IMG/VR virus record: IMGVR_UViG_3300033802_000250
Direction: 5' to 3' (one strand)
DNA length: 64,000 nt
Origin: a virus
Lineage: Duplodnaviria; Caudoviricetes
The first letter of the stretch is position 1. Each line of letters begins with the position of its first letter. Positions 1 through 64,000 of the stretch are shown here, one piece after another. The notes beneath the pieces are model-generated. The model was given only the letters and a program-made list of their open reading frames with translations, searched no databases and was not told the DNA's origin. The position numbers and the translations under genes were made by a program.

Positions 1-609
1 GCCGATTTCAGTTGCAACGTGGGAAGCATCCAAGTGCTGAAGCGCATCAGCGACCAGAACGGTATGGTAACGGCGCTGTATATCGCGCCGAAATCAACAA
101 AGCTCTCGAAGGCAACGATCAATATCAGCGTTATCTCCCGCGACGTTTCCAAGCAAATCTCAAAGACCGTGGAGGTTTTCTTCGTAGAACCATACTCGGT
201 CAACAAAATCGCCATTTTGCCGGAAAAGAATATGGTCGAGCTTGGAGATGTTGTACAATTGAAAGTAAAGGTGATGGGCGCAAACAACGAGCCGCTGGCG
301 GGCCGCAACGTGCAGATGTACACCGATCAAGGCGTTCTTGAACCGGAGATCGGAACGACGGATGAGCGCGGAGAATTGCAGGTTCAGTACACCTATCAGC
401 CGAGCGACCGGCGCAATATTGTCGTCTTGTCGCAGGATACGGTGGTCGAACCGGTAGCGGGCCTGAACTTCACAGCGGAGTTCGAGTTTGTGAACCGTCG
501 CCTTGAAACAGACTCCACAGACGGTTACGTCTTGATTGAGGCTGAAACGTATGACAACAATCTTCAGCCGATTCGGGAGCAAATCCTGTTGGGTGTAAGT
601 GGGGTGTAG
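1..609 (+). CDS. Virion structural protein with Ig-like (Big_1/invasin-type) domain, 5'-truncated
   Basis: Frame is open from base 1. Pattern VKVMGANNEPLAGRNV...GTTDERGELQVQY resembles Big_1. Co-linear with the structural operon. Confidence 0.6.
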   Translation, partial: ADFSCNVGSIQVLKRISDQNGMVTALYIAPKSTKLSKATINISVISRDVSKQISKTVEVFFVEPYSVNKIAILPEKNMVELGDVVQLKVKVMGANNEPLAGRNVQMYTDQGVLEPEIGTTDERGELQVQYTYQPSDRRNIVVLSQDTVVEPVAGLNFTAEFEFVNRRLETDSTDGYVLIEAETYDNNLQPIREQILLGVSGV

Positions 610-611
610 CC

Positions 612-3600
612 ATGTTTCTGCCAACAAAAGCCCACATCAAAGAAATTACGGAAGGCCAATACCGAATCCGGCTCGGAAACCGCGTCCCAAAGGACGCGGT
701 CAACCTGGCCTATGCACACATCCCGGCTGTCAACAGCCGGGAGAATGTGCTTATAACCGATCTTTCCAATACAATCATGGAAAATACGCGGAACGCCCAA
801 ATCGGCGACATCTTCATGCACCCGGACAATTCCCTCCTGCTGGCGACAGAGGATGGCCGCATGGAACTGCCGACGACGGATGTTCTGATCACGAACATTT
901 TTCAGGGTGAAACGCCGCTATATTATGCCCAAGTGCTGACGTATTGGCATTACGACAAGATGGGGCCGGACGAGTACGGGATGTATCAGGGCACCGGCAT
1001 TACGATTGTAGACCGGTTTGGCAAACCGATTGATCGCCCGTACCGGGTGCAATTGATTGAGGAGCCGAACCATAAGAACCTGTACAAAATCATCGTGTTC
1101 ACCTCGTTCAAAGACAGCGAGAGCGATACATACAGCGTCGTGTACAACGCCGTCAACGTTTTGCCTGACGGGCGCACAGAAACATTCGCCGGATACCGGG
1201 AATCGCTGAACCTGCACAGGGCGTTCACCCGGCTTGACGATATGGTGAAGATTCTCGATCAGGTGCGTCGCCGGGACAATTCGCCAACGTACTATCAGGC
1301 CAACGGCACGCATCCGGCTTACAGCAAATTCTACGTGCCGACGCCGCCGATTGACGACACCCGAAAACCGGAGTTCTTCCGGTATCAGGTTGGTCTTGAG
1401 ATCGAGATCAAAGGCGAAAAGCACATCTTCACGACGCCGTGGTATTCGGACAACGTCTTCAATATCAACTCGTTGACTGTCGAAGAACGCAACGAATACG
1501 TGAACGGCAACAAACTCCTCACGTCCACAACGGCAGAGGAGATCATGAAATACTTCGCGGACAAGGATTTCTTCTATGATGTCCGGGCCAAGAAGAAATA
1601 CTTTGTCATTTCTGACAACGATGTGGTGAAAGTCTTTACCCGACTGGACGGTTCATCGCCGGTGTACGCGACGACAAACGTCTCCGGTGTTCAGCGGATT
1701 CGGATCCCGATGAACGCCCGCAGGAGTCAATCCCCTATCGAGGAAACCGGAAAGCTGAAGTTTCGCATCCGGCCTCTCAAGGGCGTTCCGAACACGGTTG
1801 CGAACATCAGCTTCGTTATTGACGCCAGCAATTCGATTAAGCGATACGACTCCGACAAAAGCCAGCGGTCGATCATTATCCGGGATATCGTAAACTCGGC
1901 CCGCAACTTCCATCCCGAATTTGCCGTAAACGGATTTGCCTATAACTATACGGTGAATCCGTTCCAAGAAGAAATGATCGGAGATTCCGAAGCGTTAATT
2001 CAGAAGTTCTTGAAGGATGTGGAGGACTCCGACATCACATACCCGTTTCCGGCCATCGACGCGGCCATCGAGAAGCTGGATAAGATCCCGGAGAAATTCA
2101 ATCGAGTCTCCACCGAGATAACGAACTTGAAATTCTTGGTGCTGGTAACAGACGGGCGGTACGAATCGTTCGGGGCGCTTGAGGAGAAGATCATCGAGGC
2201 CAAAAACAAAAAGATCAGCCTGTGTGTTGTGACTTTCAGCAACTACGAGCAGATCCGGGAAGTTTGCGAGCGCAATCAGACGCTCGCCGTTGACGCGCTG
2301 TCGCCGCGCATCGGAACGTTCCTGCGTTACTTCTTCTTTGATCTCGCAGGGCTTCAGGAATCCTTCGACCTTGGCAACACGATCAACTTCACGATCAGCC
2401 CGGACGAAGGCGACAAGGAAGTAGCGGTGATGGAGTATGACACCTTCAGCATTCCGCAAAAATACCTGAACGACAAATACCGGTACGGAATCGAAGTGCA
2501 ACTGGAAGCGCACGCGGCGATCTCCATCTACATCAAGGACAAGCCTGTTGACCGGATTCTTGCCACCTACAACAGCGGCAACATCATTCCGATCAACTAC
2601 ATGGATGTGGAGAACGTCTACCATGTGATCGCGACTTCAAAGTATTACGCCTACAAGTTCAATCACACGTATGCGCTTCGATTGAACGACAACCAGCAAA
2701 TTCAGGTGTTGCCGCCGCGCGAAATAGAGTCCCGGTATAGTTGGTATCTCCGCATCAAAAACGGTCGGTTTGAACGGAATGTTGTTGAGGATGATAAGGT
2801 CGTTACCTACTGCTATTCCATCCCGGAATACTACCGCCAAGGGTTCATTCCTCAACTCGGTGTGCCGTATGTGCAGGTGCAAAAGGAAAAGCCGCGCATC
2901 CTGAATGACAGCCAAATCAAAGTGATGTACACACCGTTGTATATCGAGTTCGACGGCGAGAAAGTTCTGAATGCAACGGTGCGCGTTAACGGCAAACCCA
3001 TCAACATCAGGTCGTGGAGTACCTTCGACGGCGTGTTTGAGCTTGATGGCAAAATCACGCAGAACGACAATATCGAAGTGTACTATCAGTACGAGGAAGA
3101 AGCGTATGTGTACCGGGGGTATTATGACGAACAATCCGGTCGGTTCTGGAGCCTTGATCTGAATCCGACGGCGGGCCACTATGTTACCATCCGGGACAAA
3201 TACGACGGCACGGTCAAAGACTTGCCGAGCTTCTGGTTGATTAACGAAACCATCTACCTGTATCTGCGGCCAACGATGAAGATGGTGCCAACAGATAACG
3301 GATACGAGATTCAGGGTATCCAGAAAGCAACGCTGTTTCATGCCTTCGAGAAGGTCGATGAACCGAACGTATTGCTGATTGCCAAGATTCACGTCCGGCC
3401 AAACTCCAACCGAGAGAGCATTCGATTCCTCGATACCCGGATGCGCGGCGGCGGGCTGAAGCCGGAGATCAACGAAGCAATCATGCGTGAGTTCGAGAGC
3501 GAATCGTTCTTCTATTGGGATATCGGCAGTTGGGATGGAAAGCCGTATTCGGAAAACGCCGTGGCCGTATTCCGCATCACGCGGAAGGTACTGAAAGAGT

Positions 3601-3809
3601 ACGGCGGGCGGTTCACAAAATCCGAAGTCGAGGAAAAGCTGGCGAAGCATCTTGGTTACGGCATCCTGCCGATTATCGAGTTCATCGAAGACTCCGACGA
3701 GCTTCTGTCGATTCCCGAAGACCTTGTGGTCGAAGTGATCGACGTTGAAGATAACGTGGATGTCGCTGTGGAACGTCCGACGTTCAGTCTGTCAGTAGTG
3801 GAGGGGTAA
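612..3809 (+). CDS. Large virion structural protein (1065 aa) with an internal VWA domain
   Basis: MIDAS motif ISFVIDASNS and LVLVTDG. The rest is beta-rich. RBS-like GGGGTG upstream. Confidence 0.65.
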   Translation: MFLPTKAHIKEITEGQYRIRLGNRVPKDAVNLAYAHIPAVNSRENVLITDLSNTIMENTRNAQIGDIFMHPDNSLLLATEDGRMELPTTDVLITNIFQGETPLYYAQVLTYWHYDKMGPDEYGMYQGTGITIVDRFGKPIDRPYRVQLIEEPNHKNLYKIIVFTSFKDSESDTYSVVYNAVNVLPDGRTETFAGYRESLNLHRAFTRLDDMVKILDQVRRRDNSPTYYQANGTHPAYSKFYVPTPPIDDTRKPEFFRYQVGLEIEIKGEKHIFTTPWYSDNVFNINSLTVEERNEYVNGNKLLTSTTAEEIMKYFADKDFFYDVRAKKKYFVISDNDVVKVFTRLDGSSPVYATTNVSGVQRIRIPMNARRSQSPIEETGKLKFRIRPLKGVPNTVANISFVIDASNSIKRYDSDKSQRSIIIRDIVNSARNFHPEFAVNGFAYNYTVNPFQEEMIGDSEALIQKFLKDVEDSDITYPFPAIDAAIEKLDKIPEKFNRVSTEITNLKFLVLVTDGRYESFGALEEKIIEAKNKKISLCVVTFSNYEQIREVCERNQTLAVDALSPRIGTFLRYFFFDLAGLQESFDLGNTINFTISPDEGDKEVAVMEYDTFSIPQKYLNDKYRYGIEVQLEAHAAISIYIKDKPVDRILATYNSGNIIPINYMDVENVYHVIATSKYYAYKFNHTYALRLNDNQQIQVLPPREIESRYSWYLRIKNGRFERNVVEDDKVVTYCYSIPEYYRQGFIPQLGVPYVQVQKEKPRILNDSQIKVMYTPLYIEFDGEKVLNATVRVNGKPINIRSWSTFDGVFELDGKITQNDNIEVYYQYEEEAYVYRGYYDEQSGRFWSLDLNPTAGHYVTIRDKYDGTVKDLPSFWLINETIYLYLRPTMKMVPTDNGYEIQGIQKATLFHAFEKVDEPNVLLIAKIHVRPNSNRESIRFLDTRMRGGGLKPEINEAIMREFESESFFYWDIGSWDGKPYSENAVAVFRITRKVLKEYGGRFTKSEVEEKLAKHLGYGILPIIEFIEDSDELLSIPEDLVVEVIDVEDNVDVAVERPTFSLSVVEG

Positions 3810-3810
3810 T

Positions 3811-5085
3811 ATGGCACGCCGAGTTGTATTGCATATCGACAAACATGTCCATATCAATGACGTAACGTTCGAGATTTACCGCTCGACGGACGCGGACATT
3901 GCCAAAAACGGCAAGCTGATCGCCACGATCTTTGAGCCGTCCGCGTTCAAAACAACGCACCGGGCGGATGCCGAACAACTCGTCAGGGATACGGAAACGC
4001 CGTACGCCTTCCATGTTTCCCGTCACTTTGATGAGGATCCGTTCCCCGAAGTGTTCGTCGGCGACACAGCGGTATTGCCTCGCGATGTTTTGTTGTTCTC
4101 GAACGAGAAGATGATCGAAATCCACAATGGCGATCTTGGTCTTGCCGATGGCCGCAACGTCTACATGTCCTACAATTATCAGGCCATCGACTTCAAGGAT
4201 GATTACGGAGCCCAAAGCGGAGTCTCTTATGTCGGCCCTCCGGCCACCGGGCTCCGGCTTCCTATCCGGGTTCAGCTTTCGTACAACTATACGACTCGGC
4301 AGATCGAGATCCATTATCTGAACGATCCGCTTCCGATGCTTTATTTCTACCGGATTCGGGCCAAAGACTCCGACGGCAACTATTCGCCATACTCCGTAAC
4401 GAAAAGCATCGAGCTTATACAGGATCCTGCGGAGGTTTTCTTCCGCATCGAACGGTCGAAAGATCGCGTCACATGGGAGCCCGTTGCATTCAGTAACATG
4501 ATCGACTGGTATGACGATCCAATCCTCATTGACCCGCCGACCAACGTGCGAAATCTCTCGATCACGCCGCTGTCGTCCAAAGAGGCGCTGATTGAGTTCG
4601 ACAATCCGTGGTTCTATTGGCAGGAGTACGAGCGGTCGAGCTATTGGTATCGGATACGTACAGAAGACATCACCGGGGAAGCAACCGAATGGCTGGAGAT
4701 TGAGCCTTGCATCATCCGGGCCCGTCCGAAGGAGATTCTGATCCGGCGCAAAGAAGACAATGGTTCTCCGTCCAGCAAAAACGGCGCAGATGCAATTGAC
4801 GTATTCCGGCTGAATGAAGGCAATGTCGATGTGACAAGCCCTGTCATCAGCCTGATCGACGATCAGTTGTCGGACGCGCTCAAATACGGCTACACAATCT
4901 TCTATACCGACGAGTTCGATATGGAGGCCGAGCCGCTGTACGTCATCAGCGATCATACGCCGTGGAGAAATATCATCTTGTTTCCCGGACAGACGAAGGG
5001 GGATAATATACTCAACGAGAACTTCGAGACGTATTTTGAACTTGCCGACAGAATCATCGAGATCGGCACGGATGCAGGAGGCTGA
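3811..5085 (+). CDS. FN3-like domain virion protein
   Basis: FN3-type motifs YFYRIRAKDSDGNYS and PPTNVRNL. Paralogous to the next gene. Confidence 0.6.
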   Translation: MARRVVLHIDKHVHINDVTFEIYRSTDADIAKNGKLIATIFEPSAFKTTHRADAEQLVRDTETPYAFHVSRHFDEDPFPEVFVGDTAVLPRDVLLFSNEKMIEIHNGDLGLADGRNVYMSYNYQAIDFKDDYGAQSGVSYVGPPATGLRLPIRVQLSYNYTTRQIEIHYLNDPLPMLYFYRIRAKDSDGNYSPYSVTKSIELIQDPAEVFFRIERSKDRVTWEPVAFSNMIDWYDDPILIDPPTNVRNLSITPLSSKEALIEFDNPWFYWQEYERSSYWYRIRTEDITGEATEWLEIEPCIIRARPKEILIRRKEDNGSPSSKNGADAIDVFRLNEGNVDVTSPVISLIDDQLSDALKYGYTIFYTDEFDMEAEPLYVISDHTPWRNIILFPGQTKGDNILNENFETYFELADRIIEIGTDAGG

Positions 5086-5090
5086 TACCG

Positions 5091-6311
5091 TTGCCAAATC
5101 GAATCAGATTGACATGGAACCGGAATCAGGATTCGGAAACCCAATATTATCGGGTGTTTCGTGACGAGCAACCGGACATCAACCACAAGATGAGCTTGGA
5201 TCGCGTCGTGATGAAGGTCGAACACCCGAAGGGAATCAATCCAATCAAAGTCACGAATGAGAAGCTTGTGCGGGAAAGCGAGCGCACCTATGCCGTTGCT
5301 CACAACAATATCCTGCTGAAGCACAACGACCAGAACTTCCCGTTCAAGGTTATAGTGAACGGCGAGGAACGGTTTGATTTCGTGCTGGACACCGTAGAAG
5401 GCAAGGTTGTCTTCGACGAACCGATTCCCTTCAATGCGGATGTTCGGGTGCCGGAGTATCATTTTGATGGCGTCCAAGTATGGGATTATGAAATTGAGGA
5501 ACCCGGAAAGACGTACTATGGGCCGGAAGCCAAAGATACATCGGCACCCGCCGCGCCGACAAACGTAACGCTGGAGAAAGATCTGGAACGCAACCGGGTC
5601 ATCCTCCGGTGGGATGTCGCCGTGCCGGGCGGCAAAATGTACTATTATCGGATTGACGCGGCTATCGACGAGCAGAGATACTCCAAACTCAGCGAACTGC
5701 GCAACGCTTTTCTTCGGGAGCCGCTCGCCGACCGGCCATACATCATCGAGCGCTCCGACGACGGAAGACGATGGGTACAAATCGCCCGCGTGAAGACGAA
5801 CGTCTTCTACGAATACATGATCGACCGTCATGCGCCGGATGCGATCACCGGGCTCACAGCGGATGTGTTCCTGTACCGAAATCGCGGCGATGCACAAGTA
5901 ACGCTCAAGTGGGATCGTGTGCAGGATAGTACGGACAGCCGCACATCCATGTACCGAGTGCGCACGCAAAACCGTGTCGGTATGACAAGCGAGCCAAGCG
6001 CGGTCGTAGGCCCGATTGCATTCAAGGTAGACCTGTCGCATATCCTGATCCGGCGCAAAAGCTATGACGGCTCCCTGCCGAGCTACGACGGGAATGATGC
6101 TATTACGGTTGCCAAGATCACGAATTTGGATCAGGTGGAATACATCGAAGATGTGCCGGACAACAACTACTACGTTTATGGGTTGTGGGTTGTGGACAAG
6201 GGCGGCAACTACTCAGCCATCGCGTCGGTGTCTGTCGTCATCGGCGACGCAACGGCTCCGGGCTCGCCGGTAAATCTCTCAGCCCGAGAGTTCCACATGA
6301 CTGTGGGCTAA
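5091..6311 (+). CDS. FN3-like domain virion protein
   Basis: Motifs PAAPTNV...VILRW, YRVRTQNRVG.S and YGLWVVDKGGNYS. TTG start after GGAGG. Confidence 0.6.
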   Translation: MPNRIRLTWNRNQDSETQYYRVFRDEQPDINHKMSLDRVVMKVEHPKGINPIKVTNEKLVRESERTYAVAHNNILLKHNDQNFPFKVIVNGEERFDFVLDTVEGKVVFDEPIPFNADVRVPEYHFDGVQVWDYEIEEPGKTYYGPEAKDTSAPAAPTNVTLEKDLERNRVILRWDVAVPGGKMYYYRIDAAIDEQRYSKLSELRNAFLREPLADRPYIIERSDDGRRWVQIARVKTNVFYEYMIDRHAPDAITGLTADVFLYRNRGDAQVTLKWDRVQDSTDSRTSMYRVRTQNRVGMTSEPSAVVGPIAFKVDLSHILIRRKSYDGSLPSYDGNDAITVAKITNLDQVEYIEDVPDNNYYVYGLWVVDKGGNYSAIASVSVVIGDATAPGSPVNLSAREFHMTVG

Positions 6312-6319
6312 GATATAAT
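6291..6319 (+). promoter_or_regulatory. Possible SigA-type promoter
   Basis: TTCCAC-N17-TATAAT in the only sizeable gap of the structural operon. Confidence 0.35.
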
Positions 6320-6369
6320 AAGTTTAGAACTGCAACAGCGGTTGATTTTGCATGAGGGGTGACGCCCTG

Positions 6370-8142
6370 ATGAACGAACGCTATGTACGTTTTGATCGTC
6401 GGCAGGATAACGCGAACCAGATTATTTCTGCCGACGACGTAAACGCCCTTCAGCGAGTCTCGGAGGCATCCCAAAAGGAATTATTCAAGGGACAAGACCG
6501 AGACTTTCTTGACAGAGCGCTGTTTGTGCTAGAGCATCATCGCACCCTGAACGGTTTGTGGGTCGATTTGTTCGAGAATACAACCAAGATTGACTTGGCG
6601 AAAACGAGCGGCCTCGTCTTTTCCGAAGCAGAACAGGCAATTGTTTTCCCGGACGGAAGCACCGATGCGGATGGCTATCTCTATTCTGAGACGTATGTCA
6701 ATCCGAACTCCAGCCTGATGAAGAAGGTTATGGTGATCGCCGATTACGATGTGCCGGAAGGCACCGATATCATCATCTCCGTCAGCAACAACGGCGTGGA
6801 CTTCTTCGAGCCTCCGCTCGGCAACAGCGAGCCGTTCGAGATTCCGACGGACGGCCAAAAGCTGAAATTGAGAGCCCGATTTACACGAACGGTGTTTGAC
6901 AAAACACCCCGTCTCAACTCGTGGGCGGTGCTTTTTCGCGACCCGGAGCTTGAAGTAATCAAAATGCCGGACGGCACCCGAATCATCATCGGAGATCCGA
7001 ATAACCAAGATCCGAACGATCAGCCGCTCAGCATCAAGCACTCGCAGTTGCTCGAAATCGGCCCGGACGATCACCACCCGCAAGAACACAGCCACGATGG
7101 CACGGACGGTTCCGGGCTTGTCAGCCACAAACACCTCTTGGATATCGGCGAAGACGACCACCACCCGAAAGATCACCAACACGGTCAGGACGGCGTAAGT
7201 CCGGTCAACTTGGATACGGATGTTATCGGCACGCTGTCAGCCGAACACCTGTCGCATCAAGTTTGGCTCGGACGACCCGGCACCACCGGGTTGTACTTTG
7301 ATCCGAAGATTGGCGACCGGCTTGTGTATGTCAAGACGCCGGACGATGAGACATACCTGTTCTATGACTTTAGCAATGATGGTCGTCTGGATCACACCAT
7401 CACGATCATGCGCGGCGTCGCTTCATGGGAAACGCTCGTCTACGGGCCGTACACAAACGCGCAAGGCCAGACCGAGATCAAGTTCCTCGGCACCGAGAAG
7501 GAAATGTTCGACGCAACCGACCAGATGATTCTCGACGAGATCGCCAAAATCACGGCTCCTGCTCCGCCGGAAGGCGTCAACGTTTTGGATACCGGTGCAG
7601 GCGGTACATTGGTTGTGTCGTGGCTCAAGAACAAAGAGTTCGACGTGGTGGGTTACAACGTCTACATTTCTGTCAACGGCGGTATGACATGGACGCGGCA
7701 CAACAACACGGGATACATCAGCGACCTGACCTATACGGTGACGGGGCTGGTCGATGGCAATACATACTACTTCAAGGTAACGGCGGTGGACAATACCGGA
7801 TACGAGTCGCTGGATTCGGCGGTGGTATTCGGCGTGCCGACGTTAATCGACACCATTGCTCCCGATGCTCCGACGGGTCTGAATGCGGTTGGCGGCGGCG
7901 GATCCATCATGCTGTCGTGGGCGGCAAACACCGAGCCCGACTTGGCAAAGTACAATGTCTATCGTTCGCCGTCCGGCTTGACGGGGTCGTTCCTGAAGAT
8001 CGCCACGCTCGACGCATCGACAACCACCTATACGGACTCCGGCGGCATCGCAACGGGCTCCGTGTACTACTATTACGTAACGGCGGTAGACACCAACGGC
8101 AACGAAAGCGTGCCGTCCGGTGCGGTCAATGCGATAGCATAG
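6370..8142 (+). CDS. Virion protein with His-rich repeats and two C-terminal FN3 domains
   Basis: Two clear FN3 domains (GYNVY...YYFKVTAVD; YNVYRS...YYYYVTAVD) and a tandem HxxLLxIGxDDHH repeat. Start placed at the ATG after GAGGGGTG. Confidence 0.75.
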   Translation: MNERYVRFDRRQDNANQIISADDVNALQRVSEASQKELFKGQDRDFLDRALFVLEHHRTLNGLWVDLFENTTKIDLAKTSGLVFSEAEQAIVFPDGSTDADGYLYSETYVNPNSSLMKKVMVIADYDVPEGTDIIISVSNNGVDFFEPPLGNSEPFEIPTDGQKLKLRARFTRTVFDKTPRLNSWAVLFRDPELEVIKMPDGTRIIIGDPNNQDPNDQPLSIKHSQLLEIGPDDHHPQEHSHDGTDGSGLVSHKHLLDIGEDDHHPKDHQHGQDGVSPVNLDTDVIGTLSAEHLSHQVWLGRPGTTGLYFDPKIGDRLVYVKTPDDETYLFYDFSNDGRLDHTITIMRGVASWETLVYGPYTNAQGQTEIKFLGTEKEMFDATDQMILDEIAKITAPAPPEGVNVLDTGAGGTLVVSWLKNKEFDVVGYNVYISVNGGMTWTRHNNTGYISDLTYTVTGLVDGNTYYFKVTAVDNTGYESLDSAVVFGVPTLIDTIAPDAPTGLNAVGGGGSIMLSWAANTEPDLAKYNVYRSPSGLTGSFLKIATLDASTTTYTDSGGIATGSVYYYYVTAVDTNGNESVPSGAVNAIA

Positions 8143-8154
8143 GAGGTGTGAAGG

Positions 8155-11100
8155 ATGTCGCAAATTACGCAAAACGCAGACGGCACGTACACAAAGTCGT
8201 ACAGTGACGCCGAAATCGCGCTGATCAAGCAACTGCATACGGAAATGTTGAACCGCCAAGATGCGGACAATCAACTGTTCCTGAAGATCACCAGTTTGGA
8301 GAACCGGGTTGACGTACTGGAAGGTGAGCGGTTCAGTTTGTCTGATCTGCAAAACGCCATCAACGCCAACACGATGAAGATCGAGGCGAATGAGAGGCGG
8401 ATCAAACAGCTTGAGGACGCCGTCATCGTCGATGCGTACAGCAAGACGCAGATGGATGCCTACATGATTCCGTGGAAGGTCGAGGAGATCAATCGCGTAT
8501 TCGATACGCCGACAAACGAGATGTTCGATGAAGCCAATCTGACGGACATCAAGGTCGGCTACAAGCATTTCCTGAACGCTGACATCAATGAGCCCTACGG
8601 CTTCCATGTGTTGCCGAATACGATGCGCCGCTATACGATTATCGCCTACACGCCGACGCCGACCCGGGTGACGTTCGGTATCTTCTATGCCGACCGTTGC
8701 GTGGTGTACCTGAACGGCGTCGAAAAGGCGACGTATCAGGAAGATGGCGGCAACTTCGGCAAGACGCAGAAGGTTCTGCAACTGGACTTGCAGACCGGCT
8801 GGAATACAATCCAGTTCCTTCTGGCGAACCAAACGCAAGAGGGCGGCCTTGTTGTCAATTCTGACTTGGTCAGCAAAGTCTCCGTCCTGTCTTCCGTGGC
8901 ACCGATGGCTGGCCGATTTACGGGCGACCAGATTCAGGCGGGCACGCTGGATGAGCGTCATTTCAGCGAGAACATGGACATTACGTTGAAGAAGATCCAT
9001 GCGACCACGACCAGTGAACCTGCCGGTGTATTCGGCGACCCGGATCGCATGGGGGCTATTCAGATCGGCGACGGCGTGATTTCCAAGTCTAAAGACGAAC
9101 CGTTTGTCGTCGGTGGCGATCTGAAGGTTGACGGGTACATCCGGGATAAGGACGGCAACATTCTGGACGGCGGCGGAGGCCGGGGGCTCACCACCGCCGA
9201 CCGGGAGAAACTGGATTCCATCGAGTGGGGCGCAGAGGTCAACCAGAATGCATTCAGCTACGTGAAACTGGTCGATCTCCCGGCAACGGAAGAAAATCCG
9301 TTCCAGAACGTGATTAACGCCATCTTCAAGATGGATACGCTCCGTATTCGCGGCGATCTTGGCATCACCTTCGATATCGAGACTGTCATTGAAAACGGCG
9401 AGGAGCGCCAGCAGATGGTTATCAAGAACTCGCCGACCGAGTTCAAGGAGCATCTGTTCATCTCCGAAGCCGACCAAGACACGTTCTCTATTGATCCGTC
9501 CGAAGGCAAATTCCAGTTGGGCCGGGGCACCGTTCAAGTCTACATCGAAGGTATTCGCCAATCTTACGCGAACTTCTACGAAGTGGATGAATGGACGATT
9601 CGCTTGCGGGAGAAGGTGCCGGAAGGACTCAAGGTACTGGTCGTATGGCAAGAAGGAAGTCCACAGTTTGCCAAGGAAACCATCGTGTCGTTGGCGAATA
9701 TCCCGATTGCGTCCCGGACGCAGGACGGCCTGATGAGCCGATTCCATGTGGAAGACCTGTATGACCACAAACACAGCATCAGCGACCTGACCGACTTGAA
9801 GGTCTTTAAGGGGATCGAGATCGACGACGGTGAAACAAAGCACCGGATCGACGCGGACGGCCTGAACGATATCCGGCTTCGCGCCGGGGTTAATATCAAG
9901 CTGGAGCGGCTGAACGATGTCGTACGCATCTCCAGCCTCGGCCCGGAAATTACCGCCGGGCGCGGCATTCATGTCGGCGGCTCGCCGGAAACCGGATATC
10001 AAATCACCAACACGCAACGCCTCGAAGCAACCCGGGGGCTTGTGCTGGAGCATATCGAAGGCATCGACGTGCTGAAAGGCCCGGTCTTTGTCGAGGGTAA
10101 AGGCATCGACGTTCAGGTTATCGACGATGTTACTTATAAGATCCTGAACAATATGAGCCTGACCAGCCTCGGCGGCATTGAGGTGACGGGTAATGCCGAA
10201 GAAGGGTACATCATCAAGAACTCGATGCTCATCGAAGACGATCCCGAAGGCGGCATTGAAGTGTCCGGCGACCCGGTACGCGGCTACAGGATCACCAACC
10301 GGATGAACCTGACGGCTGATGGCATCATTGTCGAAGGCGATGCTCGTAAAGGATACCACCTGAAAAATGCGCTGGACATCCAAACCAACGGCGGTCTGCG
10401 TGTCATTGGCGATCCGGCATATGGTATCACCATCGAAAACATCATGAAGCTGATCGAGGCGGGTGGTATCGAGATCACCGGGAATCCGTCCGATGGATAC
10501 CGGATCAAAAACGCACTCAGCCTGCAAGCATCCGCCGATGGTTGCGTGGTTGTGACCGGATCTGCGGCGACCGGATATACGCTGACCGGGCGCTGGCCGT
10601 CGATTACGTCCGGCACCGGTATTGCGGTGGACAGCATGGGCGACGGTAAATACCTCGTCAAGAATACCGGGGTCACGTCGTACAACGGCCAGACTGGAGA
10701 GGTTACAGGCGTCGGCTCGCTAAACAAAGTCGCCGAAGGACGCGGCACCCGCGTCGTGCATCACGGTAACGGTGACTATGTCGTACACAACACCGGCGTC
10801 GTCGAACTGATTGACGATGGGATTGGCGGCGGCATTGATGTCCAAGACATGGGCAATCAGGTCTGGAAGATCAAAAACACCGGTATCATCAAGAACATCC
10901 AAGGCGAAGGAATTTCGGTCGTCACCAACAGCCAAGGTGAATCGACGATCTCGAACACCGGGGTTCGCAAAATCTTCTCCGGCCCGGGAATTTTCCTCAG
11001 CGGAAGCACCGGCGAAGTCACCATCACGAACACGGGCGTCCACCGGGTTATGCAAGGGCGCGGCATCATCGTTACGCAATCCGGCAATGATGTGACCATC

Positions 11101-11673
11101 CACAACAACGGCATCGTGGCGCTGGTTGAAGGTGAAGGGATTGACATCAACACCAACGCTGAAGGCACCGCAACGGTACGCAACACCGGTGTACTTTCGT
11201 GGAACGGCCAGACCGGAAATATCAACTACACGCCGCCGGAACCGCCGAAAGCACAGCGCGGTGTGGTAACAACCATTGAGTTCTTTGGCACTGGCGAACG
11301 ATACGGTTCATGGATTCGGGCTCAAAGCCTGTCAACATGCTTCTATTGTTGGGCCGTCAAAGAGCCATCAATGAAATGGTTCAATATATTGGTTGAATGT
11401 GGTGTCGATAATCCCGGGAGCCAATTCGAGGCTGTTCTCTATACTGGCGATTCTGAAAATATCTTGGATAGATGGACAGTACGTACGGTGCGTGCGGGTA
11501 TGGTAGGCGAAGAAGTGCTTCTGCGATGCCGCATTGACCATATCCCCGATTGGTATCTGACTGGTGTACACGTCGGAATGAGAAATCATGAAGGTGGCGG
11601 ATACGGCTACATGCGGATTGATCGTGCGTGGGTATCCATCGACATCGGACAACACTCCGACTACCAAATCTGA
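8155..11673 (+). CDS. Long tail fibre / receptor-binding protein
   Basis: N-terminal coiled coil, a beta-sandwich (VYLNG...GWNTIQF), about 20 G-x-GI-x-V...I-x-N(TG) repeats and a distinct C-terminal domain. RBS AGGAGGTG. Confidence 0.75.
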   Translation: MSQITQNADGTYTKSYSDAEIALIKQLHTEMLNRQDADNQLFLKITSLENRVDVLEGERFSLSDLQNAINANTMKIEANERRIKQLEDAVIVDAYSKTQMDAYMIPWKVEEINRVFDTPTNEMFDEANLTDIKVGYKHFLNADINEPYGFHVLPNTMRRYTIIAYTPTPTRVTFGIFYADRCVVYLNGVEKATYQEDGGNFGKTQKVLQLDLQTGWNTIQFLLANQTQEGGLVVNSDLVSKVSVLSSVAPMAGRFTGDQIQAGTLDERHFSENMDITLKKIHATTTSEPAGVFGDPDRMGAIQIGDGVISKSKDEPFVVGGDLKVDGYIRDKDGNILDGGGGRGLTTADREKLDSIEWGAEVNQNAFSYVKLVDLPATEENPFQNVINAIFKMDTLRIRGDLGITFDIETVIENGEERQQMVIKNSPTEFKEHLFISEADQDTFSIDPSEGKFQLGRGTVQVYIEGIRQSYANFYEVDEWTIRLREKVPEGLKVLVVWQEGSPQFAKETIVSLANIPIASRTQDGLMSRFHVEDLYDHKHSISDLTDLKVFKGIEIDDGETKHRIDADGLNDIRLRAGVNIKLERLNDVVRISSLGPEITAGRGIHVGGSPETGYQITNTQRLEATRGLVLEHIEGIDVLKGPVFVEGKGIDVQVIDDVTYKILNNMSLTSLGGIEVTGNAEEGYIIKNSMLIEDDPEGGIEVSGDPVRGYRITNRMNLTADGIIVEGDARKGYHLKNALDIQTNGGLRVIGDPAYGITIENIMKLIEAGGIEITGNPSDGYRIKNALSLQASADGCVVVTGSAATGYTLTGRWPSITSGTGIAVDSMGDGKYLVKNTGVTSYNGQTGEVTGVGSLNKVAEGRGTRVVHHGNGDYVVHNTGVVELIDDGIGGGIDVQDMGNQVWKIKNTGIIKNIQGEGISVVTNSQGESTISNTGVRKIFSGPGIFLSGSTGEVTITNTGVHRVMQGRGIIVTQSGNDVTIHNNGIVALVEGEGIDINTNAEGTATVRNTGVLSWNGQTGNINYTPPEPPKAQRGVVTTIEFFGTGERYGSWIRAQSLSTCFYCWAVKEPSMKWFNILVECGVDNPGSQFEAVLYTGDSENILDRWTVRTVRAGMVGEEVLLRCRIDHIPDWYLTGVHVGMRNHEGGGYGYMRIDRAWVSIDIGQHSDYQI
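9860..11230 (+). repeat. Coding tandem repeats of about 22-27 aa in the fibre shaft
   Basis: Examples: GGIEVTGNAEEGYIIKN, GGIEVSGDPVRGYRITN, GGIEITGNPSDGYRIKN, followed by NTGV-type units. Confidence 0.85.
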
Positions 11674-11685
11674 GGAGGGCTGTAG

Positions 11686-12165
11686 ATGAAGAAAATCCTG
11701 CTCGCCCTGCAAGGCAAACGAGTCGTTGCCATTAAGACCGTGGAGTCGGAAGACGGCAATTTTGATTGGGTGGAATCCGTGTACCCGGACACGGATTCCC
11801 GTACATACAAATTGATCGACTTCGACGAGGAGCGACTTGCGCTGGCGAAGACTCCATTCAGCTACTACGACGAACGAAACAAGGAAGTCAAGTTGATGAA
11901 AAAGGTCAAAGCCAGTGTGGACAAGACCTCCATCGAAAACGACGGCGTGGACTACGCAACGTACACGCTGAAAACGAATGAGCCGATGGAGATTATCGTC
12001 CAACAAGAAATCGGCGGCAACAAAGAGAGCATCACGCTTTCGCAAGTCCCGGACGGCGACGGATATATCAGGCTGGAGATCGACTCCAATGCCCTCGGTA
12101 CAATCCGCATTTCAGCCGTCGGCGATACCAAATACGCCGAGACGCTGGAAATCAGCGTGGTATAG
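11686..12165 (+). CDS. Fibre-associated protein (possible assembly chaperone, Ig-like C-terminus)
   Basis: Directly follows the fibre. Ig-like pattern ASVDKTSIENDGVDYAT. Strong RBS. Confidence 0.45.
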   Translation: MKKILLALQGKRVVAIKTVESEDGNFDWVESVYPDTDSRTYKLIDFDEERLALAKTPFSYYDERNKEVKLMKKVKASVDKTSIENDGVDYATYTLKTNEPMEIIVQQEIGGNKESITLSQVPDGDGYIRLEIDSNALGTIRISAVGDTKYAETLEISVV

Positions 12166-12176
12166 GAGGGGTTTCC

Positions 12177-12344
12177 ATGCAACTCACATTCGATCAGGCA
12201 CGAAATCGGGTCAGCATCCGGCTGGAGGATCAGGATCTTCCACACGTCGCGGTGGAGGAACTGAAAAAGGAGCGGGCCAAACGCGAGCGACTGGAGTCGC
12301 AAATGGCTCTTGTCCTCGAAAAGCTCGGGATGAGGGAGGCGTAA
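12177..12344 (+). CDS. Small coiled-coil protein (55 aa, not in the ORF track)
   Basis: AGGAGGG RBS, ATG at 12177, MQLTFDQARNRVSIRLEDQDLPHVAVEELKKERAKRERLESQMALVLEKLGMREA*. Fills the gap exactly. Confidence 0.75.
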   Translation: MQLTFDQARNRVSIRLEDQDLPHVAVEELKKERAKRERLESQMALVLEKLGMREA

Positions 12345-12347
12345 TCT

Positions 12348-12746
12348 ATGAGCGAAGTTCAGAGAACATCGTATCCCATGCTGGTCGGTGTCGTGGATGA
12401 GGCTGAAGTCAGACGCCTTGGAAACCTCATCAACGACCTCCGTACTGAAATTGAAGCGATTCGCGCCGACGTGGTTCCGATTGCGGTAGCCAATCTCATC
12501 AGCAACCCTCAGTTCTTCGAGCTTAAAGAGAACCTGAGACTGTTTGCTGAAAGATATGGTATATTGGTAAAAGATATGGATCTCAACGTGAATCCTATCT
12601 TTTCCGCCCTCGAAACTCGCATGGATCAAGCCGAAACGCAAATCATCGACGCGCTGACCCGTATCCAAGTGCTGACGGATCAACAGAATGGGTTCCATCA
12701 GCGTTTGCGTGCCATCGAGCAACAGTTGGGCATACCAACTCCGTGA
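12348..12746 (+). CDS. Coiled-coil hypothetical protein
   Basis: GGGAGG RBS and heptad pattern. Confidence 0.7.
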   Translation: MSEVQRTSYPMLVGVVDEAEVRRLGNLINDLRTEIEAIRADVVPIAVANLISNPQFFELKENLRLFAERYGILVKDMDLNVNPIFSALETRMDQAETQIIDALTRIQVLTDQQNGFHQRLRAIEQQLGIPTP

Positions 12747-12757
12747 GGTGAATAGGC

Positions 12758-14998
12758 GTGAAGACTTTGCAACAATCTACGGCGAGCCTCGACGAGACTC
12801 GCCGTAACGTGCTATATAACCTGTTGAAAGACCGGTACAGCGACCGGGATGACATCACCGAGGAGTTCATCCAGCAAGAGATGAACTTCTATTTGGAGCA
12901 GATGCAAAATGGCACCCCGATCCTCCAGCCAAGAAAACAAGAGGGGCTCACTGACGCCAATAAAATCAATGAGGAGATGCAAGAGGCCGAGATCGACATC
13001 TATACGGTTTTCAGCCAACTGAACCATGTCAGTCAGCGTATCGAACAGCACCAAAAGCTGAATGAGTCGATTCTGAACGACATCAAGCTGAAAATCCGCA
13101 AGGCCGACGAAAAACTGGTCGCCTACAATCAAGTGTTGACCGATCTCGCGGCGCACGCCGTCGTGTACGAAACTTTCCTCGATTACAACAGTCTGGAGAA
13201 GGATCAGAAGTTCTACACGGATCGTGACGGCACACCGGTTGCGCCCGGCTATCAATTGAAGCTCGACGTGTACAAAAATGCGCTCAAGCTTCCGGTCGCC
13301 TACAGCGAAAATACACTGGTTAATTTCTCGGGTCTCAAGATCGCCAACATTCGGATCACGAAACAGCTTGGCGGCGGATTTATTCGCACGCGAAACCCGG
13401 AGCATACCGTAGACAAAGCCATCGACACGTCAATGGAGACGTTCTGGAACGAATGCATTCTGACGGACGCGCCGCTGGAAGTTGATCTCGGGCTGGAATA
13501 CTACGGTGTTAATTTCGGGGCCGTTTGCGAACTTGAGATCGTCTTCGATTACATCACGCGGCTGAACGAAATCACGCTGACGCCATTTACGGAATATCCG
13601 ATTGAGGTCGTTGCTATTTGGGGATACTCCTCGGATAACGAAAGTGAACCGCCGTTCGAGATCGTGAGTCCGGTCGCTAAACTGAAGAATCAGGAGTCTA
13701 CCGACATCATTTCTTACCAATTCCAAGACATCACCTGCAAACGGCTGAAGATCATCCTCAACCAGAAGCACTATGTCAAACGTGACATTGTCATAGAGTT
13801 GGAGGAAAAGACGCTGACGGATGCATGGCTGAAGGCACAAGGCCATGTGGAGATCGACGACAACAAGATCTTCAAGGCGGTCTACAAAGATCAGTTCGAG
13901 CAAAACCCAAACTGGTTTTACCTCAACGAGTTCCTGAAGAAGCGAAACATCATCGACGAGGTGCAGAAGTTCACCACGAGTCGGGAGCCGGAGAAAATAC
14001 AGGTCTCCAAATACGAGTATCAATACGGCCTGTACAACCTCGCCGTCAACCGCAACGAATATCAGCACATGGGAATATACGTCACGAAACCGATGACGCA
14101 CAACAACATTCATGTGGTGACACTGGAGGCAGAGGAGGAGCATCCGACACTAATGGAAATCGGCCTGCCGGTGACAAACATCGAATACTACATCACTGAC
14201 AGCGAGACCCCCGGGCCGGACGACTGGATTCCGATCATGCCAAAGAACATCAAGGAGATTACGTCGGAGCGGCTGTTCTTCAAATTTGAGGATGGTAAGT
14301 ACAAGGCTTACACCCGATTCGATGTGGACAAAATCATCGCTGTGCGTCGCAACGGCAACCGGTTGCTTCCGTCTATTGACTACGAAACGACAGGCCGAAC
14401 GATTATCCTGCACAACTACGATCTGTCGTCGGTTTATACGTTGGACTACAAGCCGGAGGCAAATGCTTATGCCGTTGACTTTCTTCAGCGATACACGGAC
14501 ATCAATGGCGTTATCCACACGAAAACGCAGATTGACCAGTTCACCGGGCTCCAGAAGGGCAACGAGGTGGAGCTTACGTACTATCCGTTTGTGGACAAGG
14601 AGCGTCTGAATCGCCAGCCGCTCGATTGGAATCCGACGTATCTGTCCAACGAGTACATGCCTATCAAGGTGTGGCTCATTCTGCCGGACGGCCAGCACAT
14701 CACTCAGCCCGCTGACAAATATGACGACGTAGCCATCCTTGTCAACAAAACGGATTACTTCAATCCGAACGTCAGCCTGCTGGAGCCGTTCACGGGTGAA
14801 AACTATCAATACCGCGTGGTCAACAACAAGATCAAGTTCAACACATCGTTGCCGGAGGGCACCCGGGTTGTGGTCGAATATCCATACCTGACAGGGCCGA
14901 TTCGGATGAAGACGATCATGCGGCGCAATCTGCATGAAATGGACGGGCTGACGCCTTTCTTGCACGAGTATAAAGTCGTGTTCCAATCTTTGCTGTAG
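12758..14998 (+). CDS. Baseplate/virion structural protein, paralog family member 1
   Basis: N-terminal coiled coil. Motifs YxxGL...YVTKP, IEYYI...W and C-terminal TPxLxxY are shared with the next genes. Confidence 0.6.
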   Translation: MKTLQQSTASLDETRRNVLYNLLKDRYSDRDDITEEFIQQEMNFYLEQMQNGTPILQPRKQEGLTDANKINEEMQEAEIDIYTVFSQLNHVSQRIEQHQKLNESILNDIKLKIRKADEKLVAYNQVLTDLAAHAVVYETFLDYNSLEKDQKFYTDRDGTPVAPGYQLKLDVYKNALKLPVAYSENTLVNFSGLKIANIRITKQLGGGFIRTRNPEHTVDKAIDTSMETFWNECILTDAPLEVDLGLEYYGVNFGAVCELEIVFDYITRLNEITLTPFTEYPIEVVAIWGYSSDNESEPPFEIVSPVAKLKNQESTDIISYQFQDITCKRLKIILNQKHYVKRDIVIELEEKTLTDAWLKAQGHVEIDDNKIFKAVYKDQFEQNPNWFYLNEFLKKRNIIDEVQKFTTSREPEKIQVSKYEYQYGLYNLAVNRNEYQHMGIYVTKPMTHNNIHVVTLEAEEEHPTLMEIGLPVTNIEYYITDSETPGPDDWIPIMPKNIKEITSERLFFKFEDGKYKAYTRFDVDKIIAVRRNGNRLLPSIDYETTGRTIILHNYDLSSVYTLDYKPEANAYAVDFLQRYTDINGVIHTKTQIDQFTGLQKGNEVELTYYPFVDKERLNRQPLDWNPTYLSNEYMPIKVWLILPDGQHITQPADKYDDVAILVNKTDYFNPNVSLLEPFTGENYQYRVVNNKIKFNTSLPEGTRVVVEYPYLTGPIRMKTIMRRNLHEMDGLTPFLHEYKVVFQSLL

Positions 14999-15009
14999 GG
15001 GGGAGCAAT

Positions 15010-16776
15010 ATGGCGAATCCGTTGCAGATCAAAACCCGTATCGAGGTCGTCAAAGAGCGGATGGCGTCCATTCTGCGCAAACTGGCGACGGAATACAACA
15101 GTGGCGTCATCAAGTCGCCAGCCGAATTACACCATCGGGTTTATCGGGAACTGGAGGCTTTCTACAACTCCATCGGCAAGAACACATTCAAGCCGATCAA
15201 GGCGTGGGGGCCGCCGTATTCCGACGACCACAACACGATGGTTCGCCAGTTGCGTGACGACTTCCTGACGCTATATCAAGAAGTCATTTACATGACCGAA
15301 GATCTGAAAAAGAACTTTGAGCAGGTAGAACTGGAGCGGCAATCGTTCCTTGATCGGCTGGCGAGGGTCGAAAGCCTTGTGAAAAGCATCGACCTGAACA
15401 TTCGCGAAGCGGATTATACGGTGGTTTTCCGGGATAACTTCGTGGACTATGAGCATTACCGAAAGAATGCAACGGAGCTTACGGCGGCCAACCTGTCTGC
15501 CGATGAGGGTCTCTTGACGCTGGCGCTGGTAGACAGCGAGCGATTCAACGAATACGCGACGATCACGATCATCGAAGGCAACGGATTCCCGGGAAACACG
15601 CACATTGTTCGTTCGGTCGGCGGCACCCTGAAGTTCGAGGGCCAAGAATCCTTACACATCAATCTTGCGGACATCCTCGATGGCAATTCGGACACATGGT
15701 TCGAGTATGAGTTGTTTGAACTTACCGACAGCACGCGGCGGATTACGCAAGGGATGGATTTTGAATACAAGGAGGCTATCGAATGGATCACGTCGGAGCA
15801 TGACGGGTTGCGATGCGTGTTCCAGATTGACCTGCCGAAACCGAAGACTATCAACTGGCTGTCACTGTCGCCGTTCATTCCGTCCGACAAGGGCTCATCG
15901 CCCGCTGTGATTGAGAAAATCATGGTGACGGACGACAAAGGCAATGTCAGCAGTATGGGCTTTGGCGAATCGTTTGACGGAGCCAAAGGCTATCTGTTTC
16001 CGCGCCAAAAGTGCCGGACGATCACCATTTATCTGCGTCAACCGGTCGCTTACGAGACGACCGTTGGTCACTTCTACTTCAAGCAGGTCAACAAGAGCGA
16101 TGTGACCGCGCTCAACCAACGCATCGAACCGGACGGTATTCGCATTCACGGGCCGGTGCCGTCGGTGAAAAACCTCGGCGTCACCTACGATACCGGGAAA
16201 CAACAAATCTTGTATCCGGTCGCGGCGTATGGTGATAAAATAAAAGATGAGGACGAGAAGAAGCGCAACCTGTTCGATATTCCTGCGACGCCAAGCAATG
16301 TACAGGCCGGATTGGAGCAGGTATCCGCTTATCGGTATGTGATCGGGCTAAGGGATGTGTCGCTCGCCAGCTACATGTTTGAGCCAGAGAGTGAATACGT
16401 ATCGGAGCCGTTCTATTCATCAACGCCCATCAAGGCTATCGAGCTTGATGTTGATGTAGATATTCCGGCGCAATTCCCGCAAGATCAGGATTGGCTGGAG
16501 TATTATATTTCCGTGGATGACGGCCAAAACTGGCATCGTATTTACCCGCGCAACGTGTACAAAGCGCAGGCGAAAACGAAGTACCTGTTCAATTCCGGGA
16601 TGCAAAAAAGCGGACGGATTGATGAGATCGGCTACATCGAATCGCTGACCGAGATTCATCAGGTACAACTCAAGATCATCCTGAAGCGGCCCGAAGACAT
16701 CAAAGATGCCGAGTATTACACGCCAATCGTTTACGGTTACGAGCTTCATGCTCTGACCGCAGAGGAGTTGATCTGA
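15010..16776 (+). CDS. Baseplate/virion structural protein, paralog family member 2
   Basis: YVIGLRDV...YVSEP, LEYYISVDDGQNW, YTPIVYGY. Confidence 0.6.
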   Translation: MANPLQIKTRIEVVKERMASILRKLATEYNSGVIKSPAELHHRVYRELEAFYNSIGKNTFKPIKAWGPPYSDDHNTMVRQLRDDFLTLYQEVIYMTEDLKKNFEQVELERQSFLDRLARVESLVKSIDLNIREADYTVVFRDNFVDYEHYRKNATELTAANLSADEGLLTLALVDSERFNEYATITIIEGNGFPGNTHIVRSVGGTLKFEGQESLHINLADILDGNSDTWFEYELFELTDSTRRITQGMDFEYKEAIEWITSEHDGLRCVFQIDLPKPKTINWLSLSPFIPSDKGSSPAVIEKIMVTDDKGNVSSMGFGESFDGAKGYLFPRQKCRTITIYLRQPVAYETTVGHFYFKQVNKSDVTALNQRIEPDGIRIHGPVPSVKNLGVTYDTGKQQILYPVAAYGDKIKDEDEKKRNLFDIPATPSNVQAGLEQVSAYRYVIGLRDVSLASYMFEPESEYVSEPFYSSTPIKAIELDVDVDIPAQFPQDQDWLEYYISVDDGQNWHRIYPRNVYKAQAKTKYLFNSGMQKSGRIDEIGYIESLTEIHQVQLKIILKRPEDIKDAEYYTPIVYGYELHALTAEELI

Positions 16777-18767
16777 TGGGTATCAAGGAGACTCAGGAGG
16801 ATCTGATTCGGCAAAAGCTCATTCTGGAAGAACTGCGACAGGGCCAGTTTCCAAGCTTATCTGCCATTGAGGAAAAGCTTGCGAGGATTGTAGAAACGCG
16901 GCGGTTGGGATTGCCGCGTTTTACATACCGGCCTATGAACAAAGGCAAAGCGTCAGACACGGACGCCTACAATGCGATGTTCGCCGAAGCAGAAGACGAC
17001 CTCATCACATCTTTCGAGGAAGTCCGGCGGCTGAACAATCGCATTATGGCGCTGTCCAATTACTATGAGTCGAATCGGATCCGCATCGACCGGGAACTGA
17101 AACGCATTGAGTTGAAAACGGAGACGTTGCTTCATCGAAGTCGGTCGCATTTGAACCGCGACGTGCTGTCCGACAACATCAATGATTTCTCCAAGGTCGA
17201 GTTCAAGGGCGACACGGTGCGCAATCTTCCGAGGACGACGGCATTTGTCGATCTGCGGCACAGCGAAGTCCACCTCGATAAAGTCGCACAGCAGACGACA
17301 AAGCACGATCTTTCATCGGCTCGCGTGAGCTTCAAGACACTGACAGATGGTGCCCGCGTCGTTCACTTATCCCCAATACGTGGATGTCTTGTGGATAATT
17401 TGAACGAAGCATGGCGGTCGATCATTCTGTCCCCTGAAGCGAGCGGCGCAATCGGAGAGCTTACAATTTCGCTGGATGCGCCGTTGTACGCTACCAATAT
17501 CAGCATTGATGCACAATGCGGCAGGCCGATGTTGGTGACGCTGTATTTGTCCACAGATGGGGATAACTTTGTGGAATATGAGACGCGCCGGGTTGTATCC
17601 AGTTACCAATGGGTATTTGACCGCACCGCGTTTCAACACATCCGCTTCCGTATGGAAAAGGGTGAGGAAGACAGCATGGATGCGTCGGAGTACGGATATA
17701 TTTTCGGGGCCAAGAGCATCGAGGTACGTGAGGAGCAATATCTGAGCGAAGGGTACTTTGTTTCCAAGCCGTATCCGATCCATCATCACGAGGCCATCGA
17801 CTATATTCATTTGGAGGCCGACGATTATATTCCACCCGGAACGAATATACGGTATTATGTAGGTATGGACTATGGTGACAATGTCATCGAATGGCATGAG
17901 ATCGAAAAGAACCGACCCGTCGAAATGAAGATGGTACAAGCCTACCGGATGGAGATTGACTCTTATGTCGATGGGTATGGCGACCAGCTTTATACAAAGT
18001 TCGGCCACAATTATTACCGGATTGCCAAACTTCCTTTCAAGCCGCTCACCAAAAGCATTCAATTGCTGATGGGGCGTCATATGTGGCTGAAGGAGACGAT
18101 CCCGGCGGAAGTATCGAACCCGGAAGACGGATCGGTTTACCAAACAAGCATCCGGGATTGGATCCGGGCAGGAAGCGCGAGCAAGGAATACATGAACATC
18201 GACAACTATCAGGACATTTTGGCGAAGGATACGTTCCAACGATACACGACCTACGTCTACCTTGAGGAGTCGCTGAGGTACAACGCCGACGTTCATGTCG
18301 ATGCCGACGCTTCACTCGCGATCCTTGTAAACAACAACCAAGTCAAGTCTGTGAACAACATCTACCAACTGCCGTTTCGACCGGGATGGAACAAAATTGA
18401 GGTGCTGACATACTCCCGCAAGGAAGCACAGGAAATCATCTTCAATCTGTATCTGCGGGAAATCAGCGACCGAATCTATGCAAACAATCAGTCGCTTCAA
18501 GAGGTTTCTCTGTACGATCTGCTCAACAATACCAGCATTCGGCTTCACAACCGGTTTGCGGTTGATGATGATTGGAATATTATCGTCAACTACAATCCTA
18601 AAGAAATGGACATCCGGCGGCATGGGGTCGAATATTCGCTGACGTACAATTACAGCGTTTCTCCGCAGACGAATCACCAGTTGCGCTTTATGGCGATCTT
18701 GTCGAAGGAGGATCCGAATAGTTCGGCCTCCCCGCGCCTGAAAGATTACAAGCTGGTGATCGAATAG
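16776..18767 (+). CDS. Baseplate/virion structural protein, paralog family member 3
   Basis: YIFGAKSI...FVSKP, IRYYVG...W, SPRLKDY. Start overlaps the previous stop (TGATG). Confidence 0.6.
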   Translation: MGIKETQEDLIRQKLILEELRQGQFPSLSAIEEKLARIVETRRLGLPRFTYRPMNKGKASDTDAYNAMFAEAEDDLITSFEEVRRLNNRIMALSNYYESNRIRIDRELKRIELKTETLLHRSRSHLNRDVLSDNINDFSKVEFKGDTVRNLPRTTAFVDLRHSEVHLDKVAQQTTKHDLSSARVSFKTLTDGARVVHLSPIRGCLVDNLNEAWRSIILSPEASGAIGELTISLDAPLYATNISIDAQCGRPMLVTLYLSTDGDNFVEYETRRVVSSYQWVFDRTAFQHIRFRMEKGEEDSMDASEYGYIFGAKSIEVREEQYLSEGYFVSKPYPIHHHEAIDYIHLEADDYIPPGTNIRYYVGMDYGDNVIEWHEIEKNRPVEMKMVQAYRMEIDSYVDGYGDQLYTKFGHNYYRIAKLPFKPLTKSIQLLMGRHMWLKETIPAEVSNPEDGSVYQTSIRDWIRAGSASKEYMNIDNYQDILAKDTFQRYTTYVYLEESLRYNADVHVDADASLAILVNNNQVKSVNNIYQLPFRPGWNKIEVLTYSRKEAQEIIFNLYLREISDRIYANNQSLQEVSLYDLLNNTSIRLHNRFAVDDDWNIIVNYNPKEMDIRRHGVEYSLTYNYSVSPQTNHQLRFMAILSKEDPNSSASPRLKDYKLVIE

Positions 18768-18785
18768 CGGGCGGGAGGTTAAGCC

Positions 18786-19031
18786 ATGCGATACCCTGAA
18801 ATGGTCAAAACCAACGCCCGCTATCGGGGGCCGATGGAAAGCGCTAAGCAATCCGGTCAGGCTCTTGATATCGGGCACTCTATCGAAATCCTCAAAGCCG
18901 AGTTCGCTGACCGCGCGGCCAACATCCGGTCGCTGATGGGTAAGGTTATTGAGGAGTACGACAACGCTATTCCGCTTACCACTAAGCAGGTGATGAACCA
19001 AGTGAAGACCATGAAAGGAGGTGAACTATGA
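18786..19031 (+). CDS. Small virion protein with RYRGPMES motif
   Basis: GGGAGG RBS. N-terminus resembles that of the next gene (RFRDSAES). Confidence 0.6.
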   Translation: MRYPEMVKTNARYRGPMESAKQSGQALDIGHSIEILKAEFADRAANIRSLMGKVIEEYDNAIPLTTKQVMNQVKTMKGGEL

Positions 19032-20227
19032 TGTCAAAAGCCCCTCAGTACCAACAGCACACTGTCCGTTTTCGTGACTCTGCTGAGTCCAGCAGGTTCA
19101 ACAGCCACACGCAAAGCGTTTTTTACGATCTCACGGAATTGTTCAACATCGCCAACGAGCAGGAACGGGAGATCCAGCGTATTCGTGAGTTCTTTGAAGT
19201 CGGATCCCACTTTGCGCAGGATCAAATGGATCAAATGCGCAATCTGGTGAGGTCGCTTCAAGAAGACCTTTATGCCGCACAGAGGCCGGGCGAAGTCTAC
19301 ACCAAGACGTTATTCGTCACGGACATACGCGCGGATGAGTCTGTTCCCGAATACGAGCGGGCCTTTGTTGACGCCCAACATGACATCGTAACACTTCCCG
19401 CTTCGGATCGTTCAGGTTCCAAGCTTTACATTTATGACGATGTCAATCGTGAGTACATCGTGCCAAACACGCTGAAATATTCGATCACCCCGGAGGCGAA
19501 CGGATTCGACATTCAGGAGAATGACTTCATCAACGCGCTGACGCCGGACGAGTTTAAGTTCTGGCATCGCAAGTATGTGTACTTCTCCGGCCTCAAGAAC
19601 GAGGTGGAATGTCAAATCACGATTACCTTGCCGGATAACATCATCTCTAGCCGCGATGTGAACACGATATACATACATCCATTCCCGCTCCGTGCGGTGG
19701 ACATTCGCAACGTCGAATACCACCTGAACGGCGGGTGGAAGACGGTTCCGGGCTTTACTCCGATTGATGATGCGGGCAACGTCAAGTTGTGCTTCAGCCC
19801 GACCGCCATGAAAGAAATCCGCATCACGCTTCGTCAACGGCACGCTATCCAGAAAGGCAACAAAACCGTGTTCCATATGGGGCTTCGAGAGATTGGCGTG
19901 TTCTATCACGATTACCAGTCCGGCATTGGGCGGTTTGAAATTCCGGTGGAGTTCAACCCTGCGTTCATCAACAAAGAGATCGTGGGGATCAATCCGATAT
20001 ACCAAAACGAAACGGCATTGTCGGTTCACCAAACGGGTACGAGGCTTTTGACATTCAAGGTCTATGAGGTCGATGAGAATGGAAAGCTCCATTACCTCAA
20101 CGACACCTTCCCGATCCAAGTCAAGAGGAACAAGGTTCTGCTCAAGGGTATCATGAGTATCGACCGAAATACACGAGCAACCCCAACACTCTCTGCTGTC
20201 GAGTTGCTGTATAAAGGCGATTCGTAG
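19028..20227 (+). CDS. Baseplate/virion structural protein, paralog family member 4
   Basis: FHMGLREIGV and C-terminal TPTLSAV. RBS AAAGGAGGTG. Confidence 0.6.
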   Translation: MMSKAPQYQQHTVRFRDSAESSRFNSHTQSVFYDLTELFNIANEQEREIQRIREFFEVGSHFAQDQMDQMRNLVRSLQEDLYAAQRPGEVYTKTLFVTDIRADESVPEYERAFVDAQHDIVTLPASDRSGSKLYIYDDVNREYIVPNTLKYSITPEANGFDIQENDFINALTPDEFKFWHRKYVYFSGLKNEVECQITITLPDNIISSRDVNTIYIHPFPLRAVDIRNVEYHLNGGWKTVPGFTPIDDAGNVKLCFSPTAMKEIRITLRQRHAIQKGNKTVFHMGLREIGVFYHDYQSGIGRFEIPVEFNPAFINKEIVGINPIYQNETALSVHQTGTRLLTFKVYEVDENGKLHYLNDTFPIQVKRNKVLLKGIMSIDRNTRATPTLSAVELLYKGDS

Positions 20228-20251
20228 TTTACCGTAGAGGGGGTTATCCCC

Positions 20252-20650
20252 ATGCATCGTTTGAAACGATGGCTCCAGCCATTCTTGGACAATGTCAAAG
20301 TGATCGAAACATCGCTTATCGCATTGTCCTTGTGGTGGGCATTCATTCTTGTCCTGCCGCTGACGACATTCGACTCCAGCCCCTCTTATGCGGCGATGGC
20401 GAAAATTGCAAAAGAGGAGGTGTGGTCACTCGTCTTCTTCGTACTCGCGGCTATGAAGTTGTACGGCATGATCTTCGAGAAATTTCGCATCAGAATTGTA
20501 GCACACAGTATCTCAGCGGGACTTTGGTTGTTCGTCGCCGCCATGTTTGCAGTAGGAAACATTGCGACAACCGCGACGGGCACGTACTTCATTGTGTTTT
20601 GCCTGACATCCTACGTGTGCTATAAAGTAGGTGAGCAACGTGGCGACTGA
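20252..20650 (+). CDS. Four-TM membrane protein (holin-like)
   Basis: Four hydrophobic segments, located at the end of the structural operon. Confidence 0.5.
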   Translation: MHRLKRWLQPFLDNVKVIETSLIALSLWWAFILVLPLTTFDSSPSYAAMAKIAKEEVWSLVFFVLAAMKLYGMIFEKFRIRIVAHSISAGLWLFVAAMFAVGNIATTATGTYFIVFCLTSYVCYKVGEQRGD

Positions 20651-20903
20651 AGTAATCGTTGCTCTCATTGGCGGCGTAGGAACAATTGCTGGTGCGGTTC
20701 TCGGTTTTCTCGGCACTCGCAAAGGCTCTCTGGCGAAGGCCGAAAAAGACTTCCGGGACACGATCATCAAGGAGAACAAAGAACTCCGCAATCGTGTTGA
20801 CGAACTGGAAGACGAACTCATGGCGGCCAACCGCAGGTTGCTGAAGATCGAAGCGATTTGTATCAAAGCCGGGCTGGTGATCGACGATGAAGAAGAAGAA
20901 TAA
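20631..20903 (+). CDS. Single-TM plus coiled-coil protein (holin-like)
   Basis: N-terminal Gly-rich TM helix followed by a charged coiled coil. Confidence 0.5.
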   Translation: MSNVATEVIVALIGGVGTIAGAVLGFLGTRKGSLAKAEKDFRDTIIKENKELRNRVDELEDELMAANRRLLKIEAICIKAGLVIDDEEEE

Positions 20904-21201
20904 AAGCAATAGCTTCTGGCGCGACGGTTTTTCCATCGACGAAACGCGCGTCAGCGCAATGATTATTCTGCTGTACTTCTTCTCGGCGATTGCCGCGTAC
21001 AAGTACGTAGATGCGGGTGACTTCTCCACGAACATGCTTCAGCTTTTAATTGCGCTCATCACCGCCATCGCGGGCGCAAACATTGCTGAAAGCTTCGCGA
21101 GCCGGATGAACGACCGGCTCCCGTATCGCGGAGAACCTTACAGTCCGACAACTATCGAGCGTTCTTTGGACGAAGACGACAGAGGACGACCGACCATCTA
21201 A
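20887..21201 (+). CDS. Two-TM membrane protein (holin-like)
   Basis: Basic N-terminus, two TM segments, charged tail. Confidence 0.5.
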   Translation: MKKKNKSNSFWRDGFSIDETRVSAMIILLYFFSAIAAYKYVDAGDFSTNMLQLLIALITAIAGANIAESFASRMNDRLPYRGEPYSPTTIERSLDEDDRGRPTI

Positions 21202-21206
21202 ACAAC

Positions 21207-21244
21207 GACAGCCTTCGGCGACGAGGGCTGTCAATTATTTTATT
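21207..21244 (+). terminator. Intrinsic terminator ending the structural operon
   Basis: GACAGCCTTCG-GCGA-CGAGGGCTGTC: 11-bp stem, GNRA loop, then an AT/T-rich tail. Confidence 0.85.
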
Positions 21245-21254
21245 GATAATTGTA

Positions 21255-21293
21255 ACATACTCGATTGCCGAAAGGGTTACAATAGAGTATAAT
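21255..21293 (+). promoter_or_regulatory. SigA promoter overlapping a SigF-like promoter
   Basis: TTGCCG-N17-TATAAT (21265-21293) and ACATA-N15-GGTTACAATA (21255-21284). Confidence 0.65.
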
Positions 21294-21321
21294 TAGACAT
21301 ATATAGCAAAGGAGGCCGTCT

Positions 21322-22068
21322 ATGAACCAGTTGCCTATGAATTTCGGCACGTTGATGGATGTGTTCAACGTCGAAGTGCCGAGCAACCTCCGCAAACTCG
21401 TGGATGAGCCCATCAACGAGGATTTGATGAAAAAGAACAAATACGCCAACAACTCCGAATACGTGCCGGAGTCGGTGTACAAGAAGATTCTGAACAAAAT
21501 CTCCGGGTACAAATGGTCGTTCCTCCCGCTCTCGTATAACGAGAAGGGAGATGGCAAGGGCTCTTACGTCGAGTTCATTGGCCTGCTGATCGTGCCCGGC
21601 TACGGCGTACATACCGGCATCGGCAGTTGTCCACTCAACAAGGGTAACAATCAGAACGCGCTGGCGGCGGCCAAAACCTACGCGCTGAAGAATGCGTGCA
21701 AGGAAATGGGACTTGCGCCGAACGTCGGCGATGACGATTGGGATCAGCCGATCTTCGAGACCGAAGTGGAGGAGGTCATCGAGGAGAAGCGCAAGGAAGT
21801 AGAGAAGAACAAGAAGAAAAAGAAGAAGGACAAAGGAAAGGATAAGGCCAAGTCTGACGAATCTGAGTCTGATTATCTGCCCAAGGATCTTCGGAATCAG
21901 ATCAAAGAACTGAGGGCCGCCTATGAACTGGAGTCCGACGATGACCTTGTCGCCTTCCTGCAAATCTGGAACGAGGAAATCCTTGACCCGGATGAGATGG
22001 ATGAGGCGCAATGGCGGAAGTTCTTCAAATACTTCGAGAAAAACAAAGAGGAATTTGAGGACTTCTGA
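21322..22068 (+). CDS. Rad52/Sak-like single-strand annealing protein
   Basis: YVPESVYKKILNKISGYKWSF...GIG...AAKTYALKNACKEMGL follows the Rad52/Rad22 pattern. Lys-rich linker. Confidence 0.7.
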   Translation: MNQLPMNFGTLMDVFNVEVPSNLRKLVDEPINEDLMKKNKYANNSEYVPESVYKKILNKISGYKWSFLPLSYNEKGDGKGSYVEFIGLLIVPGYGVHTGIGSCPLNKGNNQNALAAAKTYALKNACKEMGLAPNVGDDDWDQPIFETEVEEVIEEKRKEVEKNKKKKKKDKGKDKAKSDESESDYLPKDLRNQIKELRAAYELESDDDLVAFLQIWNEEILDPDEMDEAQWRKFFKYFEKNKEEFEDF

Positions 22069-22073
22069 CGAAT
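22047..22073 (+). promoter_or_regulatory. SigH-like promoter ahead of the replication operon
   Basis: AGAGGAATT-N11-GACGAAT matches the B. subtilis SigH consensus RnAGGAwWW-N11/12-RnnGAAT. Confidence 0.5.
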
Positions 22074-22088
22074 ACGACAATACTGTAG

Positions 22089-22116
22089 CGGGTGGGGATA
22101 TCAAAATCCTCACCCG
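22089..22116 (+). other. Intergenic hairpin (5' stabiliser or weak terminator)
   Basis: CGGGTGGGGAT-N6-ATCCTCACCCG with no long U tract. Confidence 0.6.
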
Positions 22117-22141
22117 ATACTTGTAGGAGTTGGGAAGAATA

Positions 22142-22819
22142 ATGACATCCGTTTTCGACCTCGTGTATGATTATATGGACAGATTCTTCCCGGGCGAAAA
22201 ACTGAATAAGAAGGAAAAGCAAACCATCCATAACGAGATCAAGAAGGTTCTCCGGTATGGATGGTGTTCCGTTGATATCACCCGACGCTTCCGCGACATC
22301 AAACGGAAACATCCTGACCTGAAAACACTCAAGGTGTCCCGTCTGTTTTCAGGCCGCAAACCGCCGCAGAAGAATCTGCTCGACCCGGATGTCTTCTACT
22401 ATCACAACGTCCTGCGCATCACCTGCAAGCCGCCGCGCAGGGAGATTGATATAGACTCCGGCGAAATCATCAACATCAGCGAGCCTTATTTCTTGGAGAT
22501 GCGGGCCTGCTTTACGATGGACGACTTGATCGACTACTATTGCAAGCAATTTCGGATCAAGCTTCACAAGCAGGAACGCGCCCGATATGCAGGTGCATTT
22601 CAATGGCTTCTCAAGATGATCGACATCGAAATCATCCTGTTCATGATTGACGTGGCCGCCAACACCTGCTTATCCGAGGACAAGCCTGCTCCATCAACAC
22701 CTATGGATATCCGCAAATATGTCCGGGAAGCGATGGAGATCCGCGACCTCAAGGAAACGGAGGCCGTCCTGTCTGGAGGGAACAAAGTTGTCCGAAAGAA
22801 AAGAACTCGATCAGGTTGA
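22142..22819 (+). CDS. Hypothetical protein, first gene of the primase/helicase operon
   Basis: Long ORF overlapping the primase start. Function not recognised. Confidence 0.7.
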   Translation: MTSVFDLVYDYMDRFFPGEKLNKKEKQTIHNEIKKVLRYGWCSVDITRRFRDIKRKHPDLKTLKVSRLFSGRKPPQKNLLDPDVFYYHNVLRITCKPPRREIDIDSGEIINISEPYFLEMRACFTMDDLIDYYCKQFRIKLHKQERARYAGAFQWLLKMIDIEIILFMIDVAANTCLSEDKPAPSTPMDIRKYVREAMEIRDLKETEAVLSGGNKVVRKKRTRSG

Positions 22820-23825
22820 AGTCGGTGTGCGGTTTTCGTCCGGGGCGTTCACTCGCAACATCTTCATGCATGTCAGCGAGATTCCCAAAATACGCAAAAA
22901 GCACAAGAACACCGGCGTCTACGTATCGGCCTACCGGTACGAAAATGCAGAGGACAAAACCAACAGCTTGCTGATTGGGGATCTGTATATCGACCTCGAT
23001 ATTGACGATCTGAAAGACCCAAGCGTTGCTCATATGGCATTCGAGAAGATTCGTGACGATGCCATTAAGGTCGTCAGCTTCTTCGCCGCAATCTTCCACA
23101 TTGACGAATCCATGATCCATATTTACTACAGTGGCCAGAAAGGGATTCACATCATTGTTCCGTACCAGATCCTCGGCATCACGCCGATGAAGGAACTAAA
23201 CCACATCTTCCATCTGGTCGCCAACGAAGCGCATCGCATGACGCGGTACAAAACGGTTGACCTTCGTATCTACGACAACGCACGGCTGTTTTCCCTGCCG
23301 GGCGGAATCCACCCGGAAACGGGTCGATACAAGATTCCATTGACCTTCGACGAGCTTCGCACTCTCACATTTGACAAGGTCAAAAAGTTAGCACAGAAAC
23401 CACGTCACATCGAATACACCGAGCCTCGATACAACACCAAGGCGAATCGAGTGTTTCGTTCGTACATAGAATCTTGGGAGAAGGAGAAGGAGGAAAAGGC
23501 GAAGCGTGAAAATCAGCGCGGCGACCGCAAACTGAATTTCTGCCCGCCTTGTATCGAATCAATCCTCAACCGCCAGTGTATGCCGGGCTCACGCAACAAT
23601 ACGGCGGCGGCCCTTACCAGCTACTTCCGACAGCGCGGCTACAGCAAAAAGAAAAGCTGGAACAAGCTTCAGGAATGGAATAACAAGTATGCTGGCCTAC
23701 CCAAGCGGGAACTTGAACGAACATTCGAGAGCATCTTCAATCGAGACTACGTTTACGGATGCTCAACGCTGGAGCAACTCGGAACATGCTTGAAGAACGA
23801 ATGTAAGATCGGCAGGAACCGTTAG
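22788..23825 (+). CDS. Archaeo-eukaryotic primase (AEP) with C-terminal PriCT/PriL-like Cys domain
   Basis: AEP motifs LYIDLD and YYSGQKGIH; C-terminal PPCI...RNN...YGC...C...C. TTG start after GGAGGG. Confidence 0.8.
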   Translation: MSERKELDQVEVGVRFSSGAFTRNIFMHVSEIPKIRKKHKNTGVYVSAYRYENAEDKTNSLLIGDLYIDLDIDDLKDPSVAHMAFEKIRDDAIKVVSFFAAIFHIDESMIHIYYSGQKGIHIIVPYQILGITPMKELNHIFHLVANEAHRMTRYKTVDLRIYDNARLFSLPGGIHPETGRYKIPLTFDELRTLTFDKVKKLAQKPRHIEYTEPRYNTKANRVFRSYIESWEKEKEEKAKRENQRGDRKLNFCPPCIESILNRQCMPGSRNNTAAALTSYFRQRGYSKKKSWNKLQEWNNKYAGLPKRELERTFESIFNRDYVYGCSTLEQLGTCLKNECKIGRNR

Positions 23826-23835
23826 GGGGCATACC

Positions 23836-24945
23836 ATGCAGGAAAGGGTTTGGAAAGATGATTTTGAATACTACGCTCAGCCACATTGGGAGGAAGCTTA
23901 TTGGCGAGCTGTTGATCCCAGTGTGCTTCCAAAGTCTAAAAAGATCCACAAAGACGCAGACATCCAAGACGCCCCGGCCCATCTCCGGGAATACGAGCGG
24001 GAGATGTGGGACACCCTCAACCAGTTTGAGGAGAAATCATGGAGCCCGGATAATCAGGGATTCACGACAGGTTTCGTCGGCATTGATCGAGCGCTCAACG
24101 GCTTGCAGAAGGGCTTCCATATCATCGCTGGTGACTCGAACATCGGCAAGACTTCATTCATAAGCCAGATGTCGTGGAACGTTGCAACAATGAACCGCAA
24201 CGTCTATGTCATCGACTTCAGTCTTGATGATCCAATTGACGAGAAGCTATCGCGGATGATTGCATCCGGCATGAAAGTGCTGATCAACGCCGTCAAGAGC
24301 CCGCGCCAGTACAAGAAGTTTCCGAAGATGCTGGAGCGCCGCAAACGCGGCCTTCAAAAGCTTCGTGACATGGTCAATTGTTACAAGGCGTACGACCAGA
24401 ACCATTCGACTGACGTGGAGGACATCAAGGAAACCATTCAGCGCCACATGATCGCGCTCAAGGAAGCGGGAGAGGATCGGAAAGTCATCGTCTTCATTGA
24501 CAACTTCCATGACCTTACCACGAAGGCGAAGGAAGCGCAGGGCGGCGACAAGCAGAAGTACGACTATTTGGCACAGTTCGTGTCGGATATGGCGAACCAG
24601 TTTGAGATCCCCATTGTCTGTACCGCCGAGTTCAAGAAGTTGAACGGGTTCCGTAGACCGGGCATTGATGACATTCGTGAGACTGTTAAAATTAAGTATG
24701 AAGCGAAGTCCATCATGCTCTGCTACAACGAAGTATCGTTGAAGGGCGAAGCGGCATCCGTCTACTTCGAGAAGGCGGGCGAAGATGCAAAACAACCGGT
24801 CTACGAGGTTAAGTTCGCCAAGAACAAATACACCAAATTCAAAGGCCGTGTCTTCTTTGAAGGGTATCCCGAGATGGCGTATTTCGTTGAAGCCGACGAG
24901 GAATCAACGAAACGATACAACCACGCAATCTATTCCAATGAGTAA
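23836..24945 (+). CDS. DnaB-like (SF4) replicative helicase
   Basis: GFTTGFVGID, Walker A GDSNIGKT, Walker B VFIDNFH, AKNK arginine-finger-region equivalent. Confidence 0.85.
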   Translation: MQERVWKDDFEYYAQPHWEEAYWRAVDPSVLPKSKKIHKDADIQDAPAHLREYEREMWDTLNQFEEKSWSPDNQGFTTGFVGIDRALNGLQKGFHIIAGDSNIGKTSFISQMSWNVATMNRNVYVIDFSLDDPIDEKLSRMIASGMKVLINAVKSPRQYKKFPKMLERRKRGLQKLRDMVNCYKAYDQNHSTDVEDIKETIQRHMIALKEAGEDRKVIVFIDNFHDLTTKAKEAQGGDKQKYDYLAQFVSDMANQFEIPIVCTAEFKKLNGFRRPGIDDIRETVKIKYEAKSIMLCYNEVSLKGEAASVYFEKAGEDAKQPVYEVKFAKNKYTKFKGRVFFEGYPEMAYFVEADEESTKRYNHAIYSNE

Positions 24946-24958
24946 GGAGTGGCGATGG

Positions 24959-25219
24959 ATGTGGAAAACAATCAAAAGCTACCTGCTGTCCTTCACTATT
25001 CTGACGTTGTTGTGTGCAATGGTCACACACTTCATCAGCGATCTGATTCTTGAAATCTGGGAAAGCTTCGGCACCGTACCGGATGTCGCCGAAACATGGA
25101 TTACCTATGGTGTTATGATATGCATTATCTTCGGCGTTTTATTCTCAGATTTCAGCCTTTTCATCAGCATCAACAGCAAGACCTTTCGATACCAGCATTG
25201 GAGGAGAACTTGGAAATGA
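24959..25219 (+). CDS. Small two-TM membrane protein
   Basis: TAAGGAG RBS and two hydrophobic segments. Confidence 0.6.
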   Translation: MWKTIKSYLLSFTILTLLCAMVTHFISDLILEIWESFGTVPDVAETWITYGVMICIIFGVLFSDFSLFISINSKTFRYQHWRRTWK

Positions 25220-25566
25220 AACTTCGCAATCTCGGTCAAGTGAGAATAACGGATGAGGCGCTGGCTCGCCTGCTTGGTATCCCGGAGGATTGCAAGCCGA
25301 TGGTGATGTCGGTGGATAGCAGACGACGCACCCTCACGCTGATGTTTGAGTCGAAAAAGCCGATCCCCGGCCTGACGTTACCTGTCGTCGAAGCGCAAGA
25401 ACCGCCGAGCTACGCTCTGCCAGCGGAAATCCCGGATGAAGGGCCGATCCCTCTGGCGTATCTGAAGATCTATCACGAAGTACGCCAACGGCTTACCAAA
25501 GAGGAGCCCGTCGATCCTGTCATTTATGACATTGACGAGGATAACAAGGAGGACACATTATGCTGA
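25216..25566 (+). CDS. Hypothetical protein
   Basis: GAGGAG RBS, ATGA overlap with the previous gene. Confidence 0.65.
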   Translation: MKLRNLGQVRITDEALARLLGIPEDCKPMVMSVDSRRRTLTLMFESKKPIPGLTLPVVEAQEPPSYALPAEIPDEGPIPLAYLKIYHEVRQRLTKEEPVDPVIYDIDEDNKEDTLC

Positions 25567-25730
25567 ATTGGCCTACAGCGATTGCGTTGATTATCTCGTT
25601 GGGGATGATTTACGGAATGGTCTCCGATTGGATCGACCGTAAGCGGCCACGTCCCACGCATTGCGTTCGGTGCCTTCGCGAACTCGGCGAAGACGTGATT
25701 CAGAAGCATCAAGAAAGAGTGGAGGACTGA
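25560..25730 (+). CDS. Small TM protein with CxxC (56 aa, not in the ORF track)
   Basis: AAGGAGG RBS; MLNWPTAIALIISLGMIYGMVSDWIDRKRPRPTHCVRCLRELGEDVIQKHQERVED*. Confidence 0.7.
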   Translation: MLNWPTAIALIISLGMIYGMVSDWIDRKRPRPTHCVRCLRELGEDVIQKHQERVED

Positions 25731-25734
25731 AGCC

Positions 25735-26007
25735 ATGAGTAAAGCAATGTACATCAACAAAGAACTGAGCAACGGATGTTCGATGTATGAGCCATGTCCG
25801 ATCTGCTTCAAGTGCATGGTGAAGGCATCCCACCTGTACGTACGTTGTCAGAATTGCCCGGTCGAGTTCTGCGGGCACGACCACAAGAAACGTGCTTGGG
25901 CAATCCGCAGAGAAAACTTTGCGGTTACTGTAACACCGGAGACCGGCGAGAAAATTCGTCGCCTTGCCAACAAGGTTCTCCGTGGAAGCGAGGATGCTGA
26001 TAATTGA
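25735..26007 (+). CDS. Cys-rich small protein (probable zinc binding)
   Basis: CPICFKC, CQNC and CGHDH motifs. GGAGG RBS. Confidence 0.65.
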   Translation: MSKAMYINKELSNGCSMYEPCPICFKCMVKASHLYVRCQNCPVEFCGHDHKKRAWAIRRENFAVTVTPETGEKIRRLANKVLRGSEDADN

Positions 26008-26261
26008 TGGATCGCCGTACTTATTCCTATCCCATCGAGCGACGGCTTCCGTTCGAGCGCAGGCGTATTGAAGAAGTCCGGGAGTTCGTGGAGCAGGGAA
26101 TCAACCCGCTCCACATTACGATTTGTAGCTCAAACGGAGCATACAACATTACCAACCGCGATGTTGCGAATTACTTCGAGCAGTACCGAGTGCCGTTTGA
26201 CGCTTCGGTATCCTGCTTCCAATTGATAGGTGAGGGAAATGCCAAGAGACTACGGATATGA
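26004..26261 (+). CDS. Hypothetical protein
   Basis: ORF tiles with its neighbours. Confidence 0.55.
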   Translation: MMDRRTYSYPIERRLPFERRRIEEVREFVEQGINPLHITICSSNGAYNITNRDVANYFEQYRVPFDASVSCFQLIGEGNAKRLRI

Positions 26262-26613
26262 CGACACTCGCGCAAGCCGCGAACCGATGAGACGCAAAAG
26301 GCCGCGCAATGAGTACGGATTGCCCGCGCAAGACCGTCATAAACAACCTCAGCGTGAACGGAGAACGTGGACGAACTACGACGAATACATCGCCGCACAG
26401 CGCCGGTTCTTTGAGGAAATGAAGGCGAAGCCCGCAAACTACTGTACGCTGTGCGGATATCCGATGGACTACAATGGACACAAACCGACGGAGTGGGAAT
26501 TAACATGGAGTACGCACGAACCTTGCAGGGACTCTGCGTTCCGTATGCTTGACCGCGAGTCGGGGATTGCAAGGGAGCGGAGACAATTTGCGAATCGGGA
26601 TCGACATAGATGA
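26239..26613 (+). CDS. Hypothetical zinc-finger protein
   Basis: CTLCG...HEPC motif. AGGTGAGG RBS. Confidence 0.6.
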   Translation: MPRDYGYDDTRASREPMRRKRPRNEYGLPAQDRHKQPQRERRTWTNYDEYIAAQRRFFEEMKAKPANYCTLCGYPMDYNGHKPTEWELTWSTHEPCRDSAFRMLDRESGIARERRQFANRDRHR

Positions 26614-27169
26614 CACGCTGAATGAGTTCAGTGAAGCGATTGCGGAAGCGTATTTTGACGAAACCGGCATCAATTGCTTGGAGGATCTCCGCAGGTACTT
26701 TTTCATGGATCGTGTCTGCGGTATGACCAGCGAAGATGTCATCCGGTTCTTTGAGCGCAATCATAAGCGGTTGTATGAGCAGACGCGGCTGAAACCTTAC
26801 TTGCCGCAAATGCTTAACGGCCTCCGCCGCCGCCATATGGCGCTGGATATCATTACGAATCGGATGGACGATAATCGCGAGGTTACGCTGAAGTGGCTTC
26901 ATGACAACAACGTTTTGCCTTATATCGACCGGGTGTACTTCACATCGGGATGCAAGTACGAGTTTTGTGAAACCAACGGTATCAAGATCGACCTCATGAT
27001 CGAAGATCGCCTTGATCGCGCCAAACCGTTTCTGGAACACAAGATTCCAGTCATCCTGTTCGATTACGAACATAACCGGGAATACGAACACCGGCTGTTG
27101 CACCGGGTAACAAACTGGTGGGAGGTATTCCAGATTGCGGCTCGGCTTCAAACCTTGTCTGGAGGGTGA
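26588..27169 (+). CDS. HAD-family 5'(3')-deoxyribonucleotidase (NT5C-like)
   Basis: Motif I IGIDIDDTL, motif II IITNR, motif IV MIEDR, and a HN near the C-terminus. Confidence 0.85.
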   Translation: MRIGIDIDDTLNEFSEAIAEAYFDETGINCLEDLRRYFFMDRVCGMTSEDVIRFFERNHKRLYEQTRLKPYLPQMLNGLRRRHMALDIITNRMDDNREVTLKWLHDNNVLPYIDRVYFTSGCKYEFCETNGIKIDLMIEDRLDRAKPFLEHKIPVILFDYEHNREYEHRLLHRVTNWWEVFQIAARLQTLSGG

Positions 27170-27174
27170 CAACG

Positions 27175-27438
27175 ATGAAAAATCAGCACACCTTGCTCAT
27201 CATCACGAAGGAAGAACAGTCTGGCGGCCACACCTATTCGGTGCCCGGCCACCAAGTTAGCTTCGTCTCCGTGTCGTCGATCTTAAACGGCACGGTCAGG
27301 CCGGAGGATTACAAAGCTGATGCGGTGATGGTGCCCAAAGGACTCAAGAGCGAGAACTCCTTCAAGGTTCGCGTATGGGCCAAACAAACGATGTTACATA
27401 AACCTCACAGAAACCGCAGGATGGTTGTGTACGGATGA
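27175..27438 (+). CDS. Hypothetical protein
   Basis: GGAGGGTG RBS. Confidence 0.6.
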   Translation: MKNQHTLLIITKEEQSGGHTYSVPGHQVSFVSVSSILNGTVRPEDYKADAVMVPKGLKSENSFKVRVWAKQTMLHKPHRNRRMVVYG

Positions 27439-28232
27439 AGATCCATGTCGATGCGCTAATGGATTATCTGGCGTGCCCGCAATTGCACAAATACCGGTAC
27501 ATCCAGAATATCGACGCATCGCTGACTCACGCCGGGCGGGCCAATCGACACTCGATCATGGAGGCTTACGACAAGGCGTTACACAAGTCGGTTGCCTCTC
27601 TCTTTCATAAAGTACAGGATGGTTTTATCCCGGACATCCACTTGCTGAAACGCAAGTGGGGGTATCTGTGGGTCAAACCCCGGAGCGAGCAGGAAGACAT
27701 CCGGTTCAAAGAGACAAGCTGGCGCGATGTGCATGACGAAAAGCGCAAACAAGGATGGGATAAGCTACGCCAAGTGTTCGAGCATTATGATGAAGCCGGT
27801 TGGGGCACTCCGATCATGGTGGACTTCGATTATACCGTACGCATTGGCTCCCACATCCTTGAAGGCCGCATTGATCTAGTGCGTGTTGTACAAACCCCGG
27901 AGCGCCGAGAGTTCATTGAAATGACCGAGTTCCTCGTTGACGAGCGGTATGCTCCGTTCGTCCATCTCCGCCGCGACTGGCGGGTGACGGCGGCCAGCTA
28001 CGCCTTCAGGAAACTGATGAATGTCAAAGAGGAGAAAATAGTGTATCATGGAATTATCAGCGGTAAGTTGGTGGTAACAGAGCGGAGCGAGGAGGATTAC
28101 CGCCAGCTTGAACACCTGCTTGACCGCATTGAGAAGGCACACAAAGAGGACATCTTCTACCCGGAGTTCGGGGAGCGGTGTCTGACTTGTCCATATGAAA
28201 AACATTGCGAAAAGGGGTGGTATCAATGTTGA
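27435..28232 (+). CDS. PD-(D/E)XK nuclease-like protein (RecB/AddB/Cas4-type)
   Basis: N-terminal YLACP, GRIDLV, C-terminal CLTCPYEKHC (Fe-S ligand pattern). Confidence 0.8.
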   Translation: MKIHVDALMDYLACPQLHKYRYIQNIDASLTHAGRANRHSIMEAYDKALHKSVASLFHKVQDGFIPDIHLLKRKWGYLWVKPRSEQEDIRFKETSWRDVHDEKRKQGWDKLRQVFEHYDEAGWGTPIMVDFDYTVRIGSHILEGRIDLVRVVQTPERREFIEMTEFLVDERYAPFVHLRRDWRVTAASYAFRKLMNVKEEKIVYHGIISGKLVVTERSEEDYRQLEHLLDRIEKAHKEDIFYPEFGERCLTCPYEKHCEKGWYQC

Positions 28233-28369
28233 AGATCAAGAACGCGGACGGCGATGAACTCATGCGCCTGCATGACGATGGGACGGAGGAGTTCAAGGAC
28301 AAGAAGTTCGAGGAGCAGTACAAAGAAGCTGGCCGCAAGGTCAACGAGAAGAAAGACGGGGGTAAGTAA
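28226..28369 (+). CDS. Small charged protein (47 aa, not in the ORF track)
   Basis: AAGGGGTGG RBS; MLKIKNADGDELMRLHDDGTEEFKDKKFEEQYKEAGRKVNEKKDGGK*. Its stop overlaps the ruvC ATG. Confidence 0.7.
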   Translation: MLKIKNADGDELMRLHDDGTEEFKDKKFEEQYKEAGRKVNEKKDGGK

Positions 28370-28905
28370 TGCGGATTGCGGGTATTGACGCCGGACTCGA
28401 TTCTACCGGATTTGCAATATTGGACACGGCCATCAACGATTTCATCGTGATCGAACGCATCAAAACGACAAAGAAGAAGGCCACGCCGAGCAACCAGCAT
28501 CGGGCCCGATATATCGCCGGAGAGATCAGTCAACTTCTGATGTTCAACTCGGTCGATGTTGTCGTAATTGAGGATATCTTCATTAACCCGAAGCGTCCGT
28601 CGGCCATCATTCCGGTCGCCCGCCTGCGCGGCCATATCGAGCAGGCGGTTCTTGATTTGGAATATCCCGGATTGCATGTGCTTCGTTCAACACAAGTGAA
28701 GCAGGCTGTCGCCGGGAGGGGCAACAGCAAGAAGGAAGATTGCTTCCATGCAATCAAGGCGCTTTACCCGCATTCCAAATTGCTGAAAAAGGCACTCGGG
28801 CCGAAGTTCATCGGCGGCGGCAAGGACAAGAACGACGATATTTCTGATGCTTGTTGCGTCGCTCACGCCTACTTCGTGAATCCATCTGTAGCCGAGTTCC
28901 TCTAG
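28369..28905 (+). CDS. ruvC: RuvC-like Holliday junction resolvase
   Basis: IAGIDAGLDSTG, VVIED, QVKQAVAGRGNSKK, DDISDA. Confidence 0.9.
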   Translation: MRIAGIDAGLDSTGFAILDTAINDFIVIERIKTTKKKATPSNQHRARYIAGEISQLLMFNSVDVVVIEDIFINPKRPSAIIPVARLRGHIEQAVLDLEYPGLHVLRSTQVKQAVAGRGNSKKEDCFHAIKALYPHSKLLKKALGPKFIGGGKDKNDDISDACCVAHAYFVNPSVAEFL

Positions 28906-28929
28906 TTCGCTGAAAGAGGGTAGGCCGCG

Positions 28930-29820
28930 ATGAAAAAGCTACCATACGACGAAATCGAGGTGTTGGTCTACGCCTACCAGAAGGGAAATAAAGATGCCAT
29001 TGAAACTCTGCTGAGACACTACGAGCAATATTTCCTGAAGTTCCTTCAGGTACTCAAACCAATATACACTGTAACCGGCAGAGATGGCCGCAGGAGCATC
29101 CGACACTCGAAGTTCGACATTTACAACAGCATTCAGCGTCGCTTTGCGACAGCCTTTATGAAGACGCGAGAAGAACGCATGGGCGTCTACAATTACCGCC
29201 GCAACAGCGCGGCCCGTGTGAAGCTGTACAAAACGGTACAACACATTCGATATCTGTTTGCAGACCACGACGAAGCGGACTTGCTTCAATCCATGCGGCT
29301 GATCTTCATCGAAATGGCAGACCGCCATAAGGGCAAGAAGTTCTACAACTACATATCGACGACGTTTCCGAAGCAATTGCTCAGCCATTTGTCGCGTTCG
29401 CTGGATCGGTTCAAGCTTGTCCCGTTCGACGAGGAATGGCTGATTCTCAGATATGATTACTACCACGAGGATGAATACCGGCTCGATGCACCGCCGCTGA
29501 AATACTACGTCAACTCGAATGAGTACACGTTGTATGATGTCAATTGGATCAATGGCGATTGCGGAGAGATCTTCGCTGTTCTTACGCCGCACGAGCGCCG
29601 CATCCTCAAATGGTATTACGAGTACAAGACGTTTTTCGGCGATGATGTTTCTGCGGAGATCCGGGACGTTTACGAGGAACGCAAACGCCGATCAAAGCAT
29701 ACAGACAGTGACATTGCTGACATGCTTGGCTGTAGCCGCAAGACCATCAACGAGAAGCGTCGATACATCATCTCCGTGCTGGAAGACATCCTGCGGGAGA
29801 AACGACTCATTAAGGAGTGA
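28930..29820 (+). CDS. Phage-encoded sigma-70-family factor
   Basis: Start YQKGNKDAIETLLRHY is typical of region 1.2/2. Region 4 HTH: LTPHERRIL...TDSDIADMLGCSRKTI. Confidence 0.75.
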   Translation: MKKLPYDEIEVLVYAYQKGNKDAIETLLRHYEQYFLKFLQVLKPIYTVTGRDGRRSIRHSKFDIYNSIQRRFATAFMKTREERMGVYNYRRNSAARVKLYKTVQHIRYLFADHDEADLLQSMRLIFIEMADRHKGKKFYNYISTTFPKQLLSHLSRSLDRFKLVPFDEEWLILRYDYYHEDEYRLDAPPLKYYVNSNEYTLYDVNWINGDCGEIFAVLTPHERRILKWYYEYKTFFGDDVSAEIRDVYEERKRRSKHTDSDIADMLGCSRKTINEKRRYIISVLEDILREKRLIKE

Positions 29821-30134
29821 GTGCCATGTTGGCTCACAACAACGGGACGGGCGTTGTCGCCCAACCAGATACAGAGACCGCCATCTGTACATGGGTCTCC
29901 GACGGTTACAGCTTCCTGATCGGGTTCATGGGAACCGGAAGTTACTCCGGGGAGTTCATCCTTTACGTGGACGGCGATCCGTGGTACAGATACCAAACGT
30001 CGCCCGGCAACCGTACCGCCTACGTTGCCGACCGGGGTGTTCTGCTCCCCGCCGGTAGAGAAGTCATCCTGAAGGTGCGCCATTACGATTCCTCGGCCCA
30101 AACCTTCTACGGAACCATCCTCGGCGGACAGTGA
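29817..30134 (+). CDS. Small beta-rich protein (possible virion component)
   Basis: Compact beta-strand pattern. The start may be ATG 29826. Confidence 0.55.
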   Translation: MSAMLAHNNGTGVVAQPDTETAICTWVSDGYSFLIGFMGTGSYSGEFILYVDGDPWYRYQTSPGNRTAYVADRGVLLPAGREVILKVRHYDSSAQTFYGTILGGQ

Positions 30135-30135
30135 G

Positions 30136-30384
30136 GTGTTGGTCGTGGCTGAATGGAAAGAGCCCTATGTGGCGGTCGAGCCGATTACGATCACGTCCAA
30201 AACCCGTGTCGTCAATCTGCCGCGCCGCTATCATCCCGGTCAGGGCGATCTGGTCATCTACTACAACGGTATGTATGCGGTGCCCGGCTATGATTACAAC
30301 GAATTGACTCCGTTCTCCATCGAGTTCACCTACGATCTGGAGCCATTGGACACTGTCGTCGCCCACTATCAAAAGTTGTGGTGA
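30136..30384 (+). CDS. Small protein resembling a tail-fibre subdomain
   Basis: LVIYYNG...DYNE...IEF...L...V resembles VQVYIEG...FYEVDEWTIRL in the fibre. Confidence 0.55.
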   Translation: MLVVAEWKEPYVAVEPITITSKTRVVNLPRRYHPGQGDLVIYYNGMYAVPGYDYNELTPFSIEFTYDLEPLDTVVAHYQKLW

Positions 30385-30388
30385 TCGT

Positions 30389-30895
30389 ATGCATTACATT
30401 GCTCAAAGCTTGGTTGTCATCAATGACCGGGGCGCGATTCTCCAGTGGGATCCGGTTCACGACAGCGATTTGGACGGATACAACGTCTACATGGCGGAGA
30501 ACAAGCCGGAGAATTTCGTCAAACTCAACAAGTCGCTCATCGAGACGACAAGATTTGTGACCCCGGTTCTTCGCCCCGACATGAAGTATTACTTCTGCGT
30601 CACCAGTGTTGATTTGACCGGAAACGAGTCTGATCCGAGCGGCGTGATTGAATTTATGCTGTCGGACGCAAGGCCGAATCTGAACATTCGCAAGGTGCCG
30701 CTACCGGCCCGGGAGCCGGTAGCACCGTATGCGAAAAAGCTGAAGGATGTCGCCTTCGACGATTTCATGACACGATTTGAATGGGTTGACGGTTACTTCA
30801 ACGCCAAGAAGGATATTGTCGTTCCGGCTGGCGGCATGGTCAGCAGAACGATTACGTCTCGTTCCTTCACGACATTCTTCACAATAGGAGGGTGA
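30389..30895 (+). CDS. FN3-domain protein
   Basis: ILQW...DGYNVY...YYFCVTSVDLTGNES. Confidence 0.75.
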   Translation: MHYIAQSLVVINDRGAILQWDPVHDSDLDGYNVYMAENKPENFVKLNKSLIETTRFVTPVLRPDMKYYFCVTSVDLTGNESDPSGVIEFMLSDARPNLNIRKVPLPAREPVAPYAKKLKDVAFDDFMTRFEWVDGYFNAKKDIVVPAGGMVSRTITSRSFTTFFTIGG

Positions 30896-30897
30896 AT

Positions 30898-31797
30898 ATG
30901 AAGCTCAAGTACATCATCAACGACGACGCCAGACATTACGTCATGGTAGAGATCAATCCGGCAACGAAGAACGCTTCGATCCGGTACTTTCGCAACAACA
31001 ATCTCCAGCAAGAACGAACGATGTCCATTGCGGACGTGATCGACACCGAGCCGACGAAGAATCCGCAGGTTCAGGTCGCAAAGTTCGGGCACATTTGGGA
31101 TCTGCACGTCTTCAAGATTGACATCAACGGTCTTGAGACGCGGCGTACGGTGTCCCTGACCACTCCGGTCGAAGTCGTGTCCACGAAGCTCGAAATGATT
31201 AACGACAGTGCGACGGACGTGACGCTGAAGGATTACATCACGCATCCACTGGACGTTTACGCAAGCCGTCTGACGGCGCTGGAGCATACATTCTCAAACA
31301 CGACCGGCCTGACCGGCACCAGCGGCAATACATCGACAGCGCCGGTTGTAACGCCGAACGGCTACCTCGAACTCGGCAATCTCTCCTCGGTCGCCGCGAC
31401 ATTGGGCTCCGCCATCGACATGAACAACGAAAACTTCGCGCTGGTTCTGGATGTCATCAGCCTCGGGCTCAATGACATCACGACGGAATATCAACTTGAA
31501 GTGAAGCTTGGGTCGGCTGGTTCCAACGCGATCCGGTTTGATGTCAACAAAGGAGTTCTGTTCGTTGTCGGCGGCAATGAGAATGCGGTACTTCCGGCCA
31601 ACGTATGGGTGGATCGCATCAATATGTTACTGGAGGTCAAAAACGGCGTCGCCAAACTGTACGTTAATGGCTCGTCCGCCGATCTGCCGGGCTTCATTGC
31701 GGCAGAAACGCTCGATGCGATTGTACTGTCGTCAATGTGCAACGACACGGAAACGACGCGCGTCAATTACCTGCTGGTACAGCGCATGAGAGGATAA
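30898..31797 (+). CDS. Hypothetical protein with C-terminal beta-sandwich
   Basis: AGGAGGG RBS, Thr/Gly linker, lectin-like beta pattern (AKLYVNG). Confidence 0.6.
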   Translation: MKLKYIINDDARHYVMVEINPATKNASIRYFRNNNLQQERTMSIADVIDTEPTKNPQVQVAKFGHIWDLHVFKIDINGLETRRTVSLTTPVEVVSTKLEMINDSATDVTLKDYITHPLDVYASRLTALEHTFSNTTGLTGTSGNTSTAPVVTPNGYLELGNLSSVAATLGSAIDMNNENFALVLDVISLGLNDITTEYQLEVKLGSAGSNAIRFDVNKGVLFVVGGNENAVLPANVWVDRINMLLEVKNGVAKLYVNGSSADLPGFIAAETLDAIVLSSMCNDTETTRVNYLLVQRMRG

Positions 31798-31838
31798 TAA
31801 ACGGCTCCCGGGGTGATAGTCCTACGGGAGCCGTTTAT
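31797..31838. terminator. Bidirectional terminator between convergent operons
   Basis: Perfect 14-bp inverted repeat ATAAACGGCTCCCG / CGGGAGCCGTTTAT. Confidence 0.85.
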
Positions 31839-31876
31839 GCTCGGTGACAGCCTCAAAGATGTGCTGGAGCGATATA

Positions 31877-32761
31877 TCATATGCCCATCTTCTCCATATT
31901 ATGCCCCAAGCTCAAAATCTTATCCCGGAATTGCTCGAACGGCAGGAAGTCTCCTCTGCATTCGACCTCCCGGGCCCGCTCCCGGAACGCATGAATGCGC
32001 CGGGAGATCTTTTTGTCGGAGCCGCCGGAGAACAGATACAGAACGCGCGGAAACTTGCGGCGGTATAATTCCGCCCAAGACTCCTTGATCCACTGGCTGG
32101 AGAGTTCCCAATCACGATAGCGTTCCAGCTTGCGAAGCTCATCCATTTCCTTCTTTTCGCAGTTGTCTACCTCAATGAAGTATTTGTAGCCGAATCCGTT
32201 CTTCCTGAAGGCCACGATTAAGTCCGGCTCGATTTGCGCCGTCTTCGGCTTGTATGAATAGCAGGCCCGCATCAGATCTATACTAATCTCACCCGTGCGA
32301 TCAAGCTCGGTTAACATACAGTAGGCGTCGAGGATGCGGGCGTGGTGCTGGTATTCCATCGTCAGCGTCTTCGACGGCCTACCCTCGATGTCCAAGTATT
32401 TGTATCCCGCTCGATCCAGCCAGATGTATTGCACGCTGGTTCCCTCCCCTATGGGTAGTTTCGGCGAATACTTGTTGACGAAATGATACTCAAACAACTT
32501 GCGGATGCGGTCGCGGCAGATTTGTTCGCCGCGCCGACACTCAAAGAACGGTCGGATTACCTTTCCGCTCTTGAGTGTGGTCTGCGGCGTCAATATATAA
32601 AGATGACGCACGGTCATAACCGGGAACTGCGCCAGCAAGTGCAACATAGCCACATCCCGTGGCGTGAGGATGTGGCTATGTTGCTGTACCCATTCCTTCG
32701 ATATGGTCGCCACATGTTCCCGCTGAGAGCGGCCCTTACGAATCCTGCCCAAGCGGAACAC
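31877..32761 (-). CDS. Replication-relaxation family protein (wHTH plus PD-(D/E)XK-type relaxase)
   Basis: LTPRDVAML, wHTH region, HH, IEPD, YFIEVD, KLERY. Directly follows the ATPase. Confidence 0.8.
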   Translation of the reverse strand: MFRLGRIRKGRSQREHVATISKEWVQQHSHILTPRDVAMLHLLAQFPVMTVRHLYILTPQTTLKSGKVIRPFFECRRGEQICRDRIRKLFEYHFVNKYSPKLPIGEGTSVQYIWLDRAGYKYLDIEGRPSKTLTMEYQHHARILDAYCMLTELDRTGEISIDLMRACYSYKPKTAQIEPDLIVAFRKNGFGYKYFIEVDNCEKKEMDELRKLERYRDWELSSQWIKESWAELYRRKFPRVLYLFSGGSDKKISRRIHAFRERAREVECRGDFLPFEQFRDKILSLGHNMEKMGI

Positions 32762-35144
32762 CTTCTTCCTCCTCTTTATGCTCGTAGGACTCCAACAATT
32801 CGCGATATTCCTGAACCGTAAGCTTCAGGTTTCGCGCCGAAATATCCTCTCGATGCTCATCCACAGTCTTCGGGGCAAGAATGCGTCTCCACTTTTGTTG
32901 CAGGGCCGGATCCGGGCCGTAGGATTTCGGGAGCATCCCTTTGGCGTTGAAGATGAACGGCTTCAGACTCTCCTTGCCTACATACGTCTTGAAGTACCAG
33001 TGGTATTCGAGCGATTCAAGCTGAGCGAGTTCCTCCTTCGAGATCTTCAGGATACTCGCCATTTCCTTTAGGCCATCGTTGTCAAGCCCGCCGCCGACGA
33101 GGATATGTGGATTCATGCCGATGATCTGGCTCCAGAGCGCCGGGTCGCGCTTAATCACTTGCGTTGGATTCTGAATGAGGAAGTTGTCGCTCACCCGGTA
33201 CTTCCTCGATTTGGAGATGCTGAGTTCAAAGACCGGCGTCGCTGTCATGTATGTCTGCGGCTCGTCGTACATCTTGTGGTGTAGGATGGGCTCCTGCTTG
33301 CGCTGAAGCATTGCTTCTCGCGACAGCGTCGCCGTCCAATAGGCGTAATTGAGAAAACTCATTAGCATCCGCTGTTCCGTCTCCAAAAATACGCCGTTGG
33401 AGAGGTTGTAGAGGATCCACCGCCCTTCATTCATCCATTTGGCGATCTCCAGCCGTCCGCCGCGTCCGCAAAAGATCGGCGCGATCCGTTTGTTGTATTG
33501 CAGGTTATCGAGGCGGTAGAGGATCGGCTGGAGAATTTCATTTATCATCGCCTCGCTCTTGGCGATCTTCGGGAACTCCGATTTCCACCATAGATACAAA
33601 TCCGGGTGTGTTTTACGGATCTTCGGCAGAAACTTGCGGCGGTAATCTTCATCCCGCATCATCAGGATCAATTCCAGAAACGTCGAATCCGGGTCGGTGA
33701 ATACCGTAATGGCCGATTTTTGAAGGAAGGAGTTCATTCGAGCGTAGCTCGCCGTGTGGAAGAAAATCTCGAAGAACTCCGCGAACATCATGCCGATGGT
33801 ATCTGCGTCTGTTCCAAGACTTGAGAAGTTGAAGACGTGGGGATATTCTTGGTTTGCGAAATCGACGAGGACGAGTTTGTCGCGTCGCTCCAGCGGCGTA
33901 CATTCGATTGCTTCGAGGTAGAGCCTTCCGTCTGCAACATCAAAAATGCTTCCACCATGTCCGACGGCAAGGGCTCCTTGCATAAAGACTTTGACGGCAG
34001 TTGATTTTCCACTACCCGGAGGAGCGATCCAAAGTCGAGCCTTTGCGGCTGTGTCAGGATTAGCGATACTAAATCCGACTTCTTTTCCTCGGGAATCGTA
34101 TTCAATGCTATATCCAACAGGAATGATTGCGCTTGTGATACGTTGATCCACATGTTCTTCATCGGGCACCATCCTCTCCAGTCGTTTTGTCTTGATGTCC
34201 TTCGTGGGAAAACACAGCAAGCCTTTCAACTCGTCTTCGCACAGGAGATTATGCGAAGACATAAGAGGCATTTGTCTTCTCTGGATGGACATCAGCGCCG
34301 CTTTCTTGAACAGCACGCCGGACAGACGCCAATTGTTGTAGTAGTTGGTTGCCTTGAATGAGCCCGCAAGTCCTTCGATAATGTCGTTTCGGCGGCCATA
34401 ATCTTTCGCCTGCACCGCCAGCCGGACGGCAACATGGAAGCCGGACTGGCGAATTTTCTTGTGAAAATCGTTGATCTGCCGGTGCTTCTTTTGACTCGGT
34501 CGCTCGCTCTGCTTCTGCTTACCGATGGTGTTGACCCATCGCGTGATGGAACTGTCCAGCATCCGCCCTCCGGCCTGAAGCCAGTTACCATCAGCGACCG
34601 GATCGCCCCGAAGATACGCCTCATAGGTCTTCTCCAGATCCTCCTGCCAACTGTCGAGAATCGGCTCGATCAGAATTTGCACGAAAGCTTTTTCGCCCTC
34701 ACGCAACTCCTCCGTTACATGAAGCATATCTTTGCAGATCATAGTATCGCCGAGTTGAAGCGGGAAGATCGGGTTCTTCGTCAGGTTGAGGGTAGCGATC
34801 AATGTGTCCGGCGGATCCTCCTCAAACGGCCATCCTTTATGGGTATGCTCTTTCACCCCGGCTCCCTTGAACGCGGCCTGAATGCGCTCCTTCATCAGAA
34901 TCTTGTGTCGGGCGGGAACCGTGTAAAGATAAAAGCTGGTATTGTGGTCTGCGTACAGTTCAAATGCGATGACTGGCTGACCACCTCGGAGCGCCTTGAA
35001 TAACTGATCGTTGCGAATAGAGTAGAACGATTTGATGAGTGTACCAAGTTCCGCATTATTGTTGTCGGTCGTGGGCGCGATGCGGTAAGAGACGTAGTCG
35101 TGAACCTTCAGGATGCCGGGGCGGTATCTATTTGCCTCTTGCAC
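32736..35144 (-). CDS. VirD4/TraG/HerA-like DNA-translocating ATPase
   Basis: Walker A APPGSGKS, IFD, Walker B MYDEPQ, SKSRKY...Q motif and an all-alpha insert. No TM segment seen. Confidence 0.8.
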   Translation of the reverse strand: MQEANRYRPGILKVHDYVSYRIAPTTDNNNAELGTLIKSFYSIRNDQLFKALRGGQPVIAFELYADHNTSFYLYTVPARHKILMKERIQAAFKGAGVKEHTHKGWPFEEDPPDTLIATLNLTKNPIFPLQLGDTMICKDMLHVTEELREGEKAFVQILIEPILDSWQEDLEKTYEAYLRGDPVADGNWLQAGGRMLDSSITRWVNTIGKQKQSERPSQKKHRQINDFHKKIRQSGFHVAVRLAVQAKDYGRRNDIIEGLAGSFKATNYYNNWRLSGVLFKKAALMSIQRRQMPLMSSHNLLCEDELKGLLCFPTKDIKTKRLERMVPDEEHVDQRITSAIIPVGYSIEYDSRGKEVGFSIANPDTAAKARLWIAPPGSGKSTAVKVFMQGALAVGHGGSIFDVADGRLYLEAIECTPLERRDKLVLVDFANQEYPHVFNFSSLGTDADTIGMMFAEFFEIFFHTASYARMNSFLQKSAITVFTDPDSTFLELILMMRDEDYRRKFLPKIRKTHPDLYLWWKSEFPKIAKSEAMINEILQPILYRLDNLQYNKRIAPIFCGRGGRLEIAKWMNEGRWILYNLSNGVFLETEQRMLMSFLNYAYWTATLSREAMLQRKQEPILHHKMYDEPQTYMTATPVFELSISKSRKYRVSDNFLIQNPTQVIKRDPALWSQIIGMNPHILVGGGLDNDGLKEMASILKISKEELAQLESLEYHWYFKTYVGKESLKPFIFNAKGMLPKSYGPDPALQQKWRRILAPKTVDEHREDISARNLKLTVQEYRELLESYEHKEEEEGVPLGQDS

Positions 35145-35259
35145 GCCCGCTCACCACCTTGAGCGTCAGGATACCGACGACCATCAATGTAATCGTGTTA
35201 ATGGCAAGCACCGTCGTCTGAATGACCAAGGCAACCGTCATAATTTGCTCAGCCGACAT
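35128..35259 (-). CDS. Single-TM peptide (43 aa, not in the ORF track)
   Basis: AAGGGGGTG RBS; MSAEQIMTVALVIQTTVLAINTITLMVVGILTLKVVSGRARGK*. Overlaps the ATPase start. Confidence 0.7.
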   Translation of the reverse strand: MSAEQIMTVALVIQTTVLAINTITLMVVGILTLKVVSGRARGK

Positions 35260-35271
35260 GGGACACCCCCT

Positions 35272-36186
35272 TCACTTTGAGCGCGTCGCCAGCATTTTCG
35301 CCACTCTGACGATGTTTTTCAGCATGTTCTTTTCGCCGCCGGATGACGGAAAGATGCTCTGAAGCCACGACGGCGGGTAATTCATCACATGTAAACCTCC
35401 GATAGACAGCATCAATCGAACGAGTCCAGAGTTCATACCGTCGATGGTGCCCTCAAACGGGAAGATGTTCGGCGCATACAGAATCACGGCGACCAGACTG
35501 AGCAAAAGGCTTTGATAGACCTGAATACCGTATTTGTATAGCGTATCCCTGAGCCAGCCGCTTGCCACCTGCTCGTAAGGCCGGAACGTGTACGCCAACA
35601 TAACGAATGGCGTCATCACACAGTTGAACAGCAAGCCGAACCAGCGGTTCGCATGAAAAAAGAATGTGCGGATCAGATAGTATCCAAGCACAGCAATAAA
35701 GATGAATGTCAGAAACGCCATGTAGATGCTTGCGCCAAACTGATGCAGAGTGCTGGAATAGATTGCTGAAGAATGAAGGGTGGAACCGGTAATGAGGCCA
35801 ATCAGGGAGACGAGTTCGTTGACTCCCATGCCTGCAAAATAGAACAGGGTCGGCGCAAAAGCTGTAACTGCAAGCGCAATGGGATATCGACGAATGATGG
35901 TGGAGATCGGGGTGTATTGCATGGAAAGCGTGCGCTTGATGCCTTCAATCATGGCGAGTACGGTTACAAGCCCGCCGGAAATGACTCCGAATTTGAACAC
36001 GAGACTCATGGTTGTTGTCGTTTTGAATACGGAGAACGGCGTAAACAAAACATACTTGAGCATTTCGTCGAAGATCCATCCGACAAAGTCGATCAAGAAG
36101 CCGCGCTCTTTTTCAACAATATACTCCTCCGCCGACTGGCATCCCGGCAGAAAAAGACAGGGTAGCGCGAGCGCAAACGCCTTCAG
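35272..36186 (-). CDS. Polytopic membrane protein, VirB6/TrbL-like (start uncertain)
   Basis: About 6-7 TM segments with R...L....P......P....GW pattern, lipobox-like FLPGC, and operon context. Confidence 0.6.
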   Translation of the reverse strand: MKAFALALPCLFLPGCQSAEEYIVEKERGFLIDFVGWIFDEMLKYVLFTPFSVFKTTTTMSLVFKFGVISGGLVTVLAMIEGIKRTLSMQYTPISTIIRRYPIALAVTAFAPTLFYFAGMGVNELVSLIGLITGSTLHSSAIYSSTLHQFGASIYMAFLTFIFIAVLGYYLIRTFFFHANRWFGLLFNCVMTPFVMLAYTFRPYEQVASGWLRDTLYKYGIQVYQSLLLSLVAVILYAPNIFPFEGTIDGMNSGLVRLMLSIGGLHVMNYPPSWLQSIFPSSGGEKNMLKNIVRVAKMLATRSK

Positions 36187-36197
36187 CGTGCGCCGCT

Positions 36198-36695
36198 TTA
36201 CATCAAAGAACCGGGAAAGAGCTTGAGCAAACCTCGGACAATCATGGCTAGGATACCCAACACAGCAGGTGCAGTAAGCACTTGGATCATACCCATGCAG
36301 GCATCCGCGTACCTGCGCCTCGCTTCTTCGCGAAGCCCAATAATCCTTAAAAGACCGGCTATCATAGCCATAATAACGGCGACCGAGACGCAAAGCCCAA
36401 GACAAAGCAATTGGATCTTGAGCAATACCATATCGACTTCCGGCGGGATAACCGCTTCCTTCTTCATGGCTTCGATAGTTTCCTTCGGAAGCGCGGCCCA
36501 CGCCGGATGCGTCGGAGTTACGGCAAGAAGTCCCACAAGTAACCCGAAAACCCGACGCTGTTTTCTTAATGATTTGGGCTCCTTGCCTTGCATAAAATTT
36601 GCGACAGCTTTGATGTCTTTCGCTATTGCTTTCTCAATTCTGACAGGACGAGACTCAAGTGTTACCCGAAACCCTGTCGCCGTTGCGGTCATCAT
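36198..36695 (-). CDS. VirB2/TrbC pilin-like membrane protein
   Basis: Signal-like segment ending AWA, then two TM helices separated by a basic loop (REEARRRY). RBS AAGGTGGTGA. Confidence 0.55.
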   Translation of the reverse strand: MMTATATGFRVTLESRPVRIEKAIAKDIKAVANFMQGKEPKSLRKQRRVFGLLVGLLAVTPTHPAWAALPKETIEAMKKEAVIPPEVDMVLLKIQLLCLGLCVSVAVIMAMIAGLLRIIGLREEARRRYADACMGMIQVLTAPAVLGILAMIVRGLLKLFPGSLM

Positions 36696-36730
36696 CGTTA
36701 TCACCACCTTCAATGGAGTAAGGTGGTTTA

Positions 36731-36760
36731 TAACTATGTCGATTGCTACTCGTCTTATTC
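36731..36760 (-). promoter_or_regulatory. Sporulation-sigma-like promoter (SigE/SigG type) for the transfer operon
   Basis: Minus strand GAATA-N17-CATAGTTA. Imperfect match; no good SigA site seen. Confidence 0.4.
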
Positions 36761-36814
36761 CAAAATTTCCGATACAATAAAGGTATCAAGTTCACAGTAA
36801 AGGAGGTCGTGAAC

Positions 36815-37522
36815 ATGCCACATGCTATTCAGAGTAATGACGATGCGAGTCGAACCGGGCTTTACGTCGGCATTGGGGTAGCAACATTAGGGGTTGCCGG
36901 GGCCATCGTAGCCCACAAGACCGGAGCGTACAAGAAAGCGGCCCGGGCTTTGGGATTGGACGCTAAATCCAGAGCGGCCCGCGCCGCCAAGAAAGAAGAA
37001 GCGTACGCCCGTAACGAAGCCCGCAAGGTCTTCAACGAGAAATTCGGCACAAACGTATCCGGTCTCAGCTACGAGGATAAGCTGAAATATATGAATCAAT
37101 TGGATAACGATGCAGACAAGGATCTGTTCCGCAAGGCGACGTTTGGTGATAATGACTGGAGACAATATAAGGAGGAGGTCGAGAAGAAGATTACTGATTC
37201 CCGAATAGCCTCGGTGAATGCAACGGACGAAGGCCAGAAGATCGCAGAACGGCTCAAACAAACCGAAACGGGCCGCCAAGTCAACAACTTGCGCGAGCGG
37301 CTGAATCGTCAACAAGAGGTAAAAGCAAAAATGGATGCTACGCTTGTACATGAGCGGGCATATTCGACAGTGGATCAGATGTACAATGATCGCATTCAAG
37401 CCGAGCAAATTCTGAATCGAGTAGAGCGGGCTCAAGCTATCAACGGTATGCTGGTTGAACCTGCGGAAGTCGTTCTCTCAAGATTGGATGCAAAGCGTAA
37501 GCAAATGCAAAGAAATTCATGA
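36815..37522 (+). CDS. Membrane-anchored coiled-coil protein
   Basis: AAAGGAGG RBS, Gly-rich TM near the N-terminus, helical charged remainder. Confidence 0.7.
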   Translation: MPHAIQSNDDASRTGLYVGIGVATLGVAGAIVAHKTGAYKKAARALGLDAKSRAARAAKKEEAYARNEARKVFNEKFGTNVSGLSYEDKLKYMNQLDNDADKDLFRKATFGDNDWRQYKEEVEKKITDSRIASVNATDEGQKIAERLKQTETGRQVNNLRERLNRQQEVKAKMDATLVHERAYSTVDQMYNDRIQAEQILNRVERAQAINGMLVEPAEVVLSRLDAKRKQMQRNS

Positions 37523-37549
37523 TAGTCCGGTATAAAGGAGGGATCGTCA

Positions 37550-37777
37550 TTGCGAAGCAATATGGCCGCCAGTAAGCAGGCGCTTTTCGCGTTTGCTGGC
37601 CGGGTAAAAACCCGCGCTTCAACCGCAATGCAAAAATTTCGGGAAGTCATGAATGAACCGAGAGGGAAGCCCTACAGCAAGATGACGCCGCAGGAGCGTA
37701 TAGAGTTTGATCTCGACTTCCTCGACGATATGGACGACATACCTCGTTCGTGGCTGAAGATGAACAAGCGCAAATAA
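37550..37777 (+). CDS. Small hypothetical protein
   Basis: AAAGGAGG RBS with TTG start. Confidence 0.6.
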   Translation: MRSNMAASKQALFAFAGRVKTRASTAMQKFREVMNEPRGKPYSKMTPQERIEFDLDFLDDMDDIPRSWLKMNKRK

Positions 37778-37839
37778 CAAAAAGAAGGAACCAACGGCGT
37801 ACTGCGGTTCAGGGCCGCAGTACGACACGATTGGTTCCT
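37778..37839 (-). terminator. Long interrupted hairpin, probable terminator between convergent genes
   Basis: Outer stem AGGAACCAA/TTGGTTCCT, inner stem CGTACTGCGG/CCGCAGTACG. The upstream A tract reads as a U tract on the minus strand. Confidence 0.65.
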
Positions 37840-38054
37840 ATCTGTGCGACAATAACATCTCGGGCCGGAGCCAAGTCTTGCCCATCAAATATTAAAGTCT
37901 CGTTGTCATCAATAACTCCACCCTGCTCTACCTTCAACCCCAAGCGTATCAAGTGCTTCATGCGTTCCGAACGGTTTTTGACATCACGGAATGCCTCCTC
38001 AAGATCCGTATCCCTGCCATCTTTCGCCAGTCTACATTGGAGCAATGGAATCAT
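37809..38054 (-). CDS. Small ribbon-helix-helix-like DNA-binding protein
   Basis: Alternating strand LQCRL, then two helices (NRSERMKHLIRLGL). GGAGGGG RBS. Confidence 0.5.
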   Translation of the reverse strand: MIPLLQCRLAKDGRDTDLEEAFRDVKNRSERMKHLIRLGLKVEQGGVIDDNETLIFDGQDLAPARDVIVAQIGTNRVVLRP

Positions 38055-38088
38055 TTACATCCCCTCCAAAAGCTGATGTTATGTCATA

Positions 38089-38119
38089 ATTGTATGGCAA
38101 AGGTTTTTGTCCGTATGAC
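38089..38119 (-). promoter_or_regulatory. SigE-like promoter
   Basis: Minus strand GTCATA-N17-CATACAAT. Confidence 0.65.
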
Positions 38120-38121
38120 AG

Positions 38122-38151
38122 GAATAAAACACCTGTGTTACGGATAGACTA
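38122..38151 (+). promoter_or_regulatory. SigF-like promoter
   Basis: GAATA-N15-GGATAGACTA, against consensus GYWTA-N15-GGnnAnAnTA. Confidence 0.65.
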
Positions 38152-38190
38152 GCTTTAGGTGACAATCTCAAAGATGACAGGAGGAATTTC

Positions 38191-38649
38191 GTGATGTCAA
38201 AAGAGAAGCGAGTCCGCTACTCTGGAGCGTACAATCGTCTATTCCCCGTGAAAGTATCCACGAACACCTTCATCACCATCTACATCTTACACCTATTGCT
38301 AATGAAGGGAAGACTGTATGGCAAAGAGATCATCAACTCCATCGAAGACCGCTTTTCCGGTCAATGGAAACCATCACACGGTTTGGTATATCCGATACTC
38401 CGGGAACTTGAGGCGGAAGGTTTAGTCCGGGGCGAATGGATTGGAGATAGCTCAAAGAAGACGATCCGCATTTACGAGATCACGGAGAAGGGTCGCGAGG
38501 TGTACGACAAGGAAAAAGAAAAGCACAAAGGCGTCTTCGCTCAATCGTATGCCATCATGGAAACCCTGATGGGCGACCTGTACGAAGACTACCGACCGAT
38601 TGAGTGGATTGACGCTGACAAAAAGGAGAATAAAGCCGCCTTCGCTTAA
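38191..38649 (+). CDS. PadR-family transcriptional regulator
   Basis: YGKEII...WKPSHGLVYPILRELEAEGLV...YEITEKG. Confidence 0.9.
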   Translation: MMSKEKRVRYSGAYNRLFPVKVSTNTFITIYILHLLLMKGRLYGKEIINSIEDRFSGQWKPSHGLVYPILRELEAEGLVRGEWIGDSSKKTIRIYEITEKGREVYDKEKEKHKGVFAQSYAIMETLMGDLYEDYRPIEWIDADKKENKAAFA

Positions 38650-38668
38650 TGAAGGCGGCTATTATTTT
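38629..38668. terminator. Bidirectional terminator
   Basis: AGCCGCCTTC-N7-GAAGGCGGCT flanked by A- and T-rich tracts. Confidence 0.85.
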
Positions 38669-38999
38669 ACCGGTTGACGCCGCGCCGAACCTCATCGCGG
38701 TAGCGCTCCTCATTCTCGTTATCCTGCATACTGCGCCACAAGAGTTGCGCATTCCTTTGAATGGTTCGCGTATTCTCGTCCAGCTTCGGCAGGTAATTGT
38801 CCCGAAGATCGAGAAGCTCCTTTTCGGTAATCGCCTTGCCGGATTGGACAGCCTTTACCATGAGGTTCAATTGGATTCTCGCATGATCGACGGTTTGCTC
38901 GATCTGATCTGCGCTGGAAGCCATTTGCGTCACCAAATCTTGGCCGTATTTCATGGCCCGAAGTTCGGCTTGCGTAATGCAGATGATCTGCTTATTCAA
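38667..38999 (-). CDS. Hypothetical helical protein
   Basis: ORF tiles with its neighbours. Confidence 0.6.
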   Translation of the reverse strand: MNKQIICITQAELRAMKYGQDLVTQMASSADQIEQTVDHARIQLNLMVKAVQSGKAITEKELLDLRDNYLPKLDENTRTIQRNAQLLWRSMQDNENEERYRDEVRRGVNR

Positions 39000-39309
39000 C
39001 CGAACCAGCTTCTTTCAACTCGATGTCGATGTAATTGATGGCCGATTGCATTTGGGTAACGTACTCCTGAAGTTTCTGTTTGACGACCTTCAGCGCTTCG
39101 ATTTTAGCCTGCTCAATATCCTTCGACCTGAGTATACCGTCGATGTGCAGAAAGTGCGAGCGACAGAACCATCTGTCCGGGAAATAGATGTTGCGCGTCA
39201 CGATGATGTCGATGTCGCCAACTTGTGCTTTCCAAATGCGCGGCACCCGTTGATCGAGCGGCTCCCTTTGCGAATACGACGTGGTATCTTTCCATACGAT
39301 ACCTTTCAT
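38992..39309 (-). CDS. Hypothetical protein
   Basis: GGAGGAG RBS before ATG 39309. Confidence 0.65.
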   Translation of the reverse strand: MKGIVWKDTTSYSQREPLDQRVPRIWKAQVGDIDIIVTRNIYFPDRWFCRSHFLHIDGILRSKDIEQAKIEALKVVKQKLQEYVTQMQSAINYIDIELKEAGSVE

Positions 39310-39310
39310 G

Positions 39311-39613
39311 TCAATCTCCTCCCGTGATCCTTCGATTATAGCATGGCCCGCATACATCGAGCCCGGGATTGGCTTCTTCTTCGCCGCAATCCAAACAAGG
39401 CTTGACTAAAGCCTGCCTCGGCTCCTCGATCCTCAGCTTTGCTACATAGCTACGAAGCCTCTTGATACGATGTCCGAGCGTAAACAGCGGCGAAAAGATA
39501 CGGTCGTTGACATCGGGATAAAGGGTTTTGAGTTCGGCGCTGATACCATCGCCGATACTTTCAAGTTCATCGACGATATGCTTCAAATGCTGGTTCTCAA
39601 TCATCGTGCTCAA
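39311..39613 (-). CDS. Hypothetical protein with C-terminal CxxC...CxxC
   Basis: CLDC...CGPC. GAGGAG RBS. Confidence 0.6.
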   Translation of the reverse strand: MSTMIENQHLKHIVDELESIGDGISAELKTLYPDVNDRIFSPLFTLGHRIKRLRSYVAKLRIEEPRQALVKPCLDCGEEEANPGLDVCGPCYNRRITGGD

Positions 39614-39782
39614 ACTCCTCGCGAGAGATCTCCCGAACCGCGCAATGCGGTTCTTCTTCCCATACGTCGTCGGGATCGGTAGCCTTCCCGATACAGCCTG
39701 CCCTGCCGATGATTTCGTAATACTTCTCCGGCAGTTCTTTGCCCATTGTTACATGGTCATCTTTGATCAGCGGTTTATCCAT
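39597..39782 (-). CDS. Small hypothetical protein
   Basis: ORF tiles between its neighbours. Confidence 0.5.
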   Translation of the reverse strand: MDKPLIKDDHVTMGKELPEKYYEIIGRAGCIGKATDPDDVWEEEPHCAVREISREEFEHDD

Positions 39783-40389
39783 TGGGTACGCCTGCCTTTG
39801 CGAGCTTGTCCCATTTGGTCGGGTTCCACGCATTTGCATTGAGCCAGTTGCGAGAGCCCGGACTCAGATCATGGATCCTGTAATCGGCGTGAATGATTCG
39901 CGCGTTGATGTTGAACAACGTACGATTGATGTTGGCGATTCTGTAAGCCGTCAGATCCGGTTCTGCGGCGTACAGGATGCCCTTGTCGCCGAACCTCTCC
40001 GACAGGGCAATCAGAAGTCCGCCGGAGCCCGCACACCGATCTAAGAGGCGATAGATCGTCTTCTCGGGAAGCTGATCCGTTCTGCTCGCAATTCGGCGGC
40101 AAGCATCCATGTCAGCGAAGAAATCCGACGCGCAATGGCTTTTGTAATACGTGGTCACGAAGTAGCCGATGACATCCTCCCGACGCTCCGCAAGCGGTGA
40201 AAGGTCGATAGTCTTCAGCTTTTGATAAGCGTCTTGATGGATCGAACCGGATACCATGCCGGGATCCACGCCAACTTCAAAAGCAATCCATTGGATCATC
40301 GCCTGAACCGCGTCGGCTTCGTTTTTCTTGCCATCATTCATTAGGATGTCCATTACACGGTGCAATATATCCGTCGCCTTCGTCGTCAT
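39775..40389 (-). CDS. N6-adenine-methyltransferase-like protein, truncated fold
   Basis: Motif-I-like LLDRCAGSGGLL and AAEPD. No NPPY/F motif IV seen. Confidence 0.6.
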   Translation of the reverse strand: MTTKATDILHRVMDILMNDGKKNEADAVQAMIQWIAFEVGVDPGMVSGSIHQDAYQKLKTIDLSPLAERREDVIGYFVTTYYKSHCASDFFADMDACRRIASRTDQLPEKTIYRLLDRCAGSGGLLIALSERFGDKGILYAAEPDLTAYRIANINRTLFNINARIIHADYRIHDLSPGSRNWLNANAWNPTKWDKLAKAGVPNG

Positions 40390-40744
40390 ACACTTCCTCC
40401 TCCCAAAAGTGATTGATTTCGTCGATCCTGTTTTGTGCCGCTCGAATTGCCATCGACCACGACCCGAAATGACGCCTGAAGGTTGAAGAATGGGGCATCC
40501 CCGGATGCGCATCGCATTCGCGTTGCGTCGGGAGATGCCCAAATTCATCAGCGTATTGAATGAGCCAGCGTATCAGTTCCTCCTGATCCCAGGCATGTTC
40601 CCGGTAATGATCTTTCGGTGTCGGGCACAACTCAAGATTCGACGGATCGTTATTGGAGCGGTTACGGTCTTTGTGATGTACATGCTCATGGGATTCGAGC
40701 TTGCGACCGATTATCCCCTCCATAATCCGGCGATAGTTGCTCAC
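40334..40744 (-). CDS. HNH endonuclease with homing-endonuclease-associated DNA-binding repeat
   Basis: HVHHKDRNRSNNDPSNLELC...H; C-terminal EELI...PT...FGSW..A..AA. Confidence 0.85.
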   Translation of the reverse strand: MSNYRRIMEGIIGRKLESHEHVHHKDRNRSNNDPSNLELCPTPKDHYREHAWDQEELIRWLIQYADEFGHLPTQRECDAHPGMPHSSTFRRHFGSWSMAIRAAQNRIDEINHFWEEEVYDDEGDGYIAPCNGHPNE

Positions 40745-41007
40745 GCCTCGTTATAGACGCTGACTCCCATGTAAACCGCCGGCATATAGTAGTCATACTT
40801 GACGCTCTGGCCGCCGCGCGGAACCTTGATCAGATGCCGGTCAACGGTACTGATCACCATGCCCTTGATTTGGTTGCGCGAAAGCTGATCGTATTCCGGG
40901 ATCAACGTGCGGATGTCCGTGTTGGCCGGAACGAAGGCGACGTATTCGCCAACCTTCTCTTTGAAACTGCTGACCCAACGTACCTTTTGACCCTTAGTGA
41001 ACTTCAT
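40741..41007 (-). CDS. Small SH3-like hypothetical protein
   Basis: Starts MKFTKGQKVRW. AAAGGAGG RBS. Confidence 0.6.
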   Translation of the reverse strand: MKFTKGQKVRWVSSFKEKVGEYVAFVPANTDIRTLIPEYDQLSRNQIKGMVISTVDRHLIKVPRGGQSVKYDYYMPAVYMGVSVYNEA

Positions 41008-41968
41008 TCGAGGTTCCTCCTTTATCCCACATTGATTTTCGAGGATTGCCAAACAAGGTCATCAGAATGTCATACAGATTCATGTGGTTGAGGTTATGCT
41101 CGTCGCTGACCGGAATGATGCCGCGTTGCTCCAGCATCGAAAGAGCTTGTCCGATAGATGTCGGCATATCGCGAAGTGTACGCATCACCTTCAGCCATTG
41201 CTGGATATGCGGGCCGTGGTAGTCATAGAGCATCTCCCATTTCGTCCGGTCGATTTTCAACATGCACTCCCACATATCGTTGACGATTTCTTTGGTCGCG
41301 CCCTGTGCGCCGGGCTCCCAAAGCCGTTGCTGGAAGATATGTACGAGCGCTTCTTCGCCGAACTCGTATAGAAACGGCGGCATGATATAGCCGACGGGAA
41401 GCATGGAGCGTGCGGCCTGCATCTGCTCCTTCTGGATATTTTCGTCCATCCCTTTGACGCGCGTAATCACGTCACGGATCATCTGGATGGCATTCTGCGT
41501 GTAGGCTTCGGTATTCCGGGCTTCAACCGGCACCTCATATCCCCACGGCAGGTTCGCTCTCTGTCCGGCGGCAATGCGCCCGTAACGACCGACAGAGTAG
41601 GTCACGAGATGGTCATAGACAGGCTTGCCGACGCCGATGAACAGGAAAATAACCGACTCGCCCCGGATTGGCTCATAGCTGTGACCGGCCTTGACCATGT
41701 TGAAGAAACGATCCCGGTTGTCCATATCATTGAACTTCCCGAGATAAATGGCGGCCTTGAACGCCGAGGCGAGTCGGTCTTTGTCGGTCGGCCTGATGGC
41801 AATCACCCGTCCGTGTTGGACAACAGTCTCCCCAAACCGCGTGAAATTGCTGTTGATGAACCATTCGATGTTTTCCAGTGTCTCGTTGATTGGCAGGATG
41901 TCATCCAGCAAATGCACGCGGGGATTGGAGAAAATAGCTGTCTTGTCGATAAAGAATGGCTGACTCAT
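40994..41968 (-). CDS. ThyX-like (flavin-dependent thymidylate synthase fold) protein, divergent
   Basis: GHSYEP, QR, ARSMLP and R...GAQ align with ThyX blocks, but the RHRx7S signature is absent. Confidence 0.65.
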   Translation of the reverse strand: MSQPFFIDKTAIFSNPRVHLLDDILPINETLENIEWFINSNFTRFGETVVQHGRVIAIRPTDKDRLASAFKAAIYLGKFNDMDNRDRFFNMVKAGHSYEPIRGESVIFLFIGVGKPVYDHLVTYSVGRYGRIAAGQRANLPWGYEVPVEARNTEAYTQNAIQMIRDVITRVKGMDENIQKEQMQAARSMLPVGYIMPPFLYEFGEEALVHIFQQRLWEPGAQGATKEIVNDMWECMLKIDRTKWEMLYDYHGPHIQQWLKVMRTLRDMPTSIGQALSMLEQRGIIPVSDEHNLNHMNLYDILMTLFGNPRKSMWDKGGTSNEVH

Positions 41969-41999
41969 CCGGTTTTCGTCTCCCTTCTGATTGTTTCGT

Positions 42000-42533
42000 T
42001 TACGCTTCCACAACCCATTTTGTAGCGACGATGCCTTCGGGAACGACTTTAGCGTCCTTGACACGGATTTTTCGTCCTTCAAGCATAGAGAGTTTTTCTG
42101 CGTTGAATGCAGGAAAATTGCGAACCAGTTGATCGACATCAAAAACCCCGTTGATTGAGTCATGTAAGAAATCGCTCAACTGCTCATCGCTGAACTCGAA
42201 GTTACCTACCTTGCGTTGAAGAAGCATAAGATGTTTGGCGTCTTCAGCGATAAGGTGTATGACGATCTCCTCGCCGCCATAAATGCATTGTACGTCTTTG
42301 TTGAAGACGATCTCCTGCGCGTGGTAATCCACGGTGTAGTCATGGTTCTCAACCATCTTGACGCCATCCAGCGTCACGACAATTTCACCGCGTACACGTT
42401 GGCCGTAACCCGGCGAGAAGTTGTATCGCTGTACGCCCGCTTTGCCCTTCAGATTGATGAACTCTGTTCCGCCCATCGGCAAAAATCCGGTCTGTTTAAT
42501 GTGCCTATACATATCCCACGATATCGGCATCAC
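42000..42533 (-). CDS. Hypothetical protein (paralog of 42893-43474)
   Basis: Shares DYT/HY, (V/I)GN(F/Y)xFS and V..A.....GI blocks with that gene. Confidence 0.65.
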   Translation of the reverse strand: MMPISWDMYRHIKQTGFLPMGGTEFINLKGKAGVQRYNFSPGYGQRVRGEIVVTLDGVKMVENHDYTVDYHAQEIVFNKDVQCIYGGEEIVIHLIAEDAKHLMLLQRKVGNFEFSDEQLSDFLHDSINGVFDVDQLVRNFPAFNAEKLSMLEGRKIRVKDAKVVPEGIVATKWVVEA

Positions 42534-42536
42534 AAA

Positions 42537-42896
42537 TCACCAAGCCTTAATGGTGTGATCGTCTTCGTCCTCCCCGGCTTCGATGCCTTCAATGGCGGCC
42601 TGCAAATCTTGCTGAAGCAATCGGAGTTGCTTCTTGTCTGCCTCCGGGGTCGCCGGATTGTTCAGTCTGGCTTCAACCTTCGCCAGATCGTCACGGAGCT
42701 TGCGCTCGATTGCGTTGATGTGCGACATCGTAGCTTGCAGTTCAAGCTGACCGACGATACCGTCGTTCTTGTACTTCAGTTCCTTCGGAACTTCGCCTTG
42801 TCCGTCCAGATAGTCGGCGAACGCGCGGAGTCCCTGCGCGAACTTCTTGGGATCCGCATGGTCTGCCTGAAGCCGGACGATAATTTCATGGCTCAT
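42537..42896 (-). CDS. Coiled-coil hypothetical protein
   Basis: GGAGG RBS and heptad pattern. Confidence 0.65.
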   Translation of the reverse strand: MSHEIIVRLQADHADPKKFAQGLRAFADYLDGQGEVPKELKYKNDGIVGQLELQATMSHINAIERKLRDDLAKVEARLNNPATPEADKKQLRLLQQDLQAAIEGIEAGEDEDDHTIKAW

Positions 42897-43474
42897 TGGA
42901 CATCCTCCATTCCAAGTTCAACCAACGCCTCAATGCCGTTTTCCGTCAGTGTCGCCTCCAGCACGGTTGCCGAGGTGTACTCCTCAAACTCCTTCGGTAC
43001 GCTATGCCGTTTGAGCGCGTGAACCTCGCCTACACAAGTGCGCACCAGATCTTCCATGACCTCCCGGCTGAATTGATAGTTGCCGATGCGCCACGGCAGA
43101 AGAATGAGTTTGATTTTCGGCGTCGGAGGTTTGTGCGTCAATATGACTTTGGTGGGGCCGCTGATGATGTTGGTGAACGATATGAAGTTCCCATCGTCCT
43201 CTATGACGTAATGGAGATTGCGCCTCAGTTTGTGTATCGTTCCGTCCACATCTTCCAGCGCAAAATCATAAGTCTCGAACGTATGGGGCTCCGCAATGGA
43301 AGTTTGCGTAATATGAAGCGCTTGCCAGAAATCGCCCTGTTTAAGAGTGAAGGCGATCTTATCGCCGATCAGCGTTCTGTCCAGCGTCGGCTCGCGCTGG
43401 ATTCGCCCCTTCTTGAACTCGTCGCGATAAAAATTGGCAAGCTGACGAGTCAAATGTTGTGTCACCGAAAACAC
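42893..43474 (-). CDS. Hypothetical protein (paralog of 42000-42533)
   Basis: Shares the blocks listed for 42000-42533. Confidence 0.65.
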   Translation of the reverse strand: MFSVTQHLTRQLANFYRDEFKKGRIQREPTLDRTLIGDKIAFTLKQGDFWQALHITQTSIAEPHTFETYDFALEDVDGTIHKLRRNLHYVIEDDGNFISFTNIISGPTKVILTHKPPTPKIKLILLPWRIGNYQFSREVMEDLVRTCVGEVHALKRHSVPKEFEEYTSATVLEATLTENGIEALVELGMEDVQ

Positions 43475-43496
43475 CTCTCTTTTTGAGTAAGAAGTT

Positions 43497-43521
43497 GGGG
43501 CCGGACTTTTCGTCCAACCCC
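43497..43521 (-). terminator. Hairpin downstream of nrdJ
   Basis: Minus strand GGGGTTGGAC-GAAAA-GTCCGGCCCC with a weak U tract. Confidence 0.55.
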
Positions 43522-43532
43522 TCCTTCACTTA

Positions 43533-45965
43533 TCAATCCAGTGTACATTTTCCACCAATACAGCCCGAGAGCGCAAGCATTTCTTCTTCGGTACTCATGC
43601 CGCTTTGTTTGTCGTCCGGTTTGTCCGTTGCGAGACAGGATCGCACGTATTCTTGGACAATAGCGAGTTGCTCCGACGAAAGCTTATCAAGCCCTTCAAC
43701 GAGCGGTTTTTCAGTCAGATTGCTGGTGGATCCGTCACTGGTCAATACCTGCTCATCCCGGGAGCCGTCTCGGTAATAGGTGAACCCTTTGAGCCGCAGT
43801 TTCCATGCGAGCATAATCATTTCACGGATGTCATCCAACGTATGGCTGTTTGGCGCGTTGATCGTCTTCGCGATGGATGAGCAGATCCATTTCTGCATAG
43901 CGGCCTGCATACGGATGTGTTCCTCCGGCGTAAGATCCATCGCCGTCACATAATAGTCCGGCAACATCTTGAAGATGCCGTCTTTGATCGAGCCGTCTTC
44001 ATTGTACGGATTGATCCCGTTTTGTTCAAACCAGCGAATGGCAATCGGCTCGACAATTTGGCTCATGCCAAGCCGCGAGTTCCGCCAGTAGGAGAACATG
44101 AAGTACGGTTCGCACCCGGTCGATGTTCCAGTCATCGTGCCGGTGGATCCCGTCGGAGCAATCGTAAAGATCGTCACATTGCGGATGCCGTACTTGCGGA
44201 TACGCTCCTCCAGTTCCGGGAAGGCCGGGAGGATATTTTCCCGCATATGTCCACTGGAGAGGAATCCTTCGGCGTCGAACCACGGGAACGGCCCCTTTTC
44301 GGCGGCCAGATCGACTGATGCATGATAACCCACGCCTGCCATAAAGCGATGCAGATGGTCGGTAAACTCGATGGCTTCCGGTGAGCCATAACGGAGCCCG
44401 AGTCTGATCAGCATCTCGGCCAAGCCCATTTCGCCGAGGCCGATACGGCGTTCGCCTTTCTGCTGGATTTCGTTCTCCTTGAAGAAGTACGGCGTATGGT
44501 CAACGACGTTGTCAAGGAATCGCACAGCACGACGGATAACGTATGCGAGACGATCCCACTTGACATCCTTCTTCCAGTCACCGGTCACTTCATCATTGAC
44601 AAATCTGGAAAGATTGATGGCCGACAAGTTGCAGACACCCCATGCGGGCAACCCTTGTTCTCCGCATGGGTTAGTTGCATCAATTCGCCCACGCCGGTAA
44701 TAGTTCGAGTTGGACATGTACCGGTAATATTCAAGGAATACGACACCCGGCTCCGCGCTCATCCAGTTGCATTCGACGATCAGATCGTAGATGTCGCGGG
44801 CTCGGTAAATATGATACACCACCAGCGATTCCGCACCGTGCTTTGCGATCCACGTCGGCAGGTCGCCGTCCCAATCTTCGTTGTAATTCGGATGCCGCAC
44901 GTCCGGGAATACCAGTTTCCACATTTCGTCGTTCTCCACGGCCTTCATGAAGGCTTCGCTAACCAATACCGAAAGGTTGGCGTTTTCAACGCCGTGCGCG
45001 TAAATCGTGGAGCCCGGAAATTTATGCTCGAACTTGTTCTTGATGTACTGGAACGGTGAACCGATGGTTCCGTCCGGCAGACGCCGTGTCTTTTGCGACA
45101 GTTTGCAGGTGATAAACTCGATCAAGTCCGGGTGCCAGTCGCAAAGCATCCCCATCGTGGCTCCGCGTCGTGAGCCACCCTGCTCGATCAGACCAGTGTA
45201 GTACGACTTGCCACCGCCCCACGACACAGCGCCGCTGGAGCGACCGCGTACACCCATCACCGGGGTTGTTCTCGGGCGGGCAGACGACCAGTTTTGGCCG
45301 ACACCGCCGCCGCGCGAATGGATTTCGACTTGAATGCCGAGCGATTCAATCAGACCTTGGCGGCTGTCATGCGCGTTCGGAATAACATAGCAGTTGAACA
45401 GCGTCAGTTGATCCGGTGTTGCGCCGATGTTCTGTTTGTATTCCTTCGTTCCGGCACCGGTATTCACCCGGCCTGCCGGGATGAGTTCCTCGTTGATGAG
45501 AATCTCATAATTGTCACGGTAAACCCGTTCCCGAGTGGCTTCGTCTTTCTCGACGCTGGCGACGCCGAGTGCGACGCGGTGACAGATCTGTCCCCATGTG
45601 TACTCCAGCAGTTTGTCCACCTTGCCGATATACTGGATGAACCATTTCTTGAAGTCGCCGCCGGAGATAAGCTCAAGCGCGACGAACCGGTTCTCGCCCT
45701 GTTCAGAACTCAGGGCACAGGGAAGCACATGCTGGTCGGGATCAAACAGCCCCACGGCGCTACGCTCATCCAGAAAACCTCTGACGATACCGATTTCCTT
45801 CACCGGAAATTTCGGATGTTCGACCGTCAGAACGACGCACCAGTCGCCGGTTTTCAGATCGTTGCGATTGCCTTTGATCGCGTAACGATCCAGACGGATT
45901 TTATCTTTAATGTCCAGCGGTTGCGCCGGAACAGGTGGTTTCTCAAGGCTGAATGCGGAAGTCAT
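43533..45965 (-). CDS. nrdJ: Class II (adenosylcobalamin-dependent) ribonucleotide reductase
   Basis: PAGR, LFNCYV, QGGSRRGA, TNPCGEQ, CNL, RRIGLG, TIAPTG and C-terminal CIGGKC. No small subunit nearby. Confidence 0.92.
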   Translation of the reverse strand: MTSAFSLEKPPVPAQPLDIKDKIRLDRYAIKGNRNDLKTGDWCVVLTVEHPKFPVKEIGIVRGFLDERSAVGLFDPDQHVLPCALSSEQGENRFVALELISGGDFKKWFIQYIGKVDKLLEYTWGQICHRVALGVASVEKDEATRERVYRDNYEILINEELIPAGRVNTGAGTKEYKQNIGATPDQLTLFNCYVIPNAHDSRQGLIESLGIQVEIHSRGGGVGQNWSSARPRTTPVMGVRGRSSGAVSWGGGKSYYTGLIEQGGSRRGATMGMLCDWHPDLIEFITCKLSQKTRRLPDGTIGSPFQYIKNKFEHKFPGSTIYAHGVENANLSVLVSEAFMKAVENDEMWKLVFPDVRHPNYNEDWDGDLPTWIAKHGAESLVVYHIYRARDIYDLIVECNWMSAEPGVVFLEYYRYMSNSNYYRRGRIDATNPCGEQGLPAWGVCNLSAINLSRFVNDEVTGDWKKDVKWDRLAYVIRRAVRFLDNVVDHTPYFFKENEIQQKGERRIGLGEMGLAEMLIRLGLRYGSPEAIEFTDHLHRFMAGVGYHASVDLAAEKGPFPWFDAEGFLSSGHMRENILPAFPELEERIRKYGIRNVTIFTIAPTGSTGTMTGTSTGCEPYFMFSYWRNSRLGMSQIVEPIAIRWFEQNGINPYNEDGSIKDGIFKMLPDYYVTAMDLTPEEHIRMQAAMQKWICSSIAKTINAPNSHTLDDIREMIMLAWKLRLKGFTYYRDGSRDEQVLTSDGSTSNLTEKPLVEGLDKLSSEQLAIVQEYVRSCLATDKPDDKQSGMSTEEEMLALSGCIGGKCTLD

Positions 45966-45979
45966 GTGGTCACGTCTCC

Positions 45980-46207
45980 TTACATGTTCAATTGCTTGCC
46001 ACAATGGCGGTCGGCGCATATATACTCGATGCGCCGTTCGATTGTAGGGAGAGGGGCGGAGGCTTCTGCCGGGTCGTGCATATCTCTCGGCTTCGCCTTG
46101 ATGCTGACCGTAACCACTGTCCGCTCGATAAATTCGGGATGACCGCAATGAGAACAACGAATGAAATCTTCCCCTAGTATATCGGCGATTTCACGGCTCA
46201 CTCCCAT
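45980..46207 (-). CDS. Small zinc-ribbon protein
   Basis: CSHCG...CADRHCG. Confidence 0.65.
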   Translation of the reverse strand: MGVSREIADILGEDFIRCSHCGHPEFIERTVVTVSIKAKPRDMHDPAEASAPLPTIERRIEYICADRHCGKQLNM

Positions 46208-46836
46208 TCCCTTCCCTCCTGTTCAAGTTGTTTTTCAAGCTGTTCTATCTTTCGGAACAACTCCTCCGCCGTCGCTTTCCACATGTCTCGCTCGCCTGAA
46301 ACCACCGAGTTCTCATGCCGAAGTATCTTGATTTCATGAACCATCTCGCAAAGAACTTCAAAACGGTTGATGATGTACGTCTTATCATCGCCCTTGATCC
46401 GAAATGGAAGTGCCGGATAAAGTCCTTTGGAGTATGACGAAGCTTCGGCTTCGATTTTGTCCAGCATCGTTTTGGTGATCGTAATCTGCTTCTCACCTTT
46501 ACTGCTGAACTGAAGCCGCTCTTTGCATTCGCATAGCAGAACTGTATCTGCAACGTCGCCTGGCATAAACCAGATGTTGCCCGAGCCAGCCTGTCGCCGT
46601 GCCCAATATTCCCGGATGGTGGGCACGTTGTTCAAATTGTCCTTCACGTATTCTTCAAGGGTTTGCCCGGTGTTGTCCGTAACGGGCGTGATGGCGTTCT
46701 GGACGGCTTTGGCTCGGTGTTTCATCCGGCCTTTGTCTTCAGGTAGTTTCAGCAATCGTTGATTCGGGCCGCACATCAAGCACTTATTGTTGTTCTGGCA
46801 ACGCTGATAATATTCGCAATCCCAAACATTACTCAT
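46198..46836 (-). CDS. Hjc-like PD-(D/E)XK resolvase/nuclease with N-terminal Cys cluster
   Basis: E...RRQAGSG...GD...ECK, plus an N-terminal C-x4-C-x5-CxxC. Confidence 0.7.
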   Translation of the reverse strand: MSNVWDCEYYQRCQNNNKCLMCGPNQRLLKLPEDKGRMKHRAKAVQNAITPVTDNTGQTLEEYVKDNLNNVPTIREYWARRQAGSGNIWFMPGDVADTVLLCECKERLQFSSKGEKQITITKTMLDKIEAEASSYSKGLYPALPFRIKGDDKTYIINRFEVLCEMVHEIKILRHENSVVSGERDMWKATAEELFRKIEQLEKQLEQEGREWE

Positions 46837-47347
46837 CGTCGCCCTCAACATCCCCACGGCCTTGTGCGTCGAGTTTGAGCGCACCGTTACCGTTAATCAT
46901 CATGCCTGACTTCTGCAACAGCGTGTCGATTACTGCATCCATGAAGATCTTGCGTTTCCGCCAGCGTTCCACGAGAGTCAAGATGGGTTCATTGAACCCC
47001 GGCAGAGGAGTGGTTTCCAGATGCGTTAATACGAGGGCTTCCCGGTCTTCAGCGGTAATGCCCTTCACTTGTTTGAAGTGCAAGTTGGCCTGTTTCTTTG
47101 CCAGCATGTACTTCTCCTTGAAGAACTCATACCGCTCCCGGGCGAAGGCCGCATCAAAGCGAGCTTCAGAATAAACGCGGTCGATCTTTGCGTTGATTCG
47201 CAAGATCCCGCGCGGCGAGAGGTCGTGCGGCACACGGATGGCTTTGACTTTTTTCTGATAGTATTTTTCGATCAAGCGCCATTCTTTGCCGTCATTTGCT
47301 TTTCGGATGTCGGGTTTCTCCATTTGGTTTGCCTCATCTTTGGGCAT
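46829..47347 (-). CDS. Helical protein, possibly a UvsY-like recombination mediator
   Basis: Long helical hairpin with TAEDREA turn. Weak similarity from memory only. Confidence 0.35.
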   Translation of the reverse strand: MPKDEANQMEKPDIRKANDGKEWRLIEKYYQKKVKAIRVPHDLSPRGILRINAKIDRVYSEARFDAAFARERYEFFKEKYMLAKKQANLHFKQVKGITAEDREALVLTHLETTPLPGFNEPILTLVERWRKRKIFMDAVIDTLLQKSGMMINGNGALKLDAQGRGDVEGDDE

Positions 47348-47360
47348 TCCGCTCACCTTC

Positions 47361-47894
47361 TTACTTCTTTAATTCCTTGCAGAGAGCGTACAGCCTTGTC
47401 AGATTCCGCGCTCGGTCATATTCGTTCTCGTTTTCCCACTTCTCGTCGAAGTCGGTAAACCCGACGAACTTCTTGCGGTCGTGGGTGATTCGCTCCTGCG
47501 CCGCTTTCTCTCCGCGTTCTGCGGTCATCCGGCGCAGGCGCTCCTCCTCGGAGACGCTGAGATAGATGACGTAAATGCGGTCACGTCCAAGGTTTTCGGA
47601 CAGCACTTCTACACCGTACGGGTCGATGACATAGAGATGGTTCTCCGCAATTTGTTGTCGGGTCGCGCCGTATTCATGCTTGTCGAACTTGGTGTAAGCG
47701 ACCAGATCTTTGCGAATTGCATCAAAACCCTTCTTATCAACGAAGGTGTGATGCTTTTCTCCGGGATAGCGCGGCTTGCGGGTAGTGTAGCTGGCAATGG
47801 ATCGGATGCCCCATTTCTCCAGCAGTTCAACCAATGTGGTTTTGCCACTTCCGCTTTCGCCGACGATGCAGATGATGTCCCGTTGGCCTTCCAT
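47361..47894 (-). CDS. gmk: Guanylate kinase-like nucleotide kinase
   Basis: GESGSGKT, SYTTRKPRYPGE, HTFV, YG, IDPYG. Confidence 0.85.
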   Translation of the reverse strand: MEGQRDIICIVGESGSGKTTLVELLEKWGIRSIASYTTRKPRYPGEKHHTFVDKKGFDAIRKDLVAYTKFDKHEYGATRQQIAENHLYVIDPYGVEVLSENLGRDRIYVIYLSVSEEERLRRMTAERGEKAAQERITHDRKKFVGFTDFDEKWENENEYDRARNLTRLYALCKELKK

Positions 47895-47958
47895 ACTATC
47901 CCTCCTTTCACCGGAGAATGTCAGAATTGAGTTGAAGGCGTAAAATGGGTCTACGTTT

Positions 47959-48354
47959 TTAGCGTAAACCCATCGAGTCCTGATATGAATAATCATGGCC
48001 GAGCAACATAATCGTTTGTCGCAAATCCACCATGACTTCTTCAATATTCTTGGTCGCCTTGCTCAATTCATCCATTGCATATGTGGCTCTTTGGAGGAGA
48101 TCGGCAACTTCATCCGTACCCGGCCCGATATATTCTATCGTGGTCGGTTCTCTCGGATTCTCCGGCGGAATAATGCGGATGTGTCCTTGCTCATCCAAAG
48201 TCTGCAATGCACGATGTACGGTGGCATTCGAGTAGCCAGTATGTCTGGCGATACTCATCATGGATTCCTTCAATATGCCGTCGCGTTGGGCGACTTTGAT
48301 GTAATGAAGGATATCCTGAAGCGTCCGCTTATTTTGTGTTTTTCGCATCCTCAC
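47959..48354 (-). CDS. Winged-helix DNA-binding protein
   Basis: SMMSIARHTGYSNATVHRALQTLDEQGHI plus a C-terminal coiled coil. Confidence 0.8.
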   Translation of the reverse strand: MRMRKTQNKRTLQDILHYIKVAQRDGILKESMMSIARHTGYSNATVHRALQTLDEQGHIRIIPPENPREPTTIEYIGPGTDEVADLLQRATYAMDELSKATKNIEEVMVDLRQTIMLLGHDYSYQDSMGLR

Positions 48355-48392
48355 AGCCTTCTTTCATACTAGATGTTGAGGGATGCAAAACC

Positions 48393-48421
48393 AGTATAGC
48401 AAATGTTGGGGTAGGCATCAA
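48393..48421 (-). promoter_or_regulatory. SigA promoter with extended -10
   Basis: Minus strand TTGATG-N17-TATACT with TG at -15/-14. Confidence 0.65.
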
Positions 48422-48960
48422 TCTGAGCTATCCGAGAAATTCTTGAGGGCTCGCATCATCTGTTTGCGTTCCTCCGTAGCCTCGGGGCTCGTGACGATAC
48501 TGATCGGGTCATCGGTCTGATAAGCGTCGCCTTCATAATCGACCTTTACGCCATCGAAGGCGATCAGCATTTGAGGCTTCAGGATCCCGATCAATTTGTT
48601 CAAAATTTCTTGCCGCGCCTCCTGCTTTTTCTTCGTTTTGACGAAGCGCAGATGCGCGTAATAAACTTCATCCTCCGGGATTCCGAGCTTCTTCCACGCC
48701 AGTTTGAGCTTCTCTTTTTGGTCTTTGGTAATCGGATCTTTCGTCACAACCGCTACAATCGGTTTCATGGAACCAAAGCCAAATTCGATGGTCTTACCGG
48801 GGAACTTACGGATGGCGGCCTTATGCAAGTCGTCCAGCTTAACATAGTTGTGAAGATACGCATAGGCATATTTGCGATCCGGTTTCTCGAATCCCTTGGT
48901 TACTTTAACGATGGACTCGCTTACTTCGTCCAGCCATGCCTGATTTTGGGCACGATACAT
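48418..48960 (-). CDS. Degenerate uracil-DNA-glycosylase (family 4)-like protein
   Basis: FGFG...VAVV...P, LGI...VYY, LKPQMLIAF follow the UDG4 fold order. Catalytic GEAPG and HP are absent. Confidence 0.45.
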   Translation of the reverse strand: MYRAQNQAWLDEVSESIVKVTKGFEKPDRKYAYAYLHNYVKLDDLHKAAIRKFPGKTIEFGFGSMKPIVAVVTKDPITKDQKEKLKLAWKKLGIPEDEVYYAHLRFVKTKKKQEARQEILNKLIGILKPQMLIAFDGVKVDYEGDAYQTDDPISIVTSPEATEERKQMMRALKNFSDSSD

Positions 48961-48971
48961 ATCACCCCTCC

Positions 48972-49418
48972 TTACAAGACTGACATCGTGGCTATCACTA
49001 TGGTATAGAACGCGGAAAGAACAATCAATTCCCGCACACCGGATCCCGCGTTTGCCAACGAGAACATTGTCTGTTTCGGCCATAGCCACGGTACGCCCAT
49101 TTCAGTGAACGTATCCAGCATCAGGTGAACAATATACCCTGCGGCAAAAAACGCGGCGTGAAGCCATGATGCTGTAATAAACAGCCAAATGAGGCTGGCG
49201 ATGCTCATGCCGATCAGAGAATGCGTCACGTTCTTCCGGTGCGGCTTAAAGATGAGCCACAGCGGAAAAAACTTACCGAGCATGGACTTGGAATGATCGG
49301 TGTCCGGTAGCATCGTTCCTACAACACAGGACGCCATATACGGAGCCGCGAGGTCGTATTTCGCACAAACGGCGGCCCCAAGAATAAAGCCGGACACAAA
49401 ATGCGTTCTCCCTGTCAT
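48972..49418 (-). CDS. YdjM-family membrane-bound metal-dependent hydrolase
   Basis: MTGRTH, LPDTDH, HRxxTHS, HLMLD.FT..GVP..WP. Confidence 0.9.
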   Translation of the reverse strand: MTGRTHFVSGFILGAAVCAKYDLAAPYMASCVVGTMLPDTDHSKSMLGKFFPLWLIFKPHRKNVTHSLIGMSIASLIWLFITASWLHAAFFAAGYIVHLMLDTFTEMGVPWLWPKQTMFSLANAGSGVRELIVLSAFYTIVIATMSVL

Positions 49419-49447
49419 CACACCGCCCCTTACTTGGTCGTTACACC

Positions 49448-49477
49448 TAGTATGGGCGGATGTAATGCAGATTATAC
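49448..49477 (-). promoter_or_regulatory. SigG-like promoter
   Basis: Minus strand GTATA-N18-CATACTA, a perfect match to GHATR-N18-CATAHTA. Confidence 0.75.
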
Positions 49478-50014
49478 GCCGTCCACAAATTCCACCTGAT
49501 AATCCTGCATCTTCATTTGCGGTTCGGCAATGGCCGTGACGTTGCTGTCCTTCTTCAGCGTCTTGTGGATTTGCACCATCATCGGTACACAATGCTTGAG
49601 TGTCAACGCCTTCATCTCCTTGACGGCTTCCGTTTTGCTCGCAAAGCCGCCTTTGACAAACTCCAGCCCGATGTACGACCATTTGTTGAGGCCGATCGGC
49701 ACGCGCTGTGCGTAAGTATAGATCTGGTATTCCGTTTCCCACTTCCGAGCGCCCTGTTGCGGGAAATCTGCCGACTGGCACTTGCTTGGTGCCGACACTT
49801 TCTTCGGGCGCAACGGAACCACGCTCTGTACCGCCTCATAAGCAACGCCGTACAGGGCCGCCGCGACGCGCTTTGCGTGTTCCGGGCTGTACGCCTTCAC
49901 CACAGCGGACGTAACCTGTACAGACTTGATTTTGCGCTGAGAATGCATGGTCGCCGCCGAAGCGGTTTGCTCAATCGCCGTCTTCGCCAACTTCTTCGTT
50001 ACCGTCGTCGCCAT
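49472..50014 (-). CDS. Basic hypothetical protein
   Basis: GAGGAGG RBS. Confidence 0.7.
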   Translation of the reverse strand: MATTVTKKLAKTAIEQTASAATMHSQRKIKSVQVTSAVVKAYSPEHAKRVAAALYGVAYEAVQSVVPLRPKKVSAPSKCQSADFPQQGARKWETEYQIYTYAQRVPIGLNKWSYIGLEFVKGGFASKTEAVKEMKALTLKHCVPMMVQIHKTLKKDSNVTAIAEPQMKMQDYQVEFVDGV

Positions 50015-50034
50015 ATGTTATTGTCCTCCTCGTT

Positions 50035-51306
50035 TTAGATTTGAACGCCCAATCGTTCTTGGATCATGGATTTGAACAACACCTTTTCAGTGTCATCGGT
50101 AATGAGCCGGTAAATCGGCATCAATTCGTCGAGCATGTCGGCTTTGAGGCGTTGCAGTTTCTTGTCGTACTCCTCAAAGATCGACGAAGCCAGAAACATC
50201 CGGGCCGGGATGGCTTTGTCGGCGATGTATCGCCGAATCGCTTTACCCTTTTGGCCCATATAATTCATCTGCTCTGCCGGATCACGCGGCGTGGAGATAA
50301 TGACGTACACCTTGAAGCCGCGAGCAAGCAGGCGGCCAATAGTGCGCTCCATCGCCTCCCGGCCCGCTTCGTCACCGTCGTACCAGAAGTAGATGTTCTT
50401 CGTGAGCTTCTCCAGAATGTCCATCTGTTCATCGGTAAACGACGTACCGCACGTTGCGATGGTGTTCTCGATACCGCATTGATGTGCAATAATGACATCG
50501 GTATAACCCTCAACAACGAGTGCGTAACCGGCTTCTCGGATCGCCTTGCGTGCTTCGTTCAATCCGTAGAGAATCTGACCCTTCTTGTAGATCTCCGACT
50601 CTTTATCGTTGATGTACTTGGCCGAATGATCCTTGGAGCCTTTCTCATAATTCATGTCACGATATGCCATCGCAATCGTCTTGGCCTTTTTCGGATTCCA
50701 GCAGGGCTCCGTAATTCCAAAGACAAGGCGGCCTTCCAACAGCGTGCCAAAATAGGGATGACGGTATCCTTTTGGCACGAGCCCAATCCGCCATTTCTTA
50801 ATGGCGTCCCGATGAATGCCACGGCTGTCCAGATAAGCGAGCATCTTCTCGCTTTTCAGGAGCGTTTTGCAGAACAGCTTGTTGTCTTCCGTCATCTTTT
50901 GCTTCATCTTTTCGAGCTTTGCGTCCACCTTGGCTTTGGGAATCGGGATACCCGCCCGCTCCATCAGGATGACGCAGGCTTCGATATACGAACAACGTTC
51001 CATGTTCATCACAAAACCGATGACACTCGGGCCGCCATCTTCAATGGTTACGCCGTCAGGCAGGTGAAGCATGTGAGGGATGCGTTTCTCCTTGTTCTCC
51101 CATCGAGTGCCTGCCCGGCAAGCGTAACAATGATAGGTGTTGTTTTCCGTATGAAGATGCAGGCTCGGTGTCGATTCCTTATGAAAAGGGCAGATCGCTT
51201 TGTTGTTCGCGCCGAAAACGACACCGTATTCCTCCGCGACTTCCCTGAGATCATTCTCCTCAAGGATGCGATCTAGCAGTTCGTCAGTGATCGTCCCAAC
51301 CTTCAC
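50035..51306 (-). CDS. dnaG: DnaG-type DNA primase
   Basis: CHC2 finger CPFH...CYAC, KYIN, Toprim VEGYTD, GT and DGDEAG. GTG start after GGAGG. Confidence 0.92.
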   Translation of the reverse strand: MKVGTITDELLDRILEENDLREVAEEYGVVFGANNKAICPFHKESTPSLHLHTENNTYHCYACRAGTRWENKEKRIPHMLHLPDGVTIEDGGPSVIGFVMNMERCSYIEACVILMERAGIPIPKAKVDAKLEKMKQKMTEDNKLFCKTLLKSEKMLAYLDSRGIHRDAIKKWRIGLVPKGYRHPYFGTLLEGRLVFGITEPCWNPKKAKTIAMAYRDMNYEKGSKDHSAKYINDKESEIYKKGQILYGLNEARKAIREAGYALVVEGYTDVIIAHQCGIENTIATCGTSFTDEQMDILEKLTKNIYFWYDGDEAGREAMERTIGRLLARGFKVYVIISTPRDPAEQMNYMGQKGKAIRRYIADKAIPARMFLASSIFEEYDKKLQRLKADMLDELMPIYRLITDDTEKVLFKSMIQERLGVQI

Positions 51307-51334
51307 GGCCCAACCTCCCTCTCTGCAAACTTCA

Positions 51335-51358
51335 CTCTTTGCGTGACAACGCAAAGAG
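51335..51358. other. Perfect hairpin upstream of dnaG
   Basis: CTCTTTGCGT-GACA-ACGCAAAGAG. Confidence 0.6.
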
Positions 51359-51367
51359 AGCACCCCT

Positions 51368-51709
51368 TTACGGAGTGCCCTCTTTATTTTCGACAAGCGT
51401 AAGTGGCGTATAGGTAACGTAATTCATAAACCGGAGATCAAGCGGGAAGCGCCCCTTTTGGTAAAGTTCCCGTATGTACTCCAGAATGCCGGGAATGTGG
51501 ATGTCCTCGAATCCGGCCTGCGTATAGAACGACTTGAAGCTGTTGCTTCCGATGTAGACGCGCGTGATCTTGTGCGCCGTCTCGCCCTCGAAGCATTTCC
51601 TCAGCTTCGCCTCGATTTTCGGAACTTCTTCGTCGATATCGAAATCGTGGTGAATCACCCACGCAAATCCTTCAATCTGCACTTCGTTCCCTGTGAGTGC
51701 GAAGTTCAT
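51368..51709 (-). CDS. Hypothetical protein
   Basis: AAGGAG RBS. Confidence 0.65.
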   Translation of the reverse strand: MNFALTGNEVQIEGFAWVIHHDFDIDEEVPKIEAKLRKCFEGETAHKITRVYIGSNSFKSFYTQAGFEDIHIPGILEYIRELYQKGRFPLDLRFMNYVTYTPLTLVENKEGTP

Positions 51710-52316
51710 ACTTCAATTCTCCTTCTTCCGCCCCGACTTGTGTTTGGCCGGGGGCTCCGCTTACTTTGCTGTCGGGTTTGACCCAACGGCAGGATTGACG
51801 CTCACAACGGAGCGCGTACTGATCCGTGCCCGGCAGATGCTCCATATACATTTCACCGCCGCAATGGCACAGATGTTCTTGATCCATCTCGAAGAAGACG
51901 AGCGGTTTATGGTAAGCGAAATTCCACTTCCAGAAGGCGTCTTTCTCGCCGCACTCCTCGCAGACAACTTCGCATTCGGGCCGGTCGATCAAATCATATT
52001 GCACATCGTTCCACTCCGACGACGGGAATCCGACAGCAACGCCGTCTACTGACATCTGAAGCAGATATCCCTGTGCATGATCCTGTCCGATCTGAATATT
52101 CGGCGAACAAATCATCTTGTGCGCTTGTCCGCAATAAGGACACCTGAAGTGTAGATCCCGGGGCGGAACAACATGCGACATGTTCTTGATCCGTTGACGA
52201 CGGCGTTCCTGTTCCGATACTTCGTTGTTTTCAAGAAACTGCTCGTGATAATAACGGATCTGGAACTTGTGTTTGAACGGCAGTTTATTCCAAAGCCCCT
52301 TCAACCAGTTCAACAT
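51672..52316 (-). CDS. Multi-zinc-ribbon protein
   Basis: CPYCG, CEECG, CHCGG, CERQSC. Confidence 0.7.
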   Translation of the reverse strand: MLNWLKGLWNKLPFKHKFQIRYYHEQFLENNEVSEQERRRQRIKNMSHVVPPRDLHFRCPYCGQAHKMICSPNIQIGQDHAQGYLLQMSVDGVAVGFPSSEWNDVQYDLIDRPECEVVCEECGEKDAFWKWNFAYHKPLVFFEMDQEHLCHCGGEMYMEHLPGTDQYALRCERQSCRWVKPDSKVSGAPGQTQVGAEEGELKYELRTHRERSAD

Positions 52317-52322
52317 CAGGTA

Positions 52323-52652
52323 TCACTCCTTGATACGGGCTTCTCTGATCACTCCGGTTTCCCGATTCAGAACAAGCCCGATATTTCTTGGGATGCCGAG
52401 TTCCGCACGGATCTCATCCCAAACCGCTCGTTCTTCCAAAAAGATAGTTCCAAGTTCTTGCGTCATCATGGACAGCATTCCTTGGACTCCTTCGCGTTTC
52501 GCTTCAATCTTCCGCATTTTGTCCAGCAAGCTCGGCGGACATTGGTGCGTTTTTCCCGGGACAATCTGCGGAACCTTATCCCCCTCGACAGTCGTTACCG
52601 TCTTGACGCCGAAATGGCTCCAAAAGCCAAGCAGTTTTTCGACGATTTTCAC
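52323..52652 (-). CDS. Hypothetical protein
   Basis: AAGGAGG RBS before GTG 52652. Confidence 0.6.
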   Translation of the reverse strand: MKIVEKLLGFWSHFGVKTVTTVEGDKVPQIVPGKTHQCPPSLLDKMRKIEAKREGVQGMLSMMTQELGTIFLEERAVWDEIRAELGIPRNIGLVLNRETGVIREARIKE

Positions 52653-52665
52653 AATGAATGCCTCC

Positions 52666-53187
52666 TTATACTTCATGATACCAGCCAAGTACATGATTGC
52701 GAATGCGTAACTGCTTCTCGTGCGTATCAACCCATTGTGTGGAGAACCACTCGGCTTTCGTGTACTCCTCCACCATAATCGGTTCCCCCGTATCTTCCGT
52801 CGTTTCAACGGGCGGATCCACTGTTGTATCCCAAAAGAGCGGATTCCCATCCGCATCTTTTTTCTGTACCTCGACTTTGGTGTTTTCTCGATACGGGATA
52901 GGATCCAGATCCGGGATAACCGGTGCATCTTTGATGATTTCAAAGTGAGGCCAATACACATACCGGGCACAGATGGGCGTGCCGTCTTCCTGAATCAATT
53001 GGTAATCGCAATGGATACCTTCACTTGGTTTCAGTTCGCAGACGGCCCGCCGTTCATTCTTGAGCCCGTGTTCAAAGAACCGATTTTTGAAGTAGTCGCA
53101 TTGATTATCAGCTTCCGTTGGGGTGGTGTAGCCGCGTGTGCGATCAAGACTCCCATTCAATTTCGGTCTCATCGTCAACAATCCCAT
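52666..53187 (-). CDS. Hypothetical protein (start uncertain)
   Basis: ORF fills the gap with typical codon usage. Confidence 0.55.
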   Translation of the reverse strand: MGLLTMRPKLNGSLDRTRGYTTPTEADNQCDYFKNRFFEHGLKNERRAVCELKPSEGIHCDYQLIQEDGTPICARYVYWPHFEIIKDAPVIPDLDPIPYRENTKVEVQKKDADGNPLFWDTTVDPPVETTEDTGEPIMVEEYTKAEWFSTQWVDTHEKQLRIRNHVLGWYHEV

Positions 53188-53857
53188 CGTCAGGCTGAAG
53201 GTCTTGCTCCCTCAGCACCGTTTTCCCGCTGACAAGTTGGCTAATAAACGTCTTGTCGGCAGTTTGCGCCAGATGCGGCTGGTGCGTCACCATGATAATT
53301 TGGCGATCAAATGTCTTGCCGATGAAGTCAACGAACTCGCCAAACTTCACGATGTAATCCTCTGATACGTGCTTGCCCGGCTCATCGAGCAAGATCGGGC
53401 CTTGTATCTTAGGATTATTATATACCACCATCGTTGCCACTTGGAGTGCCGTTGCGACAATGTCATTTACGCCACCGCCGCGCGAATCCTGCGGCTCGTT
53501 CTTGATCTTCTCGCCATTCGGATTCTCACTGACAACATAGAAGTTGGCAACCGGTTTTCCGCCGGATTCGGCCAGTTCGATCTCGAAGGTGAAGGACGGC
53601 CCGAATACGGATTGTAATGCCTTCGTAACAACCTTCTCCATCCGTTGCCTGCCGGATTCCCGGGCGGCATCGGCGGTTGCGATCAGCGTCGAAACCACCT
53701 TCTCCAGATGGAGTTTGGTTTGAGCCCGCTTGTCGATTTTGTCCTGCTCCGCATCGCGTTCCTCCACAAGCAGATCATGGGCCGCCTGCCGCTGAGCGTA
53801 ATGCTTCTCCAATTCGTGGAGCCGCGTTTTAAACAACTCCGTGTAATGGCTCGCCAT
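53144..53857 (-). CDS. SbcC/Rad50 C-terminal half
   Basis: Coiled coil, signature-like SRGGG, Walker B ILLDEP, H-loop VTHQ. No Walker A. Confidence 0.85.
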   Translation of the reverse strand: MASHYTELFKTRLHELEKHYAQRQAAHDLLVEERDAEQDKIDKRAQTKLHLEKVVSTLIATADAARESGRQRMEKVVTKALQSVFGPSFTFEIELAESGGKPVANFYVVSENPNGEKIKNEPQDSRGGGVNDIVATALQVATMVVYNNPKIQGPILLDEPGKHVSEDYIVKFGEFVDFIGKTFDRQIIMVTHQPHLAQTADKTFISQLVSGKTVLREQDLQPDDGIVDDETEIEWES

Positions 53858-54579
53858 CAGAACACCTCCATTCTGTGAAAGACGACCTCCAGCTTATCAA
53901 GTGCCTTCGGCTTGTTGAAACGAATAGCATTTGCGATACGTTGCTCCCATTGTTCGGCGTGCGAAGGATCGCGAAGTTCAAATTCTGGATCCACCCGAAG
54001 CAGGATCGACACCTGCCGTGGATAATCCATGAATAGCGTCTGCACCGACGCAATGCCTTCGATGGAAGTCAGCGCATGAACCAGTGTATCCATGAAACTG
54101 ACATTGACGACGTTATGCTCAATCGGCTGTTCTTCTTCCTGTGTTTGGCTTGCCCGCCGCTCAACAACCTTTAGGAACTGTTCGTAGATGACATCCATGA
54201 GGAACTGGTAATCATCTTCGCTGAGTTCAAAATGCTCGCCGAGCGGCGATGAGGTGTGCCTTATCATGTTTCGGATAACCTGCTGGAGCAACTTCCGGTT
54301 GTTGATGTACGCCAATTGTCCATCGGCATAATATGCGTTGTAATCCTCGAAGAACGGCTTACCCGAATTAGGCTTGGTAGTTACGTGGTACATTCCGCCA
54401 TTGGTTTGGACAAATCCATCCAATGAATCGAACACCTGTTGCTTGATGTTCTTGAACAGATCGTCCACGTTTACGTTAAGGGACTGAAGAAATTCTGTAC
54501 CGCCACTGTTGCTGTTTGATTTCTCTGGCGGCTCATTCGTCCTCGTCGTCTTCATCGTCATCACCCGGCAGGCATTCAC
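53857..54579 (-). CDS. Hypothetical protein (start uncertain)
   Basis: Long ORF located between the SbcC halves. Confidence 0.6.
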   Translation of the reverse strand: MNACRVMTMKTTRTNEPPEKSNSNSGGTEFLQSLNVNVDDLFKNIKQQVFDSLDGFVQTNGGMYHVTTKPNSGKPFFEDYNAYYADGQLAYINNRKLLQQVIRNMIRHTSSPLGEHFELSEDDYQFLMDVIYEQFLKVVERRASQTQEEEQPIEHNVVNVSFMDTLVHALTSIEGIASVQTLFMDYPRQVSILLRVDPEFELRDPSHAEQWEQRIANAIRFNKPKALDKLEVVFHRMEVF

Positions 54580-54796
54580 GGATGGACTCGATGGTTTGTT
54601 CGAGTTCCCTTTCCTTCTCCTCGATGGCCTTCTTCAGATCCTTGGGGTCAATTCCCTTCGCCTTCAGCCGGTCGATGGCCGCCTGACGGCGCTTCTTCGC
54701 TTCCTCCAGTCGGGTGCTGATCTTGGTTTGCTCCGTTTGCGCCGATTGAAGTTCGCGCTTGACTTCCTTCAGTTCTTGTTCCCACGTTTTTGCCAT
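54533..54796 (-). CDS. Small coiled-coil protein (possible middle piece of the split SbcC)
   Basis: Pure heptad pattern with an acidic tail. GGGAGG RBS. Confidence 0.65.
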   Translation of the reverse strand: MAKTWEQELKEVKRELQSAQTEQTKISTRLEEAKKRRQAAIDRLKAKGIDPKDLKKAIEEKERELEQTIESIRECLPGDDDEDDEDE

Positions 54797-55008
54797 GCTG
54801 GATACCTCCCTATTTTCTTCACTACAAGATTGTCGCCGATGGTAATCGGCGGTTGTTTGGCTTCTGTGCCATCGTCATTCAGCAGTTGAATGCGTAGCAA
54901 GGTAACGTTGGGATTGAGGGATGGAAAGGTGCGCAACACCCTCCACCCCCTGTTTTCGAGAAAGGGATGCCGGATGCGGATGACATCATCAACATCATAC
55001 AGCATCAA
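54769..55008 (-). CDS. Small hypothetical protein
   Basis: ORF tiles with its neighbours. Confidence 0.5.
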   Translation of the reverse strand: MMLYDVDDVIRIRHPFLENRGWRVLRTFPSLNPNVTLLRIQLLNDDGTEAKQPPITIGDNLVVKKIGRYPAWQKRGNKN

Positions 55009-57313
55009 TCACATGCTCCATATGCTCGGCATCCAAATCTTGCCGACACATCGGACATTTGTTGCCGAGCCGCGCAAAGATATCTTTGACCTTTGTTTGA
55101 AGCGACGTTTCAATGTCCCTCCAATAATCCAGCGATTCATTGAAGGTGCGAATATCCGCATCCGCCGAATTCAACTCGTCATGAAGCTGTCGGAGTTCAT
55201 AGAGTCCATCCATGAGGGCTTCGGCTTGCTCGACAAGAGTCTGCGCCTGCGACAAATCGCCGAAGCGGGATAACTGCTTCTCGTATGTGGAGACGGCGTC
55301 TTCCGCTTCAACCAGATCGGCGTACATCTCCTCAAGCTCATTTAGCTCCCGCGTAAGCTCCTCTGCCTTCTGGAAGTTTTGCTCCGCTTCATCCAGACGG
55401 TCAAAAGCCCGCAGGCGCTCCGTATACACCTTCACATCGCGGCTGGCCTCCGCCAAATCGTCAGCCATGATCTCCAGATCCCGGAGTTCTTCCGCCATGC
55501 GTTCCGCCTTCTCCAGCCGCTTCTCGGCTTTTGGCAGATCGGCGAACTCCTTGAGTTGTTTCTTGTAGGTGACGATGTCATTGTCCGCGCTAGCGATCTC
55601 GGCCTGCATGTCGCGCAGTTCGTCGAGTTCTTTCTCCTGCCGCTCCAGCTTTTGAATCAGAAGCGTCGCAAGATCAATTTGCTGTTTGAGTTGCGGAAGG
55701 TCGTCGTATTCCTTGAGCTTTTCGTTGAGTTCTTCAATCCGCTTTTCTGCGGCATTGATGTCTTTGGTCAGGTTCAGGAGATCTTTGCGCTTTTCTTTGA
55801 TTGCACTATCGACAAAATGCACGCCTGTAAGTCGTCCAATAACAGCCGCTCTAACTGAAGGCGGCTCCGAGAGCAGGAAATGTCCATCCAATTGATACGC
55901 AAAGTTGAGAGAACGCTCAATTCCCGGAGCGAGTTCAACTCTTGGCATCTGGTGTGTATTTGCCACATCAATTGGAATATTGTTAGAGAAACCCTTGAAC
56001 TCCTGCGTCTTCCCGTGAGCGTCACCCACAATGTAGCTTCCTGCGTCGGAGTTAGTGCGCGTTCTTGTAATAAAAGAACCATCGCTGAAACGAACAGTGA
56101 CCGTAGCTCTGGACTCGCCATGCCGGATAAAATCCGATCCCTTGGGCTCGTTGTAAAGCGCCCAACGGAGAGCCCGAATAATGGCCGATTTTCCACTATC
56201 ACTCGCCCCCGTAATTGCATTGAGTCCCTTCGGTGAGAACTCGATCTTCGTATGCTTGTGGCTTTGGAAATTTTCGATCTCGATCTCGGTGATTGCAATC
56301 GAGCGGCGTTTCTCGATGTAGCCGTCGAGCTTATTGTCTTGAATAGCCTTTTCGGCTTCAACAATGGCCTCGAACGCCGCATCCAGAACATCCTGCTCGA
56401 TGTTGTTGCTCTTGGACAGTTCAGCCAGCACGTCTTTCGGATCGAAGGCATCGAACGTCATAGCATCCGCAATCGTTTGCTCGAACGCTTCCAGATAACG
56501 CTCATGCACCTTTGCTTCGTCGATGGGCGTGCGGTCAAATACCTCATCGCCCGGCATCGCCGTTGCGTATTCCACGAACGTCACGTCGATCTTCTTCTTC
56601 GTAGCCTCGATGATCGCGTACTGCGGAATCCGGTCGATGTTGCCTTTAGAGCCTTCGTCACGCCCGGTGGAACCGGGGTTTCCGAAAATCGTGCCGTTCT
56701 CCTCGTGGATTTCCATACCCGGATGATAATGACCATTCAGAACGACATGCGCTTTGGTGCGCACATCCTTCGTCAGCGTGTGGCGCACATCCGGGTGGAA
56801 CGGTTTCTGGAGCAACATGCCGTGCGAAAACAGCACGTTCCATCTGGCATTGTATGACGGATCCACTTGGTAATCAGCCGGGCTCGTATCAATGTCTTTG
56901 TCGTATTCCCGGCCAAAGATTTCGACCGTCACGCCTTTGGCGTCGGTCAGAAGGTAACTGCGTTTGCGCGTCAGCAGTTTGACAAGGCCAGACTCCGACA
57001 GGACACCAATGGCCGTTTGGTCGATGGTGTCCATCGAATACCCGAATAGGTCGTGATTGCCGGGCACAAGATAGATCGGAATGCCAAGCTCACGGATGCG
57101 CCGGAAGATCTTCGCGTATTGTACGATGATCGAAAACGCGACGCGCGGCGTATCAAACAAGTCGCCGCCGAAGACAACCGCGTCCGGCTTCTCGTAGATG
57201 CACGCTTGCTCGAACTCCAGCATCTTCTTGTACAGCGCCAACGGATAATCGTCGATCCGGGATCCGGGGTTTCGGCCTTTGATGTGGTGGTCTGTAGCGT
57301 ACAGGATCTTCAT
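54995..57313 (-). CDS. SbcD/Mre11 nuclease fused to the SbcC/Rad50 N-terminal half
   Basis: DHH, GGDLFD, GNHD and GHYH, then IENFQSH, Walker A GASDSGKS, Q-loop, coiled coil, ending at the CPMC hook. Confidence 0.9.
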   Translation of the reverse strand: MKILYATDHHIKGRNPGSRIDDYPLALYKKMLEFEQACIYEKPDAVVFGGDLFDTPRVAFSIIVQYAKIFRRIRELGIPIYLVPGNHDLFGYSMDTIDQTAIGVLSESGLVKLLTRKRSYLLTDAKGVTVEIFGREYDKDIDTSPADYQVDPSYNARWNVLFSHGMLLQKPFHPDVRHTLTKDVRTKAHVVLNGHYHPGMEIHEENGTIFGNPGSTGRDEGSKGNIDRIPQYAIIEATKKKIDVTFVEYATAMPGDEVFDRTPIDEAKVHERYLEAFEQTIADAMTFDAFDPKDVLAELSKSNNIEQDVLDAAFEAIVEAEKAIQDNKLDGYIEKRRSIAITEIEIENFQSHKHTKIEFSPKGLNAITGASDSGKSAIIRALRWALYNEPKGSDFIRHGESRATVTVRFSDGSFITRTRTNSDAGSYIVGDAHGKTQEFKGFSNNIPIDVANTHQMPRVELAPGIERSLNFAYQLDGHFLLSEPPSVRAAVIGRLTGVHFVDSAIKEKRKDLLNLTKDINAAEKRIEELNEKLKEYDDLPQLKQQIDLATLLIQKLERQEKELDELRDMQAEIASADNDIVTYKKQLKEFADLPKAEKRLEKAERMAEELRDLEIMADDLAEASRDVKVYTERLRAFDRLDEAEQNFQKAEELTRELNELEEMYADLVEAEDAVSTYEKQLSRFGDLSQAQTLVEQAEALMDGLYELRQLHDELNSADADIRTFNESLDYWRDIETSLQTKVKDIFARLGNKCPMCRQDLDAEHMEHVIDAV

Positions 57314-57332
57314 GACTTCGCCTCCTTATTGT

Positions 57333-57698
57333 TTACTGTTCGCCGTCGCACTCCTCATACCCGATAATCTCGATGCCAACCAAATAGCTTTGCGCTTCCT
57401 CCAAATCAAGTTCGATTGGGCTTTTGGTCGGGTGAGTCAACCGGATATATTCGACCTCGACGTACTTCCCTTCTTCGTCTTCATATGGGATGCAATGCGC
57501 GGCATTCTTGCCGCGTTCCATACACACGACAAGACCGGTGGACAAATCGGTGAAGTTGCCGAGAATGTCGCCACCGTAGCAGTCGCCGCCGAGTTCGCTG
57601 ATGACTTCTGCGCGATGTTCCCCGCAAAGGAACTTGAGCAGTACGGTGTGTTTGACGATGTCGGCCTCAATGTCCGGCGCATCATACTTCTGAAGCAT
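57333..57698 (-). CDS. Acidic hypothetical protein
   Basis: AAGGAGG RBS. Confidence 0.65.
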   Translation of the reverse strand: MLQKYDAPDIEADIVKHTVLLKFLCGEHRAEVISELGGDCYGGDILGNFTDLSTGLVVCMERGKNAAHCIPYEDEEGKYVEVEYIRLTHPTKSPIELDLEEAQSYLVGIEIIGYEECDGEQ

Positions 57699-58125
57699 CG
57701 TCCAGACCTCCTTCTTCGGCGGCGCATTCCTTTTCCGCTTCTGCGATTTGTTTTAGCGCCTTAACATACCACACGTTGCTGATTTCTTCATCGGTGATGT
57801 CCTTGAGTTGATCCTGACTTTCGATGCGGCTCCACCAGCTTTCGCAACCATAAATGATTTTGTTGAGGTCGGGCACGAACATGGCGGGGTTGTGCAACGC
57901 AAAGTCGATCTCCAGCTTCTTGGTTTCCTGATTGTAAACCGCACGGATAGATTGCGCAACATCACCGATGTAGACGCCAAGGTATGTCTTGTTGCCGTAT
58001 TCCCCGCCTGCCGGACGCACGCGAACCAAATCGCCGACTTTACAACCGTATTCCCGGGATTCGATGGCACGGCCCTGACCCCAATCAATACCATGAATTT
58101 CAATCGGATACTGGATTTTTGGCAT
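57682..58125 (-). CDS. Hypothetical protein with SH3-like start
   Basis: KVGDLVRVRP. AAGGAGG RBS. Confidence 0.7.
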   Translation of the reverse strand: MPKIQYPIEIHGIDWGQGRAIESREYGCKVGDLVRVRPAGGEYGNKTYLGVYIGDVAQSIRAVYNQETKKLEIDFALHNPAMFVPDLNKIIYGCESWWSRIESQDQLKDITDEEISNVWYVKALKQIAEAEKECAAEEGGLDDASEV

Positions 58126-58136
58126 ATGAGTCCTCC

Positions 58137-58439
58137 TTAATGAACGTGATACAGTGGAATACCTGTGATGCGGGCAAAAGTATCCATCACCTCGTTCACG
58201 AAGTGATCGTTGTCCTCCTTGGGCCTATGGAAGCTGATATGAATGCCAGCCGAATCGGTGTCTGCGCTGACGCCCTCGATGGTAAAAACAATCAGCACGG
58301 CTTGTTTGCCGTTGCTCACAGCGATTCTGAATACTTGGTCGGTCTCCAGTTCGCTATCATCAGCCTCGACATCGTACCCCGCATCGTAGTAGTATTCGAT
58401 GAACTCCGTCAGCTTCTCGCCCAATTCTTCATAACCCAC
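58137..58439 (-). CDS. Acidic small protein
   Basis: AAGGTGG RBS with GTG start. Confidence 0.65.
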   Translation of the reverse strand: MGYEELGEKLTEFIEYYYDAGYDVEADDSELETDQVFRIAVSNGKQAVLIVFTIEGVSADTDSAGIHISFHRPKEDNDHFVNEVMDTFARITGIPLYHVH

Positions 58440-58457
58440 GAGACCACCTTCGTTACA

Positions 58458-58487
58458 TAATGTGTACCAAGAGGTAATGCATTATGC
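58458..58487 (-). promoter_or_regulatory. SigG-like promoter
   Basis: Minus strand GCATA-N18-CACATTA. Confidence 0.65.
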
Positions 58488-58488
58488 C

Positions 58489-59001
58489 TCAGTCCCACTC
58501 AATCGGTTCGTCGTCGTCCCAAATGATGGGTTCATCATCGGGAATGACGCGCTTCTTTTTCTTCTTGATGGACTTGGCTTTTTCCTTCTTCTTCAGCAGT
58601 TTGATGTCGTCCAGACCGACGCGGTACATCCGATGGCCGGTTTCGTCATAGGGCTTGTCCAACTTTAACTGGATCGGGTACAAGAACGAAAACGGCAAGT
58701 CGTTGATCGAAATGTATTCGACCGTTCCCTTGATGCCGAGCGACAAAACCTTCACGCGGTCGCCGACTTTCGGTACGAAATACCTTCTGCTCATCTGCTT
58801 CACCAACTCTCCGACAAAATCAGGATCGAGCATGATGGATGGTGTCCACGCTTCGGTTTTGGTTCCATCCTCCCACTCTACATCTACCCGTGACAACGGA
58901 GAAAAGATCTTCGGCACGCCGGTCACGACTCCTTTGCGCCGCCATACCCGATCCATCACCCGGTCGCCGACATAATAATGACCGCGTTTGCGCTTCATCA
59001 T
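58489..59001 (-). CDS. Tandem SH3/KOW-like domain protein
   Basis: Two VGDRV...GxV units. Confidence 0.6.
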   Translation of the reverse strand: MMKRKRGHYYVGDRVMDRVWRRKGVVTGVPKIFSPLSRVDVEWEDGTKTEAWTPSIMLDPDFVGELVKQMSRRYFVPKVGDRVKVLSLGIKGTVEYISINDLPFSFLYPIQLKLDKPYDETGHRMYRVGLDDIKLLKKKEKAKSIKKKKKRVIPDDEPIIWDDDEPIEWD

Positions 59002-59168
59002 TACACCTGCTTCCGTTTGGCGAAGCGATCCTCATCGGCTTTCACTTTGCGCATCAGTTTATGGTAAACCTTGTGCGCCGTGATGTTGGTGATCGGCCTC
59101 GTGAATACGATGAAGGCGAGCGCGGTGCCGAGAAAGCTGAAAATCAGCGTTGACAGCCAGTGAGGCAT
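59001..59168 (-). CDS. Small TM protein (55 aa, not in the ORF track)
   Basis: AAAGGAGG RBS; MPHWLSTLIFSFLGTALAFIVFTRPITNITAHKVYHKLMRKVKADEDRFAKRKQV*. Confidence 0.7.
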   Translation of the reverse strand: MPHWLSTLIFSFLGTALAFIVFTRPITNITAHKVYHKLMRKVKADEDRFAKRKQV

Positions 59169-59917
59169 CAATAATACCTCCTTTTGAACCCCTTGGGATT
59201 CATGAACTGATACTTGATAATCTCCCGGGTCTTAAAGTCGTAGGCATAAGCGATGCCTTTTTGCAGATCAACCATCGTCAGACGACAACCGAACCCGGCT
59301 CCGGTATCAATGCCCATTTTTCTCCGCTGACGCGAAAACCACACGGTCGCTTCATCCGACGAAATGTTGCGATGGATTTGGAATGTAGGGGTGTGCCCGA
59401 ACACAATCACCTGATCGAAGGTATGATACATATTCGGATTCCGCCAAGCATCGCATCCGTTGTACAGATACTCATGAAGCTGGCGGCCCATCGTCGGAAT
59501 GCGCGGGTCGATCCCGGCATGAACGAAGATGAAATCTTCGGTTTCATAATACGGAATGATCGCATCCAGCACCGTATTGATCGTCTCGTTGACATGATCG
59601 ACTCCATGTCTTTGCACGGCAAGTTCGATGGATTTGAGCGTCGTGATTCCGCCGACATCCGGCGATACAAAGAAATGATGCGGCAACTGACTTGTCCGAT
59701 ACTTCATGTACCAGATATCATGGTTGCCGCCGACGATCTTGCATCCTTCTTCGATCAATTGGGCGCATTCTTCAAACACACCCCACGAATCCAGTCCACG
59801 ATTGACCAGATCGCCGCAGATAATCATCTGCTCGGGATCCGGGTCAACGTAATCCAGAAGTTCAACGAACTGGCGTCCGTTGCCGTGGATGTCCGAGATT
59901 GCCCATCTGATTTCCAT
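59168..59917 (-). CDS. Ser/Thr protein phosphatase-type metallophosphoesterase
   Basis: SDIHG, GDLVNRG, GNHD, VHAG, FGHTP, IDTGA. Confidence 0.9.
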   Translation of the reverse strand: MEIRWAISDIHGNGRQFVELLDYVDPDPEQMIICGDLVNRGLDSWGVFEECAQLIEEGCKIVGGNHDIWYMKYRTSQLPHHFFVSPDVGGITTLKSIELAVQRHGVDHVNETINTVLDAIIPYYETEDFIFVHAGIDPRIPTMGRQLHEYLYNGCDAWRNPNMYHTFDQVIVFGHTPTFQIHRNISSDEATVWFSRQRRKMGIDTGAGFGCRLTMVDLQKGIAYAYDFKTREIIKYQFMNPKGFKRRYY

Positions 59918-59964
59918 TATGCTACCCTCCTCTAATTGGCGAGACCCCGCCAATTAGCGGGGTC

Positions 59965-60426
59965 TTACTTGCCGGATTCTCCGAAGCCTCCGTCGCCTCG
60001 ATCTGAGTTGCTCAAACGCTTGACGATGGCGTTGTAATCCTCCCGATTGTCCAGTTCTTCGATTTCCGTCGCCTCGGAAAACGGCATAAAGATCAATTGT
60101 GCAGGGCGAGTGCCCGCTTTGATCCGACGCGGCAGGAACGAAAGATTCGTGACAATGATGCCGATGTCGCCGTGATAGCCGTGATCGACCGTACCGGAAT
60201 GAACAAGCCAACCGTTCAGGCTTTCGCCGCTACGTCCTTTGATGCGGCCCAAATGTCCTGCGGGGATATGTACGCAGGCGTTGGACAAGACTTTGCGGGT
60301 CTGGAATGGCAGAAACCATTTGGTCTCAGCGGCAAACAGGTCATATCCCGCGTCTTTGCCCGGGCGTTTGTTCATGTATCCCGGTATGTCTTTTTTGAGA
60401 CGGTACATGTACGTCTTGAACTGCAT
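59965..60426 (-). CDS. dut: Trimeric dUTPase
   Basis: AGYDL, RSG, GTVDHGYHG, AQLI, RGDGGFGESG. Confidence 0.95.
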   Translation of the reverse strand: MQFKTYMYRLKKDIPGYMNKRPGKDAGYDLFAAETKWFLPFQTRKVLSNACVHIPAGHLGRIKGRSGESLNGWLVHSGTVDHGYHGDIGIIVTNLSFLPRRIKAGTRPAQLIFMPFSEATEIEELDNREDYNAIVKRLSNSDRGDGGFGESGK

Positions 60427-60438
60427 GATGACCTCCTG

Positions 60439-60741
60439 TTACTTCTCCAGAATGTAGACGTAACGCTCATCCACGGGGTCTTTGAGGGCGATATTGAACT
60501 CCCGCAGTTCCATGTTGGCAAGAATTTGCGCGGCCTTCTCGATGACACCGGCCACGCGCTGACGATAAGCGGTGAGTTCTGCGTCGGCGGGAGTCGCATT
60601 TTGCAGGGTATAATCCGCAAACAGCAATCCCTTGTTTTTGCCGCTGGCGCGTTTCTTGATCCTCAGCGTTCGGATTTCACCCTTGCGCACATGGTTGGCA
60701 ATGCGGATGAGCGTATCCACAGTAACTTGTTCGCTTGGCAT
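60439..60741 (-). CDS. Hypothetical protein
   Basis: ORF with an upstream extended -10 and hairpin. Confidence 0.6.
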   Translation of the reverse strand: MPSEQVTVDTLIRIANHVRKGEIRTLRIKKRASGKNKGLLFADYTLQNATPADAELTAYRQRVAGVIEKAAQILANMELREFNIALKDPVDERYVYILEK

Positions 60742-60769
60742 ATGGTCTCACATCCTATGCAGGAATTAG

Positions 60770-60802
60770 GGGGAGCGGGTTGGCTCCCCTGTCATTATAG
60801 CA
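60770..60802 (-). promoter_or_regulatory. Extended -10 promoter followed by a leader hairpin
   Basis: Minus strand TGCTATAAT, then GGGGAGC-N6-GCTCCCC. Confidence 0.5.
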
Positions 60803-60803
60803 T

Positions 60804-61412
60804 TTACGCGGCAGGGTCGTCCTCGTTTTCCTTCTCTTTGCGCTTGGCTTCGATACGCTGGATTTTCTTCTCCAGCCAATCCAGAAATTCTTCAGCCTGC
60901 GTTTGCAGAAGTTCGTTGAACTCCTCTGCCCCGGTTTGCTTTTCCATCCAAGTGTACAACTTGGCGTCGGATATCTTCGCGGCCTTTGCCATCCGCTTGA
61001 TCTTGCCGATGATTTTCGGGTCTGCCAGATCCGGCTCGTAAATGAGCAGTTCCTCCTTCGTAACCATGTCAATGTTGAGATAGTCACGAAGGGCGCGGCC
61101 TTTGGCCCGGGTGAGAGCCATGCGCGGCGCGTGCGGGCCGACCATTTTGTTGCAGTTGCGTTCGCTGGCGTCCGCTTCTTCCATGCCGACAATCTGGCCG
61201 TTCTTATCGTAGATCTCCGCGCGGGCAAAGGTTGTCCACTTGTTTTCCGCGCAGGGATACTGCGTAATATAGGCCCGGATGTGGCCGAAGTCGGGTTGCT
61301 GATGCGCCAGCGCCAGCAGGCCGGGATACTCCACAAATTCCTTGCCCTTGAGGTTCTTGATGTACTTCTTACGGAACTCATCCGTAAGCTCGGGGCGCTT
61401 CTTCTCGGCCAT
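60804..61412 (-). CDS. Second single-strand annealing protein (Rad52/RecT-like core)
   Basis: LKGKEFVEYPGLLALAH...RMALTRAKGRALRDYLNI resembles the SSAP core helix. Confidence 0.55.
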   Translation of the reverse strand: MAEKKRPELTDEFRKKYIKNLKGKEFVEYPGLLALAHQQPDFGHIRAYITQYPCAENKWTTFARAEIYDKNGQIVGMEEADASERNCNKMVGPHAPRMALTRAKGRALRDYLNIDMVTKEELLIYEPDLADPKIIGKIKRMAKAAKISDAKLYTWMEKQTGAEEFNELLQTQAEEFLDWLEKKIQRIEAKRKEKENEDDPAA

Positions 61413-61470
61413 TGATTTCATTCCCTTCTGTTACTTATTATATAACATATTGTAACACTCTGGCACAACT

Positions 61471-63432
61471 TTATACTTCCTCGATCAGCGAATCCGGGAT
61501 CGTGTACAGGAAGCGCGATGGGCTTTTGGTTTCCCAAAGCCGTTGATAATTCATCCGTTGCCGTGCCATCGTGATATACAATAGCTTCTCCGCTCGGGTA
61601 ATACCGACGTAAGCAAGGCGGCGTTCTTCCGCGATATCGCCTTCTTCAACAGCGCTGGCGTGCGGAAGCAATCCCTCCTCGAATCCGACGAGAAAGACCA
61701 CGGGAAATTCCAACCCTTTTGCCGTATGCAAGGTCATCATCTGCACCTTGTCGGCATCCTGCTTAGCGGATACCTTGTCAGCCTGTGCGGTAAGCGCTAT
61801 TTGATCGAGGAAGTCCTGAACCGTTGGATGATTGTTCTCCTCCTCGTAACCTTTGGCGATCTTCACAAGCTCCATAATGTTGTCCACACGCCGCTCGGAT
61901 TCCTCGGAGCCTTCCTCCTTCAGTTTGTCAACATACCCGGTGTGCTTGAACACAAGATCAAGCATATCGCTGATCGGAGTGTCCGTGACATGCTTTCCGG
62001 CCTCATAAATCGTATTGAGCCGGACAACGATCTGCGTAAGCCCGGCGATAGCCGCCTGCGCCTTGACCGTTTTCGGTTTGAAATACTCCACCGCTTCATA
62101 CAAGCTGGAGTTTTCCTTGCGTTGTTTGCTGACGATGGCTTCGATGGTTGTCTTGCCGATGCCGGGAAGCATTCCAAGCACGCGCTCGCACGCAATATCG
62201 TTGTCAGGGTTGATCGCAAGCTGAAGCCATGCAAGGATGTCTTTGATCTCCTTGCGCTCATAGAAGCTGAAACCGGACACCATATTGTAGGGGATCTGGT
62301 GGATCATCAGCTTTTCCTCGAACAGCCGCGACTGAACATTGGTACGGTAAAGAATTGCGAAATCGCCGTAGGAGTAGCCCTCGAATCGCACAAGGTTATT
62401 GATCTCCTGCGCGACGAACTCGGCCTCCTCCATATCGGTGCGAGCGGAGAACTTGCGGATTTTGTCGCCGACCGAATTGTTCGAGAAGCAGGTTTTCTTC
62501 ATCTGGTTCTGCGCGTTCTCCATCAGCTTGTTGCCCGCTTCGACAATGGTCTGCGTGGAACGATAATTCTGCTCCAGCTTGACGATCTTTGCGCCGGGAT
62601 AATCCTGCTGGAAGTTCAGGATCTTCTGAACGTCTGCGCCACGCCAGCCATAGATCGACTGGTAGTCATCGCCGACGATGAAGATATTGTTCGCCTTCCC
62701 GACAATTTGTTTAACGATGCGGTACTGGCATTCGTTTGTATCCTGATACTCGTCCACCATGACGTACTTGAATTTCTTCTGGAACTTGCGACGCACGTCC
62801 GGGTACATCTCCAGTACATGAACCATGCGCATCAGCAGGTCGTCAAAGTCCATCGCGTTCAGGCGTTGAAGCCTGTCTTGGTATTCCTTGTAGACCTTGT
62901 AGAACGTATGATCTTTGTCATACAGGATGTGATTCCGGGCGTCCTCCGGCGTCATCATCTCATTCTTGCAATTCGAGATGCGGTCTTTGTAGATGCGCAC
63001 GGCGGTCGCGTTGCTCTCCAGATTGAAGTCTTTCAGTACGCTACGGATGACCTTGTTTTGGTCATCTTCGTCATAGATCGTCCAATTCTTCTTCAGACCG
63101 GCCTCCGCATAGAACCTGTGAAGCCAGCGCACACACAGGCTATGGAATGTTCCGATGGTCAGCTTCTTGGTACTATCCGGGCCGACCAGTTTTCCGATTC
63201 GCTCCTTCATCTCATTGGCGGCCTTGTTGGTAAACGTGACCGCCATGATATGTCGAGGATCAACACCCTTCGCGATCAAATACGCAATGCGTGTGGTCAA
63301 TACAAGGGTTTTCCCAGAGCCCGCGCCTGCAATGACGAGCGTGGGCTCCTTGAGCGTATCTTTCACAGCAACGCGCTGTTGGGGGTTCAATCCTTTGAGC
63401 AACTGCTTTCTCTGCTCGATGGTCGTTGTCAT
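61471..63432 (-). CDS. pcrA: PcrA/UvrD SF1 helicase
   Basis: AGAGSGKT, TFTNKAA, VDEYQD, GDDYQSIY, LEQNYRS, TLHTAKGLEF, EERRLAYVGITRA. Confidence 0.95.
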   Translation of the reverse strand: MTTTIEQRKQLLKGLNPQQRVAVKDTLKEPTLVIAGAGSGKTLVLTTRIAYLIAKGVDPRHIMAVTFTNKAANEMKERIGKLVGPDSTKKLTIGTFHSLCVRWLHRFYAEAGLKKNWTIYDEDDQNKVIRSVLKDFNLESNATAVRIYKDRISNCKNEMMTPEDARNHILYDKDHTFYKVYKEYQDRLQRLNAMDFDDLLMRMVHVLEMYPDVRRKFQKKFKYVMVDEYQDTNECQYRIVKQIVGKANNIFIVGDDYQSIYGWRGADVQKILNFQQDYPGAKIVKLEQNYRSTQTIVEAGNKLMENAQNQMKKTCFSNNSVGDKIRKFSARTDMEEAEFVAQEINNLVRFEGYSYGDFAILYRTNVQSRLFEEKLMIHQIPYNMVSGFSFYERKEIKDILAWLQLAINPDNDIACERVLGMLPGIGKTTIEAIVSKQRKENSSLYEAVEYFKPKTVKAQAAIAGLTQIVVRLNTIYEAGKHVTDTPISDMLDLVFKHTGYVDKLKEEGSEESERRVDNIMELVKIAKGYEEENNHPTVQDFLDQIALTAQADKVSAKQDADKVQMMTLHTAKGLEFPVVFLVGFEEGLLPHASAVEEGDIAEERRLAYVGITRAEKLLYITMARQRMNYQRLWETKSPSRFLYTIPDSLIEEV

Positions 63433-63443
63433 CGGTGTGCCTC

Positions 63444-64000
63444 CTATTCAAAGGACAATTTCTTGGCCCCCAAATTCTTCTTGATCGTCTTGATGTGTTC
63501 CTTCATGTTTTCAAACAAAACCGCAATGCGGCCTTTCTTGATAGCGGCCTTGCCAAGATTGCCGCTCCCCGCGAACTGATCGACGACGATTTCGCCCGGG
63601 AGCGTTACAGCTTCGAGAATTTGCTCATAGAGCGATACAGGCTTTTCCGCCTGATGGATGCGCTCATTGCGCCCCGGCGGCTGGCAATCGAACTCCGTCG
63701 GAAGCATATAGGCGGTGCCGCTCATATAATGCGGCTCGCCGGTCGCCTTCGTCTTCTTGACATCGGGCCGGAGAGCGCGGGCTTTGCCCTTGGTGAAGAA
63801 CATGATGTCCTCTGTATTCTTCGCCTTGCGGCCTGTGTTGGCAACAAAGGTGCCTTTCTTCCACGGCACCTTAGCGTAGTAGTAGAGTCCGCACTCCTCG
63901 GCCATTTTCTTGATCTGGTACAGGTATTCGTAATTGTTTTCGTTCTCTGCGGGCAGGACTTCCACCAGAAAACCTCCGGGCCGCAATACCCGGGCCTTCT
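63444..64000 (-). CDS. Beta-class N4/N6 DNA methyltransferase, 5'-truncated
   Basis: RVLRPGG, HQAEKP, VVDQFAGSG. Confidence 0.85.
   Translation of the reverse strand, partial: KARVLRPGGFLVEVLPAENENNYEYLYQIKKMAEECGLYYYAKVPWKKGTFVANTGRKAKNTEDIMFFTKGKARALRPDVKKTKATGEPHYMSGTAYMLPTEFDCQPPGRNERIHQAEKPVSLYEQILEAVTLPGEIVVDQFAGSGNLGKAAIKKGRIAVLFENMKEHIKTIKKNLGAKKLSFE

Follow-up and report, generated by a model that had tools for sequence, protein, structure and literature searches.

A predicted pilin-VirB6 recoding site and a sporulation-type promoter in the DNA translocation operon of a 0305phi8-36-like phage

The closest described counterpart of the locus considered here is the orf200-207 operon of phage 0305phi8-36, which is dispensable for plaque formation and in which orf204 was not recognised as a pilin and no frameshift, promoter or sporulation role was reported (Pathria 2012, PMC3357382). 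Similar modules of a soluble TrwB/VirB4-like ATPase and small membrane proteins are present in SPP1 (gp31.1/gp31.2/gp32) and SPO1 (gp29.1, gp27.9-27.3); both are non-essential, and a translocon has been suggested (PMC6316719; PMC3357382). They differ from our locus in that a VirB6-like gene is undetectable in SPO1 and no relaxase is annotated beside gp32 of SPP1. Another example is provided by the ParM-pilin-VirB6-FtsK/SpoIIIE block of Bastillevirinae, prophages and Bacillales plasmids, given without a known role (PMC3601020, PMC4299906). It shares the pilin and VirB6 families, an open -1 overlap and a related ATPase N-terminal domain (E to 3e-22), but a dsDNA FtsK motor replaces the coupling protein and relaxase, and a GGAGGTG element without a long stem lies 3' of the slip site. 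In Gram-positive conjugative plasmids of the pWBG4 type, a homologous ATPase core (E 1e-13 to 1e-15) is directly followed by Replic_Relax; unlike the phage locus, these plasmids carry VirB4, VirB8-like and large VirB6-like genes and are found in non-spore-formers. The crenarchaeal Ced system imports DNA with pilin-like proteins, one VirB6-like protein and one VirB4/HerA ATPase. By description only, its minimal logic is alike; however, it is a chromosomal importer without a relaxase.

The directly checkable DNA, here called the window, is a 64-kb stretch out of a roughly 208-kb genome, and its sequence places it within a 0305phi8-36-like Bacillales phage. Its operon is the orthologue of the 0305phi8-36 'DNA translocation operon', with order and position alike and protein identities of 39-62% (62% each for the relaxase and the coupling ATPase, 47% for the VirB6-like protein); these three assignments agree between the two phages. 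The operon has thus already been published (PMC3357382) and is no new discovery. One difference is ParM, encoded by orf207 in 0305phi8-36 but without a match in the window, where a gene for a ParR-like small DNA-binding protein is retained (37809..38054, minus strand; gp206 orthologue, tblastn E 1e-6). An earlier note, made from the letters of the window, had described a tightly coupled minus-strand operon of five genes closed by a terminator. All five ORFs are present, abutting or overlapping, and a strong terminator-like hairpin (31797..31842, no strand assigned; RNAfold and sequence) lies between convergent genes. The gene identities proposed there are borne out by folds and profiles, but the pilin start and the VirB6-like ORF needed correction, and a predicted frameshift and the ParR-like gene with a sigmaE-like promoter of its own had been overlooked. 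Pfam and NCBIfam give no direct match for the window's ATPase, VirB6-like protein or pilin, and the PDB sequence search gave no matches.

The replication-relaxation protein (31877..32761, minus strand) scores above the cut-off of the Replic_Relax profile (E 3e-7) and is a MOBC-type relaxase; its PD..ExD..K..RY motif, which we take to be the MOBC catalytic motif, is intact. As in MOBC modules, this acidic-motif relaxase adjoins a coupling-protein-like ATPase (32736..35144, minus strand; 62% identical to gp201). The latter is, as previously described, a soluble protein of 802 aa; it has Walker A and B motifs and no TM segments, and its N-terminal domain is DUF8128. Foldseek matches it to TrwK (E 5e-14) and TrwB (TM 0.6), and among proteins of pWBG4-type plasmids its matches are to the coupling proteins rather than the VirB4s. 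These results support its assignment to the VirD4/VirB4/HerA family, closest to coupling proteins.

The pilin-like gene (36198..36695, minus strand) encodes a VirB2/TrbC-like protein of 165 aa with a long leader and, at the C-terminus, a pair of TM helices, and most likely starts at ATG 36695, which has a good SD sequence. Its product is the orthologue of gp204 (48% identity) and matches phrog_3528; its relatives match T4SS_pilin/TrbC profiles, and in the ESM Atlas it neighbours pilins at 0.89, which is a lead only. The 43-aa peptide (35128..35259, minus strand; gp202 orthologue) has one TM segment and an SD sequence of its own, and could possibly serve as a membrane anchor of the soluble ATPase.

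The VirB6-like membrane protein (35272..36594, minus strand; 47% to gp203) retains the identity first proposed for it, but not the reading frame. Its best structural match is TrwI/VirB6 (Z 9.6, 231 residues aligned, rmsd 5.2, modest for a helical protein), followed by DotA (Z 8.9), and its distant relatives match the TrbL_4 profile. Thus, the polytopic VirB6-like subunit expected of a Gram-positive conjugative T4SS is represented here. The predicted 474-aa precursor carries a lipobox LPGC (Cys codon at 36141), leaving a predicted mature part of 289 aa; in the related loci L008 and L010 the lipobox is lost. For the 409-aa ORF called initially, translation from the GTG at 36501 is rejected, since neither in-frame starts further upstream nor the overlap peptide are conserved. 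Reinitiation at the pilin stop is also ruled out, as an ATG is present there in L019 only and the other loci have GTA, CTA, TTA or CTG. Slippage at the pilin C-terminal Phe-Pro codons is rejected for lack of a conserved heptamer. Finally, across the promoter, slip site and junction the window is matched letter for letter by three independent assemblies, which rules out a sequence or assembly error.

Instead, the VirB6 frame has no usable start codon, and in 28 of 29 loci it extends without a stop for 360-490 nt into the preceding pilin gene (433 nt in the window). A slippery heptamer A AAT TTT (36594..36600, minus strand) falls on pilin codons 33-34, and a stem-loop (36522..36587, minus strand), the predicted stimulator, begins 6 nt 3' of it. 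All nine close relatives without a VirB6 start have this heptamer followed by the conserved stem at the same distance; Asn-Phe is coded in this way elsewhere in 0/41 and 1/95 instances. The stem folds in each of these nine loci, with 83.5% of cells paired and five pairs showing two-sided changes, which exceeds what shuffles and slid controls give. Single-sequence folding z-scores are modest (about -1 to -3, one +0.2) and the arms lie within coding sequence, so the stem by itself is no proof. The sole relative with its own VirB6 ATG has neither the open overlap frame nor the heptamer nor the stem. Because the start is missing, the frame is open, the heptamer and stem are conserved and all are absent from the ATG-bearing relative, we strongly infer that the VirB6-like protein is made by programmed -1 ribosomal frameshifting. 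The hallmarks of such sites are all found: an in-frame X_XXY_YYZ heptamer, a 5-9 nt spacer, a 3' structure and a conserved open -1 frame. The tail-chaperone G/GT shift of tailed phages (cited in PMC4299906) likewise uses a heptamer-driven -1 shift to fix the ratio of two products. However, the pilin-VirB6 shift lies near the start of the first gene, so that a stretch of about 130 codons is translated in both frames, and the extension it adds seems to serve as a disposable leader.

The conservation of this recoding signal and of the promoter across loci whose proteins share about 60% identity bears on whether the module has a transfer role at all. It could instead serve membrane-anchored DNA processing, a replication compartment or exclusion, or be decaying plasmid cargo; the PHROGs label of the relaxase ('replication initiation by nicking'), the deletability of the island and the loss of parts in some relatives (the lipobox in the two loci named above, ParM in many) would fit. 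Together with the conservation, intact catalytic motifs and retention of the module in unrelated phage families make this explanation improbable.

No minus-strand sigmaA site was found by scanning, and the promoter upstream of the pilin gene is, as suspected from the outset, of sporulation type (36729..36761, minus strand; -35 GGAATA at 36761-36756, 17-nt spacer, -10 CATAGTTA at 36738-36731). The motif lies 48-66 nt 5' of pilin in 10 of 10 loci. Under a leave-one-out PWM it is the top site in the window (28.7 versus 10.1 bits) and also across the 219-kb 0305phi8-36 genome; the small number of genome-wide copies speaks against a phage-sigma promoter. Beyond the 0305-like clade, the pattern does not stand out clearly from chance. 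Joint second-best in the window is another sigmaE-like promoter (38087..38119, minus strand; GTCATA-17-CATACAAT, with GGACAA in the spacer), which precedes the ParR-like gene. A predicted SpoIIID-like site (TAAGACGAGT, 36748..36757, minus strand) overlaps the -35 element and agrees with the SpoIIID consensus WWRRACARNY at 8-10 of 10 positions in all 10 loci. SpoIIID sites are known to overlap sigmaE promoters (PMC517825), whose pattern is ATA/CATA with 16-18 nt spacing (PMC3789822). The operon is probably under a sporulation sigma; its promoter looks sigmaE-like, but the -10 element suits sigmaE and sigmaG about equally in half of the loci.

This matters for a sporulation-linked reading with another direction or cargo: sigmaG expression in the forespore, action before septum closure with ParMR positioning, or protein transport. 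In several loci a -35 of GAATA/GCATA and a T at -10 position 6 suit sigmaG, the Bc431v3 annotators marked SigG-like sites at an FtsK-type locus, and many modules are flanked by ParM/ParR. However, the CATACAGT/CATACAAT sites and the SpoIIID-like motif indicate the mother cell, the intact relaxase indicates DNA cargo, and the pump is retained though ParM is lost in the window and several relatives. We consider this reading quite unlikely.

The window was said to lack VirB4, VirB8 and a wall hydrolase, and tblastn agrees: plasmid VirB4, VirB8, TcpE and VirB6 queries and a phage M23 query found no match in it, within the limited reach of single-sequence queries. Beyond the window, the complete 0305phi8-36 genome likewise has no VirB4, VirB8 or TcpE, and one distant M23 domain at 65.6 kb. 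The single ATPase also aligns structurally with TrwK/VirB4. The absence of VirB4 and VirB8 from this complete relative weakens the case for cell-to-cell spread of phage DNA, whether through this reduced channel in biofilms (as proposed by Pathria 2012, PMC3357382) or by docking of the relaxase and coupling protein onto a T4SS that a co-resident plasmid or ICE supplies. A relaxase with a coupling ATPase is the standard mobilisation pair, the closest plasmid relatives lie within full conjugation operons, several related modules have an M23 peptidase, and phage G has an additional VirB4-like ATPase. Against these points stand the sporulation-type promoter, the use of an FtsK motor with no adjoining relaxase in many relatives and an apparent absence from phages of non-spore-formers. 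On balance, spread between cells seems unlikely.

Among 50,697 phage records, the ATPase was found in 61, the relaxase in 42 and the VirB6-like protein in 159, and the carriers are phages of Bacillus and kin, two doubtful labels aside. Named phage hosts and the hosts of VirB6-like plasmid matches, taken together, are endospore-formers with three doubtful labels. The components were not found in four Herelleviridae of non-spore-formers, for which positive controls worked for two of three profiles. A chromosomal survey by GTDB class gave one new match in 300, too sparse a sample to speak to spore-former restriction. Such restriction, which in part reflects phage ancestry, holds for the named phage hosts apart from the doubtful labels; the ATPase-relaxase pair, the ATPase core included, has relatives in staphylococcal conjugative plasmids.

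Entry into the forespore, as the earlier note proposed, would fit the gene identities, missing T4SS parts, sporulation-type promoter and spore-former hosts. For these reasons, DNA transport from mother cell to forespore is our leading hypothesis, at about an even chance. Further observations count in its favour: deletion of the operon has no plaque phenotype (PMC3357382), SPO1, with an ATPase-relaxase-ParM version, forms virospores (PMC12991052), and other phages and plasmids combine the pilin-VirB6 pair with a SpoIIIE/FtsK motor. The lack of a detectable VirB6-like gene in SPO1, the failure to identify an oriT and the staphylococcal plasmid relatives of the ATPase-relaxase pair count against it. 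Under the forespore hypothesis, the infected host would divide asymmetrically, mother-cell sigmaE would transcribe the operon, and SpoIIID would modulate it later. Most ribosomes would make pilin, while a fraction would slip -1 at A_AAT_TTT and continue along the pilin gene in the -1 frame to yield the VirB6-like lipoprotein; its long leader would be removed, and a few VirB6 platforms would suffice for many pilins. A short conduit built of pilin, VirB6 and the TM peptide would span the thin septal or engulfment membranes; phage DNA, nicked by the relaxase, would be driven into the forespore by the ATPase, and the resulting spore would carry the phage.

The machine may equally well be or not be a sporulation-timed, minimal, conjugation-derived translocator of a lytic Bacillales phage. 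Somewhat more tentatively, lytic phages of spore-formers may have repurposed conjugation parts for an intracellular 'self-conjugation' that moves the genome from mother cell to forespore, with the subunit ratio set by a frameshift that creates a long dual-coding region. If so, active spore entry would be a widespread branch of the phage life cycle. The module also has a bearing on the persistence of phages in soil and on how biocontrol phages behave. Phage entry into spores is usually credited to host segregation machinery, and the module offers a direct genetic test, made feasible by the existing 0305phi8-36 deletion mutant, delta(118,397-124,982), and by SPO1. In the literature searched (subscription papers lay outside its scope), neither the frameshift nor a spore test of the operon is reported. 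If conserved frameshifting does join pilin to VirB6, it is a kind of recoding so far unreported for secretion-system genes, and well over a hundred Bacillus phage genomes carry a wrong annotation of the VirB6-like gene. The gene for the 43-aa peptide is uncalled in loci L010, L019, L020 and L022.

The virion, primase, helicase and RuvC genes identify the window as phage DNA. Around the operon it is co-linear with Bacillus thuringiensis phage 0305phi8-36; a metagenome contig of 208,070 nt carries the window's own VirB6-like protein, and the contigs of close relatives measure 211-213 kb. The five minus-strand genes (31877-36760) are there as first described, closed by a strong hairpin at 31797-31842. 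Their orthologues in 0305phi8-36 are orf204 for the pilin (48% identity), orf203 for the VirB6-like protein (47%), orf202 for the 43-aa TM peptide (39%), orf201 for the ATPase (62%) and orf200 for the relaxase (62%). Pathria et al. (2012; PMC3357382) named that operon the DNA translocation operon and assigned to it a CloDF13 MobC-like relaxase, a coupling ATPase and a VirB6 homologue; a comparable translocon was suggested for SPP1 gp31.1-gp32 (Godinho et al.; PMC6316719). Thus, the operon itself is known, and its variant features are new.

The predicted ATPase model (pLDDT 77) resembles TrwK/VirB4, HerA and TrwB in structure comparison, TrwB being the best local fit. Its sequence resembles the Replic_Relax-adjacent ATPase of pWBG4 and of a B. 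subtilis plasmid rather than the separate VirB4 of these plasmids, which marks it, as judged from sequence, as coupling-protein-like. In FtsK-type loci, where the same pilin and VirB6-like pair is followed by an FtsK/SpoIIIE motor, the ATPases have an N-terminal domain related to DUF8128 of the window ATPase; thus, the motor is exchanged behind a common N-terminal adapter (DUF8128). Of 48,161 chains compared by structure with the VirB6-like membrane protein, TrwI/VirB6 matches best and DotA second best. Relatives of the pilin match TrbC and T4SS_pilin, and the PD..ExD..K..RY residues of the relaxase are intact.

The earlier note had described the window as lacking a second (VirB4) ATPase and VirB8; indeed, searches of the window and of the full 0305phi8-36 genome gave no VirB4, VirB8 or TcpE. 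The lack of a cell-wall hydrolase, also claimed there, is not general across the family, since an M23 peptidase is encoded upstream of the pilin in many related modules (L024:2275-2835, L025:2373-2969, L026, L029, L016, L048, L050, L052, L055, L056). In phage G, a VirB4-like ATPase (gp155, L005:3276-4925) adjoins the coupling-like ATPase, with the relaxase ~5 kb upstream. In the P0004 contig no pilin is called before the VirB6-like gene, and two reverse-strand ORFs stand there, reflecting either loss or a missed call.

The operon promoter looks to be of sporulation type, as had been proposed. The pattern (A/C)T(A/G)-17-CATA lies 48-66 nt upstream of the pilin in 10/10 close loci, one of which has a spacer of 16 nt. 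With a matrix built leave-one-out, the true site outscores all others in the window (28.7 vs 10.1) and, by a narrow margin, in the 219-kb relative (16.6 vs 15.7). A SpoIIID-like motif over the -35 element matches 8-10 of 10 positions of the SpoIIID consensus. Another sigmaE-like site, of textbook form, lies at 38119 ahead of the ParR-like gene. The sigmaE pattern is ATA and CATA at 16-18 nt (PMC3789822), and SpoIIID sites likewise overlap the -35 element at spoIID and spoIIIAA (PMC517825). Because the -10 elements match sigmaG about equally well in half of the loci, the compartment may be that of either factor. Outside the clade, similar sites at some loci (an Alicyclobacillus plasmid, L055, SPP1 gene 31) are not clearly above chance.

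The predicted post-septation expression, the apparent lack of wall-crossing parts, the spore-former phages and the unaffected plaques of an orf200-207 deletion in 0305phi8-36 (PMC3357382) are most simply explained by a mother-cell-to-forespore DNA pump. Expressed once the polar septum has formed, it would let phage DNA escape a mother cell that is doomed and reach the forespore. Promoter, parts list and hosts agree with this reading from the earlier note, and for the transport itself we consider the chances about even. SPO1 forms virospores, for which segregation genes were suggested as helpers (PMC12991052). Transfer of phage DNA from cell to cell, suggested in biofilms by Pathria et al. (PMC3357382), would also employ a relaxase and a coupling ATPase; the sporulation-type promoter and the failure to find VirB4 or VirB8 in the complete 0305phi8-36 genome speak against it, and we regard it as unlikely. 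A different sporulation role would suit the promoter; we regard it as rather improbable. That the operon has no role in transfer at all would agree with the unaffected plaques and is very unlikely.

A forespore pump would be expected to be confined to mobile elements of spore-formers. Among 50,697 phage records, the relaxase has 42 matches, every one Bacillus, and the VirB6-like protein 159, of which 157 are Bacillus. The remaining two, MN364664 (Xoo-sp15) and MN940411 (f2b1), are Bastille-like, carry the module and are labelled Xanthomonas and Staphylococcus, respectively; Xoo-sp15 is 64% identical to Troll gp225, and both host labels look doubtful. The sister Herelleviridae K, A511, phiEF24C and LP65, whose hosts do not form spores, gave no match in profile searches that do pick up the ATPases of SPO1 and Troll. 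The ATPase has 61 matches in the phage records (Bacillus, Lysinibacillus, D6E). Taken by itself, its core shows no such restriction, having relatives in staphylococcal conjugative plasmids. A survey of 300 Bacilli genomes yielded one new match, in a SpoIIID-positive genome, a number too small to test restriction. Plasmid matches of the VirB6-like protein are from Bacillales and one 'Arthrobacter' plasmid (A. citreus NEB 577), whose spore SASP gene suggests a mislabelled spore-former. Plasmid copies adjoin small acid-soluble spore protein genes or an sdp operon (L014:10462-10662, L016:12808-12981, L013:926-3048).

The pilin and VirB6-like frames are very probably joined by recoding, through ribosomal or polymerase slippage. 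The VirB6-like protein begins directly after the pilin stop with a basic segment, followed by a hydrophobic one and a lipobox, and no start codon precedes this region. The VirB6-like frame (-1 with respect to the pilin) extends open for 364-493 nt upstream into the pilin gene in 17/18 loci and in 11/11 further ones. When codons are resampled under an unchanged pilin sequence, P is 0.0005-0.023 per locus; the loci are kin and hence not independent trials, and cover several phage groups and plasmids. Ordinary genes show a comparable opening in 0/110 and 2/58 cases, and the +1 frame is closed. Not far into the open region, A AAT TTT (36594-36600, minus strand) stands in slip-competent phase in all nine close relatives without a VirB6 start; elsewhere Asn-Phe is so coded in 0/41 and 1/95 cases. 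In the same 9/9, a stem (36522-36587, minus strand) forms 6 nt past the heptamer, with two-sided changes in 5/11 pairs and scores exceeding shuffled and slid controls. An internal control is provided by relative L019, in which an ATG overlaps the stop codon of the pilin, the frame is closed, and both heptamer and pilin leader are absent. The predicted transframe product is 34 + 440 aa; its overlap peptide is not conserved and would be cut off at the lipobox. An excess of pilin over VirB6 would be a requirement of a pilus-on-platform architecture.

FtsK-type loci differ in having a T-run in place of the heptamer and GGAGGTG ~20 nt downstream, with no long stem. This Shine-Dalgarno-like GGAGGTG lies ~20 nt after the TTT codon, 3' of the putative slip site, in L006, L007, L013, L014, L024-L026 and L048-L058. 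At L008:5999 and L010:6171 heptamer and stem are kept and the lipobox is absent; in L010, moreover, no gene for the TM peptide is called.

Upstream, at 38054-38191, the window has no ParM actin gene to separate the PadR regulator from the ParR-like gene, and the same holds for L008, L010, L011, L019, L020 and L023, in contrast to L002, L021 and L022; the ParR-like gene and a sigmaE-like promoter are kept despite this loss. An inverted, non-conserved gene (36743-37522, plus strand) separates the ParR-like gene from the pilin promoter, and the inverted genes that fill this slot in relatives differ from it in length (gp205 belongs to the minor virion proteins). Elsewhere on the minus strand, the window encodes a Class II (B12-dependent) ribonucleotide reductase (43533-46157), a PcrA/UvrD helicase (61471-63432) and a single 772-aa ORF fusing Mre11/SbcD and Rad50/SbcC domains (54995-57313).
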